A DNA stretch of 64,000 nt. Origin: Candidatus Liptonbacteria bacterium. GTDB taxonomy: Bacteria; Patescibacteriota; Minisyncoccia; UBA6257; JACOXY01. The position numbers were made by a program, and so were the translations under genes. Positions within the stretch are counted from its first letter, which is position 1. The number at the start of each line of letters is the position of its first letter. Below the pieces are notes generated by a model that was given only the letters and a program-made list of their open reading frames with translations, was not told the DNA's origin and did no database searches. This document shows, one piece after another, positions 1 to 64,000 of the stretch. Where the stretch lies: positions 67,794 through 131,793 of the forward strand of contig JACOXY010000011.1 in NCBI GenBank assembly GCA_016182095.1, in the 5' to 3' direction.

Positions 1-486
1 CTCTCCAATGCCAATAGTCGTGCACGCCCACTCGCCGACTCCATCTACTGTCAAAATCGCGGCTTTTTCAAACGGAGAACAAAAAAATGATGCGGCCGCA
101 TGCGATAAATGATGCGTCGAAAATAAAATTTTTCCGGGGTTAATCCCTAATTCTTTCGAGATTAAGGCCCTAATCCAAATTTTGGATATAAACAAGCTCT
201 TCACGGCTTTAACAAAAACATGCGGCGTCCAGGGAAAAGTTAAAAATAATGTTTTGAAAATTCTTTCAAGCTTAAAAAATGGTTTTTCATAAAAAATAAC
301 ATAATCAATTTTATCCGTGCTCACGAGAGCTTCTTCCATAACAAAATTAATAGCCATCTTGGGAAAGCTGTAATCGTGTTTAACTCTCGAAAAACGCTCT
401 TCTTCGCTCATAGCGACGGGCCTACCATCAATTAAAAGAGCCGCCGCTGAGTCATGATAAAAAAAAGAAAGTCCCAATATTGTCAT
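1..486 (-). CDS. carbamoyltransferase (NodU/CmcH family), N-terminal part; the gene runs off the left edge
   Basis: My own reverse-strand translation from ATG at 486 gives MTILGLSFFYHDSAAALLIDGRPVAMSEEERFSRVKHDYSFP...KMAINFVMEEALVSTDKIDY. This matches the carbamoyltransferase N-terminal consensus. It is absent from the ORF track because the window truncates it. Confidence 0.6.
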   Translation of the reverse strand, partial: MTILGLSFFYHDSAAALLIDGRPVAMSEEERFSRVKHDYSFPKMAINFVMEEALVSTDKIDYVIFYEKPFFKLERIFKTLFLTFPWTPHVFVKAVKSLFISKIWIRALISKELGINPGKILFSTHHLSHAAASFFCSPFEKAAILTVDGVGEWACTTIGIGE

Positions 487-542
487 ATAATGATCTTTTA
501 GAGTACAATTAATTATTATCCGAGTGTGGACAGTGAGCAACT

Positions 543-1613
543 ATGAAATCTATATTGAATAAAAAAACGTTCGGGAAAATCTTAATTTTCTCTATAACTT
601 CCCTCGCCGGGTTTATTTTTTTGGAAATCATGATATATGTAATCACTCCGCAAAAGACCATGTATTATGACAAAGTTAATACTGAACCAACTCGTGAATT
701 ATATCAATATAACGCCGGAAAGCCGCCCAAAGTAAAATCCGGTCTTAATGTTAGTGGGCTTTCCGATATTTATCACGAATACAACATGGATATCCAAACC
801 GATCAGTTTGGATTTAGGCGCGAAAAGACAGATCCCCTGAAGCCAACCGTCATTATTTTGGGCGATTCGCAAACTTTTGGTTTTGGAGTCTTGAATCCCG
901 AAGCTTACCCGAATTTGTTGGATGAAATGGATAACTCATGCCAAATTGTAAATGCCGGCAAGCCTGGAGCGGGGTTAAATCATTACGTTTACTACCTGAA
1001 AGAAATGCTTGCATCCAAAAACTTTAAAAATATCAAACAAATTATCATTGGATTGAACATGCCCGGCAACGATTGGAACGAAATGGTCAGTTTGTCCAAA
1101 AAAATTGATCCTGAACTTTCACAGTTCATACCTGATTCGACAGAATTCTTGGGAAAAAAGAAATCTCTTTCTTCAAGGGCGCAAGAGCTGCTTTTTTACT
1201 CCCAAGCATACACATTCATGAGATTTGTTGTCGCCCCCAGATTAAAGCATTTTGTTCTTGGGTTTACGGATTTGGCCAAAGCCGAACAGGAAGAGTATGA
1301 AAAGACCGGCCCGGCTGTCGAAACTTTAATCAAGCTCATGCAATCGGCAACCAAAGAAAAAAAAATTGACATAATCTTCATATTCTTTCCCGAAAGACCG
1401 CACTACTTTAAAAAACCCCTGACTTATATAAAAAATCTTCAAAGCTTTATGAATGAGAATGGCATAAAATATTTGGATCTTATACCCCAATTTAAAGAGT
1501 CATACACAAAAATTGATGACTTTTGGCTACCAATAGACGGCCACTTTAATGCTTCGGGGCATAAATTTATGGCCGAGGCCATAAATAAAGCGAATATAAT
1601 TTCTTGCAGATAA
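543..1613 (+). CDS. SGNH/GDSL-like hydrolase with N-terminal membrane anchor
   Basis: N-terminal TM helix; GDS block (ILGDSQTFGFG); C-terminal DGHFN, a D-x-H-like block. Confidence 0.45.
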   Translation: MKSILNKKTFGKILIFSITSLAGFIFLEIMIYVITPQKTMYYDKVNTEPTRELYQYNAGKPPKVKSGLNVSGLSDIYHEYNMDIQTDQFGFRREKTDPLKPTVIILGDSQTFGFGVLNPEAYPNLLDEMDNSCQIVNAGKPGAGLNHYVYYLKEMLASKNFKNIKQIIIGLNMPGNDWNEMVSLSKKIDPELSQFIPDSTEFLGKKKSLSSRAQELLFYSQAYTFMRFVVAPRLKHFVLGFTDLAKAEQEEYEKTGPAVETLIKLMQSATKEKKIDIIFIFFPERPHYFKKPLTYIKNLQSFMNENGIKYLDLIPQFKESYTKIDDFWLPIDGHFNASGHKFMAEAINKANIISCR

Positions 1614-1646
1614 GAAGTTGGTGTGGTGCAGTTTTTTACTGTCAAT

Positions 1647-1874
1647 CTAAAATTCTTTTTTAATACTTCCGAGGTCATCGCCCCACTTGCCTTTAGCAGT
1701 CCAGTTTGTCGCTTCCCCGGACGCGAAATCATTTTTTATTATTCGGTAGGGTAATGCAAAAATACCGAAAATCAAATAATAAAACAGAGTAAGCAAAACC
1801 GAAGAAATAAAATCTCCCAGTAAGAAAGCGAATTTAAACCAAAGCTCTTTAATTTTGAGCAATATTCCCTTCAT
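1647..1874 (-). CDS. small membrane protein, SxtJ-like partner of carbamoyltransferases
   Basis: 75 aa with two TM helices; sits immediately upstream of a DUF5989-like gene and near the carbamoyltransferase. Confidence 0.35.
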   Translation of the reverse strand: MKGILLKIKELWFKFAFLLGDFISSVLLTLFYYLIFGIFALPYRIIKNDFASGEATNWTAKGKWGDDLGSIKKEF

Positions 1875-2066
1875 TTAAAATAGGGTGTAAATAAATGGTC
1901 CCAATGACGAACTTTGGGCGAAAATTATCACCAAAAAGAAAATTGTCAAAAAGAAAACCATCGGAATCATCCACCACATTTTGTTTTCCCATAAAAACTC
2001 AAGTAGGGCCGCGATGATAGATGAACGCAATTTAATTGTTTGGATTATTTCCTTGAATTTTTTCAC
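1875..2066 (-). CDS. DUF5989/SxtK-like small membrane protein
   Basis: 63 aa with one TM; the C-terminal SSLGPFIYTLF matches the APFIYTLF signature of the family that accompanies carbamoyltransferases. Confidence 0.45.
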   Translation of the reverse strand: MKKFKEIIQTIKLRSSIIAALLEFLWENKMWWMIPMVFFLTIFFLVIIFAQSSSLGPFIYTLF

Positions 2067-2258
2067 TTTTTAATGTTAGCAAATTTTTTAGTCATCGGCA
2101 AATAGCGTCAAGATTTACAAAAATTTTCAGCAGCCCTTCTGGTCATGTGGTTGATTTAACCATAACAATTTTCCCACTATTAATAATTTTTATGCAGCAC
2201 AAAAACAACTCTGACAGCTTGCAAAAAGCATCATTAAAAGCAATACTATTTACGCGAC

Positions 2259-4523
2259 ATGAACCCCGCGCGCAAAATAACAGTAATAGCCATAACAATT
2301 AGCGCAACCTCCCTCCTATTTTATTTACGCGGGACAATTTACGCGAGTTTTTTAGAACGGATAAAAATCATAAGCCCAGAATTACATTTTAATATCACAA
2401 GAGCCGAAGCTTCCCTCAAAAAAACCGCCAATCTGTTACATTTCCCTTATTGGTTTAGAAAAACAAGGCTTCCGGTATATAACTTATACATAGACGAGAA
2501 AGATATTTATAAAATAAGTAGCATCCTGCCTAACTATGATCCGGAAGCAAAAACAGGAGCGAGTCCGGAAAATTTTGCTTTTATTGATGGTTTTTTTGCC
2601 TCGGGTGATTATCGTGACAAAATTGAAGTGCGATTTCGCGGGCACAGGCCGGTACATTGGGAAAGCGCCAAAAGATCGCTGCTAATTAAATTTCCCAAAG
2701 ACCGACTGTTTGAAAAAATGAGGTCAATCGACCTGATAGCGCCAATAACTAAAGAATATGCCGCGCTGGAAATAGTTAATAACTATAGATTAAAAGAAAT
2801 GGGGCTAGTCCCAACCAATCTATTTTTAGTTTGGTTAAAAATTAATGGTGGGGACGCGGGTATCTACCTAGCAAAAGAAAGGTACTCGGCGGAATGGCTG
2901 GAGAAAAATGGCTTACCGCCTAATAGCGAAGTCTTTTCGCAAACGGGGTTGGATTCGAGCTGGAGCAGAGATATTTATGAACAAAAGGAGTCTTTCGCGG
3001 AATTGGACACCCTGTTTTCGCTCTTAAGAGAAACGGATGATGTTTTTTATAAAAATATAGGCAATATTTTGGATTTAAATAAAATATACAGAGCTATAGC
3101 ATTTAATGTTATCGCCGGGGGAACGCATTCGCAGGGCCAGAATTTAAATTTTCTTTTTAATGGCGCGACCGGGAAGCTGGAGCCGCTCCTCGAAGATACC
3201 GCCATTTTCTACGGGCGGAACAATAAAGAGCCAGTCGAGGTTTATAACGAAATAAACGTATTCTCCAGACGCATATTATCTAATGAAAATTATTATAATG
3301 ACTATAAAAAGGTATTACGCGAAATTTTATCTTCAATTTCTTTAGAAAAAGACCTCGCGCTGTTTGATACTTTGCAAAGCCAAATTATTGTCGAATTATA
3401 TAAGGATCAAGCAAAATATTATCCTGACTTTGTTTTTAAAGAAGTTTTTCAAGAACAAAGAACCAGCATTATTGACAATTACCAAGTCGCGCAAAAATTG
3501 GCGGAGGCAAAAGAATTGCCGGTTTTTAGTGCTGAAGATTTTTCCAAAACAACCGCACAACTTGTTGAAGGCGGCGAATTTTCAAATTTTTTTGATATTT
3601 CAAAAACAGGCGAGGAGTTCATAGCTGCCAATCCGCAGTTCTTTCTCTCTTATTCAACTTCAACTCGCGATCCCATAGGCAACTTAACGCTTAAAACCGG
3701 AACATATGCTTTTAGGAAAAATGTTGTGATTCCGGCAAATTTTAATTTTGTGATAGAACAGGGAACGCACTTATTTTTAGCCAGTGGAGTTTCTATAGTA
3801 TCTTACAGCCCCATAAAAGCAATCGGATCTGCCGAAAAACTAATCATCGTGGAGCGCCTTTACCCCAAAAACGCATGGGGCTCTATCGCGGTTATAAACA
3901 CCAAAGAATCAAGCAGACTTGAGAATATAATAATTAGCGGCGGGTCGTCGTCGGAAGAAATTAATGGCGTAACATTTACAGGAATGCTCGCGGCTCACGG
4001 CGCGCCAATATTCATTGAGAACGCGATATTTTCTCTGGACGCTGACGATGATGCCTTGAACGTTAAACAAACAACCGGGGCAGTAAAAAATTCAAAATTT
4101 TACGATACCGTGGGCGACGCGATTGACCTTGATATGACAAGTAACTTTGTAATAGAAAATAATAAATTTTTTAACATTGGAACCGGACCCGAAGGCGGCG
4201 ACGCTATTGATATTTCTTTCGGAGATCCGTTTATAAACAAAAATATGATAGATAAATGCTCTGATAAGGGCGTGAGTGTCGGCGAAAAGTCTTTTCCTGA
4301 AATTACCGACAATATCATAAAAAAATGCGAAATCGGCATTGCGGTTAAGGACGAATCAAGGGCGCTAATAAAAAATAATTCAGTGTTAAATAACACTACC
4401 GGCATCGCTCTTTACCAAAAAAAATCCATATTCGGCGGCGGAACAGCTATCCTGGAAAACAACATTTTAAGCGGCAACTTAAACGATATCACCCAAGATA
4501 AGCAATCAATGATTGTGAGATAA
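2259..4523 (+). CDS. CotH-family protein with C-terminal right-handed parallel beta-helix repeats
   Basis: N-terminal signal-anchor; CotH-like blocks (VRFRGHRP...KRSLLIKF, LFLVWLKINGGDAGIYLAKERY); C-terminal repeated N/G/I-rich beta-helix turns (NNKFFNIGTG..., NNSVLNNTTGIAL...). Confidence 0.5.
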   Translation: MNPARKITVIAITISATSLLFYLRGTIYASFLERIKIISPELHFNITRAEASLKKTANLLHFPYWFRKTRLPVYNLYIDEKDIYKISSILPNYDPEAKTGASPENFAFIDGFFASGDYRDKIEVRFRGHRPVHWESAKRSLLIKFPKDRLFEKMRSIDLIAPITKEYAALEIVNNYRLKEMGLVPTNLFLVWLKINGGDAGIYLAKERYSAEWLEKNGLPPNSEVFSQTGLDSSWSRDIYEQKESFAELDTLFSLLRETDDVFYKNIGNILDLNKIYRAIAFNVIAGGTHSQGQNLNFLFNGATGKLEPLLEDTAIFYGRNNKEPVEVYNEINVFSRRILSNENYYNDYKKVLREILSSISLEKDLALFDTLQSQIIVELYKDQAKYYPDFVFKEVFQEQRTSIIDNYQVAQKLAEAKELPVFSAEDFSKTTAQLVEGGEFSNFFDISKTGEEFIAANPQFFLSYSTSTRDPIGNLTLKTGTYAFRKNVVIPANFNFVIEQGTHLFLASGVSIVSYSPIKAIGSAEKLIIVERLYPKNAWGSIAVINTKESSRLENIIISGGSSSEEINGVTFTGMLAAHGAPIFIENAIFSLDADDDALNVKQTTGAVKNSKFYDTVGDAIDLDMTSNFVIENNKFFNIGTGPEGGDAIDISFGDPFINKNMIDKCSDKGVSVGEKSFPEITDNIIKKCEIGIAVKDESRALIKNNSVLNNTTGIALYQKKSIFGGGTAILENNILSGNLNDITQDKQSMIVR

Positions 4524-4526
4524 AAT

Positions 4527-5267
4527 ATGAAAAATAACTTTTTAAGATTTGAGTTCAAATATTTGATACCTCGCTTTTTACTTGGAGACTTAAAAGGCGA
4601 CTTGGCAAAATTAAACTTTCAAGAAGATTCTGCCAATAATGCCGATGGTTTCTACCACGTGGCAAGCGTGTATTTTGACACTGTCACGCTCTCTGATTAT
4701 TCCGATAAAATCGGCGGTCTTTTAGCGAGAAAAAAATTGCGGGCAAGAATTTACAAAAAGAATGATGGAGAAGGCAGTGCGCCCGTTTGGTTGGAAATCA
4801 AAGAAAAGTATGATATGATGATCTCAAAAAAAAGAGTGGCTTTAAGCCTTACGGAGTGGCAAGAATTTTTACAGACTCCGCGCTTAGCTCGCCAAAATTT
4901 AAAATCACGCCTTTCAGAAAGCGAGACAAAAAACCTGGAAGAATTTATGTTTTGGATAGACCTGGAAAACAGAAGGCCTTATGTGCTGGTTGAATATAAG
5001 AGAAGCGCTTGGCACTTGTTAAGCGGCAAGGAAAAAATACGAATTACGCTGGATTATGACATTAAGGCGCAAAAGACAAAAAATTTGTTCGCTGATCCAA
5101 CGGCAAACGTTAGCCAAAATAATGCGGTCATAGAAATTAAATTCAGCGAAAAAATGCCGGCACAGATCGGTTCGTTGCTCGCAAAATACAATTTGGAACG
5201 CGTGGCGTACTCAAAATATGCTGAAAGCGTTGACTCAATAAGGAAATTTTATCCGGTGCCGCGTTAA
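4527..5267 (+). CDS. VTC-domain (polyphosphate-polymerase-like, CYTH-related) protein
   Basis: N-terminus RFEFKYLIP...YHVASVYFDT...LRARIYKK...WLEIKEKY matches the VTC domain pattern; immediately follows the CotH gene. Confidence 0.55.
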   Translation: MKNNFLRFEFKYLIPRFLLGDLKGDLAKLNFQEDSANNADGFYHVASVYFDTVTLSDYSDKIGGLLARKKLRARIYKKNDGEGSAPVWLEIKEKYDMMISKKRVALSLTEWQEFLQTPRLARQNLKSRLSESETKNLEEFMFWIDLENRRPYVLVEYKRSAWHLLSGKEKIRITLDYDIKAQKTKNLFADPTANVSQNNAVIEIKFSEKMPAQIGSLLAKYNLERVAYSKYAESVDSIRKFYPVPR

Positions 5268-5271
5268 ATCT

Positions 5272-5943
5272 ATGCTCAACTATTTTTCGTTTCAACCGCA
5301 AGAAATTAGCATGGCCGTGGTTATTTTTAATCTTTTCTTGGCGGCGATTATCTCGTTCGCGATAGCTTTTTTGCACAAATGGACGCGCGCGGGGCTCTCT
5401 TATTCCCAGTCTCTTTTCGCCACGCTGGTCATGTTGTGCGTTATAACAGCGGTTATTATTACCGTCGTGCAGAACAATGTCTTTGGCGCTCTGGGGTTAT
5501 TGGGAGCTTTTACTTTCATAAGATTTAGAACGATTATTAAAGAAACCAGGGATATTGCTTTCGTGTTTTTTGCTTTAGCTGAAGGCGTGGCGGCGGGACT
5601 TGGCCACTACGCAGTTGCGATAGTTTCAACTATATTCATTTCTTTTATTGTTTATTTGATATTTAAATATAAGCTGGGATCGGCAAGCGGCAAAAAATTA
5701 ATATTGCTTCTTACGGCCAGCGCTCCAATCGGAGAAGATTTGTTAAATGCGCGGCTTAGCGAAAACAATATAGCCGTTTCAATGATTAGTGGCAAGAAGC
5801 ACGACTCCATTCATGAGTATGTTTTTTATGTTCATGGAGAAAAATTAGCCGATATCCTGGACAAAGCGCTTAATGAAATGGCGCGCTCTCTGCAAATAAT
5901 AAACTACGAAATAGTAAGTAGCAGAGAGTCAATTGAATACTAA
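5272..5943 (+). CDS. DUF4956-family membrane protein
   Basis: Several TM helices plus the FIRFRTIIKETRDIAFVFFALAEG block; this is the known gene partner of VTC and CotH proteins. Confidence 0.5.
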   Translation: MLNYFSFQPQEISMAVVIFNLFLAAIISFAIAFLHKWTRAGLSYSQSLFATLVMLCVITAVIITVVQNNVFGALGLLGAFTFIRFRTIIKETRDIAFVFFALAEGVAAGLGHYAVAIVSTIFISFIVYLIFKYKLGSASGKKLILLLTASAPIGEDLLNARLSENNIAVSMISGKKHDSIHEYVFYVHGEKLADILDKALNEMARSLQIINYEIVSSRESIEY

Positions 5944-6895
5944 AACTTTTCAAAAAAACCATCGTGCGCCGGTTCTTACAATTCTCGCGATTTCGCTCAT
6001 CGCGATTGCGGCTATTATACTTAGCCAAAGCTCGCCCTCAAAGAATCGGAACTCTTGGAGTTTCGCTGTTATAGGGCATCCGCGGGCAAACGAAAATTTT
6101 GCTTCTAATCCCATTTTTATAGAAGCACTCAAAGAAGCCGAGAATCTTGGCGCGGAATTATTGTTTTTAAATGGAGACATGGTATTGGGCGGGCTTGAAT
6201 CTCTTGCGGGCATACAAAAAGAGTGGTCAGTTTTTGACAAGGATCTTAAAAATTTTAGCGGGGAAATTTACCACGCACCAGGAAACCACGACCTCTCGAC
6301 CACCCAAATGACCTCTTATTATCGTGAAAATCATCCCCTAAGCGGGAGTTTCTTGCATAAAGGAGTGCAGTTTATAATCTTCAATTCGGTGTTTCCGACC
6401 GAAGAGAGGGGTGGCAATATAAACGAAGAGGAGATTGCTTTTATCAGGCGGGAATTGGAGAAGTATGGCGACTCAATCCCGTTTATTTTTTTAATGCATC
6501 ATCCGCTGTGGGCAAACAACCTTTATCCGGCCCACAAAAAAGCGCTTGATGCCGTTGTGAATCTCGCAAATTTTTCAAAAAATAACTGGTGGGATAACGT
6601 ACATCCCCTGTTTGCAAAAAGGCGCGGCTTTATCATCAGCGGAGACGCTGGAACAAAAAATATTCCTTATACGTATTTTGAAAAAGATAGGGTTACATAC
6701 ATACTAAGCGGCATTTCTGCAAGTAGCTTGAAAGATAATGTTTTTTTACACTTAACTGTCGCGGGGGGCGACATCACCATAACTCCTCTTGCAACTAACC
6801 ACAACTTAATTACTTATGCCTTAAAATATTTCAAACAAGCAACCCTTAATCCCGAGTATGAAATAAACAAATTAAACGAAATTCTTTCCGATTAA
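5933..6895 (+). CDS. calcineurin-like metallophosphoesterase, membrane-anchored
   Basis: Motifs GDMVLGG, GNHD and HHP; N-terminal TM helix. Confidence 0.6.
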   Translation: MNTKTFQKNHRAPVLTILAISLIAIAAIILSQSSPSKNRNSWSFAVIGHPRANENFASNPIFIEALKEAENLGAELLFLNGDMVLGGLESLAGIQKEWSVFDKDLKNFSGEIYHAPGNHDLSTTQMTSYYRENHPLSGSFLHKGVQFIIFNSVFPTEERGGNINEEEIAFIRRELEKYGDSIPFIFLMHHPLWANNLYPAHKKALDAVVNLANFSKNNWWDNVHPLFAKRRGFIISGDAGTKNIPYTYFEKDRVTYILSGISASSLKDNVFLHLTVAGGDITITPLATNHNLITYALKYFKQATLNPEYEINKLNEILSD

Positions 6896-6952
6896 TTGCT
6901 GGGCTTAATTCAATAAATGTTTAAAAATAAACTTGGCGCGCGAAAAAATAGG

Positions 6953-7675
6953 TTATAATTTTTGGGAACGAACAATTATGTTTTGGGTAAAAAGACCTTT
7001 GCGAGAACCAGTTTCTATAAATAAGTAGAGGTTTATACACAAGACAACGGCTCGCCACAAAATAAACCTGCAAAGGGAAATTATGCCATGGGGCACCGGC
7101 CCCGCTTCCTTAAAAGTTATATTTTTAAACCCGGTCGCGCCAAGAACATGTCTCAAGCTTGAGGAAGTAAAACCAATACAGTGAGTAAAGTCGTAATAAC
7201 GATACCGCGCTCCAAAAGGACTCTCGGCGTTGGGGGTCTGGATTATTAAGACGCCCCCCTGACGCAAAGCGCCATAAATTAAATCTAGGACTTCAAAAAT
7301 TTCATCCTTTGTAAAATGCTCTATTACATCACGCGCTATTATACAATCAAATTTTTGCGATTTATCGCTTAAAAATGATTTAATGTCATCCTTACAAACT
7401 TTGACGTCCAGTTTCTTCGCCTCTTCAATAAGGCGCAGATCTTGGTCAATACCACGGGCATTATAAAACCCGATTAATTTTAACCAAAAAAGGAGTTCGC
7501 CGTTACCGCATCCCAAATCAAGGATGGATGCGTTTTTATCAATCGGTAAAAATCTGCTATAATAGCTATTCCAAACAGGAAATTGTTTTTTAATATTCTC
7601 CTTGCTTAAATCGCCTCTTTCAATCTTTAAATAGTGCTCAAAATATGCTTGGTAAGCTCGCTCGCGCCAATTCAT
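6953..7675 (-). CDS. class I SAM-dependent methyltransferase
   Basis: Motif I ILDLGCGNGELL; acidic motif II (IIARDVIEH). Confidence 0.6.
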   Translation of the reverse strand: MNWRERAYQAYFEHYLKIERGDLSKENIKKQFPVWNSYYSRFLPIDKNASILDLGCGNGELLFWLKLIGFYNARGIDQDLRLIEEAKKLDVKVCKDDIKSFLSDKSQKFDCIIARDVIEHFTKDEIFEVLDLIYGALRQGGVLIIQTPNAESPFGARYRYYDFTHCIGFTSSSLRHVLGATGFKNITFKEAGPVPHGIISLCRFILWRAVVLCINLYLFIETGSRKGLFTQNIIVRSQKL

Positions 7676-7723
7676 AAAATTTTATTTGCTTTAGATTTTT
7701 GTCTATATTAGTATGAGGTTATT

Positions 7724-8845
7724 ATGCCCGAGAAAAAACTTACAGTGGCGTATTTCGGGAATTATGATCCCCTTTATACCCGAGTCAGAACCGTTATTAA
7801 AGGTTTACGGAAAAATAACGTAAAAGTTATAGAATGCCGAAGCAATCACCGAAACCGCTTAAGACGGCTCGCGATTCTTGCTGTTAATTACTTTAAAATA
7901 CAAGGCAAGATAGACGCGATTCTAGTTTCCGAAGGTGGCCAGTCTTACGTCCCACTCGCCAAAATACTATCTTTTCTTACGCGAAAACCTCTTATATTTG
8001 ACGCGTTTATTTCATACTACCACGTTAAGGCAATTGACACGAGTGATGTGCGCCCCGATTCTATAAAGGGGAGATTTTTTTACTATCGCGATAAAATAAG
8101 CTGTCTTTTGGCGGATAAAGTGCTCTTGGATACCAAAGAGCACGCGGAGTATTTTTGCAAAGAATTCGGCTTGCCGCGGTCAAAATTTGAAATAGTACCC
8201 GTTGGGTCAGATGAAGATTTTTTTTATCCGGAGAAAAGCTGGGCTCGCAAAAAGGGCGGGGACTTTGTCGTTTTCCTTGTTTCAAGTTACTACCCTCTCC
8301 ACGGCGTAGATTATGTAGTCCGAGCCGCTAAAATTCTTGAAAAATACAGCGATATAAAATTTTTAATTATTGGGGACGGGATAACAAAACAAAAAGTTCT
8401 TTCATTAGCCAACGACCTGAACGTAAAAAATATTATTTTTAGAGGATCGGTTTACCCCGACGTCTTGCCTGATTTTATGGCAAGCGCCGATGTCTGCCTG
8501 GGACAATTCGGGGGCACGGAACAGGGGCACATGGTAGTGCCGGCAAAAGTATATGATGCTTTGGCCATGGCAAAACCAGTCATAACCGGAAACGGCATGG
8601 CGGCGAAAACAATGTTTAAGCATCAAGAACACCTCTTGTTTTGCCCTTTTGCTGACGCAGAAACCATTGCCAACACCATTGTGGCGCTAAAGACCGATAA
8701 GGAACTGCGGGACCAGTTAGCCGCGAATGGACATAAGTTTTTTAAAGAAAACTTTAATTTGCAAAAAGTAGGCAGCATGGTGCGTGCCATAATAGAAAAA
8801 CAGATTGACCGTAGCAAGGCGACCTATTCGCACAATAACTCATAG
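7724..8845 (+). CDS. glycosyltransferase family 4 (GT-B)
   Basis: GT4-like C-terminal domain, E..LLFCPFADAE... Confidence 0.55.
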   Translation: MPEKKLTVAYFGNYDPLYTRVRTVIKGLRKNNVKVIECRSNHRNRLRRLAILAVNYFKIQGKIDAILVSEGGQSYVPLAKILSFLTRKPLIFDAFISYYHVKAIDTSDVRPDSIKGRFFYYRDKISCLLADKVLLDTKEHAEYFCKEFGLPRSKFEIVPVGSDEDFFYPEKSWARKKGGDFVVFLVSSYYPLHGVDYVVRAAKILEKYSDIKFLIIGDGITKQKVLSLANDLNVKNIIFRGSVYPDVLPDFMASADVCLGQFGGTEQGHMVVPAKVYDALAMAKPVITGNGMAAKTMFKHQEHLLFCPFADAETIANTIVALKTDKELRDQLAANGHKFFKENFNLQKVGSMVRAIIEKQIDRSKATYSHNNS

Positions 8846-9675
8846 ATGCCATTCAAGGGATCTTCAAAGAGGATAGATGGGCGGTAGCCGAAACGCCGAA
8901 AAAGCGCGACGCATCCACCGCGCATTTCATTATTATGAATGGCCAAAAAAATAACTGGATGATGTTTGAACAGCAATTCTTTGGCGCCGCTTAACACAAG
9001 CAATTCTGCGCCCTCCACGTCTATCTTTAAAAAATTAGGAACAATCTTCCCATTTTTTACGAATTCATCCAAAGAAACGGTTTTGACCTTGGTTAATTGT
9101 GGAACGTTAGTTATCATCCCCAAAGAATTTCCGGCGCTTTCAGAGAAAAACTGCTCTCCTTCTGTTTCGGCTACGGCGCATTCAACCACAACAACATTAC
9201 TGATGTTGTTTAATCCTGTGTGCTTTTTCAAAAGCTGCACATTCCGTGATAAAGGCTCAAACGCAAAAACTTTCCCGCCCGGGCCAACCAGTTGAGAAAA
9301 AAGAAGAGAGTAAAACCCAACATGCGCGCCAATATCAAAAACAGTATCTCCTCTCTTTATGAGGCCCTGAAATAATTTTTGGTTCTTGGGTTCATAAGAT
9401 CCCAGCCAATAGCCATTAACACCAGAGCCTTTTACCCACTTTTTGCCCCTAAGAGGCCCTTGCAAAATCCGCAGCACCCAAGTATCCGGAATAAAATTCA
9501 AAAAAAACCTGGTAATCCCGCCCAAGAATGATTTTTGTGGCAACCTTGAAAAATTAACCATATAAATCTGGCTATTTTTATATGCCTTGTTTTGTGATTT
9601 AATGGTAAAACAACAGCATGAAAACGCAAGCAATCCAAAAAAAATATCGCCTTGCCATACTACTCTCACATCCAA
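8824..9675 (-). CDS. FkbM-family methyltransferase; the likely true start is near 9561
   Basis: VFDIGAHVGFYSLLFS...VFAFEP block. The first ~38 codons overlap the divergent neighbour, and Met39 (MVNFSRL) is a better start. Confidence 0.5.
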   Translation of the reverse strand: MDVRVVWQGDIFFGLLAFSCCCFTIKSQNKAYKNSQIYMVNFSRLPQKSFLGGITRFFLNFIPDTWVLRILQGPLRGKKWVKGSGVNGYWLGSYEPKNQKLFQGLIKRGDTVFDIGAHVGFYSLLFSQLVGPGGKVFAFEPLSRNVQLLKKHTGLNNISNVVVVECAVAETEGEQFFSESAGNSLGMITNVPQLTKVKTVSLDEFVKNGKIVPNFLKIDVEGAELLVLSGAKELLFKHHPVIFLAIHNNEMRGGCVALFRRFGYRPSILFEDPLNGIYELLCE

Positions 9676-12065
9676 TTCATTATCTGGTTGATTTCTATCA
9701 AGAACTCCATCGTGATACAGATATTGAAACCATGGTTTATTTTTGTTCTGATTTTGGGATAAGAGCCGGTTATGATTCTACTTTTAACCAAAGAGTTAGA
9801 TGGTATGATGATTCTATCTTAGACGGTTTGCCACATAAATTTTTAAAAAATTTTTCTCCGCGTTCATCAGTTGGCGGATTTTTTAGCATTATAAATCCTG
9901 GAATTGTTCAAGAACTTAAAAATGGAAAATTTGACGCAATTTTGATCCACAGCTACACCCAATGCACCAGCTGGATGGCGTGGCACGCCGCGCAAAAACT
10001 GGGCATTCCCATTCTTTTTAGAGGAGAGTCCTTTCTTTTAAATAAAAGACCCAGGGTCACGCTAAAACTTAAAGATGTATTAGTGCGCCTATTTTTTAAA
10101 AAAGTGTTCGCATTTTTAGCAATCGGTTCATTAAACAAAGAGTATCTTAAGGCATACGGCGCGAGCGAACACCGCATCATATCGGCGCCATATGTCGCGG
10201 CTCCGCCGAGAAAAGATGAATTCGGGGAGGTCGCGGCTCTAAAAGAATCTCTGGGCATTAATAAAGATGATGTAGTTATATTAAGCATCGGCAAACTTAT
10301 ACCCCGAAAGGGACCAATGGATCTTGTTCGCGCTTTTGAGCTTTTAACTAGTGGCTATGCCCCCCGCCTTCGCCAAGGCTTCGGAGGGCAAGCAAACCCC
10401 AAACCCCGCTTGTTGTTTGTTGGCGACGGCCCAGAAAGAGAAAAAATAGAAAACTACTCAAAAGAGAAAAATCTCCGCGTCATTTGCGTCGGATTTATGC
10501 CACCCGAGAAACTGCCGCTTTACTATTCAATAGCCGACATATTCGCGCTCCCGTCCTACTTTGAAACTTGGGGCTTGGTCATAAACGAGGCCATGTCATA
10601 TGGGTTGCCAATCGTAACAACCAAAATGACCGGGGCCGCCTACGATATTGTGCGCGAAGGAGAAAACGGATTTGTTCATCAAGAAGGAGACATTGATTTG
10701 CTAAAGGTCCAAATTGAAAAATTGGTTACTAATCCTGAATTAAGAAAAAAATTTGGAGCTGCTTCCCTTAAAATAATATCGCATTGGAGCTATGTAGAAT
10801 GCGCGGAGGGCTTTAAAAAGGCAATGGAAAGGGCGGGCATGAACGTTGTGGTTATTGATCCGGGGTCGCAGCATTTAAGCGAAAGCGCGATAGCTTTCAA
10901 AAAAGCGGGTATTTTAAGAAAGTACCTAACGGGAATATTTTACGATCATCAAAAATTTCCTTTTAGACTCTTAAAACTTTTGCCGCAACCGGCAAACGCC
11001 CGGCTCGAATACTATTTAAAAAAAAGGGAGAGGTCCGGACTTAAATTCAATGAGGTAAAAACTTTTGGCTTTTACGAATGGGTTTACCTTTTGGGGAAAA
11101 AGGTGTTCCCGGGCCAAGCAGAGAAGCTCATCGGATTAAAAAATGAAAGATTCGGGATTGCGGCAAGCAATTTCAACCAAAAAACCCGTCCCAGAATAGT
11201 TTTTGCTCCGCTTACTTCGGCTTTAAGGGTTTTTGGGTCGGCAGAAAAAATCGGCGCCTTCCGCATACTTGACCAATTCATTGGACATCCTCTGAACTTA
11301 AATAAAGCGCTCGAAAAAGAAGTCGCCCAAAATCCCCGCTTAAAAAATGTAATAAAAGATTTTTCTTCCGAAAAAAGTTTAGAACTCTGTCGACGAGAAA
11401 TAGAAATGGCGGATTTAATTATTACCGGGTCGGAATTCGCCAAAAAGACTTTGATAGAAAACAGGGTTCCTGACTCTAAAATAGCGGTGGTGCCATATGG
11501 AGCCGACATTGAAATGTTCCAGCCACGCGAGAATAAACAAATCGGCTCTGAACTTAAATTATTGTTTGTTGGAAATATAAGCGTGCGCAAGGGCTCTCAC
11601 TATCTTTTGGAGGCAGTGAGAGAATTAAGACTAAAAGGTCATAAGATTAAGCTCATTATGGCGGGACCTATGGAAAATAACTGGTTTTTACGGCAATATG
11701 GCGATTGCTTTGCCTGGATTCCGCCCCTACCCAGATCCAAAATGACAAATATCTATAAAGAAGCGGATGTCTATGTTTTCCCTTCGCTTTTTGAGGGATC
11801 ATCGCTATCCATTTATGAAGCTATGGCGGCCGGATTGCCGATTATTACAACCTACGAAAGCGGCTCCGTGGTGCGCGATGGGAAGGACGGTTTTATCATC
11901 CCCTCAAAAGATCTTGATGAGCTAAAGAAAAAAATTCTTTTCTTTCTAAACAATCCCGATGCAATTGAGACGATGGGTGAGAGCGCGCGCAAAAGAGCGG
12001 AAGAATATACCTGGGAAAGATATTATAATACTCTGATAGAAACTATCAGAGCAAAATTAACCTAA
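9618..12065 (+). CDS. tandem two-domain GT4 glycosyltransferase fusion
   Basis: Two separate GT4 C-terminal signatures: EAMSYGLPIVTT...EGENGF and YEAMAAGLPIITT...DGKDGF. Confidence 0.6.
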   Translation: MKTQAIQKKYRLAILLSHPIHYLVDFYQELHRDTDIETMVYFCSDFGIRAGYDSTFNQRVRWYDDSILDGLPHKFLKNFSPRSSVGGFFSIINPGIVQELKNGKFDAILIHSYTQCTSWMAWHAAQKLGIPILFRGESFLLNKRPRVTLKLKDVLVRLFFKKVFAFLAIGSLNKEYLKAYGASEHRIISAPYVAAPPRKDEFGEVAALKESLGINKDDVVILSIGKLIPRKGPMDLVRAFELLTSGYAPRLRQGFGGQANPKPRLLFVGDGPEREKIENYSKEKNLRVICVGFMPPEKLPLYYSIADIFALPSYFETWGLVINEAMSYGLPIVTTKMTGAAYDIVREGENGFVHQEGDIDLLKVQIEKLVTNPELRKKFGAASLKIISHWSYVECAEGFKKAMERAGMNVVVIDPGSQHLSESAIAFKKAGILRKYLTGIFYDHQKFPFRLLKLLPQPANARLEYYLKKRERSGLKFNEVKTFGFYEWVYLLGKKVFPGQAEKLIGLKNERFGIAASNFNQKTRPRIVFAPLTSALRVFGSAEKIGAFRILDQFIGHPLNLNKALEKEVAQNPRLKNVIKDFSSEKSLELCRREIEMADLIITGSEFAKKTLIENRVPDSKIAVVPYGADIEMFQPRENKQIGSELKLLFVGNISVRKGSHYLLEAVRELRLKGHKIKLIMAGPMENNWFLRQYGDCFAWIPPLPRSKMTNIYKEADVYVFPSLFEGSSLSIYEAMAAGLPIITTYESGSVVRDGKDGFIIPSKDLDELKKKILFFLNNPDAIETMGESARKRAEEYTWERYYNTLIETIRAKLT

Positions 12066-12067
12066 TT

Positions 12068-12400
12068 TCTAATTATTCTCCGCCCCAGCCAGAGGCTGGT
12101 CAGCCTCAGGCCGAAAAGGCGGATCTGCCTCAGGCACGATAATTGACCTAAATAATTACCAATGCCTAATGTCTATGGGTTAAGGTTAGGAAGCCAGTTT
12201 GGTAAAAAGTCTTTGGGTTAAGTTTCCAAAAACCAACTACTTAACCCCCAAACTAAACCGGCATCTTAACCTTAACCTCTTAACCATTTATTAAACCGGC
12301 ATCTTAACCCTTACCTGAATGCTTTTTTAGAATAATTAGGTTAATTCTTCGGCCTTGCTCAGGATGGTGAGCCTGCCGAACCATTAAAGTAATTAGAATA
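12068..12400. repeat. structured intergenic element with terminal inverted repeats and internal GGTTAAGG/CTTAACC stems
   Basis: ctaattattct near 12070 pairs with agaataattag near 12336; internal complementary blocks gggttaaggttagg and cttaaccttaacc; aaccggcatcttaacc occurs twice. Confidence 0.35.
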
Positions 12401-12405
12401 GATTT

Positions 12406-13161
12406 ATGCGGAGTAAATTTTTTTTATTCGTTAAGTGGCTCTTATTCCCCGGATTGGACGTTTCTACGCGCAAAAGAATGAAATTCAAGAAATATTTAGT
12501 GGAAGGCGATATTTTAACTTTGGATGCAGGGTGCGGGAACGGAGCTTTCAGCTTTGCCGCCGCCCAAAAAGGAAACAGAGTTATCGGGATTGACTTTGAC
12601 AAGGAAAAGCTTGGGAGGTGTGAAATATTCAGGGATTATTTGAAAATCAATCCCAAACAATGCCAGTTTAAAGTTTTTAATCTTTATGAACTTCCGAAAT
12701 TAAATCTAATTTTTGACCAGATAATCTGCTTTGAAACTCTGGAACACCTCGCGGAAGATGAAAGGGTGATAAGAATTTTTGCCGAGATCATAAAACCTGG
12801 CGGCATTCTGCATCTTTGCACGCCGAGAAAAAATCGCAAACTAATGTATGGGGAGAAAATGAGTGAAAAACAAGATGGCGGGCATGTGCGGCTTGGTTAT
12901 GAATTTGAAAACTTTAAAACAATGCTTGAAAAAAGTGGGATTTCTATTGTAAAATCCGATAAAGCAGTTGGCTTTTTTGGTTTAATAATCTTAAACATTG
13001 TCCAGTGGATTGGCCTTTCCCCACTCACAAAAGGTCTGCCTAAAATAACCAAGGATGTGTTAAGCGCTTTAATTCTTTTGCCATTATACCCCCTAACTTT
13101 TTTTGATAATCTTATCCCGTCACAAAATTTAAATATTTATGTCCGCGCTATTAAAGCTTAA
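12406..13161 (+). CDS. class I SAM-dependent methyltransferase
   Basis: Motif I LDAGCGNGAFS; motif II IICFETLEH. Confidence 0.55.
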   Translation: MRSKFFLFVKWLLFPGLDVSTRKRMKFKKYLVEGDILTLDAGCGNGAFSFAAAQKGNRVIGIDFDKEKLGRCEIFRDYLKINPKQCQFKVFNLYELPKLNLIFDQIICFETLEHLAEDERVIRIFAEIIKPGGILHLCTPRKNRKLMYGEKMSEKQDGGHVRLGYEFENFKTMLEKSGISIVKSDKAVGFFGLIILNIVQWIGLSPLTKGLPKITKDVLSALILLPLYPLTFFDNLIPSQNLNIYVRAIKA

Positions 13162-14554
13162 ACACCTGATACTTGGCACAATAATTGGAGCATCCCTTGG
13201 CGTCCTTATAATCCCTGCTATTTCCATATTTTTTGCGCAAGAGCGCCTGTTGTCTTTATTAATAATGATCCCCTTCGCGCTGCTTCTTGCCCTGCCGCCG
13301 CTTCTTGCAATTTACAAAAAAGAATTTGATCCATTTGAACCAATCTATCTTTGGATTATATTATATGCGTTTCTTTATTTATTAAAACCACTCACCCATG
13401 TCATAACTGGTGTAGGTTTTAGATATGGCGGAGAATATCTAAACGAGGCCCTTTTAATTGCAATAGTCGGCCTCGCATTTTTTTACCTTGGTTACTTTTG
13501 GGGTGTGGGTAAAAAAATAGCTGAAAAATTACCTGTTGTTGCCAAAGAAATCTCACTAAAAAAATTAAGATGGATTGCTTGGGCTTTAATTTTATTAGGA
13601 TTTTGGGGTCTACATACCTATATCCAAATTTCCGGGGGTTGGTTTGAGTTTTGGTCAAAGCCGCATGGATTTGGCGGTAAAGCCAGCATAACAACGGCCT
13701 ATATTTACCAGCTTCCGGAACTTATGATAGTTGGCTTCATTTTATTATTTTTCGCGGTTGTTACCTCTGGTAAAATATCACGAGTTAAAAATCTCTTACT
13801 GCTTAGCATTGCAGGCGCGGGGGGGGTGGGTCTTTACACTTTAATATGGGGGAGTCGCACTAACTTTTCCTGGCTGCTAATATCGTGCGTAGTTCTGTAT
13901 TACGCAAGCAAGAAAAGGCGCCCGTCTCTTGGAGCTTCTTTCACAGTGCTTATATTCCTATTTTTAGCATTGATCACTATCCCCACCTATAGAGGATATG
14001 TATATTTTGGCGGAGATTTTCAAAAAATTTTAGATATGGGCAACTACACCAGATCTTTGAGGCAGGCATTCGGCAATCCAACAGATGAGTTCGGATCATA
14101 CCTTGCTGAAGTGGCTCTTGTTCCCGAAGATGTTCCATACGACTATTTTGCCCTACATCGCCAATTGATCTACCATCCAATCCCACGTCTCATTTGGCCC
14201 GATAAGCCTCCGCTTTTCAACAGAAATTGGGATTCATTTTTAGCAAAAAGCCATTTAAGCTGGGGGGCGGCCGAATCTCTTTTGGGCGATTTTTACGCGC
14301 AGCTGGGAATTTGGGGTATTATGATCGGCACTTTTATATCTGGCGTGCTCTGGAAAACCATTTATTGGTATTTCAAGCGCGATGAAAATAACATGGGCGC
14401 GATGATTATATTTGCCGTGGTACTTCCCAATATGTTCACCTACCTCGCGCAAGGAAGCGCTATTGCGATCTTAAAATGGCTACCGTACATGATGCCGAGT
14501 ACCGTCCTCGCTATTTTTCTAAGCAGAAAAATTGGAAGAAGTGCCAAATCCTGA
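13139..14554 (+). CDS. Wzy-like polytopic membrane protein (oligosaccharide repeat-unit polymerase-like)
   Basis: About 10-12 predicted TM helices with a large loop, sitting in a glycan locus. Confidence 0.4.
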   Translation: MSALLKLKHLILGTIIGASLGVLIIPAISIFFAQERLLSLLIMIPFALLLALPPLLAIYKKEFDPFEPIYLWIILYAFLYLLKPLTHVITGVGFRYGGEYLNEALLIAIVGLAFFYLGYFWGVGKKIAEKLPVVAKEISLKKLRWIAWALILLGFWGLHTYIQISGGWFEFWSKPHGFGGKASITTAYIYQLPELMIVGFILLFFAVVTSGKISRVKNLLLLSIAGAGGVGLYTLIWGSRTNFSWLLISCVVLYYASKKRRPSLGASFTVLIFLFLALITIPTYRGYVYFGGDFQKILDMGNYTRSLRQAFGNPTDEFGSYLAEVALVPEDVPYDYFALHRQLIYHPIPRLIWPDKPPLFNRNWDSFLAKSHLSWGAAESLLGDFYAQLGIWGIMIGTFISGVLWKTIYWYFKRDENNMGAMIIFAVVLPNMFTYLAQGSAIAILKWLPYMMPSTVLAIFLSRKIGRSAKS

Positions 14555-14564
14555 ACCCCAAATG

Positions 14565-15131
14565 CTAAACAGATTGTAAATGCTCCTTAATGCCAGCGAG
14601 TAAAAATACGCCGGCGAAACTTATAAGCGCAGTGGTGACAACAATGGGCAAACGAGCCGGACCGGCTGGATTATTGGGGACGGCCGCTCTTTCGGTGATT
14701 ATAGGCAGACCTTCTAACGCCCTATCCAATCCTTGGGTTTTCGCAAGAACGCGATAACTATTAAAATTTGGATAAAATTGTACAGTTTTTTCTGACAGTA
14801 GGTTTGCTAAGCGCGCCGATATATTGGGGTTTTCCGAGCGAATTCTTATTATGATGATATTTGTGCTATAGTCATAAACAATTTTTTTGCCAAATACAGT
14901 ATCAGCCAAATCAGCGTTCTCCTTGAAAACCGCTCTTTCTATTTCTTCGCCATTTAAGGTTTCATAGATGAGGCCAAGCACGCTAGCATTTCCAGAATAA
15001 ATCTTTGCGTGAGCGTCGTAAAAATCGGGGCTGTTGTAAACAATCACCACGGAAACTAGCACGGCAGACGTAACTACTCCGCCAATAAACCATCTATATT
15101 TTCTAAGAAGATTGGTGAGGGCTATTTCCAT
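14565..15131 (-). CDS. Wzz-like chain-length-determinant protein (small)
   Basis: Two TM helices flank a soluble domain; Pro-rich segment PNNPAGPARLP lies just before the second TM. Confidence 0.35.
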   Translation of the reverse strand: MEIALTNLLRKYRWFIGGVVTSAVLVSVVIVYNSPDFYDAHAKIYSGNASVLGLIYETLNGEEIERAVFKENADLADTVFGKKIVYDYSTNIIIIRIRSENPNISARLANLLSEKTVQFYPNFNSYRVLAKTQGLDRALEGLPIITERAAVPNNPAGPARLPIVVTTALISFAGVFLLAGIKEHLQSV

Positions 15132-16471
15132 AAACTTTGTTTTATCCCATGAAGCACAGAAGGAGCGGCAAGTCCCGCGATAACAGCATTAAACGGAATG
15201 GCAATCACATGATAGCGTGAGCCATTCGCAAACATCGGTCCATATATGAAAATGAAATAAAGCGACATCAATACCAAAATTACCGTGACTGGGTGCCTAG
15301 CAAGAACCTCCCCTCTTCTCTGCCATAGCATAGCGTAGCCAAACACAAGCATGATGGCATAGACGGCAAAATAAGCGATGTGATATAAGTGAAGGCCCAC
15401 CATAACTCCATAAACAGCCCGCGATTTTTCAAAAAAACCGAAAAACTGAGATTTATAACCGGCTCCGCGCATAGGAGAACCAAACAAACCTTTTGCCACA
15501 CTCTTCGCATGCGCATACGCGTATGCGAACGGATGTTCTGCAATAATACTAAATCCCAAATCAGTAATTGCGGCATCTCCTGTTTTCTGTGAAAGCGGAG
15601 CGGCGCTCTCGTCTCTAATAGAAAAAAGTTTTTCTTCTGCCTCTTTAGACGATAAACCATATGCTTCTTGAAGAGTCGCTCCGGCAAAACCATAGAAAAG
15701 ATTTTGGCCATTGCCGGCAAAAAGAAACGAGGTGCCATACATGGTTTCATTGCGCGCCATCCATGGGAATATTATTAAAAAGCCGGCTATGAAAAAAACA
15801 AGGGGTGCCAATGCGCTCACTGAAGTGCGCGCTGAAGATGGCGCAAAAAAACCACTCCATAAGACCAAAAAAAGGGCTATGGGGATTACATAGAGTAAAT
15901 ATATACCTACTTTGGCAACCATAAGTGCGAAGCCCAGAACAACGCCGGCCAAGGCAATAATTGCCCATGGGCGCCAATCTCGTAAGCCCCGATACTGTAA
16001 TGCTTTGTGTAGAAAATAAAGCGACAAAAAGTAAAACACAGAACCTAAGGGTTCGGTGGTCGTTCTATCTGCAAAGAGCGCGGAAACAGGGGAGGCGGCA
16101 TAAATAATACCCGCTACAATACCGGGGTATTTACCAAATAGGTCGGAGGCCAGTTTTGCCACAAACAGAACCAATGCAGATGTCGCAAGAATTTGAATAA
16201 AAAGTGGCAATCGCGGATCTGCTGAGCTAAACAGTTTATAAAATACACCCAAATAAAGTGGGTATCCCGGGACTCGAGAAATGTCGCCATTAAATGACTC
16301 GCCGCGAGAAAGTTCAATCCCGGCATTATGGTAATAGAACTCGTCAGTGCCCCTGGTTTCCCCTTTGATATAGGCAATCTCCGGATTAAGCCATACCGGC
16401 CAAAATAGTAAAAGGCGCATAGCAAGTGCGATTAGGAATAAGGCGATTAGGATTTTATTGCTACTGTTCAT
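15122..16471 (-). CDS. GT-C fold glycosyltransferase (ArnT/PMT-like, GT39/83)
   Basis: Polytopic membrane protein; first-loop TDEFYYHNAG resembles the GT-C DE motif; adjacent to a GtrA-like gene. Confidence 0.5.
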   Translation of the reverse strand: MNSSNKILIALFLIALAMRLLLFWPVWLNPEIAYIKGETRGTDEFYYHNAGIELSRGESFNGDISRVPGYPLYLGVFYKLFSSADPRLPLFIQILATSALVLFVAKLASDLFGKYPGIVAGIIYAASPVSALFADRTTTEPLGSVFYFLSLYFLHKALQYRGLRDWRPWAIIALAGVVLGFALMVAKVGIYLLYVIPIALFLVLWSGFFAPSSARTSVSALAPLVFFIAGFLIIFPWMARNETMYGTSFLFAGNGQNLFYGFAGATLQEAYGLSSKEAEEKLFSIRDESAAPLSQKTGDAAITDLGFSIIAEHPFAYAYAHAKSVAKGLFGSPMRGAGYKSQFFGFFEKSRAVYGVMVGLHLYHIAYFAVYAIMLVFGYAMLWQRRGEVLARHPVTVILVLMSLYFIFIYGPMFANGSRYHVIAIPFNAVIAGLAAPSVLHGIKQSLWK

Positions 16472-16497
16472 GCATTCAATTTAATCTTCAGAGTTCA

Positions 16498-16905
16498 TTA
16501 AATCAACTTGAAGGTATAATTCTTGTGACAGTAGAAACTGAAATTGGCAACTGCCATAAGCGCAAAGAAATTGGCAAGCATATACCAAATCCCAAAAAAT
16601 TCTACAAAAAGATACAGTAGCGCCTGATTTAAAGTTATGCTAATAAGAGCTATGCCGACAAAAATAGAAAATTGCGCCAAGATACGCCGACTTCGATCTT
16701 TAAAATTAAACATCTTATTAAGAACAAAGCTGACAATTATGCTGACAAGGTATGCGATAGCGGCTGAATAAAAATACCAAATACCGGCAAATTCTGTTAG
16801 CACATAAAGAACCACCAGATCCGCCACCACTGCAATCCCCGAAAAAAAAGCATAGCCAACATATAGACGCCAATTTTCTTTAATGATTCTTATAGCATAT
16901 TCCAT
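16498..16905 (-). CDS. GtrA-family polysaccharide-synthesis membrane protein
   Basis: 135 aa with 4 TM helices; GtrA-like YFFSGIAVVADLVVLYVLTE...FVLNKMFNF. Confidence 0.55.
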   Translation of the reverse strand: MEYAIRIIKENWRLYVGYAFFSGIAVVADLVVLYVLTEFAGIWYFYSAAIAYLVSIIVSFVLNKMFNFKDRSRRILAQFSIFVGIALISITLNQALLYLFVEFFGIWYMLANFFALMAVANFSFYCHKNYTFKLI

Positions 16906-17316
16906 AATAGAAGCGACGCCATATAAAAATTATAAGCAAATTTGTCGATATTATGAGTTAGATTTTTTTAAAAACCTCGCACGCCCAAACATGGGACCAA
17001 TGTTGCCGGCCCGCGGCAACATCCGACATCTGAACTTCCTTTTATTAGAAAATTCACCTATCCGGAAGAGACAATAATTTCATTGCATAAAATCATCGGC
17101 TTATCGGAAACGGGCATTGGTGGTTTTCGGCAACGAATAATCCGATTCTTGAAAACGACGTCTCGAGCCAGCCGTTGGTATAATATTTGCCATAATTTAT
17201 TCATTTTGCATTTTAAAATAACCTAAGTCAAGCTTAATTTAGCACGCTGATTTGCTATATAAACAAACATATGTTATTACTTAATTTAGTAGATAATAAT
17301 TTGTTACTGAGGTAAT

Positions 17317-17934
17317 ATGCTTATCGTTGAACATAGAGTCAACACAATTTCTGGATTAAAAAATGTTGCGCCCGAACATGGGGTTGAAATTGACATGCGC
17401 CACGACACGCGCAATGACCGTTTGTATTTAAGCCACGATGTTCTTGTGGGAGAAAAGCTTAACGCCACAGACGATCTTGACTCATACATGGCAAATTTTC
17501 ATCATGCGTTTGTGGTCTTCAACGTAAAAGAGGCCGGCATTGAACAGCGCTGTATTAACCTCGCGGCTAAATATGGCATTCCTAAGTCAAAATATTTTCT
17601 GCTTGATGTAGAATTTCCATACCTTTACCGCGCATCACGCAAAGAAGGGGTTCGTGAAATTGCAGTGCGCTATAGTGAAGCCGAGCCGATAGAAATGACT
17701 TTGGCGCAAAAGGGATTGGTGGACTGGGTTTGGATTGATACAAATACCACTCTTCCACTTGATAAAGCAACGGTGGAAAAACTAGGTGGCTTTAAGACAT
17801 GCCTTGTCGGTCCGGATCGCTGGAGCCGCCCCAATGACACAATCCCCTACTTACAGAAAATAAAAGAATTTGGGCTACCGCTTACCGCTATTATGGTAGG
17901 AAAAGAATATGTGCATTTGTGTGAAGGATTCTAG
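17317..17934 (+). CDS. glycerophosphodiester-phosphodiesterase-like (PI-PLC-like phosphodiesterase superfamily)
   Basis: VEHRVNT...GVEIDMRHDT.NDRLYLSHD matches the GDPD H-R/E-x-D/H-D pattern. Confidence 0.4.
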   Translation: MLIVEHRVNTISGLKNVAPEHGVEIDMRHDTRNDRLYLSHDVLVGEKLNATDDLDSYMANFHHAFVVFNVKEAGIEQRCINLAAKYGIPKSKYFLLDVEFPYLYRASRKEGVREIAVRYSEAEPIEMTLAQKGLVDWVWIDTNTTLPLDKATVEKLGGFKTCLVGPDRWSRPNDTIPYLQKIKEFGLPLTAIMVGKEYVHLCEGF

Positions 17935-17955
17935 AAAGCAGGTACAAAATTAATG

Positions 17956-17990
17956 ACCCGCGTTGCTCGAGCAATGCGGAGTTTTTTATT
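17956..17990 (+). terminator. rho-independent terminator
   Basis: Hairpin cccgcgttgctcgagcaatgcgg followed by ttttttatttt. Confidence 0.5.
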
Positions 17991-18176
17991 TTCGTGGCAA
18001 TTCTAAAAGAAATGATATGCCAAATTCTTTTAAGAAATCCATTATCATACTTTTATCCGGTCACAAACCAATTACAAACCCATTTTCATTTTTTACATTA
18101 TTTCGGTTGTAAAAAATTATTTTCCGTTTAATTTATCATTGCGCTTCTTGAAAAACTCATTTCACTATTTATAAGT

Positions 18177-20102
18177 TTAAAGGTCGTTTGTTTCTCTCCA
18201 TGCTCTGTTTTTTATAAAAACCAATGCCCAGGCCCTAGACCAGTGTATTTTGTTTTTTAAGAATAATTTTTTAATCTTTCCGGGCAGCGTATCGGAGATA
18301 GCGATTTCTTTTAACCATTTTGAAAACGGGAGGGTAAATCCCATTTTGGGACGATCCCAAATCGCTTCCGGCAAGACATCTTTCATTGCGGCAATTAGTA
18401 GTGGCTTATTTAATTTTTGGAAATCCGATCTCCCGGTACCGCTGTCAATGTTCGAGGGGTCGGACTTCCCTATATTGAGCTTAATTTCTGCTGGCAAAGA
18501 ACTTACATATTCTACCAGCAAATTATCTAAAAATGGAACTCTTATTTCAATTGAGTGGTGCATCGCCATAAAGTCGCTGTCTTTTAATAACTGGTTCTGC
18601 AGGTAGAATTTTAGTTCGAGATAAGAAAGCGCATCGGCAGGAGCGAGTTTATAAGTTTGTAAGTTTATAAGTTTGTAAGTTTCCGAGATGGAATCAATAA
18701 GGTCATTAACTTCTTTAACGCTGATATCTAAAATTTTCGCTACTTCGGCTGGTACAAATAAACCGCGGATTGCAAGATAAAACCGTAGCAAATCATTTTG
18801 GCAAAGGTAACCAAGTTTGGCATATTTATCGCTAAAAAATCCCAATGTTCGGGACATCGTAAGTCCAGCGGACTTATGGTGTCCAAAAATGGAGAGTCCA
18901 TTCTGCATTTTTCGCAACAGAGCCGCTCTTCTAAAATGATTATATCCAAAAAATATTTCATCAGCCCCCAAGCCAGACAAAACCGTTTTCAGGCCAGCTT
19001 TTTTAGCTGCCTCTGCTACAAAATAGGTATTCACCCCGTCAATAGTCGGCTCATCCATCGCTTCAAAAATGTCAGAGGTGGCATCTTCAAAATCTTGACG
19101 GGTTATTTTGTATTCATGATGATTGCTGCCGATTTGTTTAGCAATTAAATCTTGATACTTTTTTTCGGAAAACTCGGCCTCGTCAAAAGTAATTGAGAGC
19201 GTGGTAATGGGATTTTTTCGGGCTTTTGATGCCAGAATCGCCAAAACGCTGGAATCAACACCGCCAGAAAGAAACACTCCGAGCGGCGCGTCGCTTATCA
19301 TATGCAAGCGCACTGATTCTTCTAATAGTTCTCTTGTTCTCGCTATAATTTGTTCTTGTGTTTTAATGTTTTCTTGTTCTCTTGTTTTATTGAAGTAGTC
19401 CAATGGTTCATAGTATTTAACTTTCTTCACCGACAAATCTTTGCTTACTTCCAGATAATATCCAGCTTCCAGCCCACACACTCCCTCTAGAGTTGTTCGC
19501 GGCAGGGGCACGGACCCAAACAAAAGAAAACCAATCAGGGCTTGTTCATTTTTATTAGCAGTAACTAATCCGCTTTGTTTAATGGCTTTTACGGTAGAAG
19601 CAAAAACAAGATTTTCTTTATCACAATAATAATATAGTGGCTTAATGCCGTAACGATCTTTAACCAAAAAAAGTTTTCTACGGCCTTCGTCCCACAAACC
19701 AAAAGCAAACATGCCGCGGAGTTTCTTAAACGACTCCGCTCCCCACTCCACATAAGCAGCTAAAATTACTTCTGTATCTGTTTTGGTTTGAAACTGATGC
19801 CCTTTTCTTTCAAGCTCTTTTCGTAACTCAAGAAAATTATAAATTTCTCCATTGAAGGTGATGGACACCTGACGCCTGACACCTGACACCTTACACTGAT
19901 AGCGCATTGGCTGCTTACCAGCAGAAGACAGGTCAAGAATAGATAGCCGCGTATGGCTAATCGCCAAGCCATCTTCTGCACTCAAAAAAAAGCCCTCGTC
20001 ATCGGGCCCGCGCCGCTTTTGGATTGCATTCATCCTTGTTACCGCGCTCTTAAGTTCATATTCCTTCAATTCAACGCTGTAAATACCAGAAATCCCGCAC
20101 AT
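18177..20102 (-). CDS. asnB: asparagine synthase (glutamine-hydrolysing)
   Basis: MCGISGIY N-terminal nucleophile; FNGEIYNF; SGGVDSS PP-loop; carries an in-frame heptamer-repeat insertion. Confidence 0.8.
   Translation of the reverse strand: MCGISGIYSVELKEYELKSAVTRMNAIQKRRGPDDEGFFLSAEDGLAISHTRLSILDLSSAGKQPMRYQCKVSGVRRQVSITFNGEIYNFLELRKELERKGHQFQTKTDTEVILAAYVEWGAESFKKLRGMFAFGLWDEGRRKLFLVKDRYGIKPLYYYCDKENLVFASTVKAIKQSGLVTANKNEQALIGFLLFGSVPLPRTTLEGVCGLEAGYYLEVSKDLSVKKVKYYEPLDYFNKTREQENIKTQEQIIARTRELLEESVRLHMISDAPLGVFLSGGVDSSVLAILASKARKNPITTLSITFDEAEFSEKKYQDLIAKQIGSNHHEYKITRQDFEDATSDIFEAMDEPTIDGVNTYFVAEAAKKAGLKTVLSGLGADEIFFGYNHFRRAALLRKMQNGLSIFGHHKSAGLTMSRTLGFFSDKYAKLGYLCQNDLLRFYLAIRGLFVPAEVAKILDISVKEVNDLIDSISETYKLINLQTYKLAPADALSYLELKFYLQNQLLKDSDFMAMHHSIEIRVPFLDNLLVEYVSSLPAEIKLNIGKSDPSNIDSGTGRSDFQKLNKPLLIAAMKDVLPEAIWDRPKMGFTLPFSKWLKEIAISDTLPGKIKKLFLKNKIHWSRAWALVFIKNRAWRETNDL
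19864..19894. repeat. tandem heptanucleotide repeat inside asnB
   Basis: ggacacctgacgcctgacacctgacacctta encodes an extra VSGVRRQ block. Confidence 0.6.
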
Positions 20103-20133
20103 TTGTTAATTAAATCACCAAAATCAACAAATG

Positions 20134-20751
20134 TTAAGGTTGGGATGGAAGTTCATTTTTGATTTGATTTACGCCGCCATCATTGTAAACTTCCACGATT
20201 CTTATCCCAATGCGCCTCGCCTCTTCTATGTTTCCTGCAAATCTGTAAATATCAAACAGGCTGTACAGAAAAACCTGCCTGTCGGGACTCTGCTTTAAAC
20301 CAAACTCGTACAGCTGAATTGCTTTTTCATAGTAGCTAAAATTGCGGGTAGCCATAAACGCTTGCTGGTAAACACTCCCGAAACTAAAAATAACTTGGCT
20401 ATAGCTAAATCCCGTCCCGCGATCAATAATGGGCCTTCCCCATTCTTCGGCTTTCTGCACCAACTGGTCCACTAGCGCCACATTGGGTTGGGGCTTGTTT
20501 TTTTCTTGAACAATAATTTCAGAGAGAATACCCATATAATTTGAAACCAATTCTTCCTGCCCCACTGGAGAACGATATCCTAAAATACCGTCATAAACAG
20601 CATTAAACTGCGGAAGGGAAGACACCTGGGTTTGGCGGGCTTCAATATATTTTTGAGCTTTCCTTAACGGCAAAAACGAGCCGTAATATAGAAGCCACGC
20701 CAAAAAGACGGCGCTCGTAATCGAAATAATTTTTTTTAAGAGTGGGCTCAT
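20134..20751 (-). CDS. hypothetical membrane-anchored protein
   Basis: N-terminal TM helix only. Confidence 0.3.
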   Translation of the reverse strand: MSPLLKKIISITSAVFLAWLLYYGSFLPLRKAQKYIEARQTQVSSLPQFNAVYDGILGYRSPVGQEELVSNYMGILSEIIVQEKNKPQPNVALVDQLVQKAEEWGRPIIDRGTGFSYSQVIFSFGSVYQQAFMATRNFSYYEKAIQLYEFGLKQSPDRQVFLYSLFDIYRFAGNIEEARRIGIRIVEVYNDGGVNQIKNELPSQP

Positions 20752-20759
20752 ATATAAAA

Positions 20760-22226
20760 TTAGGATCTGGTTCCAAATTTGTAATTTGCAAACGCCAGAA
20801 ACAGAAAGAGATTTATATAAATAGGCAAAACATCAAAAAGAACCAGCCCCTGGATAAGATATCCTAGGGGCAGAGCAAAGATAATGGCCCTTTGAACCGT
20901 GAATTGTGTATTGGTGAGCATAGTCGCTATATTTTGTTTTTCGTTTTGATATTGATTCTTCTTAAGATTCTCGTCTTTTTGTTTTAATTTTTGCCAGCCA
21001 GTTGCAGTAAAAAATTGCGCATAAAAAACCGCAAACATAGCCACAAAACTAAGCAGACCCAATATGCCGCCAAAAATTAAATAATCAAAAAAGATGTTGT
21101 GCGCCCGGTCAAACCAAACAGTGTGAATAGGATTGTAATATTTTTCAAAAGCAATTGAAAAATTCTCCGGGCCCCATCCTAAAAGCGGACGCTCTTTCCA
21201 GGCTTCAATGGATTGTTGCCAAAGAACAAACCGCGTGCCTATGGTGGCGCCGCCAAAAGAAACGTCCAATATTCGATTTCCACCCTCTGCGCACCAAGGA
21301 GCCAAATTAATATATTGTCTGTAATAAACACCGAGGGAACCCAACGCAATAAGCGCGACTGCCGTGAGCAAAGCTGCCCTTCGCCAAAATTTTTGCGGCA
21401 TAGAAAACGCGAGATAGAAAAGCGCCGCGATAACACCGACGCCCAAACCCAAAAAGCCGCCTCTGGTTTGAGAAAAAGTTAAAAACACAAAAAAATAAAG
21501 TCCTAAAAGAATTAAAAACGGCAAATTCCACCTTTGCCAAATCTTAGAACGCCAGTCACCCGAGGCAATTAGAGAGCCGACATAAAAAAGAACGAAAATG
21601 GTATAAGTGCCTATATAAGCAGGATTACCAAGCGAACCGGCGAACCTATCGCAAAACGGGACGCTGACAAAGCCCTCAAGCTTAAAAGCTCCAGCCATCC
21701 CATAAAACATAACCAAAATTCCCGCAAAAACAGAAACTCTGAATAAATTTTTCCAGTCTTTTTCGCTTTTTAAAAACAAGAGAAGAAGAACAAAAAACAG
21801 ATAAAAGTGGAGCATTAAGAAGCTTCCTTCACCACGCTCAAAGTTGGACCAAAAAGAACCGCTGGGATTTATGCCGGTAAAGCCGGCAAGAGTAAAAATA
21901 GCGACAAAAAAGCTAACGGCAATGAAGAGCGGATTCTGGAATAAACCTGATACCTGATACCTGATACCTGATACTTTTTCCTCAAATCCCCACCCCAAAA
22001 TCGCAAACATAAGCGCCAGCTCAACTATAACTTTAAAAAAAGTGTATTTGCCGACTATAAAAGGGAAGAGGGTGCTAGGAGTAACAATAATAACCGCAAA
22101 AGGAGCCAGGTACAGTAAAATTTTGGAAATCTTAAAAAAATTTACAAGCATAGGGTTTAGGGTTTTAACTATACCCTTTTTAGAATTTATGAAGTATATC
22201 CCACTCGCCTTTTTCCGCCAAATCAA
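20760..22226 (-). CDS. O-antigen-ligase-like (Wzy_C) polytopic membrane protein
   Basis: Multiple TM helices; ERGEGSF and DRAHNIFFDYLIFGGILGLL (the WaaL-like H-N block). Confidence 0.5.
   Translation of the reverse strand: MIWRKKASGIYFINSKKGIVKTLNPMLVNFFKISKILLYLAPFAVIIVTPSTLFPFIVGKYTFFKVIVELALMFAILGWGFEEKVSGIRYQVSGLFQNPLFIAVSFFVAIFTLAGFTGINPSGSFWSNFERGEGSFLMLHFYLFFVLLLLFLKSEKDWKNLFRVSVFAGILVMFYGMAGAFKLEGFVSVPFCDRFAGSLGNPAYIGTYTIFVLFYVGSLIASGDWRSKIWQRWNLPFLILLGLYFFVFLTFSQTRGGFLGLGVGVIAALFYLAFSMPQKFWRRAALLTAVALIALGSLGVYYRQYINLAPWCAEGGNRILDVSFGGATIGTRFVLWQQSIEAWKERPLLGWGPENFSIAFEKYYNPIHTVWFDRAHNIFFDYLIFGGILGLLSFVAMFAVFYAQFFTATGWQKLKQKDENLKKNQYQNEKQNIATMLTNTQFTVQRAIIFALPLGYLIQGLVLFDVLPIYINLFLFLAFANYKFGTRS
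21945..21974. repeat. tandem heptanucleotide repeat (acctgat, 4 copies) inside the ligase-like CDS
   Basis: cctgatacctgatacctgatacctgatac encodes VSGIRYQVSG. Confidence 0.6.
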
Positions 22227-24543
22227 TCAGAACCTTCATGTCTTCTCGTAAATCTGGAAATTTAGCGAGATAATTTGCTACCAGAAGAAAATTCTCTTTA
22301 TCTTTTGCGTCTCTGAAATATGTGAGGGCTCTCCCATAATACGACAAATCAAAGGTTTGGCCTATGTCGCCCTTTAGGCTCTTCAGAACAAGTTCAACGA
22401 CCTTTTTTTCATTTCCAAAAACTGTGTACAGATAAATCATGTTATTGAAATCCGAACCAAAAAAATTCTGATATGGCGTTGCAAACTCGTCAATTTTTTT
22501 CAGGGCCGCTTTAGACTTCTCGTTTTCTCCCGCTATCGCATAAACAACCGCCGCATTCATGTAGCTCCGCGGAACTTTTGGATTCAGCGCAATCGCTTTC
22601 TCCGAGGTTTCCATCGCTTCTTTATATTTATTTTGCCCGGCAAGACTTAACGCTAAATGATAATAAACGTCTTGCCTCTTGGGAGCAAATTCCAACGCGT
22701 CGCGCATTAACTTTTCTATTTGAAGATTCAACTCAATTACTCGGGGGTCGTTCTCGTCATCGTAAGAACGGGCAATGGCTGATAGCATCTGCGCCTCTCT
22801 AATATGGAAACGGACGTCGTATGGCTCTCTCTCAACGATTTCCTGTATGGATTGAACCAATAAATCCGTAAGCTTAGAAAATTCCGGCGCCGAGAGTACA
22901 TTGGGATTATTAAAATAATCATCCATATAAATGTCATCTATGCCAAAACCGCGTATAGTCGCCTGCGCGTAGTTATAGGGAGATAAGGCTTTTTGAACTA
23001 ACTCATATGAGCGCTCAATGCTTGAGCCGCGCGGAGCAATTCTAAAAAGTTTCGCCTGGGCGTAAGGAATGACGTGAAGATAGTACAAGGACATTAAACC
23101 CAATAATCCGACCCCGGATGCCACAGATAGCAAAACAAATCTTTCATTCAAAGATGGGGGCTCGTTAGCTATGGTTTGAGTTTGCCGATCGCCATTAACA
23201 TAGGCAATAACAAACGCCAGAAGGCTAAAAAAGGCCATGTCAGAAAGTATTTGGTCAAATAAAAATAAGTTTTGAATAAAGTAGGCGCTAATTCCCGCTA
23301 TAAGTGTAAGCGCTAAAAGAAAATTTTCTTTGTAAATTCTTTTTAAAATAGCGCGAGTGAGCACAACGAAAAATCCCAAATAAACAATGAGTCCGATAAC
23401 ACCTTGCATAACCAAGAGATCAAAAATTTTGTTATGAGCGCGGTCCAACCAGGTATCGCCATAAAGCGAGAAATCTGGATCGTAATACTTCTCGTATGCG
23501 TTTAGGTAATTTTCCGGACCCCAGCCCAAAATAGGCCTTTCTTTAAAAGCTTCCCAGCTTACTTGCCAAGTTAATAAACGAAATGGGGCAGAGTCTTTAA
23601 ATGAAAAAAGGTTGGTGTTCGCGATTCTATTTAGCCCTGGAATTGCTTGCCATACTGGAGCATTTTTAGTTAGAAAAAATACCGCGGTAAAAATTACGAA
23701 AGCCACTATCAAATATCTGGCCATTTTTTTGAGTGGATAGGAAGAAAAATAAACATCTTTTTTGTAAAACGCCAAAATTGCCATAAATACTAAAAAGCCG
23801 ACCGTGGCACCCAAGATAGCCCCGCGAGTACCCGTTAAAAAAATAGTTAGCAATGACAGAATAACCAAGAAAAGGGTTAGGTAAAAACCATTCTTTTTAC
23901 CCGCTGGTATATAAAACTGAACAACACCAGCGCTTTCATTATGCTGTAAAAGACGCGAGGCCATAAAAAGACCGCCGAAAATCATAACAAATAACATATG
24001 AGTCGCGAGAAATGCCGGATTCCCAACTATGGCAGAAACTCTCTCCCCCGCGATATTGGTAGAACCAAAATACTGAAATGCCGAGTAAAGAGCGAGCATA
24101 AAGCCAGTGACTAAAAACGCGCTAAAGTAGTAGGCCCAATCTTTTTTTCCGAACGTTAGATATAAGAGCAAAAAGTAAACATAAAAATGCAGCGTCCCAA
24201 AAACACCTTCGCCGCGCTCCAAGGTTCCCCAAAAAGCGCGATAAGCATTGTCAGCAAAGAAAGAACTTACTATATAAGATAATAAAAACAAAAACAAAAA
24301 TATCGCAACCGGATTCTTTAAAAGAGTAGCGGCCCTATCCCATAAAACCCTTCTTTCGCTTTTAGAAATAAACGAGATATAGAAAAAAAACAAAGCTGCA
24401 ACTATTTCAACCGCGCTTCTAAAAAAAATAATCTTAGGCAAAGAATAGGGTAAAATAACGGCGCGGGAGAACACCAAAGCGGTAAGTGGGGTAATAAAGA
24501 GAGTTATTTTAAGCGCTAAACGCGTAAGCGAAGCCTTATACAT
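22180..24543 (-). CDS. O-antigen-ligase-like membrane protein with C-terminal TPR-like region (paralog of 20760..22226)
   Basis: ERGEGVF and DRAHNKIFDLLVMQGVIGLI; C-terminal helical repeats. Confidence 0.5.
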   Translation of the reverse strand: MYKASLTRLALKITLFITPLTALVFSRAVILPYSLPKIIFFRSAVEIVAALFFFYISFISKSERRVLWDRAATLLKNPVAIFLFLFLLSYIVSSFFADNAYRAFWGTLERGEGVFGTLHFYVYFLLLYLTFGKKDWAYYFSAFLVTGFMLALYSAFQYFGSTNIAGERVSAIVGNPAFLATHMLFVMIFGGLFMASRLLQHNESAGVVQFYIPAGKKNGFYLTLFLVILSLLTIFLTGTRGAILGATVGFLVFMAILAFYKKDVYFSSYPLKKMARYLIVAFVIFTAVFFLTKNAPVWQAIPGLNRIANTNLFSFKDSAPFRLLTWQVSWEAFKERPILGWGPENYLNAYEKYYDPDFSLYGDTWLDRAHNKIFDLLVMQGVIGLIVYLGFFVVLTRAILKRIYKENFLLALTLIAGISAYFIQNLFLFDQILSDMAFFSLLAFVIAYVNGDRQTQTIANEPPSLNERFVLLSVASGVGLLGLMSLYYLHVIPYAQAKLFRIAPRGSSIERSYELVQKALSPYNYAQATIRGFGIDDIYMDDYFNNPNVLSAPEFSKLTDLLVQSIQEIVEREPYDVRFHIREAQMLSAIARSYDDENDPRVIELNLQIEKLMRDALEFAPKRQDVYYHLALSLAGQNKYKEAMETSEKAIALNPKVPRSYMNAAVVYAIAGENEKSKAALKKIDEFATPYQNFFGSDFNNMIYLYTVFGNEKKVVELVLKSLKGDIGQTFDLSYYGRALTYFRDAKDKENFLLVANYLAKFPDLREDMKVLIDLAEKGEWDILHKF

Positions 24544-24727
24544 AATAACGCAATTATACCTTTTCTAAGATTAATTTCAAATTTTCACTACTCGACAAAC
24601 CAGATAGTAGAAATGCGAGTGAAGTTTTCCAAAAAATATGGTAATGCCGTCAATAAAATCCACAGGGATATTATTAGGTAAGTATTGGTGAAAAGAAATG
24701 CTCGCATTTTTACTACTTGGCAAATGC

Positions 24728-24752
24728 AAAAGAGGCCCCGGAGGGGCCTCTT
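24728..24752 (-). terminator. terminator hairpin downstream of the surface-protein gene
   Basis: Hairpin aaagaggccccggaggggcctcttt. Confidence 0.4.
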
Positions 24753-24781
24753 TGCATAAATTAACGCATTCTCAAGCTACG

Positions 24782-27700
24782 TTAATTTTCAATAGTAACG
24801 GTGTCAGACGGAAGAACGTTGACCAAGTGGCTGTTCGCCCAATCGGCCGTAGTTTCGTCGTGTCCCGCCACAGAGTAGTCAGACCAAATGAACGAATCGG
24901 ATGCGTCATGAGATATGGATGTCATACCAATATCTCCATAAGTACCGGTCACAGCCGAAGTTTCGGCTCTATGAAGGTTAGTAGAGATGCTGGAAGGAGT
25001 GGTACCACCCACCACGGAACCAACCGTAACTTGAACCTCATACTCCCTTGAGCTGCCTGCGGCAACCTCTTCGGGGGTAGAAAGCACTAAGTTTAGGTAA
25101 CCAGTGGAGTGTACTGTATCTATTGAATTGGTTGAAGTCGCGCCCGTTGCTGAAGTAGCTGTCCATGCCGACGCGAGAGTGAGGTTAGATGAACCGCCAA
25201 CTCTCTTAATCGACGCGTTAGAATCAGTCGCCGCAGTTATAGTCGCGTTTGTTACAGAGATCTTCAACTGTACTCTCTTCCAAGCCACCTGCCCGTCTCC
25301 ATTAGCCGCCACGGTAAACTTGATAACTTTCTTGGATCCTACGCCAACCGTATCAAGGCCGGAACCGGAAACTGTAAGGGTCGGCTTGACCTTATAGACG
25401 AGCTTCTGGTTGCCGCTCGCGGCGGTAATTGTAGTATCCTTGTTAGTCGCGCCTTGGGCCTCAAATCCGGCCGCCATTACGTGGGCGTAAAGATTTGTTC
25501 CAAAGTCCGCACCAGAACCGCTTTGGCCTATTGCCGGAACTACAGATTTTACAGTCAGGGTCTTGGATCCGTCTTTCGGAATAGCCCAGCCAAGATTCTC
25601 AACAACGGCAATTGATGAGGAAGCTCCGGAAGCCTGGATTGTATATCCGGAAACTGATCCGATCTGCACAGTTCCGTCGTAAAGCTTCAGAGTCGGAGAG
25701 TCATCTGCGGTTGTCGTTGTAGTTGCTGTAGCGCTGGTTGAGGAGTTCACCATAATGTGAAGCTTATTCACGGTCATTAACTCGTTCGTCGCTGTAAAGC
25801 GGAACTTAGCCAGAACTCTCTCTCCGCCAGCGAGCACAACGCCAGCTTCCGTATCGGAGTCATCAGCAGCTTTGATTACCGTGACATCTCCAACGGTGCT
25901 AACCGTAACCAAAACAGTACCGCCGGAATTTGTACCGAATCCGGTTTGAGTAGCGGTGTTGCCATCGCTGTCGGTCGCCGTAACATCAGTCGTTGTAGAA
26001 GCAATTTTAATCGCAAATATATCGTTGTTAGTGGCATCAGTTGCGACATTGCCTCGCACTGTAAGAGTCTTGGTTTCTCCAGCCGCAACGGAAATGTTTA
26101 GGCCAGTGAATGTTGAAGTTAAGTCAGACGAATTCAATGACTTAACGTCCGAAACCTTGGTCGCGCCATCATAGAGAGCAAGATTGGTTACTTCTCCCGA
26201 TGTAAGCGTGCCACTGGTAGCAGACGCTGTTATCTTTAAGGTGCTGATCTTTATCGTGTCAGCGGTTGCCTTAAAGCTGAATCCTACAAGATCCTTACCA
26301 GTGGAACCTTGAACCACGGTCTGTGATGAAGGGCTCGCAGAAAGCTGAATATCTAAGGTTGGAGCCTTAACAGTCATGGTGTTACCGGCAATAGTGCTGT
26401 TCGGCACTATGTCTGTAGTCGCCACAAACTGGTTATTGTCCAAATTCTTGATGTCGCTTCCTTGGAAAGCCAAAAGATACATCGTAATGCTGTCACCGGC
26501 ATCATTATCAGCATCAATATCAGCAGTTACCTTAAAGGTTTTGGATGATCCAGCTGCCATTGTAAATACGTCAGTAAATGTCTGGTCGGTTGAAGTTGTA
26601 ATGTCAACCGCGCTTGTTATAACACTGTTATTTGACGTATCCCAAACCTTGAGATCGTTGAATCCTTCGCCAGAGATCAACCCAGTTGTTGTGGCGTGGA
26701 ACCTCCAGTTTCTGATTTCAATTTGGTTCTTATTGGCAATGGTGAAGTTGTAAAGCTGCACATCTTGTCCGCGAAGCGCAATGTCGCTCTGGATTGGACC
26801 ATTAAAGGTAATGGTTACATCACCTCCGGTTAACGCAACCGTGTGCGTTTCACCCGTAGTATCCATACCGCCGATATCAACCTGAACATTAAAGCCGAAA
26901 GTTTTGCCCTTGGCTTGTACGTCCGCGGCTGAATCAAAATACATCATAATCGTATCTCCGGACTTAGCAGAACCGGCAATGTCAGCGTAGAGCTTAAATG
27001 TCTTTTGCTGGCCCTTTTCAATCTTAAGCGGTGAGCTCAAGGCTAAAGTAACCAAATCTTTGGCGCCAACTCCAGAAGCGCTCGCTACAGCCACATCATT
27101 CTGCTTCAAAACGAAGTTAGAAAGATTGCTGTTTGAAATTGATCCACCCTGGGTCATAGCCACAGACATAACCTCTACGTCTTCCGCCCCTGATACATCA
27201 AGACGGAATTCCGAAACTTGAACGTTCTTGGCTCCAACTGTTGTGCTGGAGAGCGAACCAACCTTTGTGGTCGTAGCAACACCAGCTGTAGAGCCTCCGA
27301 TTGTGAAGGAGTTGCCCTTCAAAGAACCGGAAACGCTCGGGGTGCCGACAGCCGCCATAAGTTCAAAATAGTCAACATTCCCAGCAGTCGCGCCGGTAGC
27401 GGTATCAACCGCAAGCCATAGCGTTCTGGTGCCGGCTACTTGAAGATTAAGGTTTACAAATGAAACTTCATGTGTGGTTGAGTTGACGCTCTTACCGGAA
27501 GTCAACCGGTTAGCTCCTTCATAAAGGTAAATGCCGGATGATTTAAAGTCGGTCGTTGCTCCAACTCCCTGCCTCTTGAATGTTAATTCATTCAAGGTTC
27601 CGTTTCCGGAAACAGTAAATTTCAAGACATTAAATGCTGAAGCGCCTTTTGGAACAGTCGCTCCCGCAGGATTATCTGAAGCCAATGCTAAGCTCAAGCC

Positions 27701-28201
27701 GGTTCCCGGCACAACAACAGGAGGAACTCCAGGTGTTACGCCGCCAACCGCGGCCAACGCACTGTATTTTGCTCGTGAAATAGGACCAAAGTATCCAACC
27801 GCCGGCGTAACGTTATTGGCGGCCTGCCACTTTGAAACTCCGCCTCTAGTGATTGGTCCAAAGTAGGAAGTTTCGTTCCCAGGTGAACCGGCTCCAGAAG
27901 CAGCAAGTTGATATCCCGCGCCATTCAGGTATTTTTGCAAGCACATGACATCATCTCCTGTAGAACCCACAGTGAGGCTGCGAGTAAAGTTACAAGAAAC
28001 GGCAGCGCTTCCGCCTGAACTAGCGTTTAGCTGTGCCTGTAAGGCCGCGATTTGAGCCAAAAGAGCCGAGATCTGCGCTTGCAAATCAGCGGTTGTCTGT
28101 GCGCTCACAGCAACCGGAACAAGCGCCGCAGCTCCTGAAAGCCAAAGCGTGGTAGTTACAGAAAGCACAGCTGATAAAGCTTTGCTTTTCGTTTTACTCA
28201 T
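24782..28201 (-). CDS. large secreted cell-surface protein (S-layer or adhesin-like) with peptidoglycan-binding domain and Ig-like beta-sandwich repeats
   Basis: Signal peptide; coiled-coil (AQTTADLQAQISALLAQIAALQAQL); PG_binding_1-like block (GDDVMCLQKYLNGAGY...FGPITRGGVSKWQ); long T/S/G/V-rich repeats; codon usage visibly GC-richer than neighbours. Confidence 0.55.
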   Translation of the reverse strand: MSKTKSKALSAVLSVTTTLWLSGAAALVPVAVSAQTTADLQAQISALLAQIAALQAQLNASSGGSAAVSCNFTRSLTVGSTGDDVMCLQKYLNGAGYQLAASGAGSPGNETSYFGPITRGGVSKWQAANNVTPAVGYFGPISRAKYSALAAVGGVTPGVPPVVVPGTGLSLALASDNPAGATVPKGASAFNVLKFTVSGNGTLNELTFKRQGVGATTDFKSSGIYLYEGANRLTSGKSVNSTTHEVSFVNLNLQVAGTRTLWLAVDTATGATAGNVDYFELMAAVGTPSVSGSLKGNSFTIGGSTAGVATTTKVGSLSSTTVGAKNVQVSEFRLDVSGAEDVEVMSVAMTQGGSISNSNLSNFVLKQNDVAVASASGVGAKDLVTLALSSPLKIEKGQQKTFKLYADIAGSAKSGDTIMMYFDSAADVQAKGKTFGFNVQVDIGGMDTTGETHTVALTGGDVTITFNGPIQSDIALRGQDVQLYNFTIANKNQIEIRNWRFHATTTGLISGEGFNDLKVWDTSNNSVITSAVDITTSTDQTFTDVFTMAAGSSKTFKVTADIDADNDAGDSITMYLLAFQGSDIKNLDNNQFVATTDIVPNSTIAGNTMTVKAPTLDIQLSASPSSQTVVQGSTGKDLVGFSFKATADTIKISTLKITASATSGTLTSGEVTNLALYDGATKVSDVKSLNSSDLTSTFTGLNISVAAGETKTLTVRGNVATDATNNDIFAIKIASTTTDVTATDSDGNTATQTGFGTNSGGTVLVTVSTVGDVTVIKAADDSDTEAGVVLAGGERVLAKFRFTATNELMTVNKLHIMVNSSTSATATTTTTADDSPTLKLYDGTVQIGSVSGYTIQASGASSSIAVVENLGWAIPKDGSKTLTVKSVVPAIGQSGSGADFGTNLYAHVMAAGFEAQGATNKDTTITAASGNQKLVYKVKPTLTVSGSGLDTVGVGSKKVIKFTVAANGDGQVAWKRVQLKISVTNATITAATDSNASIKRVGGSSNLTLASAWTATSATGATSTNSIDTVHSTGYLNLVLSTPEEVAAGSSREYEVQVTVGSVVGGTTPSSISTNLHRAETSAVTGTYGDIGMTSISHDASDSFIWSDYSVAGHDETTADWANSHLVNVLPSDTVTIEN

Positions 28202-28639
28202 TTTTCTAAAAAATTTATTTATTTTTAATACAAAATTTTCTCTGAAGACTTAATCCACTCGTATCGACCGACCGCCTAACTCTACGCCCACCCGAGGGCG
28301 AGAAACTTTACTTCCTCCCCGCCTTTGTGAGGATGGGCGGGAGGTAGATGGCGATTTAACGATAAAGATAAGTCTATGGTATCTATATGAACAGCTGACA
28401 ATTGCCACCTTTGACAAGCCTCGCCTCTCACGGGACCCTTGACAACTGTGAGCTAAAAACAAAATCGCTCGCTTTGAAGCGAGACGGCTACTAACGGCAA
28501 AGCAAATAACTGAAAACCAATAACCTTGTTAAAAGTTATATGTTCGCGGTTATAGATTGCGTTAGCCTGGCCTCACTCCAAGCTATTACAACTTTATTAT
28601 ATTCTGTTGTTAAAAGTAGGACAACAGTGGAAACTGTGC

Positions 28640-28675
28640 ATAAGTGAACAGAGTCCATAAGTGAACAGAGTCAAG
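28640..28675. repeat. tandem 17-bp direct repeat in the leader of the surface-protein gene
   Basis: cataagtgaacagagtc repeated twice. Confidence 0.5.
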
Positions 28676-28747
28676 TTGCCTACTGAATATAAAACGAATA
28701 AGCAGGGCTTTAGTTACAAGCCTATTTTAATAATCTGTATTTGATAT

Positions 28748-29518
28748 TTAAGCTTGCAGTTCTATGCTTGAGGTTTTAAGTTCGCGTGCCAAAAAATTAT
28801 TTTTGACGTGATAGTAGCTTGCCGGCCCGCCATTGCCGATTCTTTCTATAATCTGCCTGTCACAAAGTTTCTGCACATCATATCTCAAAGTTCTTTCGCT
28901 GACATCAGGGAATGCGGCAATCAAATCTTTCATTGCCGCTTTGCCCAATTGCCTGATTTTTTGAGCAATAAGCTCCTGCCTATCTTCTGCCACTATTGAC
29001 CCCGCCGATTGCAATGACTGGCTTTTTTTGTCTATTGCCGAATTACCTGGTATTGCCGGGACTGGGATGTTTTCCTTGCCGTTTTGCCTGATTAACTGGG
29101 GTGGAGCATCGTCCTTTTGCCGAATAATTGCCGCATTGCCGATATCTGCCTCAACATTCTTTGCCGTTTCTTTTATAACATCCGCTCCAAAATGCTCAAC
29201 AAAATTCCCGGAAAAGATATCGGCAATCGCAAGCCCAACCCTTTGTCTTTCCTTTTCTTCAATAAAGACCTTCCTAAGATTGGCAAACTGGCCATATAAA
29301 ATCTTCGCATGGTGATAATGTATTTCTCCGATTTCCTCTCCTAAAAAAATGAATTTTTCCAAAACATCTAACGCCTTTTCGGCCGCTTCAAGGTCATGAG
29401 CTGAAGCCGACTCAAGCAGATGCACACCATACGATTCTATTCTTGACTTTAAATCCTTCTGCTTGATAAAATGGCAAACCCTGAAAAGGGCCTGGGAAAT
29501 TTGTAGGCATTGCCGCAT
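28748..29518 (-). CDS. hypothetical DNA-binding protein with C-terminal winged helix
   Basis: C-terminal ERTLRYDVQKLCDRQIIERIGNGGPASYY is wHTH-like; the tracked N-terminal extension is Cys/Trp-rich and probably spurious. Confidence 0.3.
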   Translation of the reverse strand: MRQCLQISQALFRVCHFIKQKDLKSRIESYGVHLLESASAHDLEAAEKALDVLEKFIFLGEEIGEIHYHHAKILYGQFANLRKVFIEEKERQRVGLAIADIFSGNFVEHFGADVIKETAKNVEADIGNAAIIRQKDDAPPQLIRQNGKENIPVPAIPGNSAIDKKSQSLQSAGSIVAEDRQELIAQKIRQLGKAAMKDLIAAFPDVSERTLRYDVQKLCDRQIIERIGNGGPASYYHVKNNFLARELKTSSIELQA

Positions 29519-29531
29519 TGTCACACTGCGG

Positions 29532-30287
29532 CTATGAAAATACCAATACCAGAACAAGCAAGGCGGCAAATAGCAAGCCATTTTTAAGCAAGACTTTCGC
29601 CTCCAACAATTTTTCCTCATATAGCAAGTACATCCTCTGAGCAAAAAACCAAAAGAGGACGAGTATAGTTGTTGCGCCGAAAATACCAACTGGAAGCAAA
29701 GAGGCCACCCAAGCAATTTCCAAAACTACCAGAGAGGATGTGATTGCTAAAAAAAGCGCGTAGCCAAAACTTTTTTGAGAAACAAAATTATAAAACTGGG
29801 CAAAGAGAAGCATGGTGACAGTAGAAAAGATAAATATTGCCGGATAAAAATCTCCAGGAGAGATCAGCCAAAGAAACAGAAAAGCCAAAATAAAAAATAT
29901 AAGAGTTTGAAGCAAAACCAGCATCTCCTTGCGCCGCAAAAACACGAGCTCCTTAATGCCAAAAAGCAGAAACCAGGCAACAAATAGCGTAAGCGCCAAA
30001 GAATATTGGACTTGACTGTTAAACTCAATCAAAATTTTCCCGATATTGGCAAAACCAAGCCAAAGTTTCACGGCAACTGACGCGGCAAGGAGTAAAATAT
30101 ATGCCAAAAAAAGATCTAAGGCTCGCGATCCAGACTTAAAATACAGATAAAGAGAAGCTAAAATAAAAATCCAATAAGGCAGGAATTGCCAAATTAAAGC
30201 CAGAACAAGCGCCTTACCGAGTAAACCCGGTAGTAGTCTGCCGCTGTTGTGCCAAAATTTGCCGGTCAGATTAATTATGCCAAACAT
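29532..30287 (-). CDS. hypothetical polytopic membrane protein
   Basis: About 7 TM helices. Confidence 0.35.
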   Translation of the reverse strand: MFGIINLTGKFWHNSGRLLPGLLGKALVLALIWQFLPYWIFILASLYLYFKSGSRALDLFLAYILLLAASVAVKLWLGFANIGKILIEFNSQVQYSLALTLFVAWFLLFGIKELVFLRRKEMLVLLQTLIFFILAFLFLWLISPGDFYPAIFIFSTVTMLLFAQFYNFVSQKSFGYALFLAITSSLVVLEIAWVASLLPVGIFGATTILVLFWFFAQRMYLLYEEKLLEAKVLLKNGLLFAALLVLVLVFS

Positions 30288-30340
30288 AGACAGTTATACT
30301 TTAGCCACAACAAGAGATGAAAGAGATGGCGGCAGAGTTA

Positions 30341-32965
30341 CTACCGGGTAAAAACCAAGGAATCTTCTTTGAGATTGATTTTAATCTTATCACCATTCTT
30401 AATTTCACCGCGAATAATTCTGTCAGCCATCTTGTCAAGAATCATTTTCTGGATTAGCCGCTTTATTGGGCGCGCGCCATACTCCGGATCAAATCCTTTC
30501 TCGGCGAGATATTTTTTAGAAGCGTTATCAATATTAATCTTTATGTCTTTCAAGGCCAGTCGCTTTTTAACCAGCTCAAGCTGGATCTCAACAATCTCCT
30601 GAAGATCTTTCGGCCGTAGGGGGTTAAATATTATAATTTCATCAATACGATTCAGGAATTCCGGCCTAAACCCATCTTTTAAGGCGGTCATTATCCGGTC
30701 TTTATACTCCCCCTCTTCTGTTTTCAGTTTATCCTCCTCGGTAACGCTAAAACCCAGGTTAGACATGGCGTTGATAATCTCACTGCCAACATTAGAAGTC
30801 ATTATAATGATGGAGTTTTTGAAGTTTGTTGTTTTGCCTTTGCTATCGGTTAGTCGTCCATTATCCAGAACCTGCAAAAGCAGATTAAATACCTCCGGAT
30901 GCGCTTTTTCTATTTCATCAAATAAAATCAAGCTATATGGCTTGTGACGCACAATTTCAGTAAGATGGCCGCCCTCTTCATAGCCCACGTAGCCCGGAGG
31001 AGAACCAATGAGCTTAGAAACGGCATGGCGCTCCATGTATTCAGACATATCAACCCTGACCAAAGACTTTTCGTCATTAAACATAAATTCGGCAAGGGCC
31101 CTGGCAAGCTCGGTTTTGCCGACCCCGGTAGGCCCCAAGAACATAAAGGATCCTATTGGCTTATTCTCGTCAGAGAGACCAGCCCGCGCCCTGCGCAGAG
31201 CGCTTGAAACCGCGGCAATCGCCTCTTCTTGCCCAACAACCCGCTTCTTCAAGTCCTCGTCAATACGGGATAATTTTTGAGATTCCGACTCCAGCATTCT
31301 GTAAACCGGAATGCCGGTCCAACGCGAAACCACAGCAGCTATATCGTCTTCTCTCACGGCTTCCTTTAAAAATCCATCTCCCTTCCCGCCAAAATGCTTC
31401 TTTTCAAACACTTTTAGGTCTTTTTCGGCTTGAGGCAGTTCTCCATAGATAATCTGGGCAACGCGCTCAAGATTACCTTCTCTTTCGGCGGTTTCCGATT
31501 CGTGTTTTAAATTTTCCGCTTTGGCTTTCAGGTTATGAAAGTTTTCAAAACTGATTTTTTCGGCATGCCATTTGGCGGAAAGATCGTCGTTCTCGTCCTT
31601 TAATCCAGCAAGTTCCTTGTTAATTTCCCTGACCCTTTTCTGACTTTTCGGTTGTGCGGGCTCTTTTGACAACGCCTGTTTTTCTATTGTAAGCCGAGTT
31701 ATTCCCTTTCTTATTTTCTCAATGTCGCTTGGGGTGCTTTCTGTTTCCAGGCGCAGGGCGGCGGCCGCTTCATCAATCAAATCGACGGCCTTGTCAGGCA
31801 AAAACCTGTCGGATATGTAGCGGGCAGAAAGGTTAACAGCCGCGCTTAACGCCTCATCGGTTATGTGAATTCCATGGTGTAATTCGTATTTTTCCTTTAA
31901 GCCGCGCAGAATGGAAATCGCGTCTTCTAAGCTCGGCTCTTCAACGGTAATCGGCTGAAACCTGCGCTCTAAAGCCGGGTCCTTCTCTATATGGCGCTGA
32001 TATTCCTTTATGGTTGTGGCGCCAATAGCATGCAGTTCCCCTCTCGCGAGCGGCGGTTTTAAGAGATTTGAAGCATCAACTGCTCCTTCGGCCGCGCCGG
32101 CTCCCACGATCATATGTATTTCGTCAATAAAAAGAATAATTTTGCCGGCCGAATTCTGGATTTCTTTCATAAAAGCTTTTAGCCGATCTTCAAACTCGCC
32201 TCTAAATTTGGTTCCAGCGATCAAAGACCCAAGATCAAGCATGACAATTTCCTTGCCCTTTAGCGGCTCCGGAACATCACTCGCCACTATTTTTTGGGCC
32301 AAGCCTTCAACAATTGCCGTTTTGCCAACCCCCGGCTCGCCTATTAAAACGGGGTTGTTTTTAGTCCTTCTTGATAAAATCTGAATAACCCTTCGCAATT
32401 CTTCTTCCCTGCCTATCACCGGGTCAAGCTTGCCCTGCCTCGCGCGCTCCGTAAGATTTATGGCGTATTTTTCAAGAACTTGGAATTTTGACTCCGGTGT
32501 TTCGTCGGTAATGCGCATAGATCCCCTTAATTGCGCGAGAGTCCTCAAGACCGTTTCTTTGCGAAGACCGAATTTTTCAAGGATCGCCTTCCCCGATCCT
32601 GGCACCTCAAGCATGGAGAGAAGCATATGCTCGCAAGAAATATACTCATCTTTTTGCTGGGTAGCGATTTTTGCGGCCACGTCAAGTAATCTCATCAATT
32701 CTTGAGAAAGATAAAGCTGGCCCACGGAGGCGCTGGAAAGAATTTTAGGAAGTTTTTTGATTTCGTCCTCTATGGTTTTGCGAAGAAGATCAAGATTCGT
32801 TCCGCTTCGAGCTAAAATCGGCTGGACCAATGATTGGCTATCGGAAATTAAAGAAGCCAAAAGGTGGATTGACTTTAATTCACCATGATTTTCCGCAGAC
32901 GCCAAATCCTGCGCGTTTTGCAGAGCTTCTTGAGCTTTTATTGTAAAACGATGAAAATTGGGCAT
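30341..32965 (-). CDS. clpB: ATP-dependent chaperone ClpB
   Basis: Clp N domain; two AAA+ modules ([16 protein letters not shown]); coiled-coil M-domain. Confidence 0.9.
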
Positions 32966-33123
32966 ATTATTTTATTATTATAACACACTTTTTATACTTT
33001 TGCAACCAAGTACCGCCACTTCACGGGGAGAGATTTGCGGTTGCTTTCATTTATTATAACACCTAAAAGCCACCTTGCCATATCCAAATTCATTCAATAA
33101 GAAAAAAGGCGGGCTTTTGCCCG

Positions 33124-33363
33124 CTATGGTTTATTTTGACAAAGAACATATATCACTTTCGGAGTACGCTTTTCATGGTATTTACCACCATGAAATTCTA
33201 AGTATTGTTCTTCAACCACTCTTACATCAAGCAATTTCCATCCTGCGTTTAAATACTCGTTAGCGTGATCTTCGGAGTAAACTTCAGAAACTTGCGCCAC
33301 TCGTGAAAGTTCGGACGCGTCCATTGATACCTCAATAATTTTACTGTCTTTGAAAAGTATCAA
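33124..33363 (-). CDS. hypothetical small protein
   Basis: 79 aa followed by a terminator hairpin (ggcgggcttttgcccgc plus T-run). Confidence 0.25.
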   Translation of the reverse strand: MILFKDSKIIEVSMDASELSRVAQVSEVYSEDHANEYLNAGWKLLDVRVVEEQYLEFHGGKYHEKRTPKVIYVLCQNKP

Positions 33364-34801
33364 GCACAGAGATTACTTTGTCAATCTCCGCTTTTGTCGT
33401 GTATTTCCCGAGCGTAAACCGTACGCTTTGTTTGGCGCGTTCTTTGGAGTGTCCAAGCGCCTCTATCACATAAGAGGGTGTGAGCGCACGGGCGCGACAA
33501 GCCGACCCCGAAGAAGCCGCGATGCCTGCTAAATCAAGTTTGGTTAGAAAAAATTGGGATTCAATGCCTGGGAGATAGACATTAAGAAAATTGGGGAGCC
33601 GTTGTAACGTTCTGGCCGTTCTATCGCTTCGCTCGTTCAAGCCGTTTTTCGCTATAGCATTTAGAACGCCCAGAACGTCTGCGCCGTTGATTTCCGCATT
33701 CAGATAAATCTTTTTGATGCCCTGCCATAAATTTTCACGCAGTTTGGCGATGCGGACAGATTCCTTTTCGCGATTTTTTTGTGCGAGTTCAACAGCCTTA
33801 GCAAAGCCGACAACGAACGGAACGTTTTCGGTGCCACTGCGCAATCCAAACTCTTGGCCACCACCAGTTATGATGGGGTGTGGGGTATGGAGTATAGGGT
33901 TTAGTTTTTTTTCTGCACTATACCCTAAACCCTGGACCCCAGACCCTTGGCGCGCATATAGCGCGCCAATGCCTTTCGGTCCATAGATTTTGTGAGCCGA
34001 GATTGTCATTAAGTCCACTCCCAATTTCCCCACATCACAATCTAAATACTGCAGAGCCTGTGCCGCATCAGTATGAAACATCGGATATGTAGAAGAAAAA
34101 CTTGTTTCTAAGAAAAGTGTCTCGGAGCCTGAGCGGGCATGGTTGCCGCTTTTAGTGGCAGAGCGAGGGCGAGAGTCAAGCGGGTGAGCGATCGGCTGGG
34201 CGAGCGAAACCCCGTCTTTTCGTGAAACAAGTTTTTCTTCTCTGAACTTCCTGATTATCTCGGCAATTTGCGCAACAGGCTCTACTGTTCCAACCTCATT
34301 ATTCGCATACATAACCGAAACCAAAACAGTACGCTCGTTAAGCGCCGCTTCAAGTTTTTCCAAATTAACAATTCCGCTTTTGTCTACTGGAATATAAACA
34401 ACTTCAACCCCCTCACGTTCCAAATCCCGCGCGGTTTCCAAAACAGATTCATGCTCTATTCCCGAAACCACAATCCTGGGGTGTGGGGTGTGGGGTGTGG
34501 GGTGTGGTTTTTTGTTTCCGCTATACCCCATACCCGATACCCTATACCCTTTGGCAATTCCCCGAATTGCCAAATTATTCGCTTCTGTTGCGGATCCCGT
34601 AAAAATAATTTCATTAAAGTTAGCGCCAATCGCCTTGGCAATTGTTTCCCGCGACTCATCAAGCGCCGACATAGCTGCTTGCCCAAAAGAATGCAGAGAT
34701 CCCGTGTTCCCAAATTTCAATCCAAAATACGGCTCCATTGCTTTCTTCACAACCGGATCAATTGGAGTTGTAGAGGCGTAGTCAAGGTAGATGCGCTTCA
34801 T
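33341..34801 (-). CDS. iscS: cysteine desulfurase (IscS/NifS-like) carrying two in-frame insertions
   Basis: YLDYASTTP; SAHKIYGPKG PLP lysine; C-terminal SSGSAC. The tracked ORF carries an N-terminal extension; the likely start is MKRIYLDYAS at 34801. Confidence 0.8.
   Translation of the reverse strand: MKRIYLDYASTTPIDPVVKKAMEPYFGLKFGNTGSLHSFGQAAMSALDESRETIAKAIGANFNEIIFTGSATEANNLAIRGIAKGYRVSGMGYSGNKKPHPTPHTPHPRIVVSGIEHESVLETARDLEREGVEVVYIPVDKSGIVNLEKLEAALNERTVLVSVMYANNEVGTVEPVAQIAEIIRKFREEKLVSRKDGVSLAQPIAHPLDSRPRSATKSGNHARSGSETLFLETSFSSTYPMFHTDAAQALQYLDCDVGKLGVDLMTISAHKIYGPKGIGALYARQGSGVQGLGYSAEKKLNPILHTPHPIITGGGQEFGLRSGTENVPFVVGFAKAVELAQKNREKESVRIAKLRENLWQGIKKIYLNAEINGADVLGVLNAIAKNGLNERSDRTARTLQRLPNFLNVYLPGIESQFFLTKLDLAGIAASSGSACRARALTPSYVIEALGHSKERAKQSVRFTLGKYTTKAEIDKVISVLDTFQRQ
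33872..33950. repeat. G-rich insertion element #1, in-frame in iscS
   Basis: ggggtgtggggtatggagtatagggtttag...ctataccctaaaccctggaccccagaccc encodes GSGVQGLGYSAEKKLNPILHTPHP between the conserved ALYARQ and IITGGGQE. Confidence 0.6.
34476..34553. repeat. G-rich insertion element #2, in-frame in iscS
   Basis: (ggggtgt)x4 then a T-loop then ataccccatacccgataccctataccc; encodes VSGMGYSGNKKPHPTPHTPHP. Confidence 0.6.
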
Positions 34802-34862
34802 AAAATGAAGCGTCATATGTCCGGTATCAAGTATCACGTAAATGGAATTTTTATTTTCCCCA

Positions 34863-34896
34863 AACACATGACACATAACACATGACACATGACACT
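34863..34896. repeat. tandem heptamer (acacatg) repeat in the iscS upstream intergenic region
   Basis: acacatgacacataacacatgacacatgacac, flanked by caaacac and gtgtttg. Confidence 0.5.
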
Positions 34897-35464
34897 AAAA
34901 TAGTGTTTGCGGAAAAATAAATTCACTAAAAGCAAGTTTAACCTCCAGGCGGTTGCCGGTGTTCCTCTCGGGAACAATTAGGTGTCCGCGGCTTTTCGCC
35001 AATTCATATAAATCTTTAGTAATTTTCACATCATTAAGGCAGTACTCTTCCAGCTCTTTCCACCTGCCCTCTTTGTAAAATTTAATAGCTTCAAGTCCGT
35101 GGTTTGTTTTCCCAACCCCAAGATTCGCCTGCGCCAGAAGATCAAGCCCGATTCTTTGGCCGGCACTGGTTTCAATTTCATCCAAAAGATCAAGCCGGTT
35201 AATTTTCCATAGATCAAATTTAAAATGCTTAGCAAGCACCGGTATGTCAAAACGATTAATACTAAAGCCGATTATAAGGCCGGCGTTCTTCAGAAATGTT
35301 TCGAGGTTGGCCAGTTCGGTGTCTTTAAATGCCAAATACCTGCCCTCGTTATAAGAATAAACACCAACCAGCGAGACCTCTAATCTATCAATCCGATCGC
35401 GCCCCCCAACATCCGCGAAAGAATTTTTAGTTTCAATGTCTAAAACGACTGTATCAGGTATCAT
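34895..35464 (-). CDS. DEDD-type 3'-5' exonuclease-like (RNase H-like fold) protein
   Basis: N-terminal VLDIET... (DxE) exonuclease motif. Confidence 0.35.
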   Translation of the reverse strand: MIPDTVVLDIETKNSFADVGGRDRIDRLEVSLVGVYSYNEGRYLAFKDTELANLETFLKNAGLIIGFSINRFDIPVLAKHFKFDLWKINRLDLLDEIETSAGQRIGLDLLAQANLGVGKTNHGLEAIKFYKEGRWKELEEYCLNDVKITKDLYELAKSRGHLIVPERNTGNRLEVKLAFSEFIFPQTLF

Positions 35465-35467
35465 AAT

Positions 35468-35509
35468 AACTCCACGAATTTACGAATCTTGCGTATATAC
35501 GAATTTACA
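35468..35509. repeat. left inverted repeat flanking the GxxExxY gene
   Basis: aactccacgaatttacgaatcttgcgtatatacgaatttaca. Confidence 0.6.
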
Positions 35510-35912
35510 AGTCGTTAACAAGACGCTTGAAACGAACTCCGTCTTTTAAAAAATAAATTATAATTGCTAAATTGAGATTAACACTTTTAAGATAAGATGA
35601 TACTTGGTCTATGTGCACATACCCAAATTTTGACACTACCTTTAATTCTACTATTACTTTGCCATCCACTAAAAAATCAAAGAAATTTTTCCCAACATTC
35701 TCTCCTTGAAAATTTACTGGAGCGTATTTTTCTTTTTCAAATTTAATGCCCTTTGCCACAAGCGATTTAGCATAAGCCCTCTGATATACAACCTCTTTGT
35801 GTCCCCATCTCAATTCATTAAAAACATCATACGCTGAACCTATTATCTCAAAACTCAGTTCCGGATAAAGCAAATCTTGTCTCCGTAATTTTTGATTCGT
35901 ATATTCACCCAT
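35505..35912 (-). CDS. GxxExxY-family (PD-(D/E)XK-like) protein
   Basis: GSAYDVFNELRWGHKEVVYQRA...VIVELKV matches the GxxExxY pattern. Confidence 0.5.
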   Translation of the reverse strand: MGEYTNQKLRRQDLLYPELSFEIIGSAYDVFNELRWGHKEVVYQRAYAKSLVAKGIKFEKEKYAPVNFQGENVGKNFFDFLVDGKVIVELKVVSKFGYVHIDQVSSYLKSVNLNLAIIIYFLKDGVRFKRLVNDL

Positions 35913-35932
35913 ATTCGTAAATTCATGGAGTT
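35892..35932. repeat. right inverted repeat flanking the GxxExxY gene
   Basis: Its reverse complement aactccatgaatttacgaatatgggtgaatatacgaatcaa matches the left repeat. Confidence 0.6.
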
Positions 35933-36410
35933 ACACGTGGCGATCCGCTACCTTGCTCGCGGCGTAACTGTCCGGCTTGGTCTTGACCTCAAAATTATAA
36001 GCGCGTATCATGCCAACCACTTCCTGTATCATAGATTTGGTTGCGCCATTCTCTCCGATATCCGCGTGTATCTCAAAATCAAAATTTACGGCCCCCAGAC
36101 TTTTCAGTTCTCTAAGAACATTCTGCGCCACTTCTATAGACATCAAAACCTCATTTATAATTCTGTCGCGCAGAGTATAAAACTTTTTAATTTCCAGCCG
36201 ACGCCAAAAATAACGTCCACCATTACCTACGCGATGTACCACTACAGCAGTGACAAAGTCGGCGCTGTTGTCGGCCAAACGAAGCGAGTCGGAGCCAATG
36301 ATAACTTTATAAAAAAAATTTTGCTCCTGCGCCATAAAATCAACAATTGCTTTTGCCACTTCTGTAGCATCCAACTTTACCCCGAAAGAAGTGTTAAATA
36401 AGTTTTTCAT
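35931..36410 (-). CDS. YkuK/DUF458-like RNase-H-fold protein
   Basis: VIIGSDSLRL...FVTAVVVHRVGNGGRYFWRR block; the likely start is MKNLFNT. Confidence 0.35.
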   Translation of the reverse strand: MKNLFNTSFGVKLDATEVAKAIVDFMAQEQNFFYKVIIGSDSLRLADNSADFVTAVVVHRVGNGGRYFWRRLEIKKFYTLRDRIINEVLMSIEVAQNVLRELKSLGAVNFDFEIHADIGENGATKSMIQEVVGMIRAYNFEVKTKPDSYAASKVADRHV

Positions 36411-36513
36411 TATCCATAGACTAAAACAAACTGGGCAAATTTGCAACCAATTTGAGAATGAATAAAAAAAGAAGCCCGCCCAAGTTCTGTTTTGCAAAAC
36501 TCGGGCGGGCGAA

Positions 36514-36586
36514 TAGGCCCTGGGGGATTTGAACCACCGTCGGTCGCTTATAAGGCGACTGCTCTAACCAATTGAGCTAAGGGCCC
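36514..36586 (-). tRNA. tRNA with anticodon UAU (Ile2-type)
   Basis: Manual fold: acceptor GGGCCCT/AGGGCCT; D arm GCTC..GAGC; anticodon stem GTCGC/GCGAC with loop CTTATAA; T arm GGTGG-TTCAAAT-CCCCC. Confidence 0.55.
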
Positions 36587-36589
36587 AAA

Positions 36590-36663
36590 TAGCGCCGGCG
36601 GGATTTGAACCCACGGTCTCCGGCTTGAAAGGCCGGTGTCCTAGACCACTAGACGATGGCGCC
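36590..36663 (-). tRNA. tRNA-Glu (UUC)
   Basis: Anticodon stem CCGGC/GCCGG with loop CTTTCAA; T loop TTCAAAT. Confidence 0.7.
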
Positions 36664-36733
36664 GCAAACAGAAAGATGGCAATCGGGCTTGAACCGATGA
36701 CCCCCTGCTTATCCCTCACTTATGCGCTTAAAA
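36664..36733 (-). other. tRNA 3'-half-like fragment (perfect T arm plus acceptor 3' strand, no 5' half)
   Basis: ATCGG-TTCAAGC-CCGAT followed by TGCCATC. Confidence 0.4.
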
Positions 36734-36806
36734 AGCCAGAGGAGGGGCTTGAACCCTCGACCACTCGATTACAAATCGAGTACTCTACCAACTGAGCTAC
36801 TCTGGC
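36734..36806 (-). tRNA. tRNA-Thr (UGU)
   Basis: Acceptor GCCAGAG/CTCTGGC; anticodon stem CTCGA/TCGAG with loop TTTGTAA; T arm GAGGG-TTCAAGC-CCCTC. Confidence 0.7.
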
Positions 36807-36850
36807 ATTAGTGAGGGACTAGGCGCTCTACCGACTGAGCTATGCCAGCA
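36807..36850 (-). other. tRNA 5'-half-like fragment (acceptor plus D arm)
   Basis: GCTGGCA-TA-GCTC-AGTCGGTA-GAGC; its acceptor pairs 6/7 with the 3' fragment at 36664-36733. Confidence 0.4.
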
Positions 36851-36923
36851 TACCCCCGAGAGGATTTGAACCCCTGACTCCGCGGGTAGAAACCGCGAGC
36901 TCTGTCCACTGAGCTACGGGGGC
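36851..36923 (-). tRNA. tRNA-Arg (UCU)
   Basis: Acceptor GCCCCCG; anticodon stem CGCGG/CCGCG with loop TTTCTAC; T arm AGGGG-TTCAAAT-CCTCT. Confidence 0.65.
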
Positions 36924-37093
36924 AGAACCAAAAAAAGAGTGAATGCGGGAGGAGGGATTTGCCCACAACTCTCACTTCGCCGTCGCGAAGTTCGGTCGCG
37001 GGCCCGCCTCGCGATCGCGCGTGCTCGCGCGATAAGCTCCGGCATTCAAATCCCGCCCGCAGGCAAAGAAGTTTGCCTGCTCGGAAAAAGAAA

Positions 37094-37167
37094 TGCGGGA
37101 GGAGGGATTTGAACCCTCAAAATCAGGCTTTTAAGGCCAGCACGTATGCCAATTCCGTCACTCCCGC
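37094..37167 (-). tRNA. type-I tRNA with anticodon UAA (Leu-like), atypical
   Basis: Acceptor GCGGGAG/CTCCCGC; T arm GAGGG-TTCAAAT-CCCTC; anticodon loop CTTAAAA; only a 5-nt variable region and a 3-bp D stem. Confidence 0.45.
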
Positions 37168-37183
37168 AAAGTCACTCGCCCTC

Positions 37184-37460
37184 AGGAGTGTGAGATATGA
37201 ACATAAATCAAATTTAGAAGCCAAAAAATGAGGTGATTTCAAGGCACGACGACGAAATTGTATTCAGAGAATACATTGAGGAGGAGTAACGAAGAAAATC
37301 AGCCATTTTTTGGCTTCCCCTCGGGGGCGGGCGAATTTCCTAAATCTGCCTCGTTCATCGTCGGAGCTGTACTCTTTGAGTACTAATCTCCTCCTCGCGC
37401 CTCACATATTTAGTAAATTCGCTCCGCTAAATTGATTTTGTTCGTATCTCACACTCCTAT
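37184..37460. repeat. inverted-repeat-bounded element of about 275 bp (MITE-like or structured RNA)
   Basis: aggagtgtgagatatgaacataaatcaa (37184-37212) versus the reverse complement of attgattttgttcgtatctcacactcct (37430-37460); interior has several nested complementary blocks. Confidence 0.45.
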
Positions 37461-37728
37461 TTTCAACGAACTTCAATAAACTTCGTTATTATATCATGAA
37501 TTTTCTAAATTGCAAGCCAGGGTTCCTTGGGGCGCGGCCTTTCTTGCTACCTCTTATTTACCATGACATCTTTTATATTTCCTAGCGAAGCCACGCGAAA
37601 ATTTATTTTCGTGATGGCTGAGCGACGGAAATTCAAGAAATGCTGCAGCATTTCTGTTGCTTATTGACTAGCCCGCAGGGATTTTCTATATTAAGTGCAG
37701 AACCTTTCTCCATTATGGGGGGTAAACC

Positions 37729-37947
37729 ATGCCAAACATTGGTGCGTGGGAGAAATCAGTTGCTGAACGGTATAAACTGCATACATCATGGCTTATACCA
37801 TCATATCACGGAGAGAAATGTCCATGTTGTGGCAAAGTACGAAGGTACGAACACTACATCACCGACGTGGGAGTGTGTGTCTTCTGCTCCGCTGCTTGTA
37901 AAGATAGTGACAAGTGCCAACAATCAGCTCTCTTTGAAAAAGATTAA
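37729..37947 (+). CDS. small Cys-rich zinc-ribbon-like protein
   Basis: CPCCG...CVFCSAAC motifs; G-rich SD-like sequence upstream. Confidence 0.25.
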   Translation: MPNIGAWEKSVAERYKLHTSWLIPSYHGEKCPCCGKVRRYEHYITDVGVCVFCSAACKDSDKCQQSALFEKD

Positions 37948-38128
37948 ATCAGCTACGATTTTCCGGGCCTTACTCTGTGGAGAAGGGCCTTTTTCTTTAC
38001 TCCTACGCCCCCTAAAATATTTTGCATGGCAAAATATTCGGGCGATAATTTCGCCAATAGCGAAATGATTTAGCCATGACACCTCTGCTACTTCTTGAAA
38101 TTTGCCAAATACCACGGGGATCAAAAAC

Positions 38129-38158
38129 TTGACAGATTATATACTTCTATGCTATGAT
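38129..38158 (+). promoter_or_regulatory. sigma70-like promoter
   Basis: -35 TTGACA, 18-nt spacer, -10 TATGAT; AAGGAGG SD lies 22 nt downstream. Confidence 0.45.
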
Positions 38159-38193
38159 GTATTTAGAATTCGGGCAACTTAAGGAGGTGCCAG

Positions 38194-38316
38194 GTGAAGT
38201 CAATCTACCAAATCGTGGTCAGCAGAGATTTCGTGCTTTTCGCAAGAGATTTCCTTCTCCCAATGGTGGGGTTCGGAATTCTCTTCTTGTGGGTGATCCC
38301 CGCGATCGTCCGCTGA
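38194..38316 (+). CDS. 40-aa hydrophobic membrane peptide (GTG start)
   Basis: AAGGAGG then 6 nt then GTG; translation VKSIYQIVVSRDFVLFARDFLLPMVGFGILFLWVIPAIVR. Confidence 0.35.
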   Translation: MKSIYQIVVSRDFVLFARDFLLPMVGFGILFLWVIPAIVR

Positions 38317-38469
38317 TCTCGTGGATGTCCAGACCGTCTTGGCCGCCCGGCAATGCTGTGGCGGCCTTTCTTATCCCCATGACCCATGACACTTCTTATC
38401 CTTCGACTTCGCTCAGGATAAACGTTGCCAAAATGATTATTTTATGCTCCATGGCACTTCTTATATTTT

Positions 38470-39267
38470 TTACCTAACCCACCCCCGAATTAAATCCTTT
38501 GTTTCTTGCGGACCGTTAACCTGTGTTGCTTCTATCCCGGTATCTAAAGCCGCGTGATCATTGCCTCCTGGATAGAGCGCGTCTCCCACAAAAAGCATTT
38601 CGGAAATAGGAATCTGCAGAGCGCGCTCAATTTGCCGAACGCCGTACGCCTTATCAATGCCTTTTTTAGTAATGTCAATTGAGGTTAATCCGCCAGTCCT
38701 TACCTCAAATTCAGGGAGCAGTTCTCTTAATATTGTCGCGGCTTTTTCGCGAATAGCATTATTCGCCTTATTCCATTGTTTTTTATCCTCAATCGGCGCT
38801 TGTTGGCCGAGAGCGGAAAAGGTTACCTGGGTATCACGATCCTCAATAAGTTCGCCCCAAACCCTTTCCGGTTTTTTATAACCGGCTTTCTCTAAACTTT
38901 TAGCAAATGTTCCAAAAATTTTTGTCTTCTCCTCTGTGCTTAAAATATCGGCATAAACCTCTTTCCACTCTGTGTTCACATACTCAAAATATCTGGTGGC
39001 AGTGGTAGGAAACAGGTGCAGGCGATGAAGATTCTCTTTAGGACACAAAAGCCGACGCAAAAACTGCTCTTCAAACTGGCGCCACGAGCCCCCGCCTATC
39101 ACCGCCACATATTTTTCTTTCAAAAGACGGCAGATTAAATCCGCCATTTCCGCATCCATATCCGCCTTGCTTTCGGTTAAGGTTCCGTCCAGGTCAAAGA
39201 TGATAATTTTTTTATTAGAGAAATCCATCGTGATAAAATTTAAAATTGCTGCAAAAATTCTTCCCAA
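38470..39267 (-). CDS. HAD-superfamily hydrolase, Cof/IIB-like
   Basis: FDLDGTLT motif I; C-terminal VGDALYPGGNDHA motif IV. Confidence 0.55.
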   Translation of the reverse strand: MGRIFAAILNFITMDFSNKKIIIFDLDGTLTESKADMDAEMADLICRLLKEKYVAVIGGGSWRQFEEQFLRRLLCPKENLHRLHLFPTTATRYFEYVNTEWKEVYADILSTEEKTKIFGTFAKSLEKAGYKKPERVWGELIEDRDTQVTFSALGQQAPIEDKKQWNKANNAIREKAATILRELLPEFEVRTGGLTSIDITKKGIDKAYGVRQIERALQIPISEMLFVGDALYPGGNDHAALDTGIEATQVNGPQETKDLIRGWVR

Positions 39268-39971
39268 GAATGAACGCGCTTGCTCTCTGCTGGAGCTTTT
39301 GTATAAACGCAGAATGGATCAAATAAATATTTCTGCGGCACACTTATAAGCTCTTGAATTACGCTTGGTTCGTCGTCTATAAAATGAGTAACGTGAAGTT
39401 CTTTAGCTTTAATATCTTTATCCTTTTTCTCTTTCACAAAAAATGTATTCGTGGGGTCAAAGTATTGTGGCCAAAGATCGTGAAATTTTAGCGAAATCAT
39501 GGCGTATTCTGGTTCCCGGCGGCGAGAAATCAAATAGTAAGGTATTCCCAAAGACTTTATGTAATGCAAACCCTCCTTGGCGCCCCGCATTAAAGGTGTT
39601 TTCAGTGAAAGCGCGTGGTCACTGTAGAGCTTCGCCTGAAGAGCTTGATATAACGCTGGTTCTATTTTTGTTTCCATTATATCTGACGGCGTTTCGCTTG
39701 GATCGATTGTCAAGCCGTACTGCCCAGCAAGTTCTATTTTGGTTTTTGTGTGATCTAAAATCACACCGTCTAAATCCAGGCCTATAATTTTTTTGTTTAA
39801 GTTGTGCACAGCTTTGCTTATTATGCTTCTTATTTTATACTGATTTAAGTTTTTAGAAAAATGGGTATGTAAAAGTGAACCACTCTCCTGAATGGGAAAT
39901 TGAGAAAGAAGAATTTCTGCGGCGACTGGAATGTGGAGAAAGGACTTTTCGCGACAATCTTTGTCTGCCAA
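39240..39971 (-). CDS. HAD-like 5'(3')-deoxyribonucleotidase (NT5C-like)
   Basis: GLDLDGVILDH (DxDG) and FIDD blocks; the true start may be internal. Confidence 0.4.
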   Translation of the reverse strand: MADKDCREKSFLHIPVAAEILLSQFPIQESGSLLHTHFSKNLNQYKIRSIISKAVHNLNKKIIGLDLDGVILDHTKTKIELAGQYGLTIDPSETPSDIMETKIEPALYQALQAKLYSDHALSLKTPLMRGAKEGLHYIKSLGIPYYLISRRREPEYAMISLKFHDLWPQYFDPTNTFFVKEKKDKDIKAKELHVTHFIDDEPSVIQELISVPQKYLFDPFCVYTKAPAESKRVHSWEEFLQQF

Positions 39972-40576
39972 ACTTTAAAAACATAAAGCGTATTGTGCCG
40001 CTTCGATATCTTGAAAATATTACTGCCGCGCCAGTTCCCATGACAACCAAAATGCTGCTTAAATTTATCTCGCACATCAAGACTTTTGACGGCCAAAAAC
40101 CATTCTCTGATGTTTCTGTGGAGTTGCGCAAAGTTGACCCGCGACACCTCAAAATCGGTCAAAAGTTTATATACCGAGAAAATTACCAAAGCTTACTTGA
40201 AAGCCTCACCGGACTTTTTGGGCGGTTTGCCATTCCAAGCGGCATTTCCGAACTTGGAGCTTACTTTGTTTTCGGCGAAGACAAAGATGGCGTATCTGCA
40301 TTGGCATGTTACCTGCCGCCAATTATAGAACAGCACGAGGCTCACTTGGTAATTATGGATGGTATTCATCGCGATTATATAACCATGCAGATTGGTGGGA
40401 CTATAAACGCGGTAGTCGTTCGCGGAGTAAGGGTTTCATTCCCATGCGGCTTACATTCGTGGGAAGATGCTCTGGTCATCAGTTTGAACGAAAAGCCCAA
40501 AGATATCAACGAACGCTACTTTGAACTCAATAAAGAACTGTTCCGCGATTTGAAATATTATGGAATAGACGGATAA
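39875..40576 (+). CDS. hypothetical protein, weak ParB/Srx-like DGxHR motif (VIMDGIHRDY)
   Basis: The start overlaps the upstream gene; the likely start is near 40037 (MTTKML). Confidence 0.25.
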   Translation: MNHSPEWEIEKEEFLRRLECGERTFRDNLCLPNFKNIKRIVPLRYLENITAAPVPMTTKMLLKFISHIKTFDGQKPFSDVSVELRKVDPRHLKIGQKFIYRENYQSLLESLTGLFGRFAIPSGISELGAYFVFGEDKDGVSALACYLPPIIEQHEAHLVIMDGIHRDYITMQIGGTINAVVVRGVRVSFPCGLHSWEDALVISLNEKPKDINERYFELNKELFRDLKYYGIDG

Positions 40577-40613
40577 GGTAGAAATGCTATGCTTAAGCCA
40601 GCAAACATGATTT

Positions 40614-41240
40614 TTGCGAGGAATAAAATTGAAAACTCCGATTGATGTCGTGAAGCACATCGTAGAAATAAACGCGTGCGTCTCCCATATTGCCGTAAGT
40701 CCCTACAAAGCGCGCCCACATTTGCATGAAAGAAAAGTAAAAAAGGATTTTGTTAAGGAAGCCCTGCTCCATGAAACCAGAGATTATGTAGATTTCTTAA
40801 AACGCGAGAACGTGCTCCATAAAGAAGCGATAGAAAAAGAACTTTTGTCTTTAGCGCCAGATTGCAGGTTATCGGTACACTCTTACGCGGTAACCAGCAC
40901 CGCTCCACGCTTTTTGCATATCCCCCTGGTTGATTTCAAGCCGCCTCCTTCCGATAAAAACCTCAAAGCCATCCGCGAAGCCATGAAAGCGGTAGGTGAG
41001 AAAAGCGGAGTGATACTTATAAGCGGCGAATCTTACCATTACTATGGTTTTGAGCTTATGGAGCCGCACAATTGGCTGAAATTCATGTCGCGCCTACTAC
41101 TCTTAAATGACCCCATTACAAAAGAAACCCTGGTTGATTCTCGCTGGGTGGCACATCGCTTAATTGACGGCTTCGGAGCGTTACGTATTTCGCCCAAAGA
41201 AAATGGCGCACAGAACCCTTATGTAGTCGCGGAATTATAA
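40614..41240 (+). CDS. hypothetical protein
   Basis: No recognised motifs; co-oriented with dCMP deaminase. Confidence 0.3.
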   Translation: MRGIKLKTPIDVVKHIVEINACVSHIAVSPYKARPHLHERKVKKDFVKEALLHETRDYVDFLKRENVLHKEAIEKELLSLAPDCRLSVHSYAVTSTAPRFLHIPLVDFKPPPSDKNLKAIREAMKAVGEKSGVILISGESYHYYGFELMEPHNWLKFMSRLLLLNDPITKETLVDSRWVAHRLIDGFGALRISPKENGAQNPYVVAEL

Positions 41241-41359
41241 AAACAAACCCACCAATCGGTGGGTATTTACATCGCCATAAGCCAGAAAGCTCAAAAGCGG
41301 CCGGGTAAGCCGCCACCCTGGTCTTTGCAAACTTATAGGTGAAGTGATTAAATTAAGGC

Positions 41360-41899
41360 ATGAAGTATGGTGGCAAAAAGACAAAGAAGGTTGCTCGTCC
41401 TGATGTTAATGATTTTTGGTTGATGCAGGCGCTCTTTTATTCTACCAGGGGCACCTGTGATCGCTTGCGCACTGCCTGTCTTATTGTGGATGAACATAAC
41501 CATTTGATAAGCGCGGGCTATAACGGATCTCTGCCGGGCGCCGATCACTGCGATGATGTGGGGCATCTCATGATAGACGGTCACTGCATGCGCACTTTGC
41601 ACGCGGAAGAAAATGCCGTTTTACACAGCACAAAAAGCTTACGCGGCGCCACCGCTTATATGCTTGTAAGTCCTTGCCTGCTCTGCACCAAAAAACTTTT
41701 GAGTGTGGGCATCAAAAAAATTATCTGCGCTGAAGAGTTCAAAAACATACAAGGCAGAGATGTCGGCGCTAAGTTTATAAAAAATTTACTCGCAAAAAAC
41801 AATGTGCCAATTAAGTTTATAAATATAGATTTTACTGAAAAATTAAATCAATTTACACAAATCCTAAAGAGTCCCGGAGGATTCTTAAGATCCAATTAA
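41360..41899 (+). CDS. deoxycytidylate (dCMP) deaminase
   Basis: HAEENAV and PCLLCTKKL zinc-binding CDA motifs. Confidence 0.7.
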   Translation: MKYGGKKTKKVARPDVNDFWLMQALFYSTRGTCDRLRTACLIVDEHNHLISAGYNGSLPGADHCDDVGHLMIDGHCMRTLHAEENAVLHSTKSLRGATAYMLVSPCLLCTKKLLSVGIKKIICAEEFKNIQGRDVGAKFIKNLLAKNNVPIKFINIDFTEKLNQFTQILKSPGGFLRSN

Positions 41900-42026
41900 T
41901 CCCTCACTCAAGAAAGAGTTTGGGTTTCTGTCTGTAAAATAAAATGTTTTTGGTCGAGTAGTATTAAGTTGATAAATAAATTAAAAAATAAGAGAGGGCG
42001 GATAATGCTCTTTCTTGAGTGAGGGA
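41898..42026 (+). promoter_or_regulatory. long-range perfect 20-bp inverted repeat bridging the dCMP-deaminase stop and the ftsK SD/start
   Basis: aatccctcactcaagaaagag (41898-41918) pairs with ctctttcttgagtgagggat (42007-42026); the right arm overlaps GAGG and the ATG. Confidence 0.45.
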
Positions 42027-44158
42027 TGGGGCGCAAGAAAAAACATGAAGAAGAAAACGAGGAAGGGGGCCTGTTAAACATGGAAATCGGGCATTTTTTT
42101 GAACTTCACCCAGACGCCAAAAAAAGCGTGGTAGCGGTGCTTTTCGCAGCCATAGCGATTATTTTAATTTTATCCAGCCTAGGCAAGGCCGGACCGGCAG
42201 GAAATGCCATCTTCCAAAGCTTAAGTTATCTCTTTGGGTGGGGATACTACTTGGCTCCCGTGACGATGTTCCTCGCGGCGTTTATATTTCTAATAACCAA
42301 GAGGCAAAGAGTCTTGGGCATTACAATCTTCGGATCGTTTCTGCTTTTTCTCTCAAGCTTGGGCATTATTGATATAGTTTCCCCAAAAAGCGGCGGCCTT
42401 TTGGGTTCCATAATTGGAATTATTGAGGCTCCATTCGGTTATATGGCGGCGCTCGTTCTAACTGGAGCATTTTTTATCGCTTCCCTTATCGCAACCCTGA
42501 ATACTCCCATAAAAATAAAAAACCCTTTCGCTCGCGGCAATGTCTCTTCCGAGGATGAAGTACTAACTCCCGAAGAAGAGGAGAATATTGAAGCCCACGA
42601 AAAAGACGACGCGGAGTCAGAAGAGGATGGAGAGGAAGCAGAAGATGAAGAAGAGGAGGCGCGGGCAGATGAAGAGAATGCAAAACAAGGGCGCGGATTA
42701 TTCGGCAGAAGAAAAAAATCGGGGCTCGCGGCAATAAGCGGAGATTATACGCCCCCACCGCTTTCACTCCTTAAAACTTCTACCGAAAAACCGACTTCTG
42801 GAGATTTAAGAGCGAACGCCAATATTATTAAAAGAACATTGGAGTCGTTCGGCATTGCCGTTGAGATGGGAGAAATAAATGTTGGGCCAAAAGTAACTCG
42901 CTATACGCTAAAGCCTGCCGAAGGAGTAAAGATCTCAAAAATAAACGCCTTAAATCAAGATTTGGCGTTAGCGCTCGCGGCTCACCCCATAAGAATAGAA
43001 GCCCCCATCCCTGGAAAATCTTTGGTTGGCATTGAAGTGCCCAACAAAGCCGCGGCCGTAGTGCGACTTGGAAGTCTCATGAACTATAAAGAGTTTAGCG
43101 ATGGCGGCATGCTTGATTTTGTTTTGGGAAGAGATGTGACAGGAAATCCAGTTTTCTCTGATATTGCCAAAATGCCGCATTTATTAGTGGCTGGCGCAAC
43201 CGGTTCGGGGAAGTCGGTTATGCTGCATACTTTGATTTTGTGTCTGCTTTATAAAAATTCTCCCGAAACTTTGCGCATGATAATGATTGACCCGAAGAGA
43301 GTGGAGCTTTCTGTGTACAACGGCATGCCGCACCTAATAGCTCCGGTCGTGACAGACGGGAAAAAAACCGTTGCGGTTTTTCGATGGACTATAAGCGAAA
43401 TGGAAAGGCGCTATGGACTTCTTGAGGCCGCCGGGAGCCGCGACATCAAAAGCTTTAATGTGCAGAATAAAAAGGAGGCCTTGCCATATATTGTAATAAT
43501 TATTGATGAGCTGGCAGACCTTATGGCAGCCTATGGCAGAGAAATTGAGGGGTCAATCGTGCGCATTGCCCAAATGGCGCGCGCAACAGGAATTCATCTT
43601 ATAGTGGCAACCCAACGTCCGTCAGTCGAAGTAATAACCGGGTTAATTAAGGCAAACATAACCACCAGAATAGCACTCCAAGTCGCAAGCCAAGTTGACT
43701 CCAGAACCATTCTTGACTCCGCGGGAGCCGAAAAACTTTTAGGAGGCGGCGATTTGCTTTTTATATCTGCCGAGTTTTCAAAACCAAAAAGAATCCAGGG
43801 CGCCTACGTGAGCGAAGACGAAATCAGAATTGTTGCGAATTTTATAAGAGAGAAAAATAGCGACCTGAAAAATGACGAGGAAATTGAATTCGCTAATCAA
43901 TCCACACACGAAATAGGAAACGACAAAGATGTATTTGACGAGTTCTCCGAAGATGGCAACGAAGAAGACTTGATGTATGGAGACGCGGTAGAAGTTGTGA
44001 GAGAGGCGGGCAAGGCTTCCGCCTCGCTCTTACAGCGCCGCCTTAAAGTCGGCTACGCCAGGGCCGCCCGCCTGCTTGATATTATGGAGGCGCGAGGTAT
44101 CATAGGACCGGGGGACGGAGCGAAACCACGCGAGGTATATTTAAACGAAGAAGTGTAG
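42026..44158 (+). CDS. ftsK: DNA translocase FtsK/SpoIIIE
   Basis: 4 N-terminal TM helices; acidic linker; Walker A GATGSGKS; C-terminal gamma wHTH. Confidence 0.85.
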   Translation: MGRKKKHEEENEEGGLLNMEIGHFFELHPDAKKSVVAVLFAAIAIILILSSLGKAGPAGNAIFQSLSYLFGWGYYLAPVTMFLAAFIFLITKRQRVLGITIFGSFLLFLSSLGIIDIVSPKSGGLLGSIIGIIEAPFGYMAALVLTGAFFIASLIATLNTPIKIKNPFARGNVSSEDEVLTPEEEENIEAHEKDDAESEEDGEEAEDEEEEARADEENAKQGRGLFGRRKKSGLAAISGDYTPPPLSLLKTSTEKPTSGDLRANANIIKRTLESFGIAVEMGEINVGPKVTRYTLKPAEGVKISKINALNQDLALALAAHPIRIEAPIPGKSLVGIEVPNKAAAVVRLGSLMNYKEFSDGGMLDFVLGRDVTGNPVFSDIAKMPHLLVAGATGSGKSVMLHTLILCLLYKNSPETLRMIMIDPKRVELSVYNGMPHLIAPVVTDGKKTVAVFRWTISEMERRYGLLEAAGSRDIKSFNVQNKKEALPYIVIIIDELADLMAAYGREIEGSIVRIAQMARATGIHLIVATQRPSVEVITGLIKANITTRIALQVASQVDSRTILDSAGAEKLLGGGDLLFISAEFSKPKRIQGAYVSEDEIRIVANFIREKNSDLKNDEEIEFANQSTHEIGNDKDVFDEFSEDGNEEDLMYGDAVEVVREAGKASASLLQRRLKVGYARAARLLDIMEARGIIGPGDGAKPREVYLNEEV

Positions 44159-44159
44159 T

Positions 44160-44232
44160 AACTCCACGAATTTACGAATCTAGCTAATATACGAATTTAT
44201 CCGACGTGAACCAATAGATTCGTATATACGCT
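44160..44232. repeat. solo palindromic copy of the GxxExxY-flanking repeat
   Basis: aactccacgaatttacgaatctagctaatatacgaattta...agattcgtatatacg. Confidence 0.55.
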
Positions 44233-44260
44233 AGGATTCGCCATATTCGCGGACTTCCAA

Positions 44261-44896
44261 ATGGACAAAGATTTTAAAACATTATTCAACGAAACCCTGC
44301 ACAACTACGGAGTTGGTATTGCTAAGTTAAGCGAAACAACCGGGATCCCGGAACGCTATCTTGAAGCAATGCGTTCGGGCAATTTGGGGAGTTTGCCGCC
44401 CGCTCCTTACGTGCGCGGTTATTTAAATAAAATCGGCAATCTTGCGGGCGTAAATGGTGAAGAATTGTGGACTGCCTTCAAAAAGGATGAGCAGACAAAA
44501 ACTTCCGGCTCGGAAGATCGCCTTCCGGAAAATAGATTCTCTCTGCAAAAAATCAATAAGGGAAGGGTTGTGGGCTTGGCGGTGCTTGTATTGCTTTTCG
44601 CTTACGGATTATTCCGATTTGACGTGATCGTCGGCAAACCGCTTTTACAAATATCCGCTCCAGTGGAAGCCCTTTTCTTAAGCAACGAAGAGATCTTTGA
44701 ATTGAGCGGGCTTGCGGAATCAAGAGATAAGCTCACGGTAAATGGAGAAAATATAATTATTAACGAGGACGGTTCTTTTAATAAGAAATGGAAGCTAACT
44801 CCCGGAATAAATATTTTGGAATTTAAGGTGAAAAGATTTCTCGGGCTTGAGACATGCCACTACATCTTTGTTGTTGCCGTAGAGACCAGGGTGTAG
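44261..44896 (+). CDS. RodZ-like HTH membrane protein
   Basis: N-terminal HTH (GIAKLSETTGIPERYLEAMRSGN...YVRGYLNKIGNLAGV); single TM; C-terminal domain. Confidence 0.4.
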   Translation: MDKDFKTLFNETLHNYGVGIAKLSETTGIPERYLEAMRSGNLGSLPPAPYVRGYLNKIGNLAGVNGEELWTAFKKDEQTKTSGSEDRLPENRFSLQKINKGRVVGLAVLVLLFAYGLFRFDVIVGKPLLQISAPVEALFLSNEEIFELSGLAESRDKLTVNGENIIINEDGSFNKKWKLTPGINILEFKVKRFLGLETCHYIFVVAVETRV

Positions 44897-44949
44897 TAAT
44901 ATCAATAAACATAAATAAAAAATAAAAGATTAAAAATCAAAAATTAAGA

Positions 44950-44968
44950 TTGTTCGCCAAAGGCGAAC
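44950..44968 (+). promoter_or_regulatory. palindromic candidate operator (SOS box-like) upstream of recA
   Basis: tGTTCGCCaaaGGCGAACt, about 45 nt upstream of the recA ATG. Confidence 0.35.
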
Positions 44969-45014
44969 TCCATAATTTTAATCTTTGATATTTAATTTTT
45001 AATTTAGCTGTACT

Positions 45015-46034
45015 ATGTCCAAACAAAAAGACGTAAGCGACAAGAAATCAGAGATTAAGGATCAAGCGCAAGAACTAAATAAGTTGATGTCTTCTCTGCA
45101 AGAGAAATTCGGCGAAGGCGCCATAATGAAGCTCGGAGAGATTAAGCATGTTAATGTGAGCATTATCCCGACTGGGTCGTTTTCTCTGGACCTTGCCCTC
45201 GGTGTCGGCGGCCTGCCAAAGGGCAGGATAGTTGAGATCTTCGGGCCGGAATCATCCGGCAAAACAACGTTAGCGCTAAATGTAGTGGCTCAAGCGCAAA
45301 AGAAAGGCGGCAAGGCGGCGTTTATAGACGCGGAACATGCCATGGATCCGGAATACGCCAAAAAATTGGGGGTCAAAGTTGACGAACTCTTGATTTCCCA
45401 ACCGGACAGCGGAGAGGAGGCGTTAAATATCCTGGAAAGCTTGGTGCGCTCCGGCATCATTGACGTTGTAGTGGTTGATTCTGTCGCGGCCCTAACCCCG
45501 CAAAAAGAAATTGAGGGAGAGATGGGGGCGCAGTTTATGGGGCTTCAGGCGCGAATGATGTCGCAGGCGCTCCGTAAACTTACGGCAATTTCCGCCAAAT
45601 CAGGCACCATGGTAATTTTTATAAATCAATTGCGAGAAAAAATAGGCATAATGTTCGGAAATCCAGAAACCACTCCCGGAGGCCGGGCTCTTAAATTTTA
45701 TTCTTCGGTCAGGATTGACGTGAGACGCGCCGCTTGGGTTAAAAAAGGAGAAGAGGTGGTCGGAAGCAGGGTTAAGGTAAAAGTGGTAAAAAATAAAGTT
45801 GCCCCGCCATTTAAGCAAACTGAATTTGATATTATGTTTGGAGAAGGTATTTCCTATGAGGGCGATATTTTAAATACTGCCGTGGGAAAAGGCGCCATAA
45901 CAAAATCCGGCGCGAGCTACAGCTTTGAGGGAGAAAAAATAGGCCATGGGTATGAGGCCGCTAAAGAAAAATTGAAGGAAGACAGGAAGCTTTTGAATGA
46001 AATCAAAAAGAAAATTGTCGCCCTGGCTGGTTAA
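45015..46034 (+). CDS. recA: recombinase RecA
   Basis: GPESSGKTT Walker A; conserved RecA core. Confidence 0.9.
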
Positions 46035-46049
46035 AATTGCTGGCAAAAA

Positions 46050-46074
46050 TAAAGAGGCCGAGGGGGCCTCTTTT
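46050..46074. terminator. bidirectional terminator
   Basis: aaagaggccgagggggcctcttttt. Confidence 0.5.
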
Positions 46075-46667
46075 TACATGTAGGAAAGTTTACTGACTTC
46101 TACTTGCATAAAACCCATTGCTTCTAATTTAGTCTTGGTATTTCTGTCTTTCGCCCAAACTCTTCCTGCCGCCGGCAAGTAAAGTTCCGGCACTACAAGC
46201 TGAACGGAGTGTCCATCTCGAGCGTGCTTAAGCCAATTAGCGCGACTCCACGACGGCTTAAAGATGAGCCGTTTTTCATAATCACTCGTTTCTCTATTGC
46301 CATTACAATTGTTAATTGCAATATGCCACTGTGCAAAATCCATAAAAATACCATCCGCACTACTGAAAGAAAATAGCGCTCCGTTTATGAATCTTCGCCC
46401 CTTACGATATGCATATTTGTAAACGCCGTCTTCCCACCAATTATCTTGATATCCTGTAAGCCGCAAGTCGTCTTCTGTCTTGCCAACAGCCATAAAAAGA
46501 GGATAAAAACCTACCTCCCTCTTAAGCCAAAAATATGCCCCCTTAAAATCAGGGTCGGCATGTCGGGGATTTGGTTTCGCTATCCCAAAAGAAACGCTAT
46601 CTAAAGGACGGCAGTGATGAAAGAGAAGCATGATCCCTCCTTGTGGGCTACCGAGATTATATAACAA
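46074..46667 (-). CDS. hypothetical protein
   Basis: Unassigned W/Y-rich soluble protein. Confidence 0.3.
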   Translation of the reverse strand: MLYNLGSPQGGIMLLFHHCRPLDSVSFGIAKPNPRHADPDFKGAYFWLKREVGFYPLFMAVGKTEDDLRLTGYQDNWWEDGVYKYAYRKGRRFINGALFSFSSADGIFMDFAQWHIAINNCNGNRETSDYEKRLIFKPSWSRANWLKHARDGHSVQLVVPELYLPAAGRVWAKDRNTKTKLEAMGFMQVEVSKLSYM

Positions 46668-46714
46668 AAATTATACCTTGTAAACTGCAATTATTATTTA
46701 TTAGAGTGAGCCGT

Positions 46715-46764
46715 GGACAAAACATAAAAGTTCTCCAAAAGTTTCGCAACCAGTATCAGGCCGG
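46715..46764. repeat. left copy of a ~50-bp direct repeat (duplicate of the folD 3' end)
   Basis: aaaagttctccaaaagtttcgcaaccagtatcaggccggtaccgtgggg. Confidence 0.6.
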
Positions 46765-46776
46765 TACCGTGGGGAA

Positions 46777-47034
46777 CTAATAAGTACTGCTGGTTCTCCG
46801 ATTAATTTCGGTCACTTCAATCAGCTTTAAATCAATGCGGATATCATAAAAAATCCGATAGTTGCCAACCCGCCTACGCCATGAGTTTTCTTGTCCGCCA
46901 AGCTTCTCTATATCTCCCGAGTATGGATCTTTTGATAATTCGTCCAATGCATTCACAATTCTACCTTTATCATTCTTTGGGAATCTACTGAGGTGCTTTT
47001 TAGCGCTTTTGGCTACGTGAACCGCGAAGCTCAT
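46777..47034 (-). CDS. RelE/ParE-family type II toxin
   Basis: ...WRRRVGNYRIFYDIRIDLKLIEVTEINRR matches the RelE/ParE C-terminus. Confidence 0.55.
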   Translation of the reverse strand: MSFAVHVAKSAKKHLSRFPKNDKGRIVNALDELSKDPYSGDIEKLGGQENSWRRRVGNYRIFYDIRIDLKLIEVTEINRRTSSTY

Positions 47035-47227
47035 GCTGAAGATCGACAAGCGTTACAAAGTCGCCTCTTTTGAGCTCTTTTCTGCCTCGCTCAACTGCTT
47101 TTTTTTCTTTTGCAGTTAAATGTGTCACGGGAATAGAGCGCTCCAACAATTTCTCATACTCTTTGCGAGGCAAAACAATTAAGTCGCCGTCTTTGGTAAG
47201 TTTTTTGGGTATTGTAATTATTGTCAT
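47000..47227 (-). CDS. cognate antitoxin (small DNA-binding protein)
   Basis: 75 aa directly upstream of, and overlapping, the toxin gene. Confidence 0.4.
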   Translation of the reverse strand: MTIITIPKKLTKDGDLIVLPRKEYEKLLERSIPVTHLTAKEKKAVERGRKELKRGDFVTLVDLQHELRGSRSQKR

Positions 47228-47281
47228 GATTTAAAAGTACCACGTAAAAATATAAAAATCAATGAAGTTTGTAATTTCGTA

Positions 47282-48130
47282 CTATTTTGCAATTTCGCAA
47301 AGTTTATAAAAGTTCTCCAAAAGTTTCGCAACCAGTATCGGGCCGGTACCGTGAGGGGTGGGAGTATAGGAAATAGGGTTTAGGCTAAAGCCCGATGGGC
47401 TCGCCCGTCTAGGGGTTTGGGGTTTAGGGTCTAGTGAAGAAGAATCAAAGTCACCTTTGCCGTTGTCGTAGCCAAAGTCAATAACGACCGCTTCTTCGTT
47501 CAACATGTCTGGCTTTATAATACCGGCTTTACCAACACCAGAAATTACGAGGTTGGCTTCCTTTAAGAGCAAGAAGTCGCTTCCTTCGTCAAAGAGAATA
47601 ATTTCTTTCGCTTTGCCTTGAAGCCACACCGATATCGGTTTCCCGACCAAAAACCCCAAGCCGACTACTGCAACCTTGCTAGTTGATAGGGTATAGCCAA
47701 TAACCAATAGTATATCCTGTAAAGTACCGACGGCAGGGGGCAAAACCGGATTCCGGCCGGTATAAAACGCTCCGAGCGTGCGCTCGCCCAAAACATCCAC
47801 GTCCTTCTCGCGCGGGATAACATTTAAAATATAGTGCTTCTTCACGTGCTCCGGAAGCGGGAGCTGAACTATTATCCCCCCGCAAGTCCTATGATTTGCG
47901 ATTTTTAAAACTTCTTCGCGTAATTCGTCATTCTTTACTGTTTCCGGGAACTCATACAAACGGAAGTCTATGCCCAGCTCTTTAGCGGCTTTTTCTTTTT
48001 GTTTTATAAAACTCTTTGATGCCTCATCGTCGTCAACAAGCACGGCAGCCAAAAAATTTTTGGGTTTGGGCTGTGCCTTCAGTTTTTCTAAAATATTTTC
48101 TGCTATCTGTTTTCCATTTATAATTGCCAT
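47282..48130 (-). CDS. folD: bifunctional methylene-THF dehydrogenase/cyclohydrolase FolD carrying an in-frame insertion
   Basis: N-terminus MAIINGKQIAE...; C-terminal TPTPHGTGPILVAKLL matches the TPVPGGVGPMT consensus; the 47308-47357 repeat and the 47355-47432 insertion both lie inside the CDS. Confidence 0.75.
   Translation of the reverse strand: MAIINGKQIAENILEKLKAQPKPKNFLAAVLVDDDEASKSFIKQKEKAAKELGIDFRLYEFPETVKNDELREEVLKIANHRTCGGIIVQLPLPEHVKKHYILNVIPREKDVDVLGERTLGAFYTGRNPVLPPAVGTLQDILLVIGYTLSTSKVAVVGLGFLVGKPISVWLQGKAKEIILFDEGSDFLLLKEANLVISGVGKAGIIKPDMLNEEAVVIDFGYDNGKGDFDSSSLDPKPQTPRRASPSGFSLNPISYTPTPHGTGPILVAKLLENFYKLCEIAK
47355..47432. repeat. G-rich insertion element, in-frame in folD
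   Basis: ggggtgggagtataggaaatagggtttagg...ggggtttggggtttagggtctag encodes LDPKPQTPRRASPSGFSLNPISY. Confidence 0.55.
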
Positions 48131-48275
48131 AGTATTAAATTGCTCATTTTAGGACTTCCGATGCCTCAAATATTATCTTAAGTTTTTGGACATCGGAAGT
48201 CCAGAAATTATTTTGCCTCGCCCCTCCAGCAATGGAGAAGCGAGGCATCGGCCGGATCATCTGTTTTAATATGCG

Positions 48276-48674
48276 CTATAATCTACCCTTAACTGTCCGA
48301 GGGCGAATCGCAAACTGAATTACATTCCCGCTTTTTGGCAGGGGAAGGTCGGCGATATCGACTTTTCTCATTGCATTATAAAAAATTAGATACTGCCGCG
48401 GATCGCGACTGTTGCGCAGAAGCCGCAAACGCAAATGTTTGGGGCTAACTCCTAAATCAATTTTGAAGTCGTGGTAGTCCAGAATCCAGGCCGTGGCAAA
48501 AGCCAACTGATCGTCATTCTCCACAATTTTTAAATAATTAAGCATGGCCATTGCGCCTTCCCTTGAAACGAGCCCTTGAGCAGAAGATGGTAGGGCATCG
48601 CCCAATTCCGTGGAGGCAACGCCTGCGTGAACTGTCCTATTCAGTTCTCTAAGATGGACTTTTTTAAATAACAC
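48276..48674 (-). CDS. hypothetical protein
   Basis: No recognised motifs. Confidence 0.3.
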   Translation of the reverse strand: MLFKKVHLRELNRTVHAGVASTELGDALPSSAQGLVSREGAMAMLNYLKIVENDDQLAFATAWILDYHDFKIDLGVSPKHLRLRLLRNSRDPRQYLIFYNAMRKVDIADLPLPKSGNVIQFAIRPRTVKGRL

Positions 48675-48817
48675 CCCTTACTCCGTTTTATTAAAATGAC
48701 TCGCTACAACCAGTAATTCATTTTTATCCTCAGTTGTCAAGCGCTTCTACGAGGACGGGCCTCGTAGAGACCTAAACACAACAACAAATCCCGCAGAAAG
48801 GCGGGGTTTAATTTGGG

Positions 48818-48850
48818 TTTGATTTATGTTCGTATCTCACACTCCTATAT
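48818..48850. repeat. third copy of the ttcgtatctcacactcctat repeat
   Basis: tttgatttatgttcgtatctcacactcctatat. Confidence 0.5.
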
Positions 48851-49177
48851 CGCCGTGAAAAGATTTGAGCATACCCAGCCGCCATACTTCATATCAAGCA
48901 AAAACTGCTTTGTATCACGGTTGTCAAAATCAAAATAATCTTTATCTTTCTCTTCTTGTATTTTGCCACCAAGAAAAATGCCGTCTGTAAAGAGAAGTTT
49001 TAGCGAGCTGCCTGTATAGCAGCTATTTTTGTCTCTATAGGGCGCAACCGGTAAAATTTTCACGCACTCATAGGCAGCTTCCACTTGAGGAACTTTAGGA
49101 AAATTTATTTGTCTGTAAACAAAATAGGAAGTGAGAAGTAAAAAAATTAAGAGCAGCATCCGCAAGCGGAACCTCAA
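48845..49177 (-). CDS. hypothetical secreted or membrane-anchored protein
   Basis: N-terminal hydrophobic signal. Confidence 0.3.
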   Translation of the reverse strand: MRFRLRMLLLIFLLLTSYFVYRQINFPKVPQVEAAYECVKILPVAPYRDKNSCYTGSSLKLLFTDGIFLGGKIQEEKDKDYFDFDNRDTKQFLLDMKYGGWVCSNLFTAI

Positions 49178-49488
49178 GTTAGACTCCTTTTATTTGACTC
49201 TTGTTTAAGTATGGCACATAACCCAATATCACCAAAACTAAAAAAGAGGCCGCGTGGCCCCTCATATCAGCTCAAGAAAATACACCCCCACAAATGCAAA
49301 GAAGACATAATTACAGCAATCATCAAAAACAAGCCAAAACTTACAAAAAACCAGGCCAGCAATGTTGATCCCTGATCCCGCGCCCGACCATCCCATAATA
49401 TGCGCCCTGGACTGTTCTTCCCTAAAAAATAATGATAGACAATCAAGCAAGCGCCCAACAACAAAATCAATTGTAATATGATGACCAC

Positions 49489-50799
49489 CTATCTTCTCCT
49501 TGCTAACGTTAGAACTGATTTCTTTATATCTGAAGAGTTGTTTGTAGTCAAGGCCATGTACATCAGCCGCGCAATATCGCGCATTTCTTTTTCCTTCATG
49601 CCGCGAGTAGTAACTGCCGGAGTGCCCAATCGCAACCCCGACGGCTTAAGGGGTGAGGTGTCGCCAGGAACGGTATTGCGATTCGCGATGATGCCAACTT
49701 TCTCCAGTTTCTTTTCAGCTGTCGCACCATCCAAGGCAACCCTTCGACTTGGTTCGGCTACGCTCACCACAGGTCGCTCATGGTCTAATTCTGATTGCCT
49801 TAAGTCAATCAGAATTAGGTGCGTATCCGTGCCGCCCGTTACTAAATAAAAACCCAATCTTGTAAGCTCATCCGCGAGTGCTTTAGCGTTTTTTATAATC
49901 TGCGCCTGATACTTTTTGAAGCTCGGCTGGGGCGCTTCGTAAAAAGCAATGGCCTTCGCCGCCGTCACGTTATTGTGCGGGCCGCCCTGAAGCCCGGGGA
50001 AAACAGCCCTGTCAATTGCTTCGGCAATGCTCAACTTGGTGACTTCGTAAGTCCTTGAAGACTTACGAAGTCTAAGCATTGGGTCTTTGCGCGCGAATAT
50101 CACTGCGCCTCTTGGACCACGAAGTGTTTTATGCGTAGTCGTCATCACCACATCCGCGTGTGGGAAGGGCGAGGGGTGGAGATCGGCCGCGACAAGTCCG
50201 GCAATGTGCGAGATGTCAGCCACATGATAAGCGCCGACTTTTTTGGCAATTTCGCCAAATCTTTTGAAATCAATAGCTCGCGGATAGGCGGTAAAGCCGG
50301 ACACGATAATTTTTGGTTTTTCTTTTTCAGCCAGTCGCCCCACCTCATCGTAGTTAATCCAGCCGTCTTTCCCCGTTACATATTGCGCCGACCTCCAAAA
50401 CTTTCCCGTCAAAGAAACGTGGTGCCCGTGCGTTAAGTGCCCGCCGGATGAGAGGGCCATACCCATTAAGGTATCGTTAGGATTCATGAGAGCGGCATAG
50501 ACTTCAAAATTCGCCGGAGAGCCGGAATAGGGCTGGACATTCACCGCCCACTCCTCGGGGTTAAGCCCAAAAAGATTCAAGGCGCGTTCTTTGGCAAGAT
50601 TTTCAATCTCATCATAGTATTGATTCCCAGGATAGTAGCGCCTCCCCGGGTACCCTTCAGAGTATTTATTGGTGAGCTCCGAACCCAGCGCTTCCAGAAC
50701 ATCCTTTGAAACAAAATTTTCCGACGCTATCAGGTTAATCGTCTCTTTCTGCCGCTTTTGCTCCAATTTAATAAGTTTTTGAATTTTTTTATCTTTCAT
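49489..50799 (-). CDS. glyA: serine hydroxymethyltransferase
   Basis: GSELTNKYSEGYPG and TTTHKTLRGPRG PLP-lysine blocks; start taken at MKDKKIQ. Confidence 0.85.
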   Translation of the reverse strand: MKDKKIQKLIKLEQKRQKETINLIASENFVSKDVLEALGSELTNKYSEGYPGRRYYPGNQYYDEIENLAKERALNLFGLNPEEWAVNVQPYSGSPANFEVYAALMNPNDTLMGMALSSGGHLTHGHHVSLTGKFWRSAQYVTGKDGWINYDEVGRLAEKEKPKIIVSGFTAYPRAIDFKRFGEIAKKVGAYHVADISHIAGLVAADLHPSPFPHADVVMTTTHKTLRGPRGAVIFARKDPMLRLRKSSRTYEVTKLSIAEAIDRAVFPGLQGGPHNNVTAAKAIAFYEAPQPSFKKYQAQIIKNAKALADELTRLGFYLVTGGTDTHLILIDLRQSELDHERPVVSVAEPSRRVALDGATAEKKLEKVGIIANRNTVPGDTSPLKPSGLRLGTPAVTTRGMKEKEMRDIARLMYMALTTNNSSDIKKSVLTLARRR

Positions 50800-50877
50800 G
50801 AGCATAATCCTCATTAACAAATAACGTCCGAATGCTCCCGATATTCGTGGCATCCGGATATAATTCGCAAATTCGAA

Positions 50878-51819
50878 TTATATTAACGACAATATAGTTT
50901 TTGCAAGCTTATCGGGGTCGTGGCGTATAAGCTCGCGATTGCGCAAAAAATCTCCGACAATGGGGGTTGGTTTTGGCGGCAAATCACCGTGGCTTATTAA
51001 AAGCGATTTTTCTTCCGCGTATTTTTTGAGTCTTGCAAGCGAGGGCATCTTATTATTTATAATCACATAATCAAGAGACTCTCCGCCGATGGCATCGCTA
51101 ATCACTTTTATAAAATCTTCGGCGCTAAACCCGTTAGTCTCGCCGAATTTGGTCATCAAATTTACAATATAAATTTTCTTGGCTTTTGACGCCCGAAGCG
51201 CCTCTTTCATTCCGGCAACCAGCAAGTTGGGCATAATGCTTGTGAATAAATCACCGGGTCCGATAATTACCGCGCGAGCGTCTAAAATGGCTTTTTTGGC
51301 TTTGGGGTTAATTTGGGCGCCGGGCCTAAGCCAAACCTTTTTAATTTTTAGCCGCCCATCATGGTTTGGTATGTCAATGTTTGTTTCGCCCTTAATAAGG
51401 GTGCCATCCTCCAATGAGGCGTAAAGTTTTGAATTATTCAGTGTTACGGGAATCACCCTCCCGTCAACCGACAAAATTTTAGAAGCTTCGTGAATCGCGC
51501 TCGCAAAGTCACCGGTAATTCGCTCTAAGGCCGTTATCATCAGGTTGCCAAAGTTGTGCCCGGTAAGTCCCGCGCCTTTATTGAAGCGAAAATTAAAAAG
51601 ATCCGAGAGGATTTTGTTATCGGATCTGGATAGCGCCACCAGTGCGCGCCGGATATCGCCGGGCGGCAAAATGCCAAATTCTTCCCGCAAAATTCCGGTA
51701 GAGCCGCCATCGTCGGACATATTAACCACAGCAGCCAGATCAGTACTGTAATTTTTGAGTCCGGATAACACGGTAAAGACCCCGGTGCCGCCGCCTATTA
51801 CAACGATTTTCTTTTTCAT
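50878..51819 (-). CDS. YvcK/CofD-family (UPF0052) protein
   Basis: VVIGGGTG and GPGDLFTSIMPNLLV blocks. Confidence 0.65.
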   Translation of the reverse strand: MKKKIVVIGGGTGVFTVLSGLKNYSTDLAAVVNMSDDGGSTGILREEFGILPPGDIRRALVALSRSDNKILSDLFNFRFNKGAGLTGHNFGNLMITALERITGDFASAIHEASKILSVDGRVIPVTLNNSKLYASLEDGTLIKGETNIDIPNHDGRLKIKKVWLRPGAQINPKAKKAILDARAVIIGPGDLFTSIMPNLLVAGMKEALRASKAKKIYIVNLMTKFGETNGFSAEDFIKVISDAIGGESLDYVIINNKMPSLARLKKYAEEKSLLISHGDLPPKPTPIVGDFLRNRELIRHDPDKLAKTILSLI

Positions 51820-52051
51820 TCCGTTAGAAGCAGGCCACGCTTGCGTGACCGTGCAAATTTAGTTAAATAGTAAAAGTTTTTTAATCCTGTTAAATCTCGT
51901 TCGATAATAAACTCTATTGAGTTGCTTCTGTCTGGATTCGTCACTACCAGTATAATCGCGTTTTATTAATTTTGCGAGCCGCTTCCCGCTCCAAGTTGCA
52001 GGTCGAGCAACGAAAAAGGCCGCGTGAGTACGCAGCCACAAGTTTCAATTT

Positions 52052-52496
52052 TTATAAAATCCTGAGTTTTTCAAACCAATATTTCCACACTGGCTCCATA
52101 GTCAGATGCTTCATTTCACTGGGCGCATACCACCCAATAGCTTTTGCCGCTTCAGCATTTTTAAGTACCACACCTTCGGCTTCTACCGAATACAGATACC
52201 AATAATGAGACGAGACGCCTACCCTGCATAAGTTCCAAGCATAAGTTCCAAGGAACCTCTTCTCCAAATAAAAAAGCAATTCTCTGTATCTTTAGGCCAC
52301 TTTCTTCGCAAATCTTGCGGCAAAGCGCCCCCTCCACAGTTTCATCATCACCAATATGACCAGCAACCGCAGCAAAACCAAACGGTTCCATGTCTCTATC
52401 CATTAAAAGATACTTCCCATTTCTCATAATTACAGCGCCAACCGAATAATGCATCGGTTCGCCTTTTTGATTTCGTGTTAGCTTTGGTTCAGCCAT
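52052..52496 (-). pseudogene. NUDIX hydrolase gene disrupted by a 13-bp tandem duplication
   Basis: Nudix box GHIGDDETVEGALCRKICEESGL in the upstream ORF; the C-terminus continues in the other frame; gcataagttccaa is duplicated at 52225-52250. Confidence 0.5.
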
Positions 52497-52506
52497 TATC
52501 TTCTTC

Positions 52507-53184
52507 TTACTTTTTCTTCAGAACAAGTTTGTATGGCAGAATATCAACATTTAGCGTTTCCGGAGTGCGTTCAAGGGGAATTTCTAAATAACCAATATGC
52601 TTGTCGTCTTCATCAACGAGTTCGACTGGTCGACTATAGAAAGGAGTGGTATAGCAATGACCACTTTTCAAAATCTGCGCGATTTCATAAGAACGGTTTA
52701 CCTCCCACTTATATTCATCTTTGATGTCTCGGAAAACGCCATCTAGTCCGATATTATAAGCTTCGACGCTATTTTCCGCGGCTCGTAAAGCTGAAACAGT
52801 TTCGGCATAAAGCCAATAGCGCAATTCGTTTTTCTTCTCCCAGTCTCCCCTCTCAACTTTAAATTGTGGAACTAGCTGGATAAAGCGCGTGATCGCATAG
52901 TTGAACTCTCCAAGATAAGCTCCTTCATAGCCATATTTAGCACCAGTTTCATAGATCGCCATGGCGAGATGCCATTCCGGTTCAACACCAACCAAGTTTG
53001 GGTCCGCGAGTATATCTCTTAAATTACCGGCAACCCCGACAAAAACCCGACCATAAATCTTGCGCAAAGAAAAGTTGTTTGTTATTTCTGCCGCGACACT
53101 TCTTGCAAGCGGCTCAAGGGCTGCATCAATAACTTCTCTATCGGTTGACTTGCCGTCAGTCTTCTTGCTTGGAACGTAAGGCAT
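52507..53184 (-). CDS. hypothetical protein
   Basis: No recognised motifs. Confidence 0.3.
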   Translation of the reverse strand: MPYVPSKKTDGKSTDREVIDAALEPLARSVAAEITNNFSLRKIYGRVFVGVAGNLRDILADPNLVGVEPEWHLAMAIYETGAKYGYEGAYLGEFNYAITRFIQLVPQFKVERGDWEKKNELRYWLYAETVSALRAAENSVEAYNIGLDGVFRDIKDEYKWEVNRSYEIAQILKSGHCYTTPFYSRPVELVDEDDKHIGYLEIPLERTPETLNVDILPYKLVLKKK

Positions 53185-53545
53185 CTGCTTTCCTTTTTAT
53201 TTTTAACACTTCAAATTCTGATAAAAACTTAACATGGAACAAAAAAAAAGGCAAGTCTTGCAAAAACCCCTCACATATTGCGCAGCAACATTACGACATT
53301 CGCAATAATATTGGAATGTTGTTTAGAATACCCACGCACCTATTTCATATTTCATCTTCTACTTTGCTTGGTTTTGAGTGCGAAAGCGCCTGCGGCTTTA
53401 GCATTGCTAAAATAATATTTTACATCAAATAAGTGCGGGGTTCTGTTGCTTACAACTATATTTTGTTTATAAAAGCTCCAAAATATAGGTCAAGCAACGA
53501 AAAAAGAAGCCCTGTGCGGCTTCTTTGGCAAACGAATAACGAATT

Positions 53546-54244
53546 TTATACAACTCCCTTGCATTCACAAACATCTTTGTGGCACTTTTCACATTCATAT
53601 GGATATAAATTCCAGACCGCGCCCTCAACGCTAATTTCAAGGCGGGTCGCCAGAGCAAAAATCCATGAAGCAACATCCGCCATCTCATTGCATATGCCGC
53701 TCCAATTCCCATGCCGGTCTTCCTCACTTATTTCTCCCCACTCTTCAGAAACATGGGCGGCAATTTGGATGGGCATAATTCGAGCATTCTGCTGCTTATA
53801 CAGTCTGGCATGAAGAGATTGATGATCTGAAATAGAGAATGGTTCACGATTTGCATGATCGCGTCGCAGTCTGCGAAGTATGCTCTCTTTTTCTTCTTTG
53901 GAAATATCCGGATGTTCAACTCCACAGGTGCAATTTTGCTCGCGAAGGCAATGGCCACAGACGCCCGGGTATTTATGCCAAAGCGCCTCTTGCAAAACAA
54001 TTCTTTTTCTGCTTGCGAACGCGTTCCACCATGAGTAAATTCTTGGAAGCTGTGCCAAAAAATCTCTTCGATAATCTTTCCGCGCAATTTCCATAAGCTT
54101 AGATATTTCTTCTCCCAGACGGCGAAACAAGGCATCATCGCTGTATTTTTTATTAACTTTGCCGTAAATATAGCCAAACATCTCCTGATAGCCGGAAAGT
54201 GTTTTCGGCCGGATAAGCGCGACCGCGGAATCTCGCTGCGTCAT
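53546..54244 (-). CDS. tandem MazG/DCTPP1-like NTP pyrophosphatase protein with CxxC clusters
   Basis: EEWGEISEE...EMADVASWIFALATRLEI...WNLYPYECEKC; an earlier repeat ends in HKYPGVCGHC. Confidence 0.4.
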   Translation of the reverse strand: MTQRDSAVALIRPKTLSGYQEMFGYIYGKVNKKYSDDALFRRLGEEISKLMEIARKDYRRDFLAQLPRIYSWWNAFASRKRIVLQEALWHKYPGVCGHCLREQNCTCGVEHPDISKEEKESILRRLRRDHANREPFSISDHQSLHARLYKQQNARIMPIQIAAHVSEEWGEISEEDRHGNWSGICNEMADVASWIFALATRLEISVEGAVWNLYPYECEKCHKDVCECKGVV

Positions 54245-54329
54245 TTCGGGGTCCTTTTTAGATTATTCTACCCTTTTTATACCTTAATATAATCAAAAAA
54301 ACAACCAATAAGACTGTTTTTTATTTGGG

Positions 54330-54402
54330 GGTGCCCAACGAGGATCGAACTCGTATCAGGAGTTCCACAAACTCCGGTGTTAACCATTACACCATGGGCA
54401 CC
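54330..54402 (-). tRNA. tRNA-His (GUG)
   Basis: Extra 5' G; anticodon loop TTGTGGA; T arm CGAG-TTCGATC-CTCG. Confidence 0.7.
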
Positions 54403-54503
54403 ATATTTTTCTTTATCCTCTCATAACATAACTATACTTGCAAACCCAACGCTCTGTGACAGAACGTCGGGTTTGCACAAGAAAAAATCCGTATCCCAGG
54501 TTT

Positions 54504-54839
54504 TTAAACTGAAAACGAAGTGCCGCAGCCACAGGAGCTTTTGGCGTTAGGATTATGGAATATGAAGCTACTTTGAGCTATGGTGGATTTGAAATCTATC
54601 TCGCACCCCATGAGGTATACAAAACTTTTACGGTCAATCACGAGATGAACCTCTCCGCCAGTTGAAAGCGTATATTTCCCCACCCGGTCGTGTGGATTTG
54701 CGGCATCCGCGGTTTCCATATGATATGAAAGCCCGGAACATCCCCCTCCCACTATCTTAATCCGCATGAATTGTTTTTGTTCTCTTGTCAGAACTTCTTT
54801 GATTTTTTGCAAAGCCGCTTCGGTTACTACCAATGACAT
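54504..54839 (-). CDS. HesB/IscA-family Fe-S assembly protein
   Basis: C-terminal CGCGTSF. Confidence 0.7.
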   Translation of the reverse strand: MSLVVTEAALQKIKEVLTREQKQFMRIKIVGGGCSGLSYHMETADAANPHDRVGKYTLSTGGEVHLVIDRKSFVYLMGCEIDFKSTIAQSSFIFHNPNAKSSCGCGTSFSV

Positions 54840-54868
54840 TTGACGCTCCTCTTTTTTACATGAGCCTC

Positions 54869-55267
54869 TTATAGCATAAAAGAATTCGGCAAATAAGCAA
54901 AGAAGTGACGATATGCTATCGCGAAAAACACACAGCCGGCAAATATCACCGCGATCAAAACCGCGCTCGCGGTAATATCTTTACTAATCCTAATTAACTC
55001 GTGGCGTTCCGGATGGATGCGCTCCAGAGCCCGCTCAAAGGCAGTATTAATAAGTTCAGTTATAAAAATTAACGCGAGCGAGAGCGCCAAAAATAAAATC
55101 TCATAATTTTCCAAAGGCCAAAAAAAATATCCAAATATGGGAATAATGGGGCTTGCCCACATCTCCATGCGAAAACTTTGGTCATGCTTGTAGGCAAGCC
55201 GAAGACCGCGAAAAGCATTCATAAAACTATTTATAATTTTTTTAAACATAAAATAATTATGCAACAT
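54869..55267 (-). CDS. diacylglycerol/undecaprenol kinase (DgkA family)
   Basis: 3 TM helices; ELINTAFERALERIHPERHELIRISKD. Confidence 0.5.
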   Translation of the reverse strand: MLHNYFMFKKIINSFMNAFRGLRLAYKHDQSFRMEMWASPIIPIFGYFFWPLENYEILFLALSLALIFITELINTAFERALERIHPERHELIRISKDITASAVLIAVIFAGCVFFAIAYRHFFAYLPNSFML

Positions 55268-55340
55268 AAAATCAGCTTTATAAAGCTGATTTTATGTTGG
55301 GCATACCGCCCAAAGTTGCCTGCACTAAACTAGCCGAAGT

Positions 55341-55411
55341 GTGCCGCAGGGCAGAATCGAACTGCCTTCAATCGCTCTTCAGGCGAGTGCTTTACCATTA
55401 AGCTACTGCGG
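55341..55411 (-). tRNA. tRNA-Phe (GAA)
   Basis: Acceptor GCCGCAG/CTGCGGC; anticodon loop CTGAAGA; T arm GGCAG-TTCGATT-CTGCC. Confidence 0.7.
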
Positions 55412-55541
55412 CATATTAAATTGTTGAGTGTATCCTACACTAATTTTTTAAATCCTTCAATACTTTGTACTTTACAAAAAATTTTTAGGTGATACGCTAC
55501 GGATAGTTAATTGAATTGAAAAAAACAATAGGGGTTTTCGG

Positions 55542-56363
55542 ATGAAGTCATTGACAACGCTAATCTGCGCAATGGTTATCATGGTTTTCGCAAGTAGCGC
55601 TTCCGCCTACTACGAGTCAGAACAGTGCCACGGTGATTTTGAAGTTCTTTTGAAGCAGGGGCTCGACAGGGTGGCGTGGATTGAACCAAAAGAACTTTTC
55701 GCGCTTAAAACAGAAATCCAGAAAATCAGCACTGTTGAGGGAAGTCGTACGGCGATAGTTTTGTATGGCAAAACCATTCCGGCGGCTTATCTAATTGGAT
55801 GGAATGTGTTAAGCGGCGAAGAACCGAATAAATATGTGACACCAGAAGCTCGGGCTGTGTTCCAAAAAACAGCTTATCAAAAAATTACGCGCGTCATTTG
55901 TCCGCAACACCGAACGGGTTGGGATTTGAAGGGGTTATCTTCCACAATACAAGAGGTAGCTTTTTGGTGGGGACTCTATCAAGATACGGAATATTCTCTT
56001 GCCTTTAACAAAGCCCTAAAGAAAAGATTTGACGAGTTGTGGAACCCGTTTTTCAAAAGCTATAGTGAAGAGAAAAAGCAATGGCCATACACAATAGCGA
56101 ACTCATTGGGTGTATATACTGACACTACTTTTACAGTCTTAAAAATTTCCATTTACATCAACGTTGCCCTTTGGGATGGCGATGGCGCAACTTATGAGCC
56201 GACCTTCACCGAACTTCAGGGGCGCAAAACTTATCTAAAAGAATTTCATTTTACGAAAAATATCTCTGGCGACAGAAGAAAATTAAGAGAAGCGCTTGAC
56301 GAGTTGGGCGCGAAATACGCCGATACAATTTTTGAAACTTTCAAAAACGAACTTACAAAATAA
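55542..56363 (+). CDS. hypothetical secreted protein
   Basis: Signal peptide ending ASSASA. Confidence 0.35.
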   Translation: MKSLTTLICAMVIMVFASSASAYYESEQCHGDFEVLLKQGLDRVAWIEPKELFALKTEIQKISTVEGSRTAIVLYGKTIPAAYLIGWNVLSGEEPNKYVTPEARAVFQKTAYQKITRVICPQHRTGWDLKGLSSTIQEVAFWWGLYQDTEYSLAFNKALKKRFDELWNPFFKSYSEEKKQWPYTIANSLGVYTDTTFTVLKISIYINVALWDGDGATYEPTFTELQGRKTYLKEFHFTKNISGDRRKLREALDELGAKYADTIFETFKNELTK

Positions 56364-56389
56364 GCGCTCCAGCGCTTATTTTTTGACTT

Positions 56390-57572
56390 GTGTCCAGTAT
56401 TCTTGAAATAGTGCGAACCGTTTTCGCCGCCTGCGGCGGCGAGGAAAGCCCCCCGCGAAAAATCCGAAAGGCAGCGGAGCCGCACCGATGACAATTTCAA
56501 GTTTTTCTTTGGCGGCAATTTAATTATGAATTTAATTCAATTAAAAATCAAACATAATAAAAAGAAAAAACCCGCTAGGTCCGAAGACATAGCGGGAAGC
56601 AGTTGGTCTGCTCAGTCCTTGCTACTTGGCACCGTTCAAGCTGTGCCGGAGTTCACGCACCCACTCGCTTCTCTCGCGAGCACGCCGCACTTCGGCGTTG
56701 TGCTCCTTGGTGTGGTATGCAATGTCTCGCCGTGCGTTCTTGACGAGCTGGGTACGGTACTGCTTGCCCGAGAGCCGCTGTGGCATCGTAGGTGTGTGCA
56801 GGCAGTCGAACTCGACGCTTTCCGCGAGCTGATCGATCATGAAGCTCTTGAGGCCTTCGTGATCTTTGGTGGGCGGAACCCACTTTCCCGCTTGCTTGAG
56901 CATGGCGATGTAAGCTCGCCCGGTCTTCTCGTTCTTCTCGCCATACTTCTTGCTCGAGCGAACTTCGTCATCGAAGGCCTTCTTGGCCTCTCTCTCCGCC
57001 CGTGCGTTACTCCACTTTTCGACTTCGGCGAGACGCTTCTTGGCCGTCTCGATTGCGTCGAGGTGGTAGTTGCTGGGTCGGAATTCATCGGGGATTGGCG
57101 CATCGAGCGAATCGTCGCGCATCTCGATGAGAGCGCCGAAGGCGCGAGCGCACTTCATGGCGAACTCCGAGAACGTTACCTGCTTCCCGTCGTTCAGGTC
57201 TGCTGTGTATCCTGTCGGCATCGGTTTCTCCTTTCCTTTCGGATGTTTGGGTTTTCAATGGGAAAACGGCCTTTTGCCGCTATCCCGAACCATTATTCCT
57301 GCTACAAGTATAGCAATATTTATATGGAATGTCAAGAGCAAACAAAAAATCAGCATTTCTGCTGTTTTTCTGGTTTAAATCTTATGTATTTTACGATTAA
57401 AAATTTTTCCGTTCCCCAAATTCAAAATATGGTTCGCGCCGATATTTTTCTTCGGGTTCTTCTGCGGTTTTTATCGGTGTGGCTCCACCGCCTTTCGGAT
57501 TTTTCGCGGGGGGCTTTCCTCGCCGCCGCAGGCGGCGAAAACGGTTCGCACTATTTCAAGAATACTGGACAC
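56390..57572. mobile_element. GC-rich element of about 1.2 kb bounded by ~85-100 bp terminal inverted repeats
   Basis: Left TIR gtgtccagtattcttgaaatagtgcgaaccgttttcgccgcctgcggcggcgaggaaagccccccgcg...; right TIR is its reverse complement at 57490-57572; the interior is visibly GC-richer than the host. Confidence 0.45.
56622..57221 (-). CDS. hypothetical protein carried by the TIR element
   Basis: 199 aa, K/E/A/R-rich with normal composition; the overlapping + frame is L/R-rich antisense. Confidence 0.35.
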   Translation of the reverse strand: MPTGYTADLNDGKQVTFSEFAMKCARAFGALIEMRDDSLDAPIPDEFRPSNYHLDAIETAKKRLAEVEKWSNARAEREAKKAFDDEVRSSKKYGEKNEKTGRAYIAMLKQAGKWVPPTKDHEGLKSFMIDQLAESVEFDCLHTPTMPQRLSGKQYRTQLVKNARRDIAYHTKEHNAEVRRARERSEWVRELRHSLNGAK

Positions 57573-57576
57573 CTTA

Positions 57577-58015
57577 GGAAAAGGCAAGCTAGAGGAAGCC
57601 GCCTCGCTTCGCTCGGCGGCCATTTCGTATTGAATTTTGGGGGCAAAAACGAATTGGCGGTTTCGTTTGGGGGACGGAAAAATTTTTAATCAATTTTAGT
57701 TCAACAAAACTATGCGTTATGTAATCTATGCTCGCAAATCAACGGAAGATGACGACAGGCAAGTGCTTTCGATTGAAGCTCAACTCGTTGAGCTTTCTGA
57801 ATTTGCCGCCAAAGAAAAACTTGAAATTGTCGCCTCTTTTCAAGAGGCAAAAACTGCAAAAGAACCCGAAGAAAAACATCGGCGCGAACCATATTTTGCG
57901 AAACCGCCAATTCGTTTTTGCCCCCAAAATTCAATACGAAATGGCCGCCGAGCGAAGCGAGGCGGCTTCGAAATGGCCGCCGAGCGAAGCGAGGCGGCTT
58001 CCTCTAGCTTGCGTT
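57577..58015. mobile_element. second TIR-bounded remnant holding a truncated serine-recombinase N-terminus
   Basis: TIRs gaggaagccgcctcgcttcgctcggcggccatttcgtattgaattttgggggcaaaaacgaattggcggtttcg with its reverse complement at 57903-58015 (32-bp tandem duplication on the right). The internal ORF opens MRYVIYARKSTEDDDRQVLSIEAQ (resolvase-like) and is cut after about 55 aa. Confidence 0.45.
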
Positions 58016-58026
58016 TTTCTAAAGTG

Positions 58027-58098
58027 TCCCCTCGGAGGGAATCGAACCCCCATTAAAAGGTTAGAAACCTTCCGTTCTATCCGTTGAACTACGAGGGG
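58027..58098 (-). tRNA. second tRNA-Arg (UCU) copy
   Basis: Acceptor CCCCTCG/CGAGGGG; anticodon stem GAAGG/CCTTT with loop TTTCTAA; T arm GGGGG-TTCGATT-CCCTC. Confidence 0.5.
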
Positions 58099-58172
58099 TG
58101 GTCGGAGCGCCGAGAATCGAACTCGGACCTTATGCTCCCAAAGCATATATACTACCACTATACTACGCTCCG
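58099..58172 (-). tRNA. tRNA-Pro (UGG) with encoded CCA
   Basis: Acceptor CGGAGCG/CGCTCCG; anticodon stem TATGC/GCATA with loop TTTGGGA; ends ACCA; abuts tRNA-Arg with no spacer. Confidence 0.6.
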
Positions 58173-58328
58173 ATAATTACTAATGGGGCAGGGCATATAT
58201 ATTTCCCCGTAGCAAGCTTCGCTTTGCTTAGGGGCTACCACTATACTACAGCCAGAAACACACTTAAATTACCATAAAAACAGGCACTAAACAATCATCA
58301 TCATTAAAATACTGCCGGTAAGGCAGTA

Positions 58329-59183
58329 TTACAAAATGCTTTTCAGAAAAAGCGGGTGGTCCACTTGGATAAAGTCAATTCCGGCGGTAAGTAAAAACTT
58401 AAGAGGGATATACTGCCAGGGCGGCGGGATCACCAGAGAATCCACAAAAAATTTAACTCCGCGCTCATGCAAAAACGCAACATCGCGGTGAAGCGCGAGC
58501 GGGAAGCGAATGCTTATAATTTCCGGGTATCGCTGAAACATAGATTTAACAAGCCGAACATCGCTCCACTTCTTGATGCCCACCATCACAATCAGATCGG
58601 GATATTCTGTTTTCATGCGCGCCACTGATTTTAATTCTGCTCTGTTGTTGACATAAAAAATTACATCATTAAACGAACCAAAAATACTTATCCAGTGCGC
58701 CAAATATTCTACGGCATCACTCTTAAAATCAACCACCAGTACGGCCCTACCTTGTGTTTCGCGATATATATCAAAAAATGAAGGCAAAAGCTCCCGACTA
58801 TTTTTTAGGCGCACTCGCATAGTTTCTCCTGGGGCGAGGTCCTTTAAATTGCCGCTGTGATCGGTTGTGCGATCTAAGGAGTGATCATGGAGGCAGTAGA
58901 GAATATAGTCGCTACCATACCGAACATCAACTTCTATCACCGGAATACCGGCCCGTATCGCTTGACGCGCCGCTTCGGCTGAATTTTCCGGAACACCAAA
59001 CCCGTTGCCGCGATGCGCAACCACAAACGTTTGCCGGCATTCAGCATCACGGATACACCCGGCTATTTCTTTCGCAGTCGCCATGTTTTTTTGGTTAGAG
59101 CGAGGAAAGTAAAAAGAGCAGGCGGGGAAAAAGCATAGCAAAAAAAGCATGGCGGCGGCGCGGGGCATTATCACGCAGACCAT
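58329..59183 (-). CDS. glycerophosphodiester phosphodiesterase, secreted
   Basis: VVAHRGNGFGVPENS...IEVDVRY...LHDHSLDRTT. Confidence 0.65.
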   Translation of the reverse strand: MVCVIMPRAAAMLFLLCFFPACSFYFPRSNQKNMATAKEIAGCIRDAECRQTFVVAHRGNGFGVPENSAEAARQAIRAGIPVIEVDVRYGSDYILYCLHDHSLDRTTDHSGNLKDLAPGETMRVRLKNSRELLPSFFDIYRETQGRAVLVVDFKSDAVEYLAHWISIFGSFNDVIFYVNNRAELKSVARMKTEYPDLIVMVGIKKWSDVRLVKSMFQRYPEIISIRFPLALHRDVAFLHERGVKFFVDSLVIPPPWQYIPLKFLLTAGIDFIQVDHPLFLKSIL

Positions 59184-59400
59184 CCTTCATTTCAATGAAA
59201 GGCTAATATTAGTATATCGTGACGCCAAAACAGCCGCAATCTTAACCCAAAGCCAAGATTTGCCGGGTAGCAGAAGTTCGATTGGCTTTGTTTTGGGCCA
59301 TTAGCGCTGCTTATCGAACTTTCATTGCCCGGTTTGCTTTTGCATTTTAATCAAGATAGAGTGAAAGCAGTATAGTTCACATAAAGCAAGAGGGAGTCAC

Positions 59401-60825
59401 GTGAGACAAGAGTATAACTTGAAAACAAGCGGGATTTGGCTTGCAACGACGGTTCTTGTTATGCTGTTTTGCAATGTGGCGGAATCGGCTCCTACTATAT
59501 CAGAATACTTTTTACAAACGGGAAAAGTTGAGAATTTTGATTCAAAGACTATAGAGCCAGTTATTACAATTCACGGCAGCCGAATCATTGGATCGTATGT
59601 TTGGGGAATACGTGGCAAGACAATTCAAAATAAGAACGGGGTGGATAACGAGAAATCCCTGCCCAGCGTGAAGCCACAGAGCCCCAATACAAGAAAAGCT
59701 ACTCCAACAAGCATCTATGAAGATGCTGTGGAAAAACTATGGCCAACAACCATCTTGGGGGTCGCGAACGAGAAAAAGAATGAGTGGATCTTATATGATC
59801 CCAATTTCCGTTATTTTGAGCAGACCGCAATAATCAACAACTTCTGGCTTGAATTCGAGCCGCTCCCCTATTCAAGATATAGCCCGCGCACCGAAGAGGT
59901 GATGTCAGAATTAGTAAAGGATGCCTTCACCGAACCCCTTAAGTTCGCGCTCCAGAACCAATCGCGCCAATTGGAAGCGCGAAATCTCTTCAGAAAATGG
60001 GGAAAGGGAATGTCGTCATTCCGGCTCGATATGCCATCGTCCACCAATGAGTTCACCTTTGAAACGCCCTCGTACCAGCGCAACCTTGACCCATTTGAAG
60101 AAGCAAAGAGCGAGGCAAGATTTGAATGTAGCAACTTGAAGGGAGACGCGGCGGTTATTTTCGACAGAAAATTGCGGTGCTCGGAGCGGCAAAATGAGAT
60201 TGCTATTTTGGAGTCCCAAATTTACACGTTGCGCGCAAGACCTGAATTGGACGGCAATATCTACACCGCAAGCAGCGGACTCACTCTTGTCATGTGGCCC
60301 AATGTCAATTTCAAATATCGCGCGTATGAGATAGAGCTTTCGTATTTCTACCCTTATACGCTCACTGGCGGCGGATCACAGCCGGCAAAGTTTTTGCCTG
60401 ATATCAGAGATAAAATTTTTAACGAAAGGGACGTAGCGGAGAGAATTCAGCTTGATATACAGAAAACTTTTACGGAACATTTTGTATTGGCTGGAAATTA
60501 CAGGTACGAGAGCATTGCGGGGCAAAGTACCGTTGGTATCGGACCAAAATTATTTCTCTTCCCATATCTTGCCGCTGTAAGCGGCGATCTGAACGTCAAT
60601 ACAATGAAGCCATTTGTCACGGCCGACATGGGGCGCGTTGTGGGAGCGTCATATATTTTGGGGGTACGGGGAACTGCATTGGAAAATAATAAAAAAGATA
60701 AATGGGAAGGGCAGGCATTCTTCACCATAAGTAAGGTGTGGGGGGCCTATCCGCCAGAAACAAGTTTCTTTAAAGATATAGGATTAGAAAATATAAAAAG
60801 AAAATTATCACATTTCTTGTGGTAA
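59401..60825 (+). CDS. hypothetical secreted protein
   Basis: N-terminal signal peptide. Confidence 0.35.
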   Translation: MRQEYNLKTSGIWLATTVLVMLFCNVAESAPTISEYFLQTGKVENFDSKTIEPVITIHGSRIIGSYVWGIRGKTIQNKNGVDNEKSLPSVKPQSPNTRKATPTSIYEDAVEKLWPTTILGVANEKKNEWILYDPNFRYFEQTAIINNFWLEFEPLPYSRYSPRTEEVMSELVKDAFTEPLKFALQNQSRQLEARNLFRKWGKGMSSFRLDMPSSTNEFTFETPSYQRNLDPFEEAKSEARFECSNLKGDAAVIFDRKLRCSERQNEIAILESQIYTLRARPELDGNIYTASSGLTLVMWPNVNFKYRAYEIELSYFYPYTLTGGGSQPAKFLPDIRDKIFNERDVAERIQLDIQKTFTEHFVLAGNYRYESIAGQSTVGIGPKLFLFPYLAAVSGDLNVNTMKPFVTADMGRVVGASYILGVRGTALENNKKDKWEGQAFFTISKVWGAYPPETSFFKDIGLENIKRKLSHFLW

Positions 60826-60899
60826 AAAATATCCCCGCCGCATCTTCATGGATGTTCGCGGGGATTTTGTTTGTTTAAAATCTCTTGGAGATGGCTCCT

Positions 60900-62006
60900 T
60901 TATTTTAGGGTTCTTTCAAAATGCCGAACAATCAAAAAATCAAGAGTGGATGGCATTCCCGGCAAAAGAAAGGGTCCCCAGAACTCAAATAACGGAATAG
61001 GAACAAAAAGGGCGAGGCCCGCGCTATAATGGCCATCAAGCCAAAACGAGTAATCGCGGAGCCAAAAAATCGGAATTTTAATAACAGCGAGTTTCCATGT
61101 GGGCCGATTGGCAGCTTCCCAAAGCTTCTTTGTGAATCTATGAGGAATAACACTATCAAGAATATTGCTCACCAAAAGCGCCGATTCGGGATTGATGTTT
61201 TTCGCTACGCTAAGCGGATCAATATGCTTTAGCTCGGCTCTTAGAATTTTAAGGGCCTCGTCTTCGGCAATGCCAAACTTTTTAAAAATTTCCTCACGAA
61301 TTCTTTCAATCCCCGACTCCGCGGAGCTCATTAAAATGCCCGCTAAATCGCCGCCAGTCGTAATGCCCACGGTGCTCTGAAAAATTTCCGGATGCGCGCC
61401 GCTTAAATAATAAGCCGATATTCCGCCCAGACTAACTCCCGAAATTCCTATTCTAGAGTAAGAGTTTGCTTCTTTTAATTTCGTGATTATGTTCAAATAA
61501 TCATTGTAGCGAGTTTCAAAGGTATCAGCGACAACTTTCGCGAACCCCTCAAATTCCGTTTTTGTAAAGCGCTCTTTCCGATCAAGCAGCGTTAAATCAA
61601 AAATTGTAAATTTCGCCAGAAATCTAACAACGTCAAACCCCCTTTCCGCCAAAGTTCTAGCAGGCCAATCCGTAGAAATACTCTCTCCCTTGCCGGGAAG
61701 AAGTACGGCTAATTTGGCGTTATTCTTCTTTGATTTAAAAAATTCTCCAAAAATAATGTCGTTCCTGTTTATGCCGGTTATCTTTTCTGACTTATAAACA
61801 AAAAGGAGGTCTTCTCGCTCTGTGCTCTCTCCCATAACGGCTAATGCGATTTCTCCCGGTAAAAGTTCCGGAATTTTTGCCATTAAATATCTTTTGGCGA
61901 CTTCGGATCCTTGGCCGGGCAAGCTTTTGCCGGAAATCAACCCCGAACATCCAGCCGAAAAAACACAGGCAATAATAAAAGCAGATTTTCTCACATTGCC
62001 CACCAC
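60900..62006 (-). CDS. alpha/beta-hydrolase (esterase/lipase) lipoprotein
   Basis: Lipobox FSAGC; GISGVSLGG nucleophile elbow. Confidence 0.55.
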   Translation of the reverse strand: MVGNVRKSAFIIACVFSAGCSGLISGKSLPGQGSEVAKRYLMAKIPELLPGEIALAVMGESTEREDLLFVYKSEKITGINRNDIIFGEFFKSKKNNAKLAVLLPGKGESISTDWPARTLAERGFDVVRFLAKFTIFDLTLLDRKERFTKTEFEGFAKVVADTFETRYNDYLNIITKLKEANSYSRIGISGVSLGGISAYYLSGAHPEIFQSTVGITTGGDLAGILMSSAESGIERIREEIFKKFGIAEDEALKILRAELKHIDPLSVAKNINPESALLVSNILDSVIPHRFTKKLWEAANRPTWKLAVIKIPIFWLRDYSFWLDGHYSAGLALFVPIPLFEFWGPFLLPGMPSTLDFLIVRHFERTLK

Positions 62007-62167
62007 TTTAATTATGACAAGTATCCATTATCAGTATATCAGGTAATGGCGGCACGACTAGCCATTTTTCTTTTTGATTAAAATTTTTTAAACATCATTT
62101 AAATTCATTTGGCAATTAGCATTTCCCGTGATAGTCTGAGAAAAGCAATAACAAAAGAGGCAAAAAG

Positions 62168-63979
62168 GTGAAAAAGAAAAATCTGCTATGGAGTATTTTT
62201 GTTTGGATTTTGGTAGCACTCGGCATACTCGTGATTTTCAGAGGCATGGATCATAAAGCTAGGTCAACGGAAGTCAGCCAAAACGTACTTTTCAAACAAG
62301 CTGAAGCCAAAAAAATAGAAAGGCTGGCTTTAATTGAACCGAATATTGTTGAATTTTCAGATGGATTCTATACATATCGCACTAGAGTTATAGTCCAAGA
62401 TCCTCGTTTTTTAGAATTGATTGATGAATTAAGAAAGAGCGGAAGCGCTGTGAATATTATCCCGGAACCGGTAAGTTGGCTTTTGGTAATATTTAGCTGG
62501 GGACCCACGCTTTTATTTCTCGGGGTGTTGATTTATTTCATGCGACGCTCATCGTCCCTTGGTAGAGGTGCTGGAGGATATATCGGATTCGGAAAATCAA
62601 AAGCCAAGCTTTTTTCTCCCAACGACCAAAAAATAACATTTGCCGATGTGGCGGGGGTAGATGAAGCCAAAGAAGAGCTTCAGGAAATCATTGACTTTTT
62701 AAAGGATCCACAAAAGTTCACGCGGCTTGGCGGGAAAATGCCCAAAGGCGTGCTTCTCATTGGCCCTCCAGGAACAGGGAAAACCCTTCTTGCCCGCGCG
62801 GTTGCCGGAGAAGCAGGCGTTCCATTTTCCTCAATCTCTGGATCGGACTTTGTAGAGATGTTTGTGGGCGTTGGAGCGTCAAGAGTGCGAGATCTATTTA
62901 TTGAGAGCAAAAAAAATCCTCCTTGTATTATATTTATTGACGAACTTGATGCTGTTGGAGGTCACAGGGGAGTTAATACACATGATGAAAAGGAACAAAC
63001 ATTAAATCAGCTGCTTGTTGAAATGGACGGTTTTGATGGGACCCAGGGCGTTATCGTGATAGCCGCGACTAACAGGCCCGACACCCTTGATCCAGCCATT
63101 CTTAGGCCGGGAAGATTTGATAGGCAGGTGATCGTTCCCAAACCGGACATAAAAGGACGAGAGGCGATAATTAGGGTTCATACCAAAAAAGTGCCTCTCA
63201 CACCCGACATTGACTTTCATGTATTGGCTCAAAAAACTCCGGGTTTCGCCGGCGCTGATTTGGGAAATATGGTAAATGAAGCCACTATTTTGGCGGCAAA
63301 AAATGGTAAACACGCAGTAGATGAATCTGATTTTGATCGCGCCATTGACAAAGTAACAATGGGGAAGGAAAGAAAGAATAAAGATTTCATGTCTCCGGAA
63401 GAGAAAAAAAATACCGCCTACCATGAAGCGGGGCATGCGCTGGTGGCAATTTTAACAGAAGGAGCTGAAATAGTTGATAAGGTAACAATTATCCCGCGCG
63501 GCATGGCGCTCGGCTTAACCCACCAAATCGGTGAAGACAAATTAAGCTATAGCGAATCATACGCCAAGGGGAAATTGAGAATTATAATGGGCGGACAAGC
63601 TGCGGAGATCGTAAAATTTGGAGAGAGGACAAGTGGGGCCGGAAACGATATAAGCATCGCAACCGACCTGGCGCAAAAAATGATTCGCGAATGGGGCATG
63701 TCGGAAGTTCTTGGCCCTCAAAACATTGCCTCTTCAGGAAAGCTTTCCATGAAAGAGAGATTTTTATCAGGCGGCGAAAATAAAAGCGCCGGGACTAACC
63801 TTGAAAACTTGGCTGATTCCGAAGTAAATCAACTCCTAAGACAGAGTTTGGAAGATGCCAAGGAGCTCATCCAAACTAACTTTGCTATTCTCACAGAAAT
63901 GGCCCAAGAACTCCTAGTAAAAGAAACGCTCGTTAGAAAAGAACTTGAGAGATATTATGAATTGGTAAAATCCAAGTAA
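62168..63979 (+). CDS. ftsH: ATP-dependent zinc metalloprotease FtsH
   Basis: 2 TM helices; GPPGTGKT Walker A; HEAGHA zinc motif. Confidence 0.9.
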
Positions 63980-64000
63980 ATAAATGGCTCCGAATATCGG

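Follow-up and report, generated by a model that had tools for sequence, protein, structure and literature searches.

An intact tRNA-Thr gene bounded by inverted repeats lies between the halves of a broken tRNA-Thr-like gene in Candidatus Liptonbacteria: a probable relic of in-situ tRNA gene replacement

Examination of a 64-kb stretch of DNA (hereafter the window) from a Candidatus Liptonbacteria bacterium (CPR, Patescibacteria) revealed that an intact tRNA-Thr(UGU) gene is nested between the two halves of another tRNA gene, the order on the minus strand being tRNA-Arg, a 5′ tRNA fragment, TCCCTCACT, tRNA-Thr(UGU), AGTGAGGGA, a 3′ tRNA fragment and tRNA-Glu. We consider it probable that this locus is the relic of an in-situ replacement of a tRNA gene by a small, palindrome-bounded tRNA cassette, and not an intron. 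The anatomy of the locus, the affinity of the outer gene to tRNA-Thr and the repeated finding, in related genomes, of nesting with matched identity were demonstrated; a present or former mobility of the cassette, as a non-autonomous DNA unit targeting the anticodon arm of the cognate tRNA gene, is an inference, with the enzyme and the chemistry unknown. No earlier description of nested like-in-like tRNA genes in bacteria was found in our literature searches.

Sequence reading placed the outer 5′ fragment at bp 36819–36849, beginning 1 nt past tRNA-Arg; it consists of an acceptor strand (GCTGGCA, bp 36849–36843), TA, a D arm (GCTC, bp 36840–36837; AGTCGGTA, bp 36836–36829; GAGC, bp 36828–36825) and the terminal GCCTAG (bp 36824–36819), in which G26 precedes the bases CCT and AG that begin the anticodon stem. 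Next on the same minus strand come the left arm of the inverted repeat (TCCCTCACT, bp 36810–36818), a 3-nt AT-rich leader (AAT, bp 36807–36809; short AT-rich leaders were likewise present at analogous loci), the inner tRNA-Thr(UGU) (bp 36734–36806), a 13-nt trailer (TTTTAAGCGCATA, bp 36721–36733) and the right arm (AGTGAGGGA, bp 36712–36720). The outer 3′ fragment (bp 36674–36711, minus strand), identified by sequence reading and its T-arm motif, contains in order TAA (resembling T36-A37-A38), the 3′ strand of the anticodon stem (GCAGG), the variable loop GGGTC, a T arm (ATCGG-TTCAAGC-CCGAT, bp 36698–36682), an acceptor strand (TGCCATC, bp 36681–36675) and the discriminator T (bp 36674). The two outer fragments are complementary, non-overlapping parts of a tRNA (positions 1–31 and 36–73), in normal order and on one strand. 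A first-pass annotation of this DNA had described a perfect T arm with an acceptor 3′ strand on the left, an acceptor with a D arm on the right, and 9-bp inverted repeats bridging the fragments; all of these elements were found where it had placed them, on the minus strand. The arm 9-mer is above chance, with 4 copies in the 64 kb versus 0.2 expected and none of 100 shuffles reaching 4, and the T-arm motif GGTTCRANNCC occurred 8 times versus 0.85 expected, the orphan copy at bp 36685–36695 being among them. A 10th repeat position is possible, since G36819 and T36711 would form a G-U pair in RNA, and a 10-bp repeat helix was present in the minimum-free-energy fold.

The inner tRNA-Thr is the functional gene of the locus. 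It was called by ARAGORN and matched Rfam RF00005 over its full length (model positions 1–71) with 71.7 bits versus a gathering threshold of 29, the top Rfam tRNA score in the window; a full cloverleaf, the UGU anticodon and a score above the Rfam threshold, as required of a functional tRNA-Thr, are thus all present, with U as the discriminator and CCA not encoded. The outer pieces belong to one tRNA-like gene because their acceptor strands pair at 6 of 7 positions, the same count as in the first-pass annotation, with C2/T71 as the mismatch. Comparison with 263 distinct tRNAs revealed that the best match of the outer gene was Thr(tgt) of locus L004, from the closest relative available (flanking protein 85% identical), relative to which pairs 3:70 and 7:66 are changed by compensatory substitutions. 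The third-best match was Thr(cgt) of L213, having the anticodon stem CCTGC/GCAGG in common with the outer gene; the 5′ fragment was identical to it at 26 of 29 positions, and AAGCAGG and the following GGTC of the 3′ fragment matched it exactly, the variable loop being GGGTC versus AGGTC in L213. In addition, U73 of the outer gene was common to every Thr tRNA in the sample, including the inner gene. Based on similarity within this limited tRNA sample, the outer gene most resembles a tRNA-Thr and may be taken to have been one, with the caveat that tRNA-Ala was a close second (37 vs 39).

The first-pass annotation had proposed a tRNA gene split by an insertion containing tRNA-Thr, and this holds in that a complete tRNA and repeat arms do lie between complementary pieces; it had left the choice between an intron-like arrangement and a disrupted pseudogene. 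The latter was supported, since no tRNA finder called the outer gene, no good splice junction exists and a C2/U71 mismatch stands where the closest tRNA-Thr genes have a C-G pair. The outer pieces are thus shown to be unable to make a canonical tRNA, which supports their reading as a pseudogene. An intron-like arrangement, in which the tRNA-Thr-bearing insert would be excised and the outer exons ligated to a second functional tRNA, could be entertained because the insert lies in the anticodon arm, the usual place of tRNA introns, and because the analogous insert in L026 and L036 lies directly after position 37. However, we find it hardly credible, because none of 558 trial splice junctions restored a canonical anticodon arm (a 5-bp stem and a 7-nt loop with U33 and R37), the anticodon is missing together with about six stem-loop nucleotides, and removal of the insert in the Val family leaves a 9-nt loop. 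ARAGORN in intron mode, a check that the first-pass annotation had suggested, was run with introns up to 300 nt and a lowered threshold and found only the Arg and Thr genes, with no split outer gene. An Rfam search at E≤10 over bp 36400–37300 detected neither an outer tRNA nor an intron family, but five intact tRNAs and chance-level overlapping matches, e.g. YrlA with 23.7 bits versus a threshold of 69. Lowered-threshold ARAGORN on in-silico spliced junctions "found" a tRNA in 592 of 975 cases and was therefore uninformative; the count for the 558 junctions comes from a strict cloverleaf check. No EndA-like product was present among the ten ORFs scanned within these 64 kb, which are only part of the genome. 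A split or permuted tRNA or a two-piece tmRNA was also rejected, as the halves are in normal order, no anticodon is present and the tmRNA mode of ARAGORN found nothing at the locus.

Group I introns interrupt the anticodon loops of some bacterial tRNA genes, e.g. cyanobacterial tRNA-Leu(UAA), and have a core fold (P3–P8) usually requiring at least 200 nt. The insert in the window has the same anticodon-loop position in a bacterial tRNA gene, but at 107 nt it is too short, shows no group I fold or Rfam match, and has exons that form no tRNA. Disrupted tRNAs of archaea include those with bulge-helix-bulge introns and split and permuted tRNAs, as in Nanoarchaeum and Caldivirga (PMC4033280, PMC3218864). 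Similar to these, the break is in or near the anticodon loop and a helix beside the break joins the halves; unlike them, the host is bacterial, the exons have no anticodon, so that a splice product is impossible, and the insert holds a complete isoacceptor tRNA. Bulge-helix-bulge geometry is absent because the arms form an uninterrupted 9–10-bp helix without 3-nt bulges in register.

The repeat arms belong to a family of elements that is not confined to tRNA genes. The ATCCCTCACT motif had been reported in the first-pass annotation to form a 20-bp hairpin in front of ftsK; the motif does recur there, but not as a simple hairpin, since the arms are 89 nt apart. They instead bound a tRNA-free sister element (bp 41899–42027, no strand assigned) with a perfect 20-bp inverted repeat (ATCCCTCACTCAAGAAAGAG, bp 41899–41918, and CTCTTTCTTGAGTGAGGGAT, bp 42008–42027) and an AT-rich interior, equal in length to that of the tRNA-Thr element, which exactly fills the gap from the stop codon of a dCMP-deaminase-like gene to the ftsK ATG. 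This copy and the tRNA-Thr cassette have an identical terminal 10-mer. Arms of the ATCCCTCAC type were found in L019, L034, L041 and L110 and those of the AYCCCGTTAGAA type in more than 12 loci, and the same arm families border elements of about 130 bp without a tRNA in many Patescibacteria. A second nested case is present in the window (bp 58173–58255, minus strand), where a tRNA-Pro-like 5′ fragment (CTGGCTG-TA-GTAT-AGTGGTAG, a hairpin insert, then ATGCC-CTG) extends as far as the second anticodon base and then gives way to CCCCATTAGTAAT, TAT and an intact tRNA-Pro(UGG); a 3′ fragment of the outer Pro-like gene was not found at this locus.

Small palindromic MITE-like repeats that insert into bacterial genes, RNA genes among them, are exemplified by the Rickettsia palindromic elements, the Neisseria Correia elements, REPINs and the palindrome-associated elements derived from IS200/IS605. 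The elements described here meet the corresponding criteria in having terminal inverted repeats with arms of 9–10 bp, a unit of 107–109 bp (within about 100–130 bp, as in such repeats), no ORF, and many copies per genome, with related termini shared within this genome and with its relatives, including intergenic ones at bp 41899–42027 and many other loci. They differ in that conservation is limited to the first 6–12 nt of the arms, where it extends across species at about 60–70% protein identity, and in that target duplication was not seen; at the Thr locus the flanks are CCTAG and TAAGC, and the target instead lacks about 6 nt. We know of no MITE-like repeats with a tRNA gene as cargo or with a preference for the cognate tRNA gene. 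A scan of viral sequences for CCCGTTAGAA-type elements yielded only 6 contigs.

In relatives and metagenomes, dozens of analogous loci were found in which an intact tRNA with inverted-repeat flanks lies inside a fragmented tRNA, the insertion site being the anticodon arm and rarely the D loop. This recurrence of like-in-like nesting supports the insertion reading and, similar to the Thr identity of the outer gene, could not have been visible to the first-pass annotation. In a sample of relatives fetched via the flanking protein, and hence not biased toward nesting, 5 of the 6 tRNAs with flanking repeats of at least 8 bp were nested in fragments of a like tRNA, namely Thr of the window, Val(tac) of L026, L035 and L069, and Leu(taa) of L090; further nested cases were L004, L036, L067 and the window Pro. 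A metagenome scan independent of the repeat, using two D arms 15–45 nt apart, was limited by its pattern to tRNA types with a TAGCTCAG D arm and gave loci without taxonomic assignment; at least 57 of the 120 loci among the matches listed had a 5′ fragment plus an intact tRNA. For the 27 scored cases among these matches, which were non-redundant and retained both halves, the best match of the outer gene was sought among tRNAs of other loci and had the amino-acid identity of the inner gene in 19 versus 3.3 expected. Agreement rose to 15 of 16 when the acceptor pairing was 7/7, and the outer anticodon (TAC, GAC or CAC) equaled the inner one in all 7 readable Val cases, again among the matches listed. 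Double nesting was observed at L035 and L153, and on an unrelated contig (L110) the same arm 9-mer as in the window surrounds a nested Thr(ggt) inside a Thr-like outer gene. Decay of the outer genes ranged from pristine to heavy across loci, as expected for pseudogenes of different ages.

Could such loci arise without a cassette, by a tandem triplication of tRNA-Thr in which copy 1 lost its 3′ half and copy 3 its 5′ half, the repeat being incidental? Inner and outer genes are near-identical in the D, anticodon and T arms at L141, L144, L162, L187 and L216, and the fragments and chimeras of tRNAs at the relatives' locus would be compatible with duplication and decay. In the window, however, inner and outer genes differ at 9 of 29 (5′) and 15 of 38 (3′) positions, the outer halves pair mutually and not with the inner gene, and the repeat arms, which adjoin the fragments exactly, are of a conserved arm family encountered again at bp 41899–42027 and in L110. 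Near-identical cassettes in different outer genes also argue against duplication: those of L151 and L198 are 94% identical and lie in two different resident tRNA-Val genes. Identity between these residents is 75% and 62%, their stem differences are compensated, and the outer gene of L198 is otherwise pristine. Both loci have the junction TT(T)A|TTCA...CAAG|C in common, showing that one near-identical cassette occupies two different resident genes at the same junction; this and the double nesting at L035 and L153 are evidence for mobility. We therefore regard duplication and decay as improbable.

The junctions vary between arm families. At L069, L110 and L200 the repeat replaces outer positions 27–43 exactly and is coaxial with the remaining tRNA body, a finding that could also reflect a functional composite RNA, in which the outer body of acceptor, D arm, variable loop and T arm is purposely retained and the anticodon arm is exchanged for a long helix tipped by the inner tRNA. 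Such an RNA might be a handle that helps to process or stabilize the inner tRNA, or might be an anticodon-less tRNA-like RNA. In its favor, the helix stacks on the anticodon-stem remnant at several independent loci (12 bp and continuous at L069, with the same replacement on both sides at L110 and L200), L135 and L184 have the left junction GAGC-AG|TCCC in common, many outer genes keep 7/7 acceptor pairing and intact T arms, and the G-U pair lengthens the window repeat in the sense strand. Where arms are imperfect, G-U was counted 10 times and A-C 5 times, but this lean is not significant. Moreover, every stage of decay is encountered, the 3′ halves being lost in L067 and L135 and the 5′ acceptor in L090, with extra hairpin insertions in L026 and L036 and a mutated T loop in L151; the broken 2:71 pair of the window outer gene, and its acceptor stem left unformed in the minimum-free-energy fold, likewise count against it. 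A composite RNA is thus unlikely, although it is the least unlikely of the alternatives considered here.

For gene replacement by a cassette, evidence of the insertion itself was sought. The insertion event was not caught because the nearest genomes (flanking protein 85% and 74–75% identical) have a different tRNA array at the locus. Neither a second site nor an empty allele of the window cassette was found in the metagenome scan with the outer 5′ half (GCYGGCRTAGCTCAGTCGGTAGAGCGCCT; 0 matches) or the viral scan with the 30-mer of the inner tRNA anticodon arm (0 matches), and the latter accordingly gave no sign of a phage origin. At the loci examined there was no target-site duplication, clean excision product or associated recombinase. 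No recombinase or nuclease recurs next to the 57 metagenome cassettes among the matches listed, in which a GIY-YIG-like ORF and an HTH-containing ORF were each found at 3 of 57 loci. Separately, the junctions were compared with 1) Cre/lox-like sites, 2) serine-recombinase sites (2-bp CA crossover), 3) IS200/IS605-like sites (TTCA target, CAAG end) and 4) integron attC-like sites (GTTAGAY/RTCTAAC); each fitted some junctions but never all, and none of the four is claimed here.

Fragments left by tRNA-targeting integrative elements have been reviewed (PMC9897764), and a disruption model has been presented for a tRNA-Thr of Caldiarchaeum (PMC3293823). Similar to P4-type prophages and islands of bacteria and to archaeal SSV and pNOB8-type elements, which bring a substitute for the part of the tRNA gene that they displace, the cassette has a tRNA gene as its target, with the anticodon arm as a preferred sublocation, tRNA function kept by the incoming DNA and orphan fragments remaining. 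On the other hand, it is only about 107 bp long with palindromic ends, contains a whole tRNA and not a matching segment, and leaves two complementary halves without a direct repeat, repeated events leading to nesting. The possibility that a genomic island or prophage, since deleted, left the locus behind as att-site debris gains some support from a tRNA-Leu in the same operon, with a 19-nt direct repeat and a 131-nt insert, and from the same architecture behind tRNAs in L004 and L006. But classical integration duplicates a segment as direct repeats and restores the gene at one junction, whereas here the parts are complementary and non-overlapping and the insert lacks flanking direct repeats. 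Being without coding capacity, it contains no integrase gene, nor is one present in the neighborhood, the adjoining ORFs being RNase H-like, PD-(D/E)XK and cysteine desulfurase. This origin is therefore very unlikely.

By the replacement reading, a resident tRNA-Thr of the Liptonbacteria lineage would have had its anticodon arm broken by a cassette, about 107 bp long and composed of a 9–10-bp inverted repeat with ATCCCTCACT-type arms, the 3-nt leader, tRNA-Thr(UGU) and the 13-nt trailer, with positions ~30–35 of the old gene lost at the insertion site. Function would now be provided by the inner tRNA, and the outer halves would be a pseudogene still co-transcribed in a Leu-Arg-[Thr]-Glu-Ile operon. 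In the precursor the repeat arms would pair as a helix at the base of the inner tRNA, which is presumably freed by the ordinary 5′ and 3′ tRNA-processing enzymes. In such reduced genomes a tRNA gene is presumably essential and present only once, so that its disruption would be expected to be lethal; a cassette bringing its own copy of the destroyed tRNA would avoid this, and we infer that the cassette's own tRNA makes the loss survivable. It is also possible, but tentative and in our judgment somewhat short of an even chance, that these loci represent an undescribed class of Patescibacteria cassettes, tiny, non-autonomous, palindrome-bounded and with a complete tRNA, whose insertion is specific to the anticodon arm of a resident gene with a matching anticodon and which, killing that gene while replacing it, act as self-complementing, addictive gene-replacement elements, repeated self-invasion giving Russian-doll loci. 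The choice of target might be read from the tRNA sequence itself, and should the cognate anticodon arm prove to be targeted by its sequence, the enzyme responsible would be of interest as a system for site-specific DNA insertion. If true, replacement would mean that tRNA genes turn over horizontally by a new route, distinct from integrase-borne islands and archaeal introns. It would explain the tRNA halves that litter CPR tRNA loci and confuse annotation, and replacement relics may account for the orphan halves, chimeras and "missing" tRNAs of genome bins. With one event per nesting level, the loci would also form a natural clock of successive invasions. For annotation, a single tRNA-Thr(UGU) should be given here, with the flanks flagged as a tRNA-Thr pseudogene.

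The nested region is no assembly artefact, because three independent Logan assemblies were 100% identical to it where they cover it, two of them over 814 nt with the entire cluster and the third over 467 nt from the inner tRNA-Thr onward. An exact look-up of the flanking protein returned only 100%-identical contigs and therefore no variation at the locus. As predicted from ARAGORN and Rfam calls and from promoter and terminator signals, the nested locus lies inside a transcription unit (bp 36474–37515, minus strand) with a promoter-like site (bp 37515–37488), tRNA-Leu(UAA) (bp 37167–37094), tRNA-Arg(UCU) (bp 36923–36851), tRNA-Glu(UUC) (bp 36663–36590), tRNA-Ile(UAU) (bp 36586–36514) and an intrinsic terminator (bp 36510–36474). 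Co-transcription is inferred because spacers of only 1–10 nt flank the nested locus and there is a single terminator. It was also noticed that fragments and chimeras of tRNAs are common at the corresponding locus in relatives, and that the direct repeat at the 3′ end of tRNA-Leu (bp 37110–37092 and bp 36960–36942), of the type also seen in L004 and L006, encloses its insert 150 nt upstream of the Thr locus.

The tRNA operon on the minus strand, starting at a promoter-like site (37515-37488) and ending at an intrinsic terminator (36510-36474), contained tRNA-Leu(UAA), tRNA-Arg(UCU), the nested Thr locus, tRNA-Glu(UUC) and tRNA-Ile(UAU) in this order, the nested locus being placed between tRNA-Arg and tRNA-Glu. 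On the same strand, this locus consisted of the 5′ fragment of a broken outer tRNA gene (36849-36819; GCTGGCA-TA-GCTC-AGTCGGTA-GAGC-G-CCTAG), a left repeat arm (TCCCTCACT, 36818-36810) with AAT directly after it, an intact inner tRNA-Thr(UGU) gene (36806-36734), a trailer (TTTTAAGCGCATA), a right repeat arm (AGTGAGGGA, 36720-36712) and the outer 3′ fragment (36711-36674; TAA-GCAGG-GGGTC-ATCGG-TTCAAGC-CCGAT-TGCCATC-T). Direct reading of the sequence recovered every element listed in the first-pass annotation, and the 6/7 pairing of the outer acceptor strands was confirmed. The arm 9-mer occurred in 4 copies in the window versus 0.2 expected, and GGTTCRANNCC had 8 matches versus 0.85 expected, one of which was the orphan T arm of the outer gene. 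Since three independent assemblies were identical where they covered the region (two across 814 nt including the whole cluster, and one across 467 nt), the nested arrangement is not an assembly artefact.

The genes around the locus were bacterial (FtsK, ClpB and cysteine desulfurase), and an RNase H-like YkuK gene adjoined it. The YkuK protein had 100% identity to an NCBI entry for Candidatus Liptonbacteria (Patescibacteria/CPR), the group to which the window belongs. A small PD-(D/E)XK_3 nuclease gene was also noticed; in the window (35505-35912, minus) and in the relative L088 (5534-5941), it separated the YkuK-like gene from the RNase H fold gene, and L004 and L006 had no such gene there. 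This is an insertion/deletion polymorphism by a tRNA hot spot, and the gene is possibly a selfish one. The ORF of the class-V aminotransferase (cysteine desulfurase) contained a perfect 18-bp inverted repeat (AGAAGAAAAACTTGTTTC, 34091-34241, arms 115 nt apart), which was kept in an 85%-identity relative (L004, 7802-7952). The Pfam match of this protein was split into three stretches, suggesting an in-frame palindromic insert.

The first-pass annotation had offered both a tRNA gene split by an insertion or disrupted pseudogene, and an intron-like arrangement. ARAGORN, run with introns of up to 300 nt or with a lowered threshold, did not detect the split outer gene and reported only Arg and Thr here, while Rfam at E≤10 returned five intact tRNAs and neither the outer tRNA nor any intron family. 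All 558 end-point joins of the outer fragments (558/558) failed to give a 5-bp anticodon stem plus a 7-nt loop with U33 and purine 37. With no restorable anticodon arm and no ARAGORN or Rfam match, the intron reading fails. A group I intron was excluded by the shortness of the insert, and a bulge-helix-bulge intron by its absent geometry, as the arms make a single continuous 9-10-bp helix. The outer gene lacked about six nt (positions 30-35) that its closest relatives have, and hence an anticodon; its 2:71 acceptor pair was C/U, versus C-G in the closest tRNA-Thr genes. The split or disrupted pseudogene was therefore supported, the outer gene being unable to give a canonical tRNA; at this locus, a single working tRNA-Thr(UGU) sits within a tRNA-Thr that is dead.

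When the two outer halves were matched against 263 distinct tRNAs from the loci of this analysis, the top matches were 1) the tRNA-Thr(tgt) of L004, whose genome was the nearest available (85% identity of the flanking protein), 2) tRNA-Ala(tgc) of L111, with a score of 37 versus 39 for the L004 Thr, and 3) tRNA-Thr(cgt) of L213 (GCTGGCG...GAGCGCCTGCCTCGTAAGCAGGAGGTC...CGCCAGC-T), which shared the CCTGC/GCAGG anticodon stem with the outer gene. Discriminator U was present in the outer gene and in all Thr tRNAs of the sample. Judging from these sequence matches, the outer gene would formerly have been a tRNA-Thr, although the margin over tRNA-Ala was small. Relative to the L004 tRNA-Thr, pairs 3:70 and 7:66 had changed in compensatory fashion, indicating that it evolved as a functional tRNA before breakage. 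The inner gene matched it at 20/29 (5′) and 23/38 (3′) positions with differing acceptor stems, and is of a different lineage.

Relatives were sampled via the flanking protein, without selection for nesting (80 loci of GTDB species representatives plus several Logan contigs). Synteny was kept (PMM-like hydrolase, tRNA cluster, YkuK-like gene, RNase H fold gene, ClpB), yet the tRNA content was very fluid. In this sample, six tRNAs had flanking repeats of at least 8 bp; five of them were nested in a like tRNA gene, and the other had merely a weak AT-rich 8-mer. In L069, a Val-like gene had Val(tac) with arms GCCCTTTC/GAAAGGGC where its anticodon loop would be; in L026, a 16-bp repeat lay immediately 3′ of TTTACA of the outer Val(tac); L035 had Val within Val within a third 5′ half; L036 and L067 had 5′ relics; and in L090 and L004 the D loop of an older tRNA-Leu(UAA) was interrupted by a UAA-anticodon tRNA. 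A second nested case came from the window itself (58255-58099, minus): a tRNA-Pro-like 5′ fragment (58255-58173) with an extra 30-nt hairpin insert, ending after the second anticodon base, was followed by CCCCATTAGTAAT and an intact tRNA-Pro(UGG); a search downstream of the Pro-Arg tRNA pair gave no 3′ fragment of this outer gene. Directly 3′ of that pair, a 33-nt unit (GAAGCCGCCTCGCTTCGCTCGGCGGCCATTTC) was repeated twice in tandem (57945-58010, minus).

A metagenome scan for two D arms 15-45 nt apart, blind to repeat and tRNA identity, gave at least 120 loci. In 57 of the 120 listed, the first D arm was an uncalled fragment and the second belonged to an intact tRNA for Val, Ile, Met, Thr, Lys, Arg, Phe, Asn or Pro. 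Among the listed matches, both outer halves were found in 27 non-redundant cases; in 19 of these (3.3 expected), the tRNA from another locus that best matched the outer gene had the inner amino-acid identity; agreement was 15/16 where the acceptor halves of listed cases paired 7/7. In all readable Val cases (7/7), the leftover outer anticodon bases (TAC, GAC or CAC) equalled the inner anticodon. In L110, Thr(ggt) with arms ATCCCTCACTTT/AAAGTGGGGGA lay inside a Thr-like outer gene, its arm 9-mer being identical to that of the window. Nesting is thus recurrent and identity-matched.

The cassettes (arms, leader, tRNA-Val(tac) and trailer) of L151 and L198 were 94% identical, whereas their outer genes were 75% and 62% identical, the acceptor and anticodon stems differing by compensated changes. 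The two loci shared the junction TT(T)A/TTCA-CCCCGTTAGATTT...AAATCTAACGGGG-CAAG/C (slashes, junction points). This comparison fits independent insertions of one cassette into two different resident tRNA-Val genes better than it fits common descent with neutral decay. Double nesting in L035 and L153 indicates that a former inner gene was itself open to invasion. No target duplication was found at the cassette junctions, and no consistent recombinase gene near the cassettes; Cre/lox-like, serine-recombinase, IS200/IS605-like and attC-like readings each matched only some junctions.

The cassette arms belong to families, the two main ones being ATCCCTCAC... and A[TC]CCCGTTAGAA..., whose arms are likewise found at the ends of tRNA-free elements, about 130 bp long, in many Patescibacteria, including one in front of ftsK in the window (41899-42027). 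These had perfect 10-21-bp inverted-repeat arms around about 85-95 nt, the first 6-12 nt of the arms (ATCCCTCAC... or AYCCCGTTAGAA...) being conserved between species. They often occupied exactly the gap from a stop codon to the start ATG that followed, the right arm ending ...GGGATG(AA) (e.g., L019 1624-1754; L034 5483-5610; L035 6045-6166; L041 8125-8258; L062 5487-5607; L089 4840-4965). Possible readings are mobile elements, uptake-sequence-like motifs and intercistronic RNA structures.

Alternatively, the outer body may be kept as a scaffold around the inner tRNA in a functional composite RNA. The repeat helix substitutes exactly for positions 27-43 in several independent loci, and imperfect arm positions lean, not significantly, to RNA pairing (10 G-U versus 5 A-C). 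However, the outer genes ranged from pristine to ruined, as expected of pseudogenes of different ages: all stems were perfect in L198, with the interruption confined to the loop; the T loop was mutated in L151; extra TCCCG...CGGGA hairpins were present in L026 and L036, and similar ones in L135, which had also lost the 3′ half, as had L067; and L090 had lost the 5′ acceptor strand. The scaffold is hence kept as a minor alternative, and we regard the locus as probably the relic of a cassette insertion. The stronger claim, a targeted, self-complementing mobile cassette, is put forward only tentatively, as somewhat short of an even chance.

Small palindromic repeats inserting into genes are one of the three closest known groups, and the cassette is like them in size and palindromic ends. 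Integrase-borne elements, which use tRNA genes as target and restore the displaced part (PMC9897764, PMC3293823), have the target and self-complementing logic in common with it; archaeal disrupted tRNA genes are also among the closest systems (PMC4033280, PMC3218864). Unlike all three, the cassette holds a complete cognate tRNA in about 110 bp and nests. A full-text literature search gave no account of such nested tRNA loci in bacteria. The window locus exemplifies a way of replacing tRNA genes that recurs in CPR bacteria and has apparently not been described.

Other oddities were noticed among the tRNA genes. A 19-nt direct repeat of the tRNA-Leu 3′ end (AAATCCCTCCTCCCGCATT, 37110-37092 and 36960-36942, minus) flanked a 131-nt GC-rich insert that opened with an antisense T-arm copy (GGGATTTGAA, 37053-37044). 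The same architecture followed tRNA-Ile2(CAT) in L006 (4862-5070) and tRNA-Lys in L004 (3866-4030), and a similar insert lay 3′ of tRNA-Leu(tag) in L036 (downstream of 4723); they resemble att-type debris, or else tRNA-associated mini-elements of a second kind. Bacterial tRNA-Leu normally has a long class II variable arm; the window tRNA-Leu(UAA) (37094-37167, minus) was only 74 nt, with a variable region of 4-5 nt. This short form was kept in the 75%-identity relative L088 (2968-3043), with a fully paired anticodon stem versus one mismatch in the window, and L004 had a similarly short tRNA-Leu(UAG) (4513-4585), while those of L006 and L090 were normal (81-85 nt). The window tRNA-Ile(UAU) (36514-36586, minus), a type common among the fetched Patescibacteria loci, was the positional and sequence homologue, with a common GGGCCCT acceptor, of a CAT-anticodon tRNA, probably a lysidine-dependent Ile2, in the 74%-identity relative L006 (4810-4885), suggesting a C34-to-U34 switch in AUA decoding.

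The orthologous tRNA locus in relatives is a graveyard of tRNA remnants: tRNA-Arg(UCU) had shrunk to a 34-nt mini-remnant in L088 (3053-3087); in L090 (2320-2396) it kept its first 10 nt, the rest having given way to two perfect hairpins that start with TCCCGAC and TTCCGAC; and L004 (4095-4175) had a chimeric pseudo-tRNA with an Ile 3′ end as terminus. Tandem arrays of tRNA 5′ fragments, spaced by about 70 nt and with listed matches reaching at least 8 on a contig, were found in one metagenome pair (Ga0224501_*/Ga0224511_*; L103, L106, L114, L125, L145, L146, L154 and L173).

Follow-up and report, generated by a model that had tools for sequence, protein, structure and literature searches.

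An antitoxin-toxin pair between two folD 3′ ends in Candidatus Liptonbacteria, a probable scar of recombination at a conserved gene end

Immediately downstream of folD in Candidatus Liptonbacteria (Patescibacteria/CPR), a gene pair for a putative antitoxin and a RelE-family toxin is bracketed by a 51-nt direct repeat, both copies of which are folD ends and lead into different folD tails. The best reading of this arrangement is that two copies of the resident folD core, 51 nt each, enclose a 531-nt foreign segment (47305 to 46775) made up, in order, of a donor folD tail including its stop, a spacer of 54 nt, the antitoxin gene and the toxin gene. We consider it rather probable, with room for doubt, that the cassette came from recombination between cassette-bearing and cassette-free folD haplotypes and that the native end of folD was displaced by it. 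In the literature searched, we found no description of toxin-antitoxin cassettes with duplicated housekeeping-gene ends at their flanks.

The window is the whole stretch of 64,000 nucleotides that was analysed. It belongs to a metagenome-assembled genome, and the host is an uncultured groundwater bacterium. Positions of the features are given in Table 1.

Table 1. Features of the folD locus and its cassette, in window coordinates
Feature	Position	Strand	Remarks
folD (bifunctional methylene-THF dehydrogenase/cyclohydrolase), intact, 282 aa	47282..48130	-	Pfam PF00763 and PF02882
Low-complexity insert in the FolD loop, in frame, LDPKPQTPRRASPSGFSLNPISYTPT	47357..47435	-	outside the cassette
Right repeat copy	47306..47356	-	conserved core PHGTGPILVAKLLENFY of functional folD
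folD tail of the functional copy, KLCEIAK and stop codon	47282..47305	-	DNA orthologous to the L001 tail AAATTATGCGAAAATTAA
Spacer, 54 nt	47228..47281	-	from folD stop to antitoxin start, as read from the sequence
Putative antitoxin, 75 aa	47000..47227	-	paired with the toxin; conserved N-terminal motif TIPKKL...LVVLPRKEYE
RelE-family toxin, 85 aa	46777..47034	-	ATG start (47049 from TTG); PF05016
Left repeat copy	46724..46774	-	orphan folD core, begins 2 nt past the toxin stop
folD tail of the orphan copy, read as displaced, VLSTAHSNK and two stop codons	46691..46723	-	orthologous to the L002/L005 tails GTTTTGTCYGCAACTCA...
Promoter-like site	46656..46684	-	TTTACA-17-TATAAT, 11/12; for o197, directly past the orphan folD stop
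o197, gene downstream of the orphan	46074..46631	-	63% identical homologue downstream of folD in L006

The two repeat copies are identical at 49 of 51 positions, share a longest exact run of 34 nt and start 582 nt apart; chance would be expected to produce no such repeat. Their 31-nt core occurs exactly twice in the 64-kb window and not at all in 100 shuffles. The identity runs only as far as the toxin stop in one direction and the ENFY codons in the other, and there is no larger segmental duplication, which the first-pass annotation of this DNA had named as the observation that would speak against an inserted cassette. The same annotation had described direct repeats of about 50 bp around the toxin-antitoxin pair, correctly so, with the right copy placed essentially where we find it and the left one (46715-46764) about 10 nt off. 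It had also taken the right copy for the genuine 3′ end of folD and the left one for a decaying duplicate, and both readings hold. The right copy encodes a protein end in PHGTGPILVAKLLENFYKLCEIAK followed by the stop codon. The left copy reads PHGTGLILVAKLLENFYVLSTAHSNK in frame, followed by two stop codons, and has Leu where 120 of 120 relatives have Pro; because this FolD position is invariant, the orphan is the decaying remnant, and the functional FolD C-terminus is intact. Between the two copies only the antitoxin and toxin ORFs are present.

The folD product itself is identical to P0001, an NCBI protein from a metagenome-assembled genome, and aligns end to end with solved FolD structures. 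Inside the gene, next to the right repeat copy, a G-rich insertion element had been proposed. The G-rich sequence, located by a composition scan, is real, but it is an in-frame variable loop of FolD with a 10-residue insert relative to the solved structures, and is neither an insertion sequence nor part of the cassette. This stretch is related to two hairpin elements within the cysteine desulfurase gene.

By signature, fold and gene arrangement, the gene pair is predicted to be a type II toxin-antitoxin system of the RelE/ParE superfamily, in agreement with the earlier call of a RelE/ParE toxin-antitoxin pair. The toxin scores 30 bits against PF05016 (gathering cut-off 23), and phmmer matches it in the PDB to aRelE (1wmi, E 0.0018) and RelE3 (3bpq). 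Its AlphaFold model has a pLDDT of 87, and the top Foldseek matches of the model are all RelE/YoeB/HigB toxins, with a TM of 0.85 to 1wmi. The C-terminal RR.S.TY is invariant across the family of this toxin. The antitoxin ORF lies upstream of the toxin in the same orientation and overlaps it by 35 nt, and homologous pairs are found at many loci. The archaeal-type RelBE systems (P. horikoshii aRelE-aRelB, 1wmi, and M. jannaschii RelE3, 3bpq) thus share with this pair the RelE fold, PF05016, the conserved C-terminal Arg and Tyr and a small overlapping partner gene upstream; unlike theirs, the partner here matches no described antitoxin family, since neither Pfam nor NCBIfam gave a match and a profile search of the PDB returned nothing usable. 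The structure model of the antitoxin is of low confidence, too poor for a structure search. No second copy of either toxin or antitoxin was found in the 64-kb window.

The evidence that bears most directly on the origin of the cassette lies in the DNA that adjoins each repeat copy. Besides its orthology to the L001 tail, the KLCEIAK tail of the functional copy is similar to the L006 tail KLNETK, and it is unalignable with the left tail. The left tail is of the L002/L005 type, and its homology runs beyond the stop codon, for about 15 nt (TTGCAGTTTACAAGG against TTGTGGTTTACAAAA in L005). The right and left tails are two different genuine folD tail alleles, one of the L001/L006 type and the other of the L002/L005 type. 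Because the tails are two different natural folD alleles, the insert would have carried its own folD tail and the resident tail would have been displaced; KLCEIAK would then be the donor allele, brought in with the cassette. L005, L006 and L002 stand at about the same distance from the FolD body of the window, and the relatives favour neither tail as the native one. The two cores, 49/51 identical to each other, are each only 35-43/51 identical to every relative, yet they lead into these different tails. Cores this similar to each other require that the donor was conspecific, that the crossover fell right at the end of the core, or that gene conversion followed.

The surroundings of the cassette fit this picture. 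Directly past the orphan stop comes the strong promoter-like site of the next gene, o197, which suggests that the orphan end sits in an apparently native folD-downstream context; the -35 hexamer of this site falls within the stretch homologous to the DNA downstream of folD in L002/L005. No Pfam or NCBIfam family was matched by o197, and the sole predicted terminator (46051-46073) comes after it. On the other side of the cassette, the 54-nt spacer is presumed to be the promoter/operator region. A simple promoter scan predicted neither a consensus promoter nor a terminator in it, so read-through from folD is possible.

Do related bacteria carry the same arrangement? In all eight related folD loci examined, folD has a single 3′ end and no such cassette behind it, as the first-pass annotation had expected of relatives lacking the pair, and its view of the cassette as an insertion at the folD end is thereby supported. 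A convergent gene is kept after folD in L002, L005 and L006 and is missing from the window, so that more than one event shaped the locus. We found neither a same-species empty-site haplotype nor a donor haplotype (folD-KLCEIAK-cassette without the orphan), the closest FolD being 72% identical, and for this reason we infer the direction and the route of the exchange.

The arrangement recurs in the toxin family, which has at least 481 loci. Flanking direct repeats of at least 36 bits were present in 11 of 49 non-redundant loci; none of 81 shifted-geometry controls had them, and in inverted orientation they were seen in 1 of 49. The repeats are host-gene ends, namely of RecJ, a histidine kinase and RpiB, and of folD in the window. 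The duplicates are 33 to 93 nt long, a length that varies by locus, and copies 77-93% identical are found in independent assemblies. At these other loci, the copy-to-copy differences fall 17, 7 and 47 times at codon positions 1, 2 and 3, which carry this argument, the window having just two differences in its repeat; some of the alignments were extended at the protein level, with a bias toward synonymous differences. Because the differences concentrate at third codon positions, the copies may have diverged as functional alleles in separate lineages. Moreover, cassettes 96-99% identical occupy unlike right-hand contexts (L007 versus L015/L016), which shows recent cassette mobility.

How might such a structure arise? 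According to the recombination between haplotypes that we favour, homologous pairing would have taken place within the conserved core or upstream of it. This core is the final conserved block, beyond which come the hypervariable tail and the variable intergenic region. One illegitimate join would have connected the end of the toxin gene to the start of the resident core. This route, with one homologous side and one illegitimate join, would be homology-facilitated illegitimate recombination (HFIR); its topological equivalent would be Campbell-type integration, by a single crossover, of a circle on which a folD end was joined to the cassette. The product would be an intact folD with an imported tail, followed by the cassette and then by the displaced native end, still joined to its own downstream DNA and promoter. 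The locus agrees with such a scar in that the insert is absent from the eight relatives, folD provides an anchor on one side and the two copies come from different alleles. As to microhomology at the illegitimate join, the L034 junction shares TTGA, and the toxin-stop/core junction in the window has none that is clear. Against the proposed route, the orphan fragment starts 0-24 nt past the toxin stop in six loci, which is tighter than random illegitimate joins predict, although the toxin family in general has almost no 3′ flank.

Incoming modules have been proposed to displace 3′ ends by homology-facilitated illegitimate recombination in T6SS and Rhs loci (PMC5361080), and PMC2884548 makes a like proposal for small variable segments at large. 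The orphan 3′ ends and immunity genes of Rhs, CDI and T6SS loci (PMC5361080) resemble our locus in that a module gains entry by homology within a conserved gene upstream and the resident 3′ end is pushed downstream as an orphan; they differ in that the anchor here is the housekeeping gene folD, the module is a self-contained addiction pair and just 26 codons are orphaned. HFIR and Campbell-type integration, as presented in PMC3240628 and PMC2884548 (with de Vries and Wackernagel 2002 and Prudhomme et al. 2002, cited there), have in common with it one homologous side, one illegitimate join and heterologous DNA beside a conserved anchor. Single crossover of a circle necessarily yields flanking direct repeats. 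In experiments, events of this kind usually delete recipient DNA instead of duplicating it, and in this respect the duplication found here is unlike them; the anchor here may also be as short as the 51-nt core.

The first-pass annotation had explained the repeats by a long target duplication that reconstituted the FolD C-terminus. In the form weighed here, the cassette would have its own insertion mechanism, making staggered breaks 50-100 nt apart at gene ends, and the copies, at first one and the same resident sequence, would have diverged later. Several observations are in its favour: the two cores are near-identical and neither is closer than the other to the relatives, flanking duplicates are frequent and go specifically with the cassette, the right end of the cassette is tight at the toxin stop in many loci, and target duplications do happen in the clade, as an exact 15-nt duplication in L087 shows, around a small GC-rich insert adjoining another toxin gene. 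We nevertheless regard it as unlikely and the original proposal as not supported, since the adjoining tails are mutually unalignable and each is orthologous to a different natural folD tail, an outcome that in-situ duplication, with a core divergence of only 4%, cannot yield. Also, the excess of third-position differences is above the expectation for one neutrally decaying copy. Target-site duplications have a fixed short length and come from the same target, whereas the duplicates vary in length among loci and those of the window lead into two folD tail alleles. Finally, no transposase, integrase or recombinase gene was detected between the repeats or among the neighbouring ORFs scanned (Pfam, NCBIfam), and the cassette ends have no inverted repeats, terminal or otherwise.

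A broader proposal would make the RelE cassette family a new kind of mobile unit, a promoter-antitoxin-toxin mini-cassette ending at the toxin stop. In the form of a small circle, or through a mechanism dedicated to it, the cassette would enter conserved host-gene ends, use 30-100 nt of host sequence as its attachment site and leave long variable duplications, and its addiction function would block the excision. We hold this to be doubtful.

The orphan could instead be what remains of a second folD, if folD, the cassette and a full second folD once stood in a row (through capture of an antitoxin-toxin-folD block, for example) and the first ~255 codons of the second copy were then deleted. Blocks of this kind do exist, since the same toxin family lies directly upstream of full folD in L008, L017, L030 and L073, where folD begins 2-8 nt past the toxin stop, and in L087 and L006 the start of folD adjoins a different toxin pair; the contact between toxin stop and folD would be explained by them. 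However, the deletion must then have its left end no more than 2 nt from the toxin stop. RecJ, the histidine kinase and another gene show the same geometry, and for them no upstream arrangement of this kind is known. The orphan also runs on into folD-type downstream DNA, as suits a resident end better than an imported gene. We therefore judge this history to be improbable.

Islands and prophages that target tRNA and tmRNA genes direct their integration to gene 3′ ends and rebuild them, with attL and attR at the flanks. A decayed integrative island of this type would have used a tyrosine or serine recombinase and an att site in the folD 3′ end, for which it carried a replacement, and would since have lost everything except the toxin-antitoxin pair. 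The geometry of the locus is exactly that of attL/attR around such elements, with flanking direct repeats, a gene end rebuilt from element DNA and the original end on the far side, and the boundaries of repeat identity are sharp. In spite of this likeness we give the island little credence: no integrase lies between or beside the repeats, the neighbouring ORFs being without a family match, the insert is only 0.53 kb, and related cassettes sit in many different target genes. At several independent loci, which differ in their target genes, deletions must moreover have halted 0-3 nt from the repeat, and the repeats have no inverted-repeat or hairpin structure.

An integron-type gene cassette, a transposon insertion or an assembly artefact is very improbable. 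Toxin-antitoxin cassettes are common in chromosomal integrons, and those of the Vibrio superintegron resemble ours as promoter-containing two-gene addiction cassettes of ~0.5 kb that form a mobile unit, but here there is no attC, array or IntI, only a single cassette between housekeeping genes whose flanks are host-gene duplicates. The search for attC-like or other recombination sites suggested by the first-pass annotation, made by inverted-repeat search and by folding against shuffles, found none: both cassette ends fold no better than shuffled sequence (z +0.99 and +1.11), with no Rfam match above threshold. The metagenomic source makes an artefact conceivable; against it, the orphan has variants of its own between the toxin stop and the 34-nt exact run, so that a chimera from k-mer collapse cannot make the junction, and divergent duplicates in the same geometry occur in independent assemblies.

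Why does this small locus matter? Toxin-antitoxin pairs are called mobile, but one rarely sees by what route chromosomal copies moved when they lie outside plasmids, phages and integrons. Here the scar is legible to the nucleotide, as an imported gene tail, a cassette and a displaced resident gene end. Its signature returns in about one fifth of the related loci, in uncultured Patescibacteria, whose genomes are tiny, with few mobile elements recognised in them, and which probably take up DNA. This speaks for recombination at the ends of conserved genes as a main way in which addiction modules spread. If the two repeats recombined with each other, a circle of 582 bp would be released and folD would regain its native tail, and the toxin-antitoxin pair would penalise this excision through post-segregational toxicity. 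Because the pair would penalise its own loss, the persistence of the duplication would be explained, and we propose the idea that the toxin protects an otherwise unstable direct-repeat duplication from resolution. For genome annotation there is a caution as well: short pseudogene fragments of gene ends beside toxin-antitoxin pairs mark recent gene transfer.

The feature behind folD is probably a RelE-type toxin-antitoxin mini-cassette that recombination brought to the 3′ end of folD, leaving an orphan folD end displaced beyond it. All features of 46000-48200 lie on the minus strand, in the order folD, spacer, two ORFs, fragment, promoter-like site and o197 (Table), and FolD, toxin and antitoxin are each identical to NCBI MAG proteins encoded on a contig of 134 kb (Candidatus Liptonbacteria; Patescibacteria/CPR). 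The toxin sequence matched archaeal RelE structures in a sequence search, its model (pLDDT 87) superposes on RelE of Pyrococcus, Thermus, Mycobacterium and E. coli with TM up to 0.85, and the RR.S.TY motif at its C-terminus is invariant among 24 homologues. The 75-aa protein encoded upstream gave a poor structure model and no family match in Pfam, NCBIfam or PDB; we call it a putative antitoxin because of its position and its conserved pairing with the toxin.

Table. Features of the folD locus and of related loci (L numbers, metagenomic loci)
Feature	Position	Strand	Remark
folD	47282..48130	-	both Pfam FolD domains
Spacer, folD to 75-aa ORF	54 nt	-	read from sequence
Putative antitoxin ORF, 75 aa	47000..47227	-	upstream partner of toxin
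Toxin ORF, 85 aa	46777..47034	-	PF05016 match; overlaps 75-aa ORF
Orphan folD fragment	begins two bases past toxin stop	-	in frame, reads PHGTGLILVAKLLENFYVLSTAHSNK, then two stops
Direct repeat, 51 nt	46724-46774 / 47306-47356		left / right copy
Promoter-like site, strong	46684-46656	-	11/12 consensus positions
o197, 186-197-aa ORF	downstream of promoter-like site	-	then sole predicted terminator
Hairpin elements, ~75 nt, G-rich/C-rich	33874-33948; 34477-34551		in cysteine desulfurase ORF 33341..34888 (-)
Repeat of host 3′ ends	L067; L065; L034		RecJ; histidine kinase; a further gene
Repeat of host 5′ ends	L056; L026		RpiB; surface protein
Repeat of intergenic stretch	L064
Repeat of terminator-like hairpins	L023; L070
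RelE-family pair before folD	L008 3001-3263; L017; L030; L073 2971-3248
Different RelE/ParE pair abutting folD start	L087 4406-5015; L006 57-262

The repeat finder placed the two copies of the direct repeat 582 nt apart with 49/51 identity, and the window contains just two occurrences of a 31-nt core, against none in 100 shuffles; this confirms the flanking repeat reported by the first-pass annotation, whose left copy was off by roughly 10 nt. It had also taken the left copy for a decaying one, and rightly so, since one of the two core differences gives that copy a Leu where 120/120 relatives have Pro. Its plain long target duplication is not supported by comparison of the C-termini, in which the tails following ...ENFY vary among FolD lineages. 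The right tail DNA (AAACTTTGCGAAATTGCAAAATAG) is orthologous to that of L001 and similar to that of L006, whereas the left tail DNA (GTTTTGTCCACGGCTCA...) is orthologous to the tails of L002 and L005, a homology running past the stop codon (TTGCAGTTTACAAGG vs TTGTGGTTTACAAAA) as far as the -35 hexamer of the o197 promoter. The near-identical cores are each only 35-43/51 identical to every relative. From these different tail orthologies and near-identical cores we infer that two copies of the resident core enclose a 531-nt segment made up of the imported folD tail, the spacer, the antitoxin and the toxin, and that the resident tail was displaced along with the DNA that follows it.

We compared the window with eight related folD loci (L001, L002, L005, L006, L087, L088, L089 and L091; L003 and L004 share identical FolD with L002, L090 with L089 and L092 with L091). 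Their FolD proteins are 60% to 72% identical to that of the window, L006 being the closest, and the synteny glyA-folD-(variable)-recA-ftsK is kept. As expected of relatives free of the cassette, 8/8 have one FolD core and lack a toxin pair downstream of folD, and in L087 recA follows folD directly; the cassette is therefore an insertion at a spot variable among relatives. A convergent gene of ~120 aa without family match lies behind folD in L002 (6159-6575), L005 (1751-2104) and L006 (1144-1506), with 50-61% mutual identity; it is absent from the window, where cassette and orphan end occupy its place. The glyA-folD interval is a second variable spot, because it differs among the relatives: in the window (48131-49488) it covers about 1.36 kb and contains two ORFs of 132 and 110 aa without assigned family; glyA and folD overlap in L001, have 10 nt between them in L091 and are separated by different small genes in other relatives. 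One arm of a 29-nt inverted repeat (37184-37212 / 48818-48846, 97% complementary) lies in this interval, the other beside tRNA-Leu (37093-37168). Two further repeat sets were seen in the window. A cluster at 56390-58029, adjoining tRNA-Arg and tRNA-Pro (58026-58172), holds long inverted repeats of 105 nt (95%), 71 nt (100%) and 61 nt (95%) as well as a perfect tandem duplication of 32 nt (57937-58000). The other is a 56-nt direct repeat rich in ACGAATTTACGAAT motifs (35464-35519 / 44156-44211; 84% identical, 8.7 kb apart), possibly a regulatory or promoter element common to both sites.

The G-rich stretch inside folD, at first taken for an insertion element next to the cassette, is a separate phenomenon: 47357-47435 encodes LDPKPQTPRRASPSGFSLNPISYTPT in frame, a loop that has 10 inserted residues when compared with the solved structures of FolD. 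In the homologue P0003 this loop is present but lacks the GC-rich hairpin at its centre, and other relatives carry low-complexity, lineage-specific peptides there. Across more than 100 Patescibacteria (P0002-P0120) this loop, ahead of ...YTPTPGGTGP, is hypervariable, with repeat-like fillings such as LEIRNSKLEI, LKPNTYNLKP, TRTDADLTRTNAD and nested LEIGNC-LPAGAPAQTG-KLEI, which suggests that genome-specific repeat DNA was repeatedly inserted in frame at one site. The stretch shares the arm CTAAACCCTAT...ATACTCC.ACCCC with the two cysteine desulfurase hairpins, and these three are the only copies of the element in the window. The two hairpins are 77% identical (DNA fold z = -3.2), are translated in frame as ...GYSGNKKPHPTPHTPHP... 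and ...GLGYSAEKKLNPILHTPHP..., and are missing from solved homologues; they resemble, in a CPR genome, the Rickettsia palindromic elements, selfish DNA inside coding genes.

Long direct repeats surround the cassette in many loci of the toxin family. Among 80 metagenomic loci fetched by a scan with the toxin alignment, we compared the region upstream of the antitoxin with that just past the toxin stop, and a repeat of at least 36 bits was found in 11/49 non-redundant loci versus 0/81 controls with the same geometry moved 1.5-2.2 kb on the same contigs and 1/49 in inverted orientation. The repeated sequence comes from the ends of host genes or from host DNA close by (Table), and in six loci, the window included, the downstream copy begins 0-24 nt past the toxin stop. 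In seven in-frame copy pairs, two of them delimited at the protein level, differences at codon positions 1/2/3 number 17/7/47, and 37 codon changes are synonymous versus 18 non-synonymous; divergence as functional alleles in separate lineages thus appears to fit better than decay of a duplicate in place. The cassettes of L007 and of L015/L016 are 96-99% identical in differing right-hand contexts, indicating recent movement of the family. These cassettes (L007 44-832, L015 5-718, L016 426-1262) lie amid dispersed repeat units of GGAAAATAGGGACGTTTCTGAATTTTT type, and intergenic repeats may be further recombination anchors. In another clade the same RelE family sits between glyA and folD, its stop 2-8 nt before the folD start. 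Toxin-antitoxin pairs repeatedly touching folD could reflect a hotspot or a functional link. In L087 an exact 15-nt direct repeat, ATGATTATTAGCGGC (4918-4932 / 5001-5015), corresponds to the first five folD codons, overlaps the toxin stop and brackets a 68-nt GC-rich hairpin insert between toxin gene and folD, which looks like a small insertion with target duplication.

The main rival is a long target duplication made in situ by a cassette-specific mechanism, which would fit the tight right end of the cassette and the identical cores but neither the two tail alleles nor the third-position bias. A second folD copy, since deleted, could also have left the orphan end, given that full folD has the same toxin family immediately upstream in L008, L017, L030 and L073 and that the folD start adjoins another pair in L087 and L006; such a deletion would, however, have to end no more than 2 nt from the toxin stop, and the other target genes would be left unaccounted for. 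Mis-assembly of the junction is unlikely, as variants private to the orphan separate the toxin stop from the longest run that the copies share exactly, and independent assemblies hold divergent duplicates of the same geometry. The cassette ends had been named as a place to look for recombination sites; the ORF, repeat and folding checks found no attC-like site, inverted repeats or integrase at the cassette, so that an integron cassette, a transposon and a decayed integrase island each lack features that define them.

Gain of the cassette by recombination would require two events, a homologous exchange in the folD core or upstream of it and an illegitimate join linking the toxin end to the start of the resident core, through homology-facilitated illegitimate recombination or, with equivalent outcome, integration by single crossover of a circle that bore a folD end and the cassette. 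As conservation ends with the core, ahead of the hypervariable tail and the variable intergenic region, the core is a natural site for homologous crossovers; its near-identical copies could reflect a conspecific donor, a crossover at its extreme 3′ end or gene conversion at a later time. A published proposal for T6SS/Rhs loci accounts along these lines for displaced effector ends and orphan immunity genes (PMC5361080), which the displaced folD end resembles, and similar reasoning has been applied to small variable segments in general (PMC2884548; PMC3240628). If the 51-nt repeats recombined with each other, 582 bp would be excised and folD would be restored with its VLS tail, a loss that a stable RelE toxin would penalise; this penalty may be why duplications occur around these cassettes but not in other parts of those contigs. 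The locus would thus be a known kind of recombination scar in a form new in detail, to which its recurrence across a toxin family in CPR bacteria adds interest.

Follow-up and report, generated by a model that had tools for sequence, protein, structure and literature searches.

An integrated two-module unit at the 3' end of a tRNA-Arg gene, probably a decayed compact integrative element of Patescibacteria

Two segments bounded by long inverted repeats lie side by side next to a pair of tRNA genes in a Candidatus Liptonbacteria contig (JACOXY010000011.1), of which we analyzed a stretch of 64,000 nucleotides (the window). The original prediction read this locus as a mobile-DNA graveyard of two elements, one enclosing a 199-aa open reading frame (ORF) and the other the start of a serine recombinase gene. 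Are these two elements or one, what moved them, and does the 199-aa protein mobilize DNA or is it merely carried? We found that positions 56390 to 58029 are one integrated unit of two modules, located at the 3' end of tRNA-Arg(UCU). The unit is likely a decayed, now nonautonomous copy of a compact integrative element of Patescibacteria (CPR bacteria), organisms with tiny genomes and few recognized mobile elements.

Two modules within one flanking repeat

The unit comprises a cargo module, in which the T1 inverted repeats surround the 199-aa ORF, and a recombinase module, in which the T2 inverted repeats surround a gutted recombinase gene. Its features and neighbors are as follows.

56390-56395, plus strand: left core GTGTCC, reverse complement of the tRNA-Arg 3' end GGACAC; left boundary of the unit, read from the sequence
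56390-56489, plus: T1 left arm, with outer arm O to about 56424, core 56425-56441 and inner arm I 56442-56489; inverted repeat I1
56490-56521, minus: y, block Y (recombinase codons ~30-40) in inverted orientation, directly next to the T1 inner end; left edge of the cargo slot
56560-56596, minus: intrinsic terminator of the cargo gene, hairpin CCCGCTA..TAGCGGG and then a T-run, read from the sequence
56622-57221, minus: cargo gene, 199 aa, family phrog_8905, all-helical, of foreign composition
57307-57335, minus: predicted sigma-70-type promoter of the cargo gene, TTGACA, 17-nt spacer, TATACT, extended TG; 11 of 12 consensus positions
57351-57364, minus: small hairpin and T-run in the cassette leader, kept in a few other cassettes
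57395-57472, minus: x-zt-zh, inverted X (recombinase 5' leader), Zt (recombinase 3' end) and Zh (codons 47-52); bounds the cargo slot on the right
57473-57572, minus: T1 right arm (I'-core-O'), core 57521-57537, ending in GGACAC (57567-57572)
57573-57665, plus: T2 left arm, with outer part, GC hairpin core 57598-57620 and inner part; inverted repeats I2 and I3
57666-57711, plus: X and spacer, the recombinase 5' leader with the ribosome-binding region
57712-57867, plus: first 52 codons of a large serine recombinase, with the catalytic-serine motif YARKST
Within it, plus: Y 57800-57831; hp, a 17-nt palindrome, 57832-57848; Zh 57849-57867
57868-57898, plus: Zt, the recombinase gene 3' end, fused out of frame after loss of codons 53-449
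57899-58023, minus: T2 right arm, carrying a 32-bp tandem duplication of the GC hairpin core
58024-58029, plus: right core GTGTCC, tRNA-Arg positions 71-73 plus CAC; right boundary of the unit, read from the sequence
58026-58098, minus: tRNA-Arg(UCU), the integration target, its 3' end abutting T2 (ARAGORN and Rfam, 66.9 bits)
58099-58172, minus: tRNA-Pro(UGG) with encoded CCA, directly upstream of tRNA-Arg; a neighbor outside the element (ARAGORN and Rfam)

Both sets of inverted repeats were borne out. The T1 repeats (56390-56494 and 57468-57572) are 105 nt long and 95% complementary, and we took the arms as 100 nt; none of 100 shuffles gave any match. The core of the left arm is a GC-rich palindrome, CGCCGCC-TGCG-GCGGCG. 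The T2 arms, of about 93 nt, pair in two registers: 57595-57665 with 57899-57969 (71 nt, 100%) and 57567-57627 with 57969-58029 (61 nt, 95%). The 32-bp tandem duplication is also present, exact at 57937-58000, and it is specific to this copy, the matching arm being single-copy in relatives L022 and L120.

The locus is mobile DNA, as predicted, but it is not two independent elements. The 6-bp sequence GTGTCC forms a direct repeat around the module pair that matches the end of the target tRNA, and GGACAC at 57567-57572 is an internal inverted copy of the same tRNA-end core. Self-comparison showed that blocks X, Y and Zh-Zt of the recombinase module are present again, inverted, within the cargo module; y is 97% complementary to 57800-57831 (inverted repeat I5), and the joints within x-zt-zh (inverted repeats I4 and I6) are exactly those of the deleted recombinase. 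The T1 arms are also not classical transposon termini. Each combines an outer with an inner arm, which meet at the GC-rich palindromic core; this division rests on empty O-core-O' sites in L077 and L097 and on an I'-core-I joint in L032.

These findings bear on the view that two unrelated nonautonomous transposons, one MIC-like and one a MITE, decayed beside the tRNAs, with any mobilization by an unidentified transposase and the 199-aa protein perhaps a transposition factor. Both segments do have long terminal inverted repeats and no intact transposase, and the repeats are unique to the locus within the 64-kb window, where no further T1, T2, X, Y or Z copies were found. However, the modules share blocks, dozens of genomes have them side by side with order and orientation unchanged, same-genome copies are homologous over both, and one direct repeat surrounds the pair while none surrounds a single module. 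Furthermore, the slot holds unrelated genes elsewhere, and 199-aa homologues are found, free of such repeats, in accessory regions of phages and in CPR chromosomes. We therefore consider two transposons very improbable.

The recombinase gene was correctly recognized as truncated, although its extent differs from the ~55 resolvase-type codons first described. It keeps exactly 52 codons of a large serine recombinase (LSR), matching Pfam Resolvase (PF00239) at residues 4-53 (E=3.7e-6) and 98% identical to residues 1-52 of the L022 recombinase. The frameshifted piece that follows, Zt, is in another frame 100% identical to L022 residues 450-482. Because codons 53-449 are deleted, and with them the Recombinase domain, the zinc beta-ribbon and the coiled-coil C-terminal region, the window holds an LSR pseudogene; no full-length recombinase was found in the 64 kb. 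Direct comparison of the junction sequences mapped the end points of the deletion. The lost segment is bounded by an internal inverted repeat, which is present in 45 of 63 loci, and deletion across this repeat probably removed the codons. What is left is a MITE-like module of about 450 bp (57573-58023) that retains both terminal repeats of the autonomous element and has lost its coding capacity. Comparable miniatures exist in L020, L051, L064, L083 and L096, and there is no second one within the 64-kb window. Its T2 arms are 92 to 100% identical to those of full-length L022, L120 and L106. In effect, the copy is L120/L022 minus recombinase codons 53-449, with other cargo, and it would be mobile only if an intact recombinase were given in trans.

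The abutting minus-strand genes for tRNA-Arg(UCU) and tRNA-Pro were called by ARAGORN and Rfam. A further tRNA fragment proposed at 58187-58252 did not survive the same searches: what is there is an exact 15-nt repeat of tRNA-Pro sequence (58152-58166 equals 58235-58249). At E<=10, Rfam gave only the two tRNAs between 56300 and 58400, and neither the repeat arms nor 58187-58252 matched a known RNA family. The T2 outer sequence was also considered as a native tRNA trailer and rejected, since other tRNAs in the window lack it.

A family at tRNA 3' ends

A genome scan confirmed 260 matching stretches, from which 80 loci were kept. The inverted repeats are thus not unique to this locus: the T1 left arm matches L022 3900-3999 at 94% identity and L019 7903-8031 at 97.7%, 75 nt of T2 recur at 100% identity in L022, and the exact 25-nt O arm is present in 43 metagenome contigs. 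A complete recombinase ORF of at least 440 aa is found in 47 of the 80 loci, its first 52 residues 81 to 98% identical to those in the window. In full-length relatives the recombinase has 490 to 550 aa and the intact element 2.5 to 3.5 kb. The domain set is Resolvase, Recombinase and Zn_ribbon_recom (L031 and L022 match PF07508 and PF13408), and the domain search found no DUF4368. The layout T1-y-cargo-x-zt-t1-T2-X-REC-Zt-t2-tRNA recurs in dozens of Patescibacteria genomes, with the T2 left arm just upstream of the full-length recombinase ATG in many loci. The recombinase ORF extends through the right repeat into an antisense tRNA in 38 of 47 loci, and an antisense tRNA starts 1300 to 1800 nt past the recombinase ATG in 54 of 61 (mode 1455, n=21).

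Twenty-six tRNA species lie next to family copies, which abut the 3' end of the tRNA gene, and some genomes carry two or three copies at different tRNAs. Two such copies in one genome, L052 and L063, are homologous from the T1 outer end to the t2 outer end and differ only in cargo. The tRNA-end core recurs in direct orientation at the left end, in inverted orientation at the internal junction, and again at the tRNA; in 24 of 27 loci these three positions have the same 4-nt core. This core covaries with the tRNA: GCAC, CCAC, CAGC (Gln), GAGC (Asn) and GTAC occur, with GGAC in the window. GCACCA as a constant piece of the repeat was rejected for that reason. Flanking repeats across the family are 4 to 7 bp long. 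Taken together, these results point to an element family, widely distributed among Patescibacteria, whose members insert at the 3' ends of a broad range of tRNA genes. It has apparently not been described previously; our literature search found no published account.

An invertible switch acting through the inverted repeats, or an assembly artifact of a repeat-rich MAG, has very little probability in light of these relatives. Inverted repeats of 100 nt are able to mediate inversion and mislead assemblers, and L082, L083 and L090 have the recombinase module turned around with respect to the tRNA. The cargo module, however, has the same orientation in about 46 loci and the opposite one in 1, a bias on which we rejected the inversion switch. 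Independent Logan assemblies reproduce the left junction and the cargo-module interior at 100% identity, and the same architecture was assembled independently in dozens of genomes.

Origin as a prophage or satellite remnant, with a serine integrase at tRNA-Arg and the 199-aa gene as a phage leftover, is highly unlikely as well. The recombinase has a distant sequence match to the integrases of phages A118 and SPbeta (SprA), the ORF family has members in 40 phage records, and tRNA genes are classic prophage sites. Yet intact members, about 3 kb long, have a single cargo gene and lack phage genes, their immediate neighbors are host genes or tRNAs, copies stand two or three to a genome at different tRNAs, and 2.9 million IMG/VR contigs yielded a single weak relative (48% identity).

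In the integrative-element reading, the family would be driven by its LSR, with Resolvase, Recombinase and zinc-ribbon domains. An intact recombinase module has the recombinase gene between T2 inverted repeats. An intact cargo module has one variable gene between recombinase relic blocks, Y at one edge and Zh-Zt-X at the opposite edge, all within the T1 inverted repeats. Conservative site-specific recombination would place the element at the extreme 3' end of the tRNA gene. A crossover within the 4- to 7-bp common core, putatively tRNA positions 71-74, would leave the core as a direct repeat at both element ends. The tRNA would remain intact, its trailing CA and downstream sequence supplied by the element. 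The layout and its conservation, the flanking repeats that covary with the tRNA, the variable cargo, and the empty sites, arrays and scars are observed; catalysis by the recombinase, the exact point of crossover and a circular intermediate are inferred. The predicted circle joint has the sequence of the internal t1-T2 junction read on the other strand, so a circle would not be recognizable in short sequences. No circular form was found, and the predicted junction of an empty tRNA-Arg site had no match in metagenome contigs. Two features speak against this mechanism: the halves of the putative attP (t2 outer arm, core, O arm) have no obvious dyad symmetry, which is unusual for serine-integrase sites, and a core match of 4 to 7 bp exceeds the 2-bp overlap that serine recombinases strictly need.

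The 199-aa gene and its slot

The 199-aa protein matches PHROG profile phrog_8905 (E=3.2e-38; residues 1-199 on profile positions 1-214 of 215). In agreement with its description as having no recognizable domains, searches against Pfam, NCBIfam, PADLOC and PDB profiles gave no significant match. It has 1,383 homologues, and with the repeats present in many other genomes as well, the refuting condition set with the original prediction does not hold. Its AlphaFold2 model has a pLDDT of 93. The structure-based search returned fold matches to uncharacterized phage proteins only (BFVD TM-score up to 0.75) and brought no functional identification; against the PDB, Foldseek gave generic coiled-coil matches at E>0.2. 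Phage neighborhoods of the homologues (J5a, Dolphis) are accessory regions packed with hypothetical genes and offered no functional clue. The family is large and helical, has no assigned function, and occurs in phages and CPR bacteria.

The ORF is foreign. Its GC content is 0.588 and its GC3 0.755, against a GC3 of 0.444 +/- 0.041 for long host ORFs, which puts numbers on the predicted contrast with the host. Judged from sequence motifs, it also has a promoter and a terminator of its own. The L012 homologue has a similar hairpin 3' of the gene, and a consensus terminator scan made no call at the hairpin at 56560-56596. Homologues in other CPR genomes (L004, L012, L100) mostly lie outside any element frame, so the gene is not tied to the element. 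Because the same slot holds unrelated genes elsewhere, the 199-aa protein is cargo and not a transposition function, two roles between which the original prediction had left the choice.

The edges of the slot are sharp. The T1-y joint is present in about 45 loci, and homology between loci ends exactly at y and restarts at the x-zt-zh block, which is found in most loci and is 96% identical to L019 4139-4215. A cassette leader block of 27 to 29 nt is also matched in the L083, L087, L064 and L074 cassettes. Between these edges are unrelated single genes, differing even between copies in one genome; methyltransferases, an HD-domain protein, bPH_2, DUF218 and unknowns were seen. In L031, L069, L041 and L027, T1 plus y is 97 to 98% identical and the recombinase 87 to 89%, with unrelated cargo. 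A sister population carries the ORF199 cassette at 99.6% identity behind a hicA-like gene in place of T1.

Joints in the family fall at the GC-rich palindromic cores. Besides the empty sites in L077 and L097, there are two-cassette arrays in L032 and L088, the first with the I'-core-I joint and the second with Y-hp-Zh joints, and at least seven solo scars of about 95 nt with the structure tRNA-core-T2outer-GCcore-O'-core. Cargo genes are probably gained and lost at the cores in the repeat arms (CGCCGCC-NNNN-GGCGGCG), which would explain why the T1 arms are outer/inner hybrids. The same joints could also come from replication slippage or short-homology recombination instead of the recombinase. 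The hp palindrome is itself conserved: pairing of its stem holds in 98.5% of cells, 94 cells show a double change, and none of 500 shuffles matched the observed pairing or covariation. Compensatory changes keep it despite an amino acid cost (ASFQEA <-> ASLCEA), and in cassettes the long I'-core-I palindrome substitutes for it base for base. Circular permutation from a crossover at the hp center was rejected, the Y|I' and I|Zh joints containing no half-hp.

One way to read these joints, possible though with the odds somewhat against it, is an integron-like slot, in which the serine recombinase inserts and excises circular one-gene cassettes at the GC-rich cores. O-core-O' would be the resident site and I'-core-I or Y-hp-Zh the cassette site, hp being such a site. 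This proposal competes only with the preferred reading's open mechanism of cargo exchange. All four joint types that it predicts exist, as do T2/T1 arm hybrids without common flanking homology; the core is duplicated on either side of the insert, near-identical frameworks hold unrelated cargo, and cargo and recombinase are transcribed divergently, as in integrons. The arrays, the population variant of the ORF199 cassette, and the maintenance of hp by compensation with its replacement by I'-core-I also fit. On the other hand, few loci have arrays (about 3 of 50), y and x rather than the cores delimit the variable DNA, the 4-nt center of the core varies, and cassette circles were not seen. It would be unusual for one serine recombinase to use a second type of site, GC repeats of 7 to 17 nt at stable hairpins are classic slippage and deletion hot spots, and homologous exchange spanning the conserved frame, such as might follow natural transformation, accounts for the same data.

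The most far-reaching interpretation, which we think unlikely as a whole, is of a previously undescribed platform: an element of about 3 kb whose serine recombinase homes to the terminal nucleotides of essentially any tRNA gene and donates the CA of the CCA end. It would carry a one-gene slot at the center of a palindrome of about 300 bp, the contents swapped by the recombinase at GC-rich hairpin cores, of which hp would be one. Such a transposable serine-recombinase analogue of the integron would be a main route of gene gain in streamlined Patescibacteria.

A multicopy element that sits behind any tRNA with an exchangeable gene would give a large, mostly uncultured radiation a simple, general route of gene gain and loss. 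The family also bears on genome annotation. Hundreds of 55- to 115-aa "recombinase family protein" fragments in CPR MAGs are miniatures of the element and not random pseudogenes, and contigs break about 1 kb around such cargo genes because of the element's repeats. LSRs are sought-after genome-engineering enzymes, and a family with a short universal target motif, the tRNA 3' end, is directly testable. Its natural att arms are defined in dozens of variants and could yield tools for CPR genetics.

Comparison with known systems

The family shares enzyme class and domain order with LSR elements and phage integrases (A118 Int, SPbeta SprA, Bxb1, phiC31), and like them it has a short common core as a direct repeat at attL and attR with no further target duplication. 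It differs in being tiny (a recombinase and one gene) and multicopy within a genome, in having as targets the final nucleotides of many tRNA genes and not a single specific site, in the internal duplication of both att arms as long inverted repeats, and in a recombinase ORF that mostly runs into the antisense tRNA. With Tn4451/Tn5397 (TnpX/TndX) and multitargeting LSRs it has in common a serine recombinase as transposase, many target sites and inverted-repeat ends, which make the circle joint palindromic. As for TnpX, the expected route would be excision to a circle. The targets here, however, are one structural class, tRNA 3' ends, not AT-rich pseudo-sites, and there is a dedicated palindrome-centered cargo slot. 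Multitargeting LSRs commonly carry DUF4368 (Durrant et al. 2022, PMC10083194). The recombinase of this family lacks it.

Targeting of a 3' end, recombinase-less copies, arrays and scars are likewise found in SCC elements. There, Ccr large serine recombinases put cargo at the 3' end of a conserved housekeeping gene, which stays undisrupted; recombinase-less cassettes persist beside or instead of autonomous ones, and tandem arrays and scars build up at the site. SCC elements, however, are 20 to 60 kb long, have rlmH as their only target gene, and carry direct repeats at their boundaries with no 100-nt hairpin arms, whereas the cassettes here hold a single gene. The tycheposons of Prochlorococcus are small cargo-carrying integrative elements that seed variable DNA beside tRNA genes and leave degenerate remnants and fragmented integrases there (bioRxiv 10.1101/2020.12.28.424599). 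Our family resembles them in being small, cargo-carrying and tRNA-adjacent in streamlined genomes, with remnants by the tRNA. Tycheposons, though, have tyrosine recombinases in 474 of 501 cases, each specific to one tRNA, and partial-tRNA direct repeats of tens of nucleotides (bioRxiv 10.1101/2020.12.28.424599), as opposed to the serine recombinase, 4- to 7-bp core, 26 tRNA species and inverted-repeat arms here.

As in integrons, the recombinase gene adjoins a candidate resident site, one-gene cassettes are divergent from the recombinase, the putative cassette boundaries are palindromic and conserved in structure, and both empty platforms and arrays occur. Unlike in integrons, the enzyme is a serine recombinase and not the tyrosine recombinase IntI, cassettes have their own promoter, arrays are rare, and the whole platform is mobile and tRNA-targeting; site-specific cassette exchange is putative here. 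The recombinase module in the window resembles a MITE in being an internally deleted miniature with both repeat arms of the autonomous element retained, and the cargo module resembles a MIC in holding a passenger gene between inverted repeats with no transposase. Neither module, however, has a DDE transposase or a target-site duplication; their repeats are hybrid recombination-site arms, and the two form one unit. Finally, IS607-family elements lack terminal inverted repeats and have a small serine recombinase whose DNA-binding domain is N-terminal, whereas the catalytic domain here is N-terminal, in a protein of 490 to 550 aa with LSR domains and long inverted repeats around its gene.

Two inverted-repeat modules beside tRNA-Arg(UCU)

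The original prediction described two elements bounded by inverted repeats next to two abutting tRNA genes, and most of this anatomy was confirmed. The arms of element 1 (56390-56494 and 57468-57572) are 105 nt long and 95% complementary, and in element 2 the arms measure 71 nt (100%) and 61 nt (95%); none of 100 shuffles gave any such match. The 32-bp tandem duplication claimed for element 2 is exact (57937-58000), the truncated serine recombinase begins at 57712 with a Resolvase domain match over residues 4 to 53, and tRNA-Arg and tRNA-Pro do abut, both on the minus strand. The 199-aa open reading frame (ORF199) is present on the minus strand at 56622-57221, without a Pfam domain. The supposed extra tRNA fragment did not hold up, being merely an exact 15-nt repeat (CTACCACTATACTAC; 58152-58166 and 58235-58249), and at that site no tRNA was found by ARAGORN or by Rfam at an E value of ≤10. 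This repeat copies the D-arm region of tRNA-Pro 83 nt upstream of that gene and may be left over from an earlier reshuffling of the tRNA cluster.

Features of the locus
56390-56395 and 58024-58029: GTGTCC, the window core, as a direct repeat
57567-57572: GGACAC, the window core inverted, at the internal junction
56560-56596, minus strand: hairpin terminator of ORF199, read from the sequence and unflagged by a consensus scan
57335-57307, minus strand: near-consensus promoter of ORF199, TTGACA-17-TATACT
57666-57691: X, recombinase leader; inverted copy in element 1 at 57395-57420
57800-57831: Y, about codons 30 to 40; inverted copy in element 1 at 56490-56521
57849-57898: Zh-Zt; inverted copy in element 1 at 57423-57472
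58026-58098, minus strand: tRNA-Arg(tct), by ARAGORN/Rfam
58099-58172, minus strand: tRNA-Pro(tgg), by ARAGORN/Rfam

The first sign that elements 1 and 2 are related was that the recombinase gene blocks X, Y, and Zh-Zt of element 2 recur inverted in element 1. On the minus strand, element 1 reads T1 - Zh-Zt - X - promoter - ORF199 - terminator - Y - T1', and element 2 is ordered T2 - X - recN - Y - hp - Zh-Zt - T2', where T1 and T2 are the inverted repeats and hp is a 17-nt palindrome. ORF199 is compositionally foreign to its host, a Candidatus Liptonbacteria genome within the CPR/Patescibacteria: its GC content is 0.588 and its GC3 is 0.755, compared with a GC3 of 0.444 ± 0.041 for long host ORFs. 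The interior of element 1 was recovered at 100% identity in independent Logan assemblies, as was its left junction, and the Logan contigs end within the element 1 repeat.

Other repeats were seen elsewhere in the window. A 75-nt direct repeat (33874-33948 and 34477-34551; 77% identical, 603 nt apart) has copies that are each a G-rich/C-rich hairpin (TGGGGTGTGGGG...CCCCAGACCC) enclosing a T-run, and a 51-nt direct repeat (46724-46774 and 47306-47356) is 96% identical over copies 582 nt apart. A 25- to 29-nt motif, TTATGTTCGTATCTCACACTCCT, occurs three times, once inverted (37184-37212, 37436-37460, and 48818-48848), and one copy adjoins the tRNA cluster at 36513-37168.

The recombinase family and its tRNA-end core

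Using the 66-aa N terminus of the window recombinase fragment as a query, we retrieved 728 proteins, the best 120 of which were all 53 to 116 aa long and spread over many CPR lineages. When representative genomes were scanned, 260 matching stretches were confirmed; 80 loci were kept, and a complete recombinase ORF of 440 to 656 aa was present in 47 of them. The first 52 residues of the relatives are 81 to 98% identical to the window copy. Full-length relatives carry Resolvase, Recombinase, and Zn_ribbon_recom domains, and therefore the enzyme is a large serine recombinase (LSR); it has distant sequence kinship with the A118 and SPbeta integrases. Only one relative of the recombinase, a distant one, turned up in viral contigs (IMG/VR), a scarcity that speaks against descent from a prophage.

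The window copy matches residues 1 to 52 of the related locus L022 (98%) and then, out of frame, residues 450 to 482 (100%), with the deletion junction at GAACCCG-AAG-AAAAACATCGG. This alignment indicates that the fragment is a miniature, disabled by the deletion, of a gene that is widespread at full length. Similar miniatures occur at five related loci (L020, L051, L064, L083, and L096). In 45 of 63 loci, the lost segment lies between the two arms of an internal inverted repeat, AGAAATGTTGTCAT at +173 and its complement near +1320. Because this repeat brackets the lost segment, deletion across the hairpin would be a simple route by which the same miniature could arise repeatedly.

Mapping the blocks on all loci revealed a conserved anatomy, most often arranged as T1 - y - a single opposite-strand gene - x - zt/zh - t1 // T2 - X - REC ... 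Zt - t2 // opposite-strand tRNA (REC, full-length recombinase; lowercase, inverted copies). The antisense tRNA begins 1300 to 1800 nt past the ATG in 54 of the 61 loci with enough sequence, most commonly at exactly 1455 nt (21 loci), and 26 tRNA species are used as sites. Of the 47 full-length copies, 38 have a recombinase ORF that reads past t2 and into the tRNA. Zt, the right inverted repeat, and the antisense tRNA strand encode the final ~45 codons of the recombinase ORF in related loci (e.g., L031, 5335-5467); thus, the C terminus varies with the insertion site.

The last nucleotides of the adjoining tRNA are repeated directly at the left end of the composite and inverted at the internal t1 // T2 junction. 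This 4-nt core is the same at all three places in 24 of 27 loci and tracks the tRNA: GCAC at many tRNAs; CCAC at Val, Ala, and Leu; CAGC at Gln; GAGC at Asn; GTAC at Arg(gcg); and GGAC in the window. Its presence in the window at the left end of the composite, at the internal junction, and at the tRNA argues that elements 1 and 2 are a single integrated unit at tRNA-Arg(UCU). Two loci of one Yanofskybacteria genome (L052 and L063) delimit the mobile unit: their homology covers everything between the outer ends of T1 and t2 except the cargo, and their tRNA sites differ. This homology across both modules, together with the core repeats, contradicts the original prediction of two separate elements. 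Several genomes hold two or three copies. Full-length counterparts with the window-type T1 arm lie at tRNA-Arg(tct) in metagenome contigs (L106, L118, L120, and L144). The window and L120 are 90 to 91% identical over T1 plus y and from x to codon 52 and align again from Zt to the tRNA, differing only by the recombinase deletion and the cargo. The window locus is a decayed, nonautonomous member of the family.

The left-end core is followed by CA or by unrelated host DNA, a pattern that fits a crossover at about C74 with CA coming from the element; CCA is not encoded by most tRNA genes in the window. None of the other tRNA genes of the window carries a T2-type trailer. The 3' flank of tRNA-Phe, GGCAC followed by ACTTCGG (55300-55341), resembles the GGACAC core and could be a pseudo-site or a coincidence. 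To the left of the intact element in L120 (2270-2300) lies a tiny palindrome, GGACAC-TTTTTCCTAAAG-GTGTCC, which appears to be a recombinase module shrunk to 12 nt between two cores and illustrates the extent of decay in these elements.

The cargo slot, its joints, and the hp palindrome

The phrog_8905 profile aligns with ORF199 along the entire protein (E = 3e-38). The 1,383 homologues of ORF199 measure about 200 aa, none of them is named, and their conserved positions include an N-terminal MPTGYT motif. The confident AlphaFold2 model of ORF199 (pLDDT 93) consists of long helices only. No similar solved structure was found by PDB profile search or by Foldseek against the PDB, and the fold matched only uncharacterized phage proteins. 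Homologues lie in accessory regions of 40 phage records and in CPR chromosomes outside the element. ORF199 had been proposed as either cargo or a transposition function; we read it as phage-type passenger cargo. In a sister population, a 99.6% identical cassette is preceded by a hicA-like gene and a degenerate Y rather than by T1.

Several neighboring features were observed in related contigs. Genes resembling hicB/hicA toxin-antitoxin pairs lie beside recombinase miniatures or cassettes (L018, 5010-5442; L001, 1-105), including the hicA-like gene directly upstream of the ORF199 cassette. In Campbellbacteria contigs (L004, 4359-4464, 6718-6841, and 7395-7517; also L008 and L010), ~110-nt MITE-like repeats fall exactly at synteny breakpoints and adjoin an identical 202-aa cargo homologue found in at least three upstream contexts. 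In L019 (6901-8035), a tyrosine recombinase gene adjoins a solo T1-plus-y arm preceded by a 12- to 17-nt remnant of the T2 outer end, and a miniature on the same contig is joined directly to tRNA-Lys.

The slot has seen cargo turnover. Four loci (L031, L069, L041, and L027) are 97 to 98% identical over T1 plus y and 87 to 89% identical in the recombinase, their homology ending at y and restarting at x around unrelated cargo. Cargo proteins of 33 slots are nearly all mutually unrelated, and cargo GC content is often unlike that of the surrounding locus. Pfam assigned families to some of the 25 scanned proteins, among them three methyltransferases, an HD-domain protein, bPH_2, DUF218, and a PsbP-like protein; many of the rest have no family match and appear secreted or membrane bound. 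An invertible switch was ruled out by the orientation bias of the cargo module, which faces one way in about 46 loci and is reversed in 1.

Three parts make up each T1 arm, a hybrid in which a GC-rich palindromic core (CGCCGCC-NNNN-GGCGGCG) joins an outer arm (O) to an inner arm (I); every joint type predicted from such hybrids was found. Empty sites, with a cargo-less O-core-O' directly upstream of T2-REC, occur in L077 and L097. Arrays have I'-core-I (L032) or the short form Y-hp-Zh (L088) between cassettes. At least seven solo scars read tRNA-core-T2outer-GCcore-O'-core; these are hybrids of T2 and T1 arms, which share no other homology.

In cassettes, the long I'-core-I palindrome takes the exact place of hp between Y and Zh. 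Within the gene, hp spans codons 41 to 46 (57832-57848), and its 7-bp stem is kept in 75 distinct sequences, with pairing in 98.5% of cells and double changes in 94 cells at three pairs; some compensatory changes alter amino acids (ASFQEA to or from ASLCEA). Neither the pairing nor the covariation was reached by any of 500 shuffles, and slid controls were 33 to 53% paired. This covariation indicates that hp is under selection.

Proposed integration and cargo exchange, and known systems

We infer that the LSR would integrate the entire unit, in circular form, at the tRNA end via the common core. The circle would carry t2 - core - O - GCcore - O' - core - T2 as one ~300-bp palindrome with the cargo at its center. 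Dyad symmetry is not obvious between the two att arms, which counts against this integration. Also counting against it, metagenome contigs yielded neither an empty tRNA-Arg site nor a circle, whose joint would look like the internal t1 // T2 junction in short sequences. Cargo exchange would take place at the GC cores. The recombinase itself might catalyze it there in an integron-like manner, a reading that we consider rather doubtful and against which the rarity of arrays speaks; exchange at these cores may also arise by slippage or homologous exchange.

By mechanism, the family comes closest to integrative elements and transposons with an LSR, among them phage integrases, TnpX/TndX, and multi-targeting LSRs. 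Multi-targeting LSRs commonly carry DUF4368 (PMC10083194), whereas the recombinase of this family does not. The closest systems in lifestyle are SCC/Ccr cassettes, and the closest ecological analogues are tycheposons. The family differs from all of these in size, in using the final nucleotides of many tRNA genes, in its nested inverted-repeat architecture, and in its one-gene slot. We found no prior description of it in the literature, and it looks new in detail, yet within the known class of LSR mobile elements.
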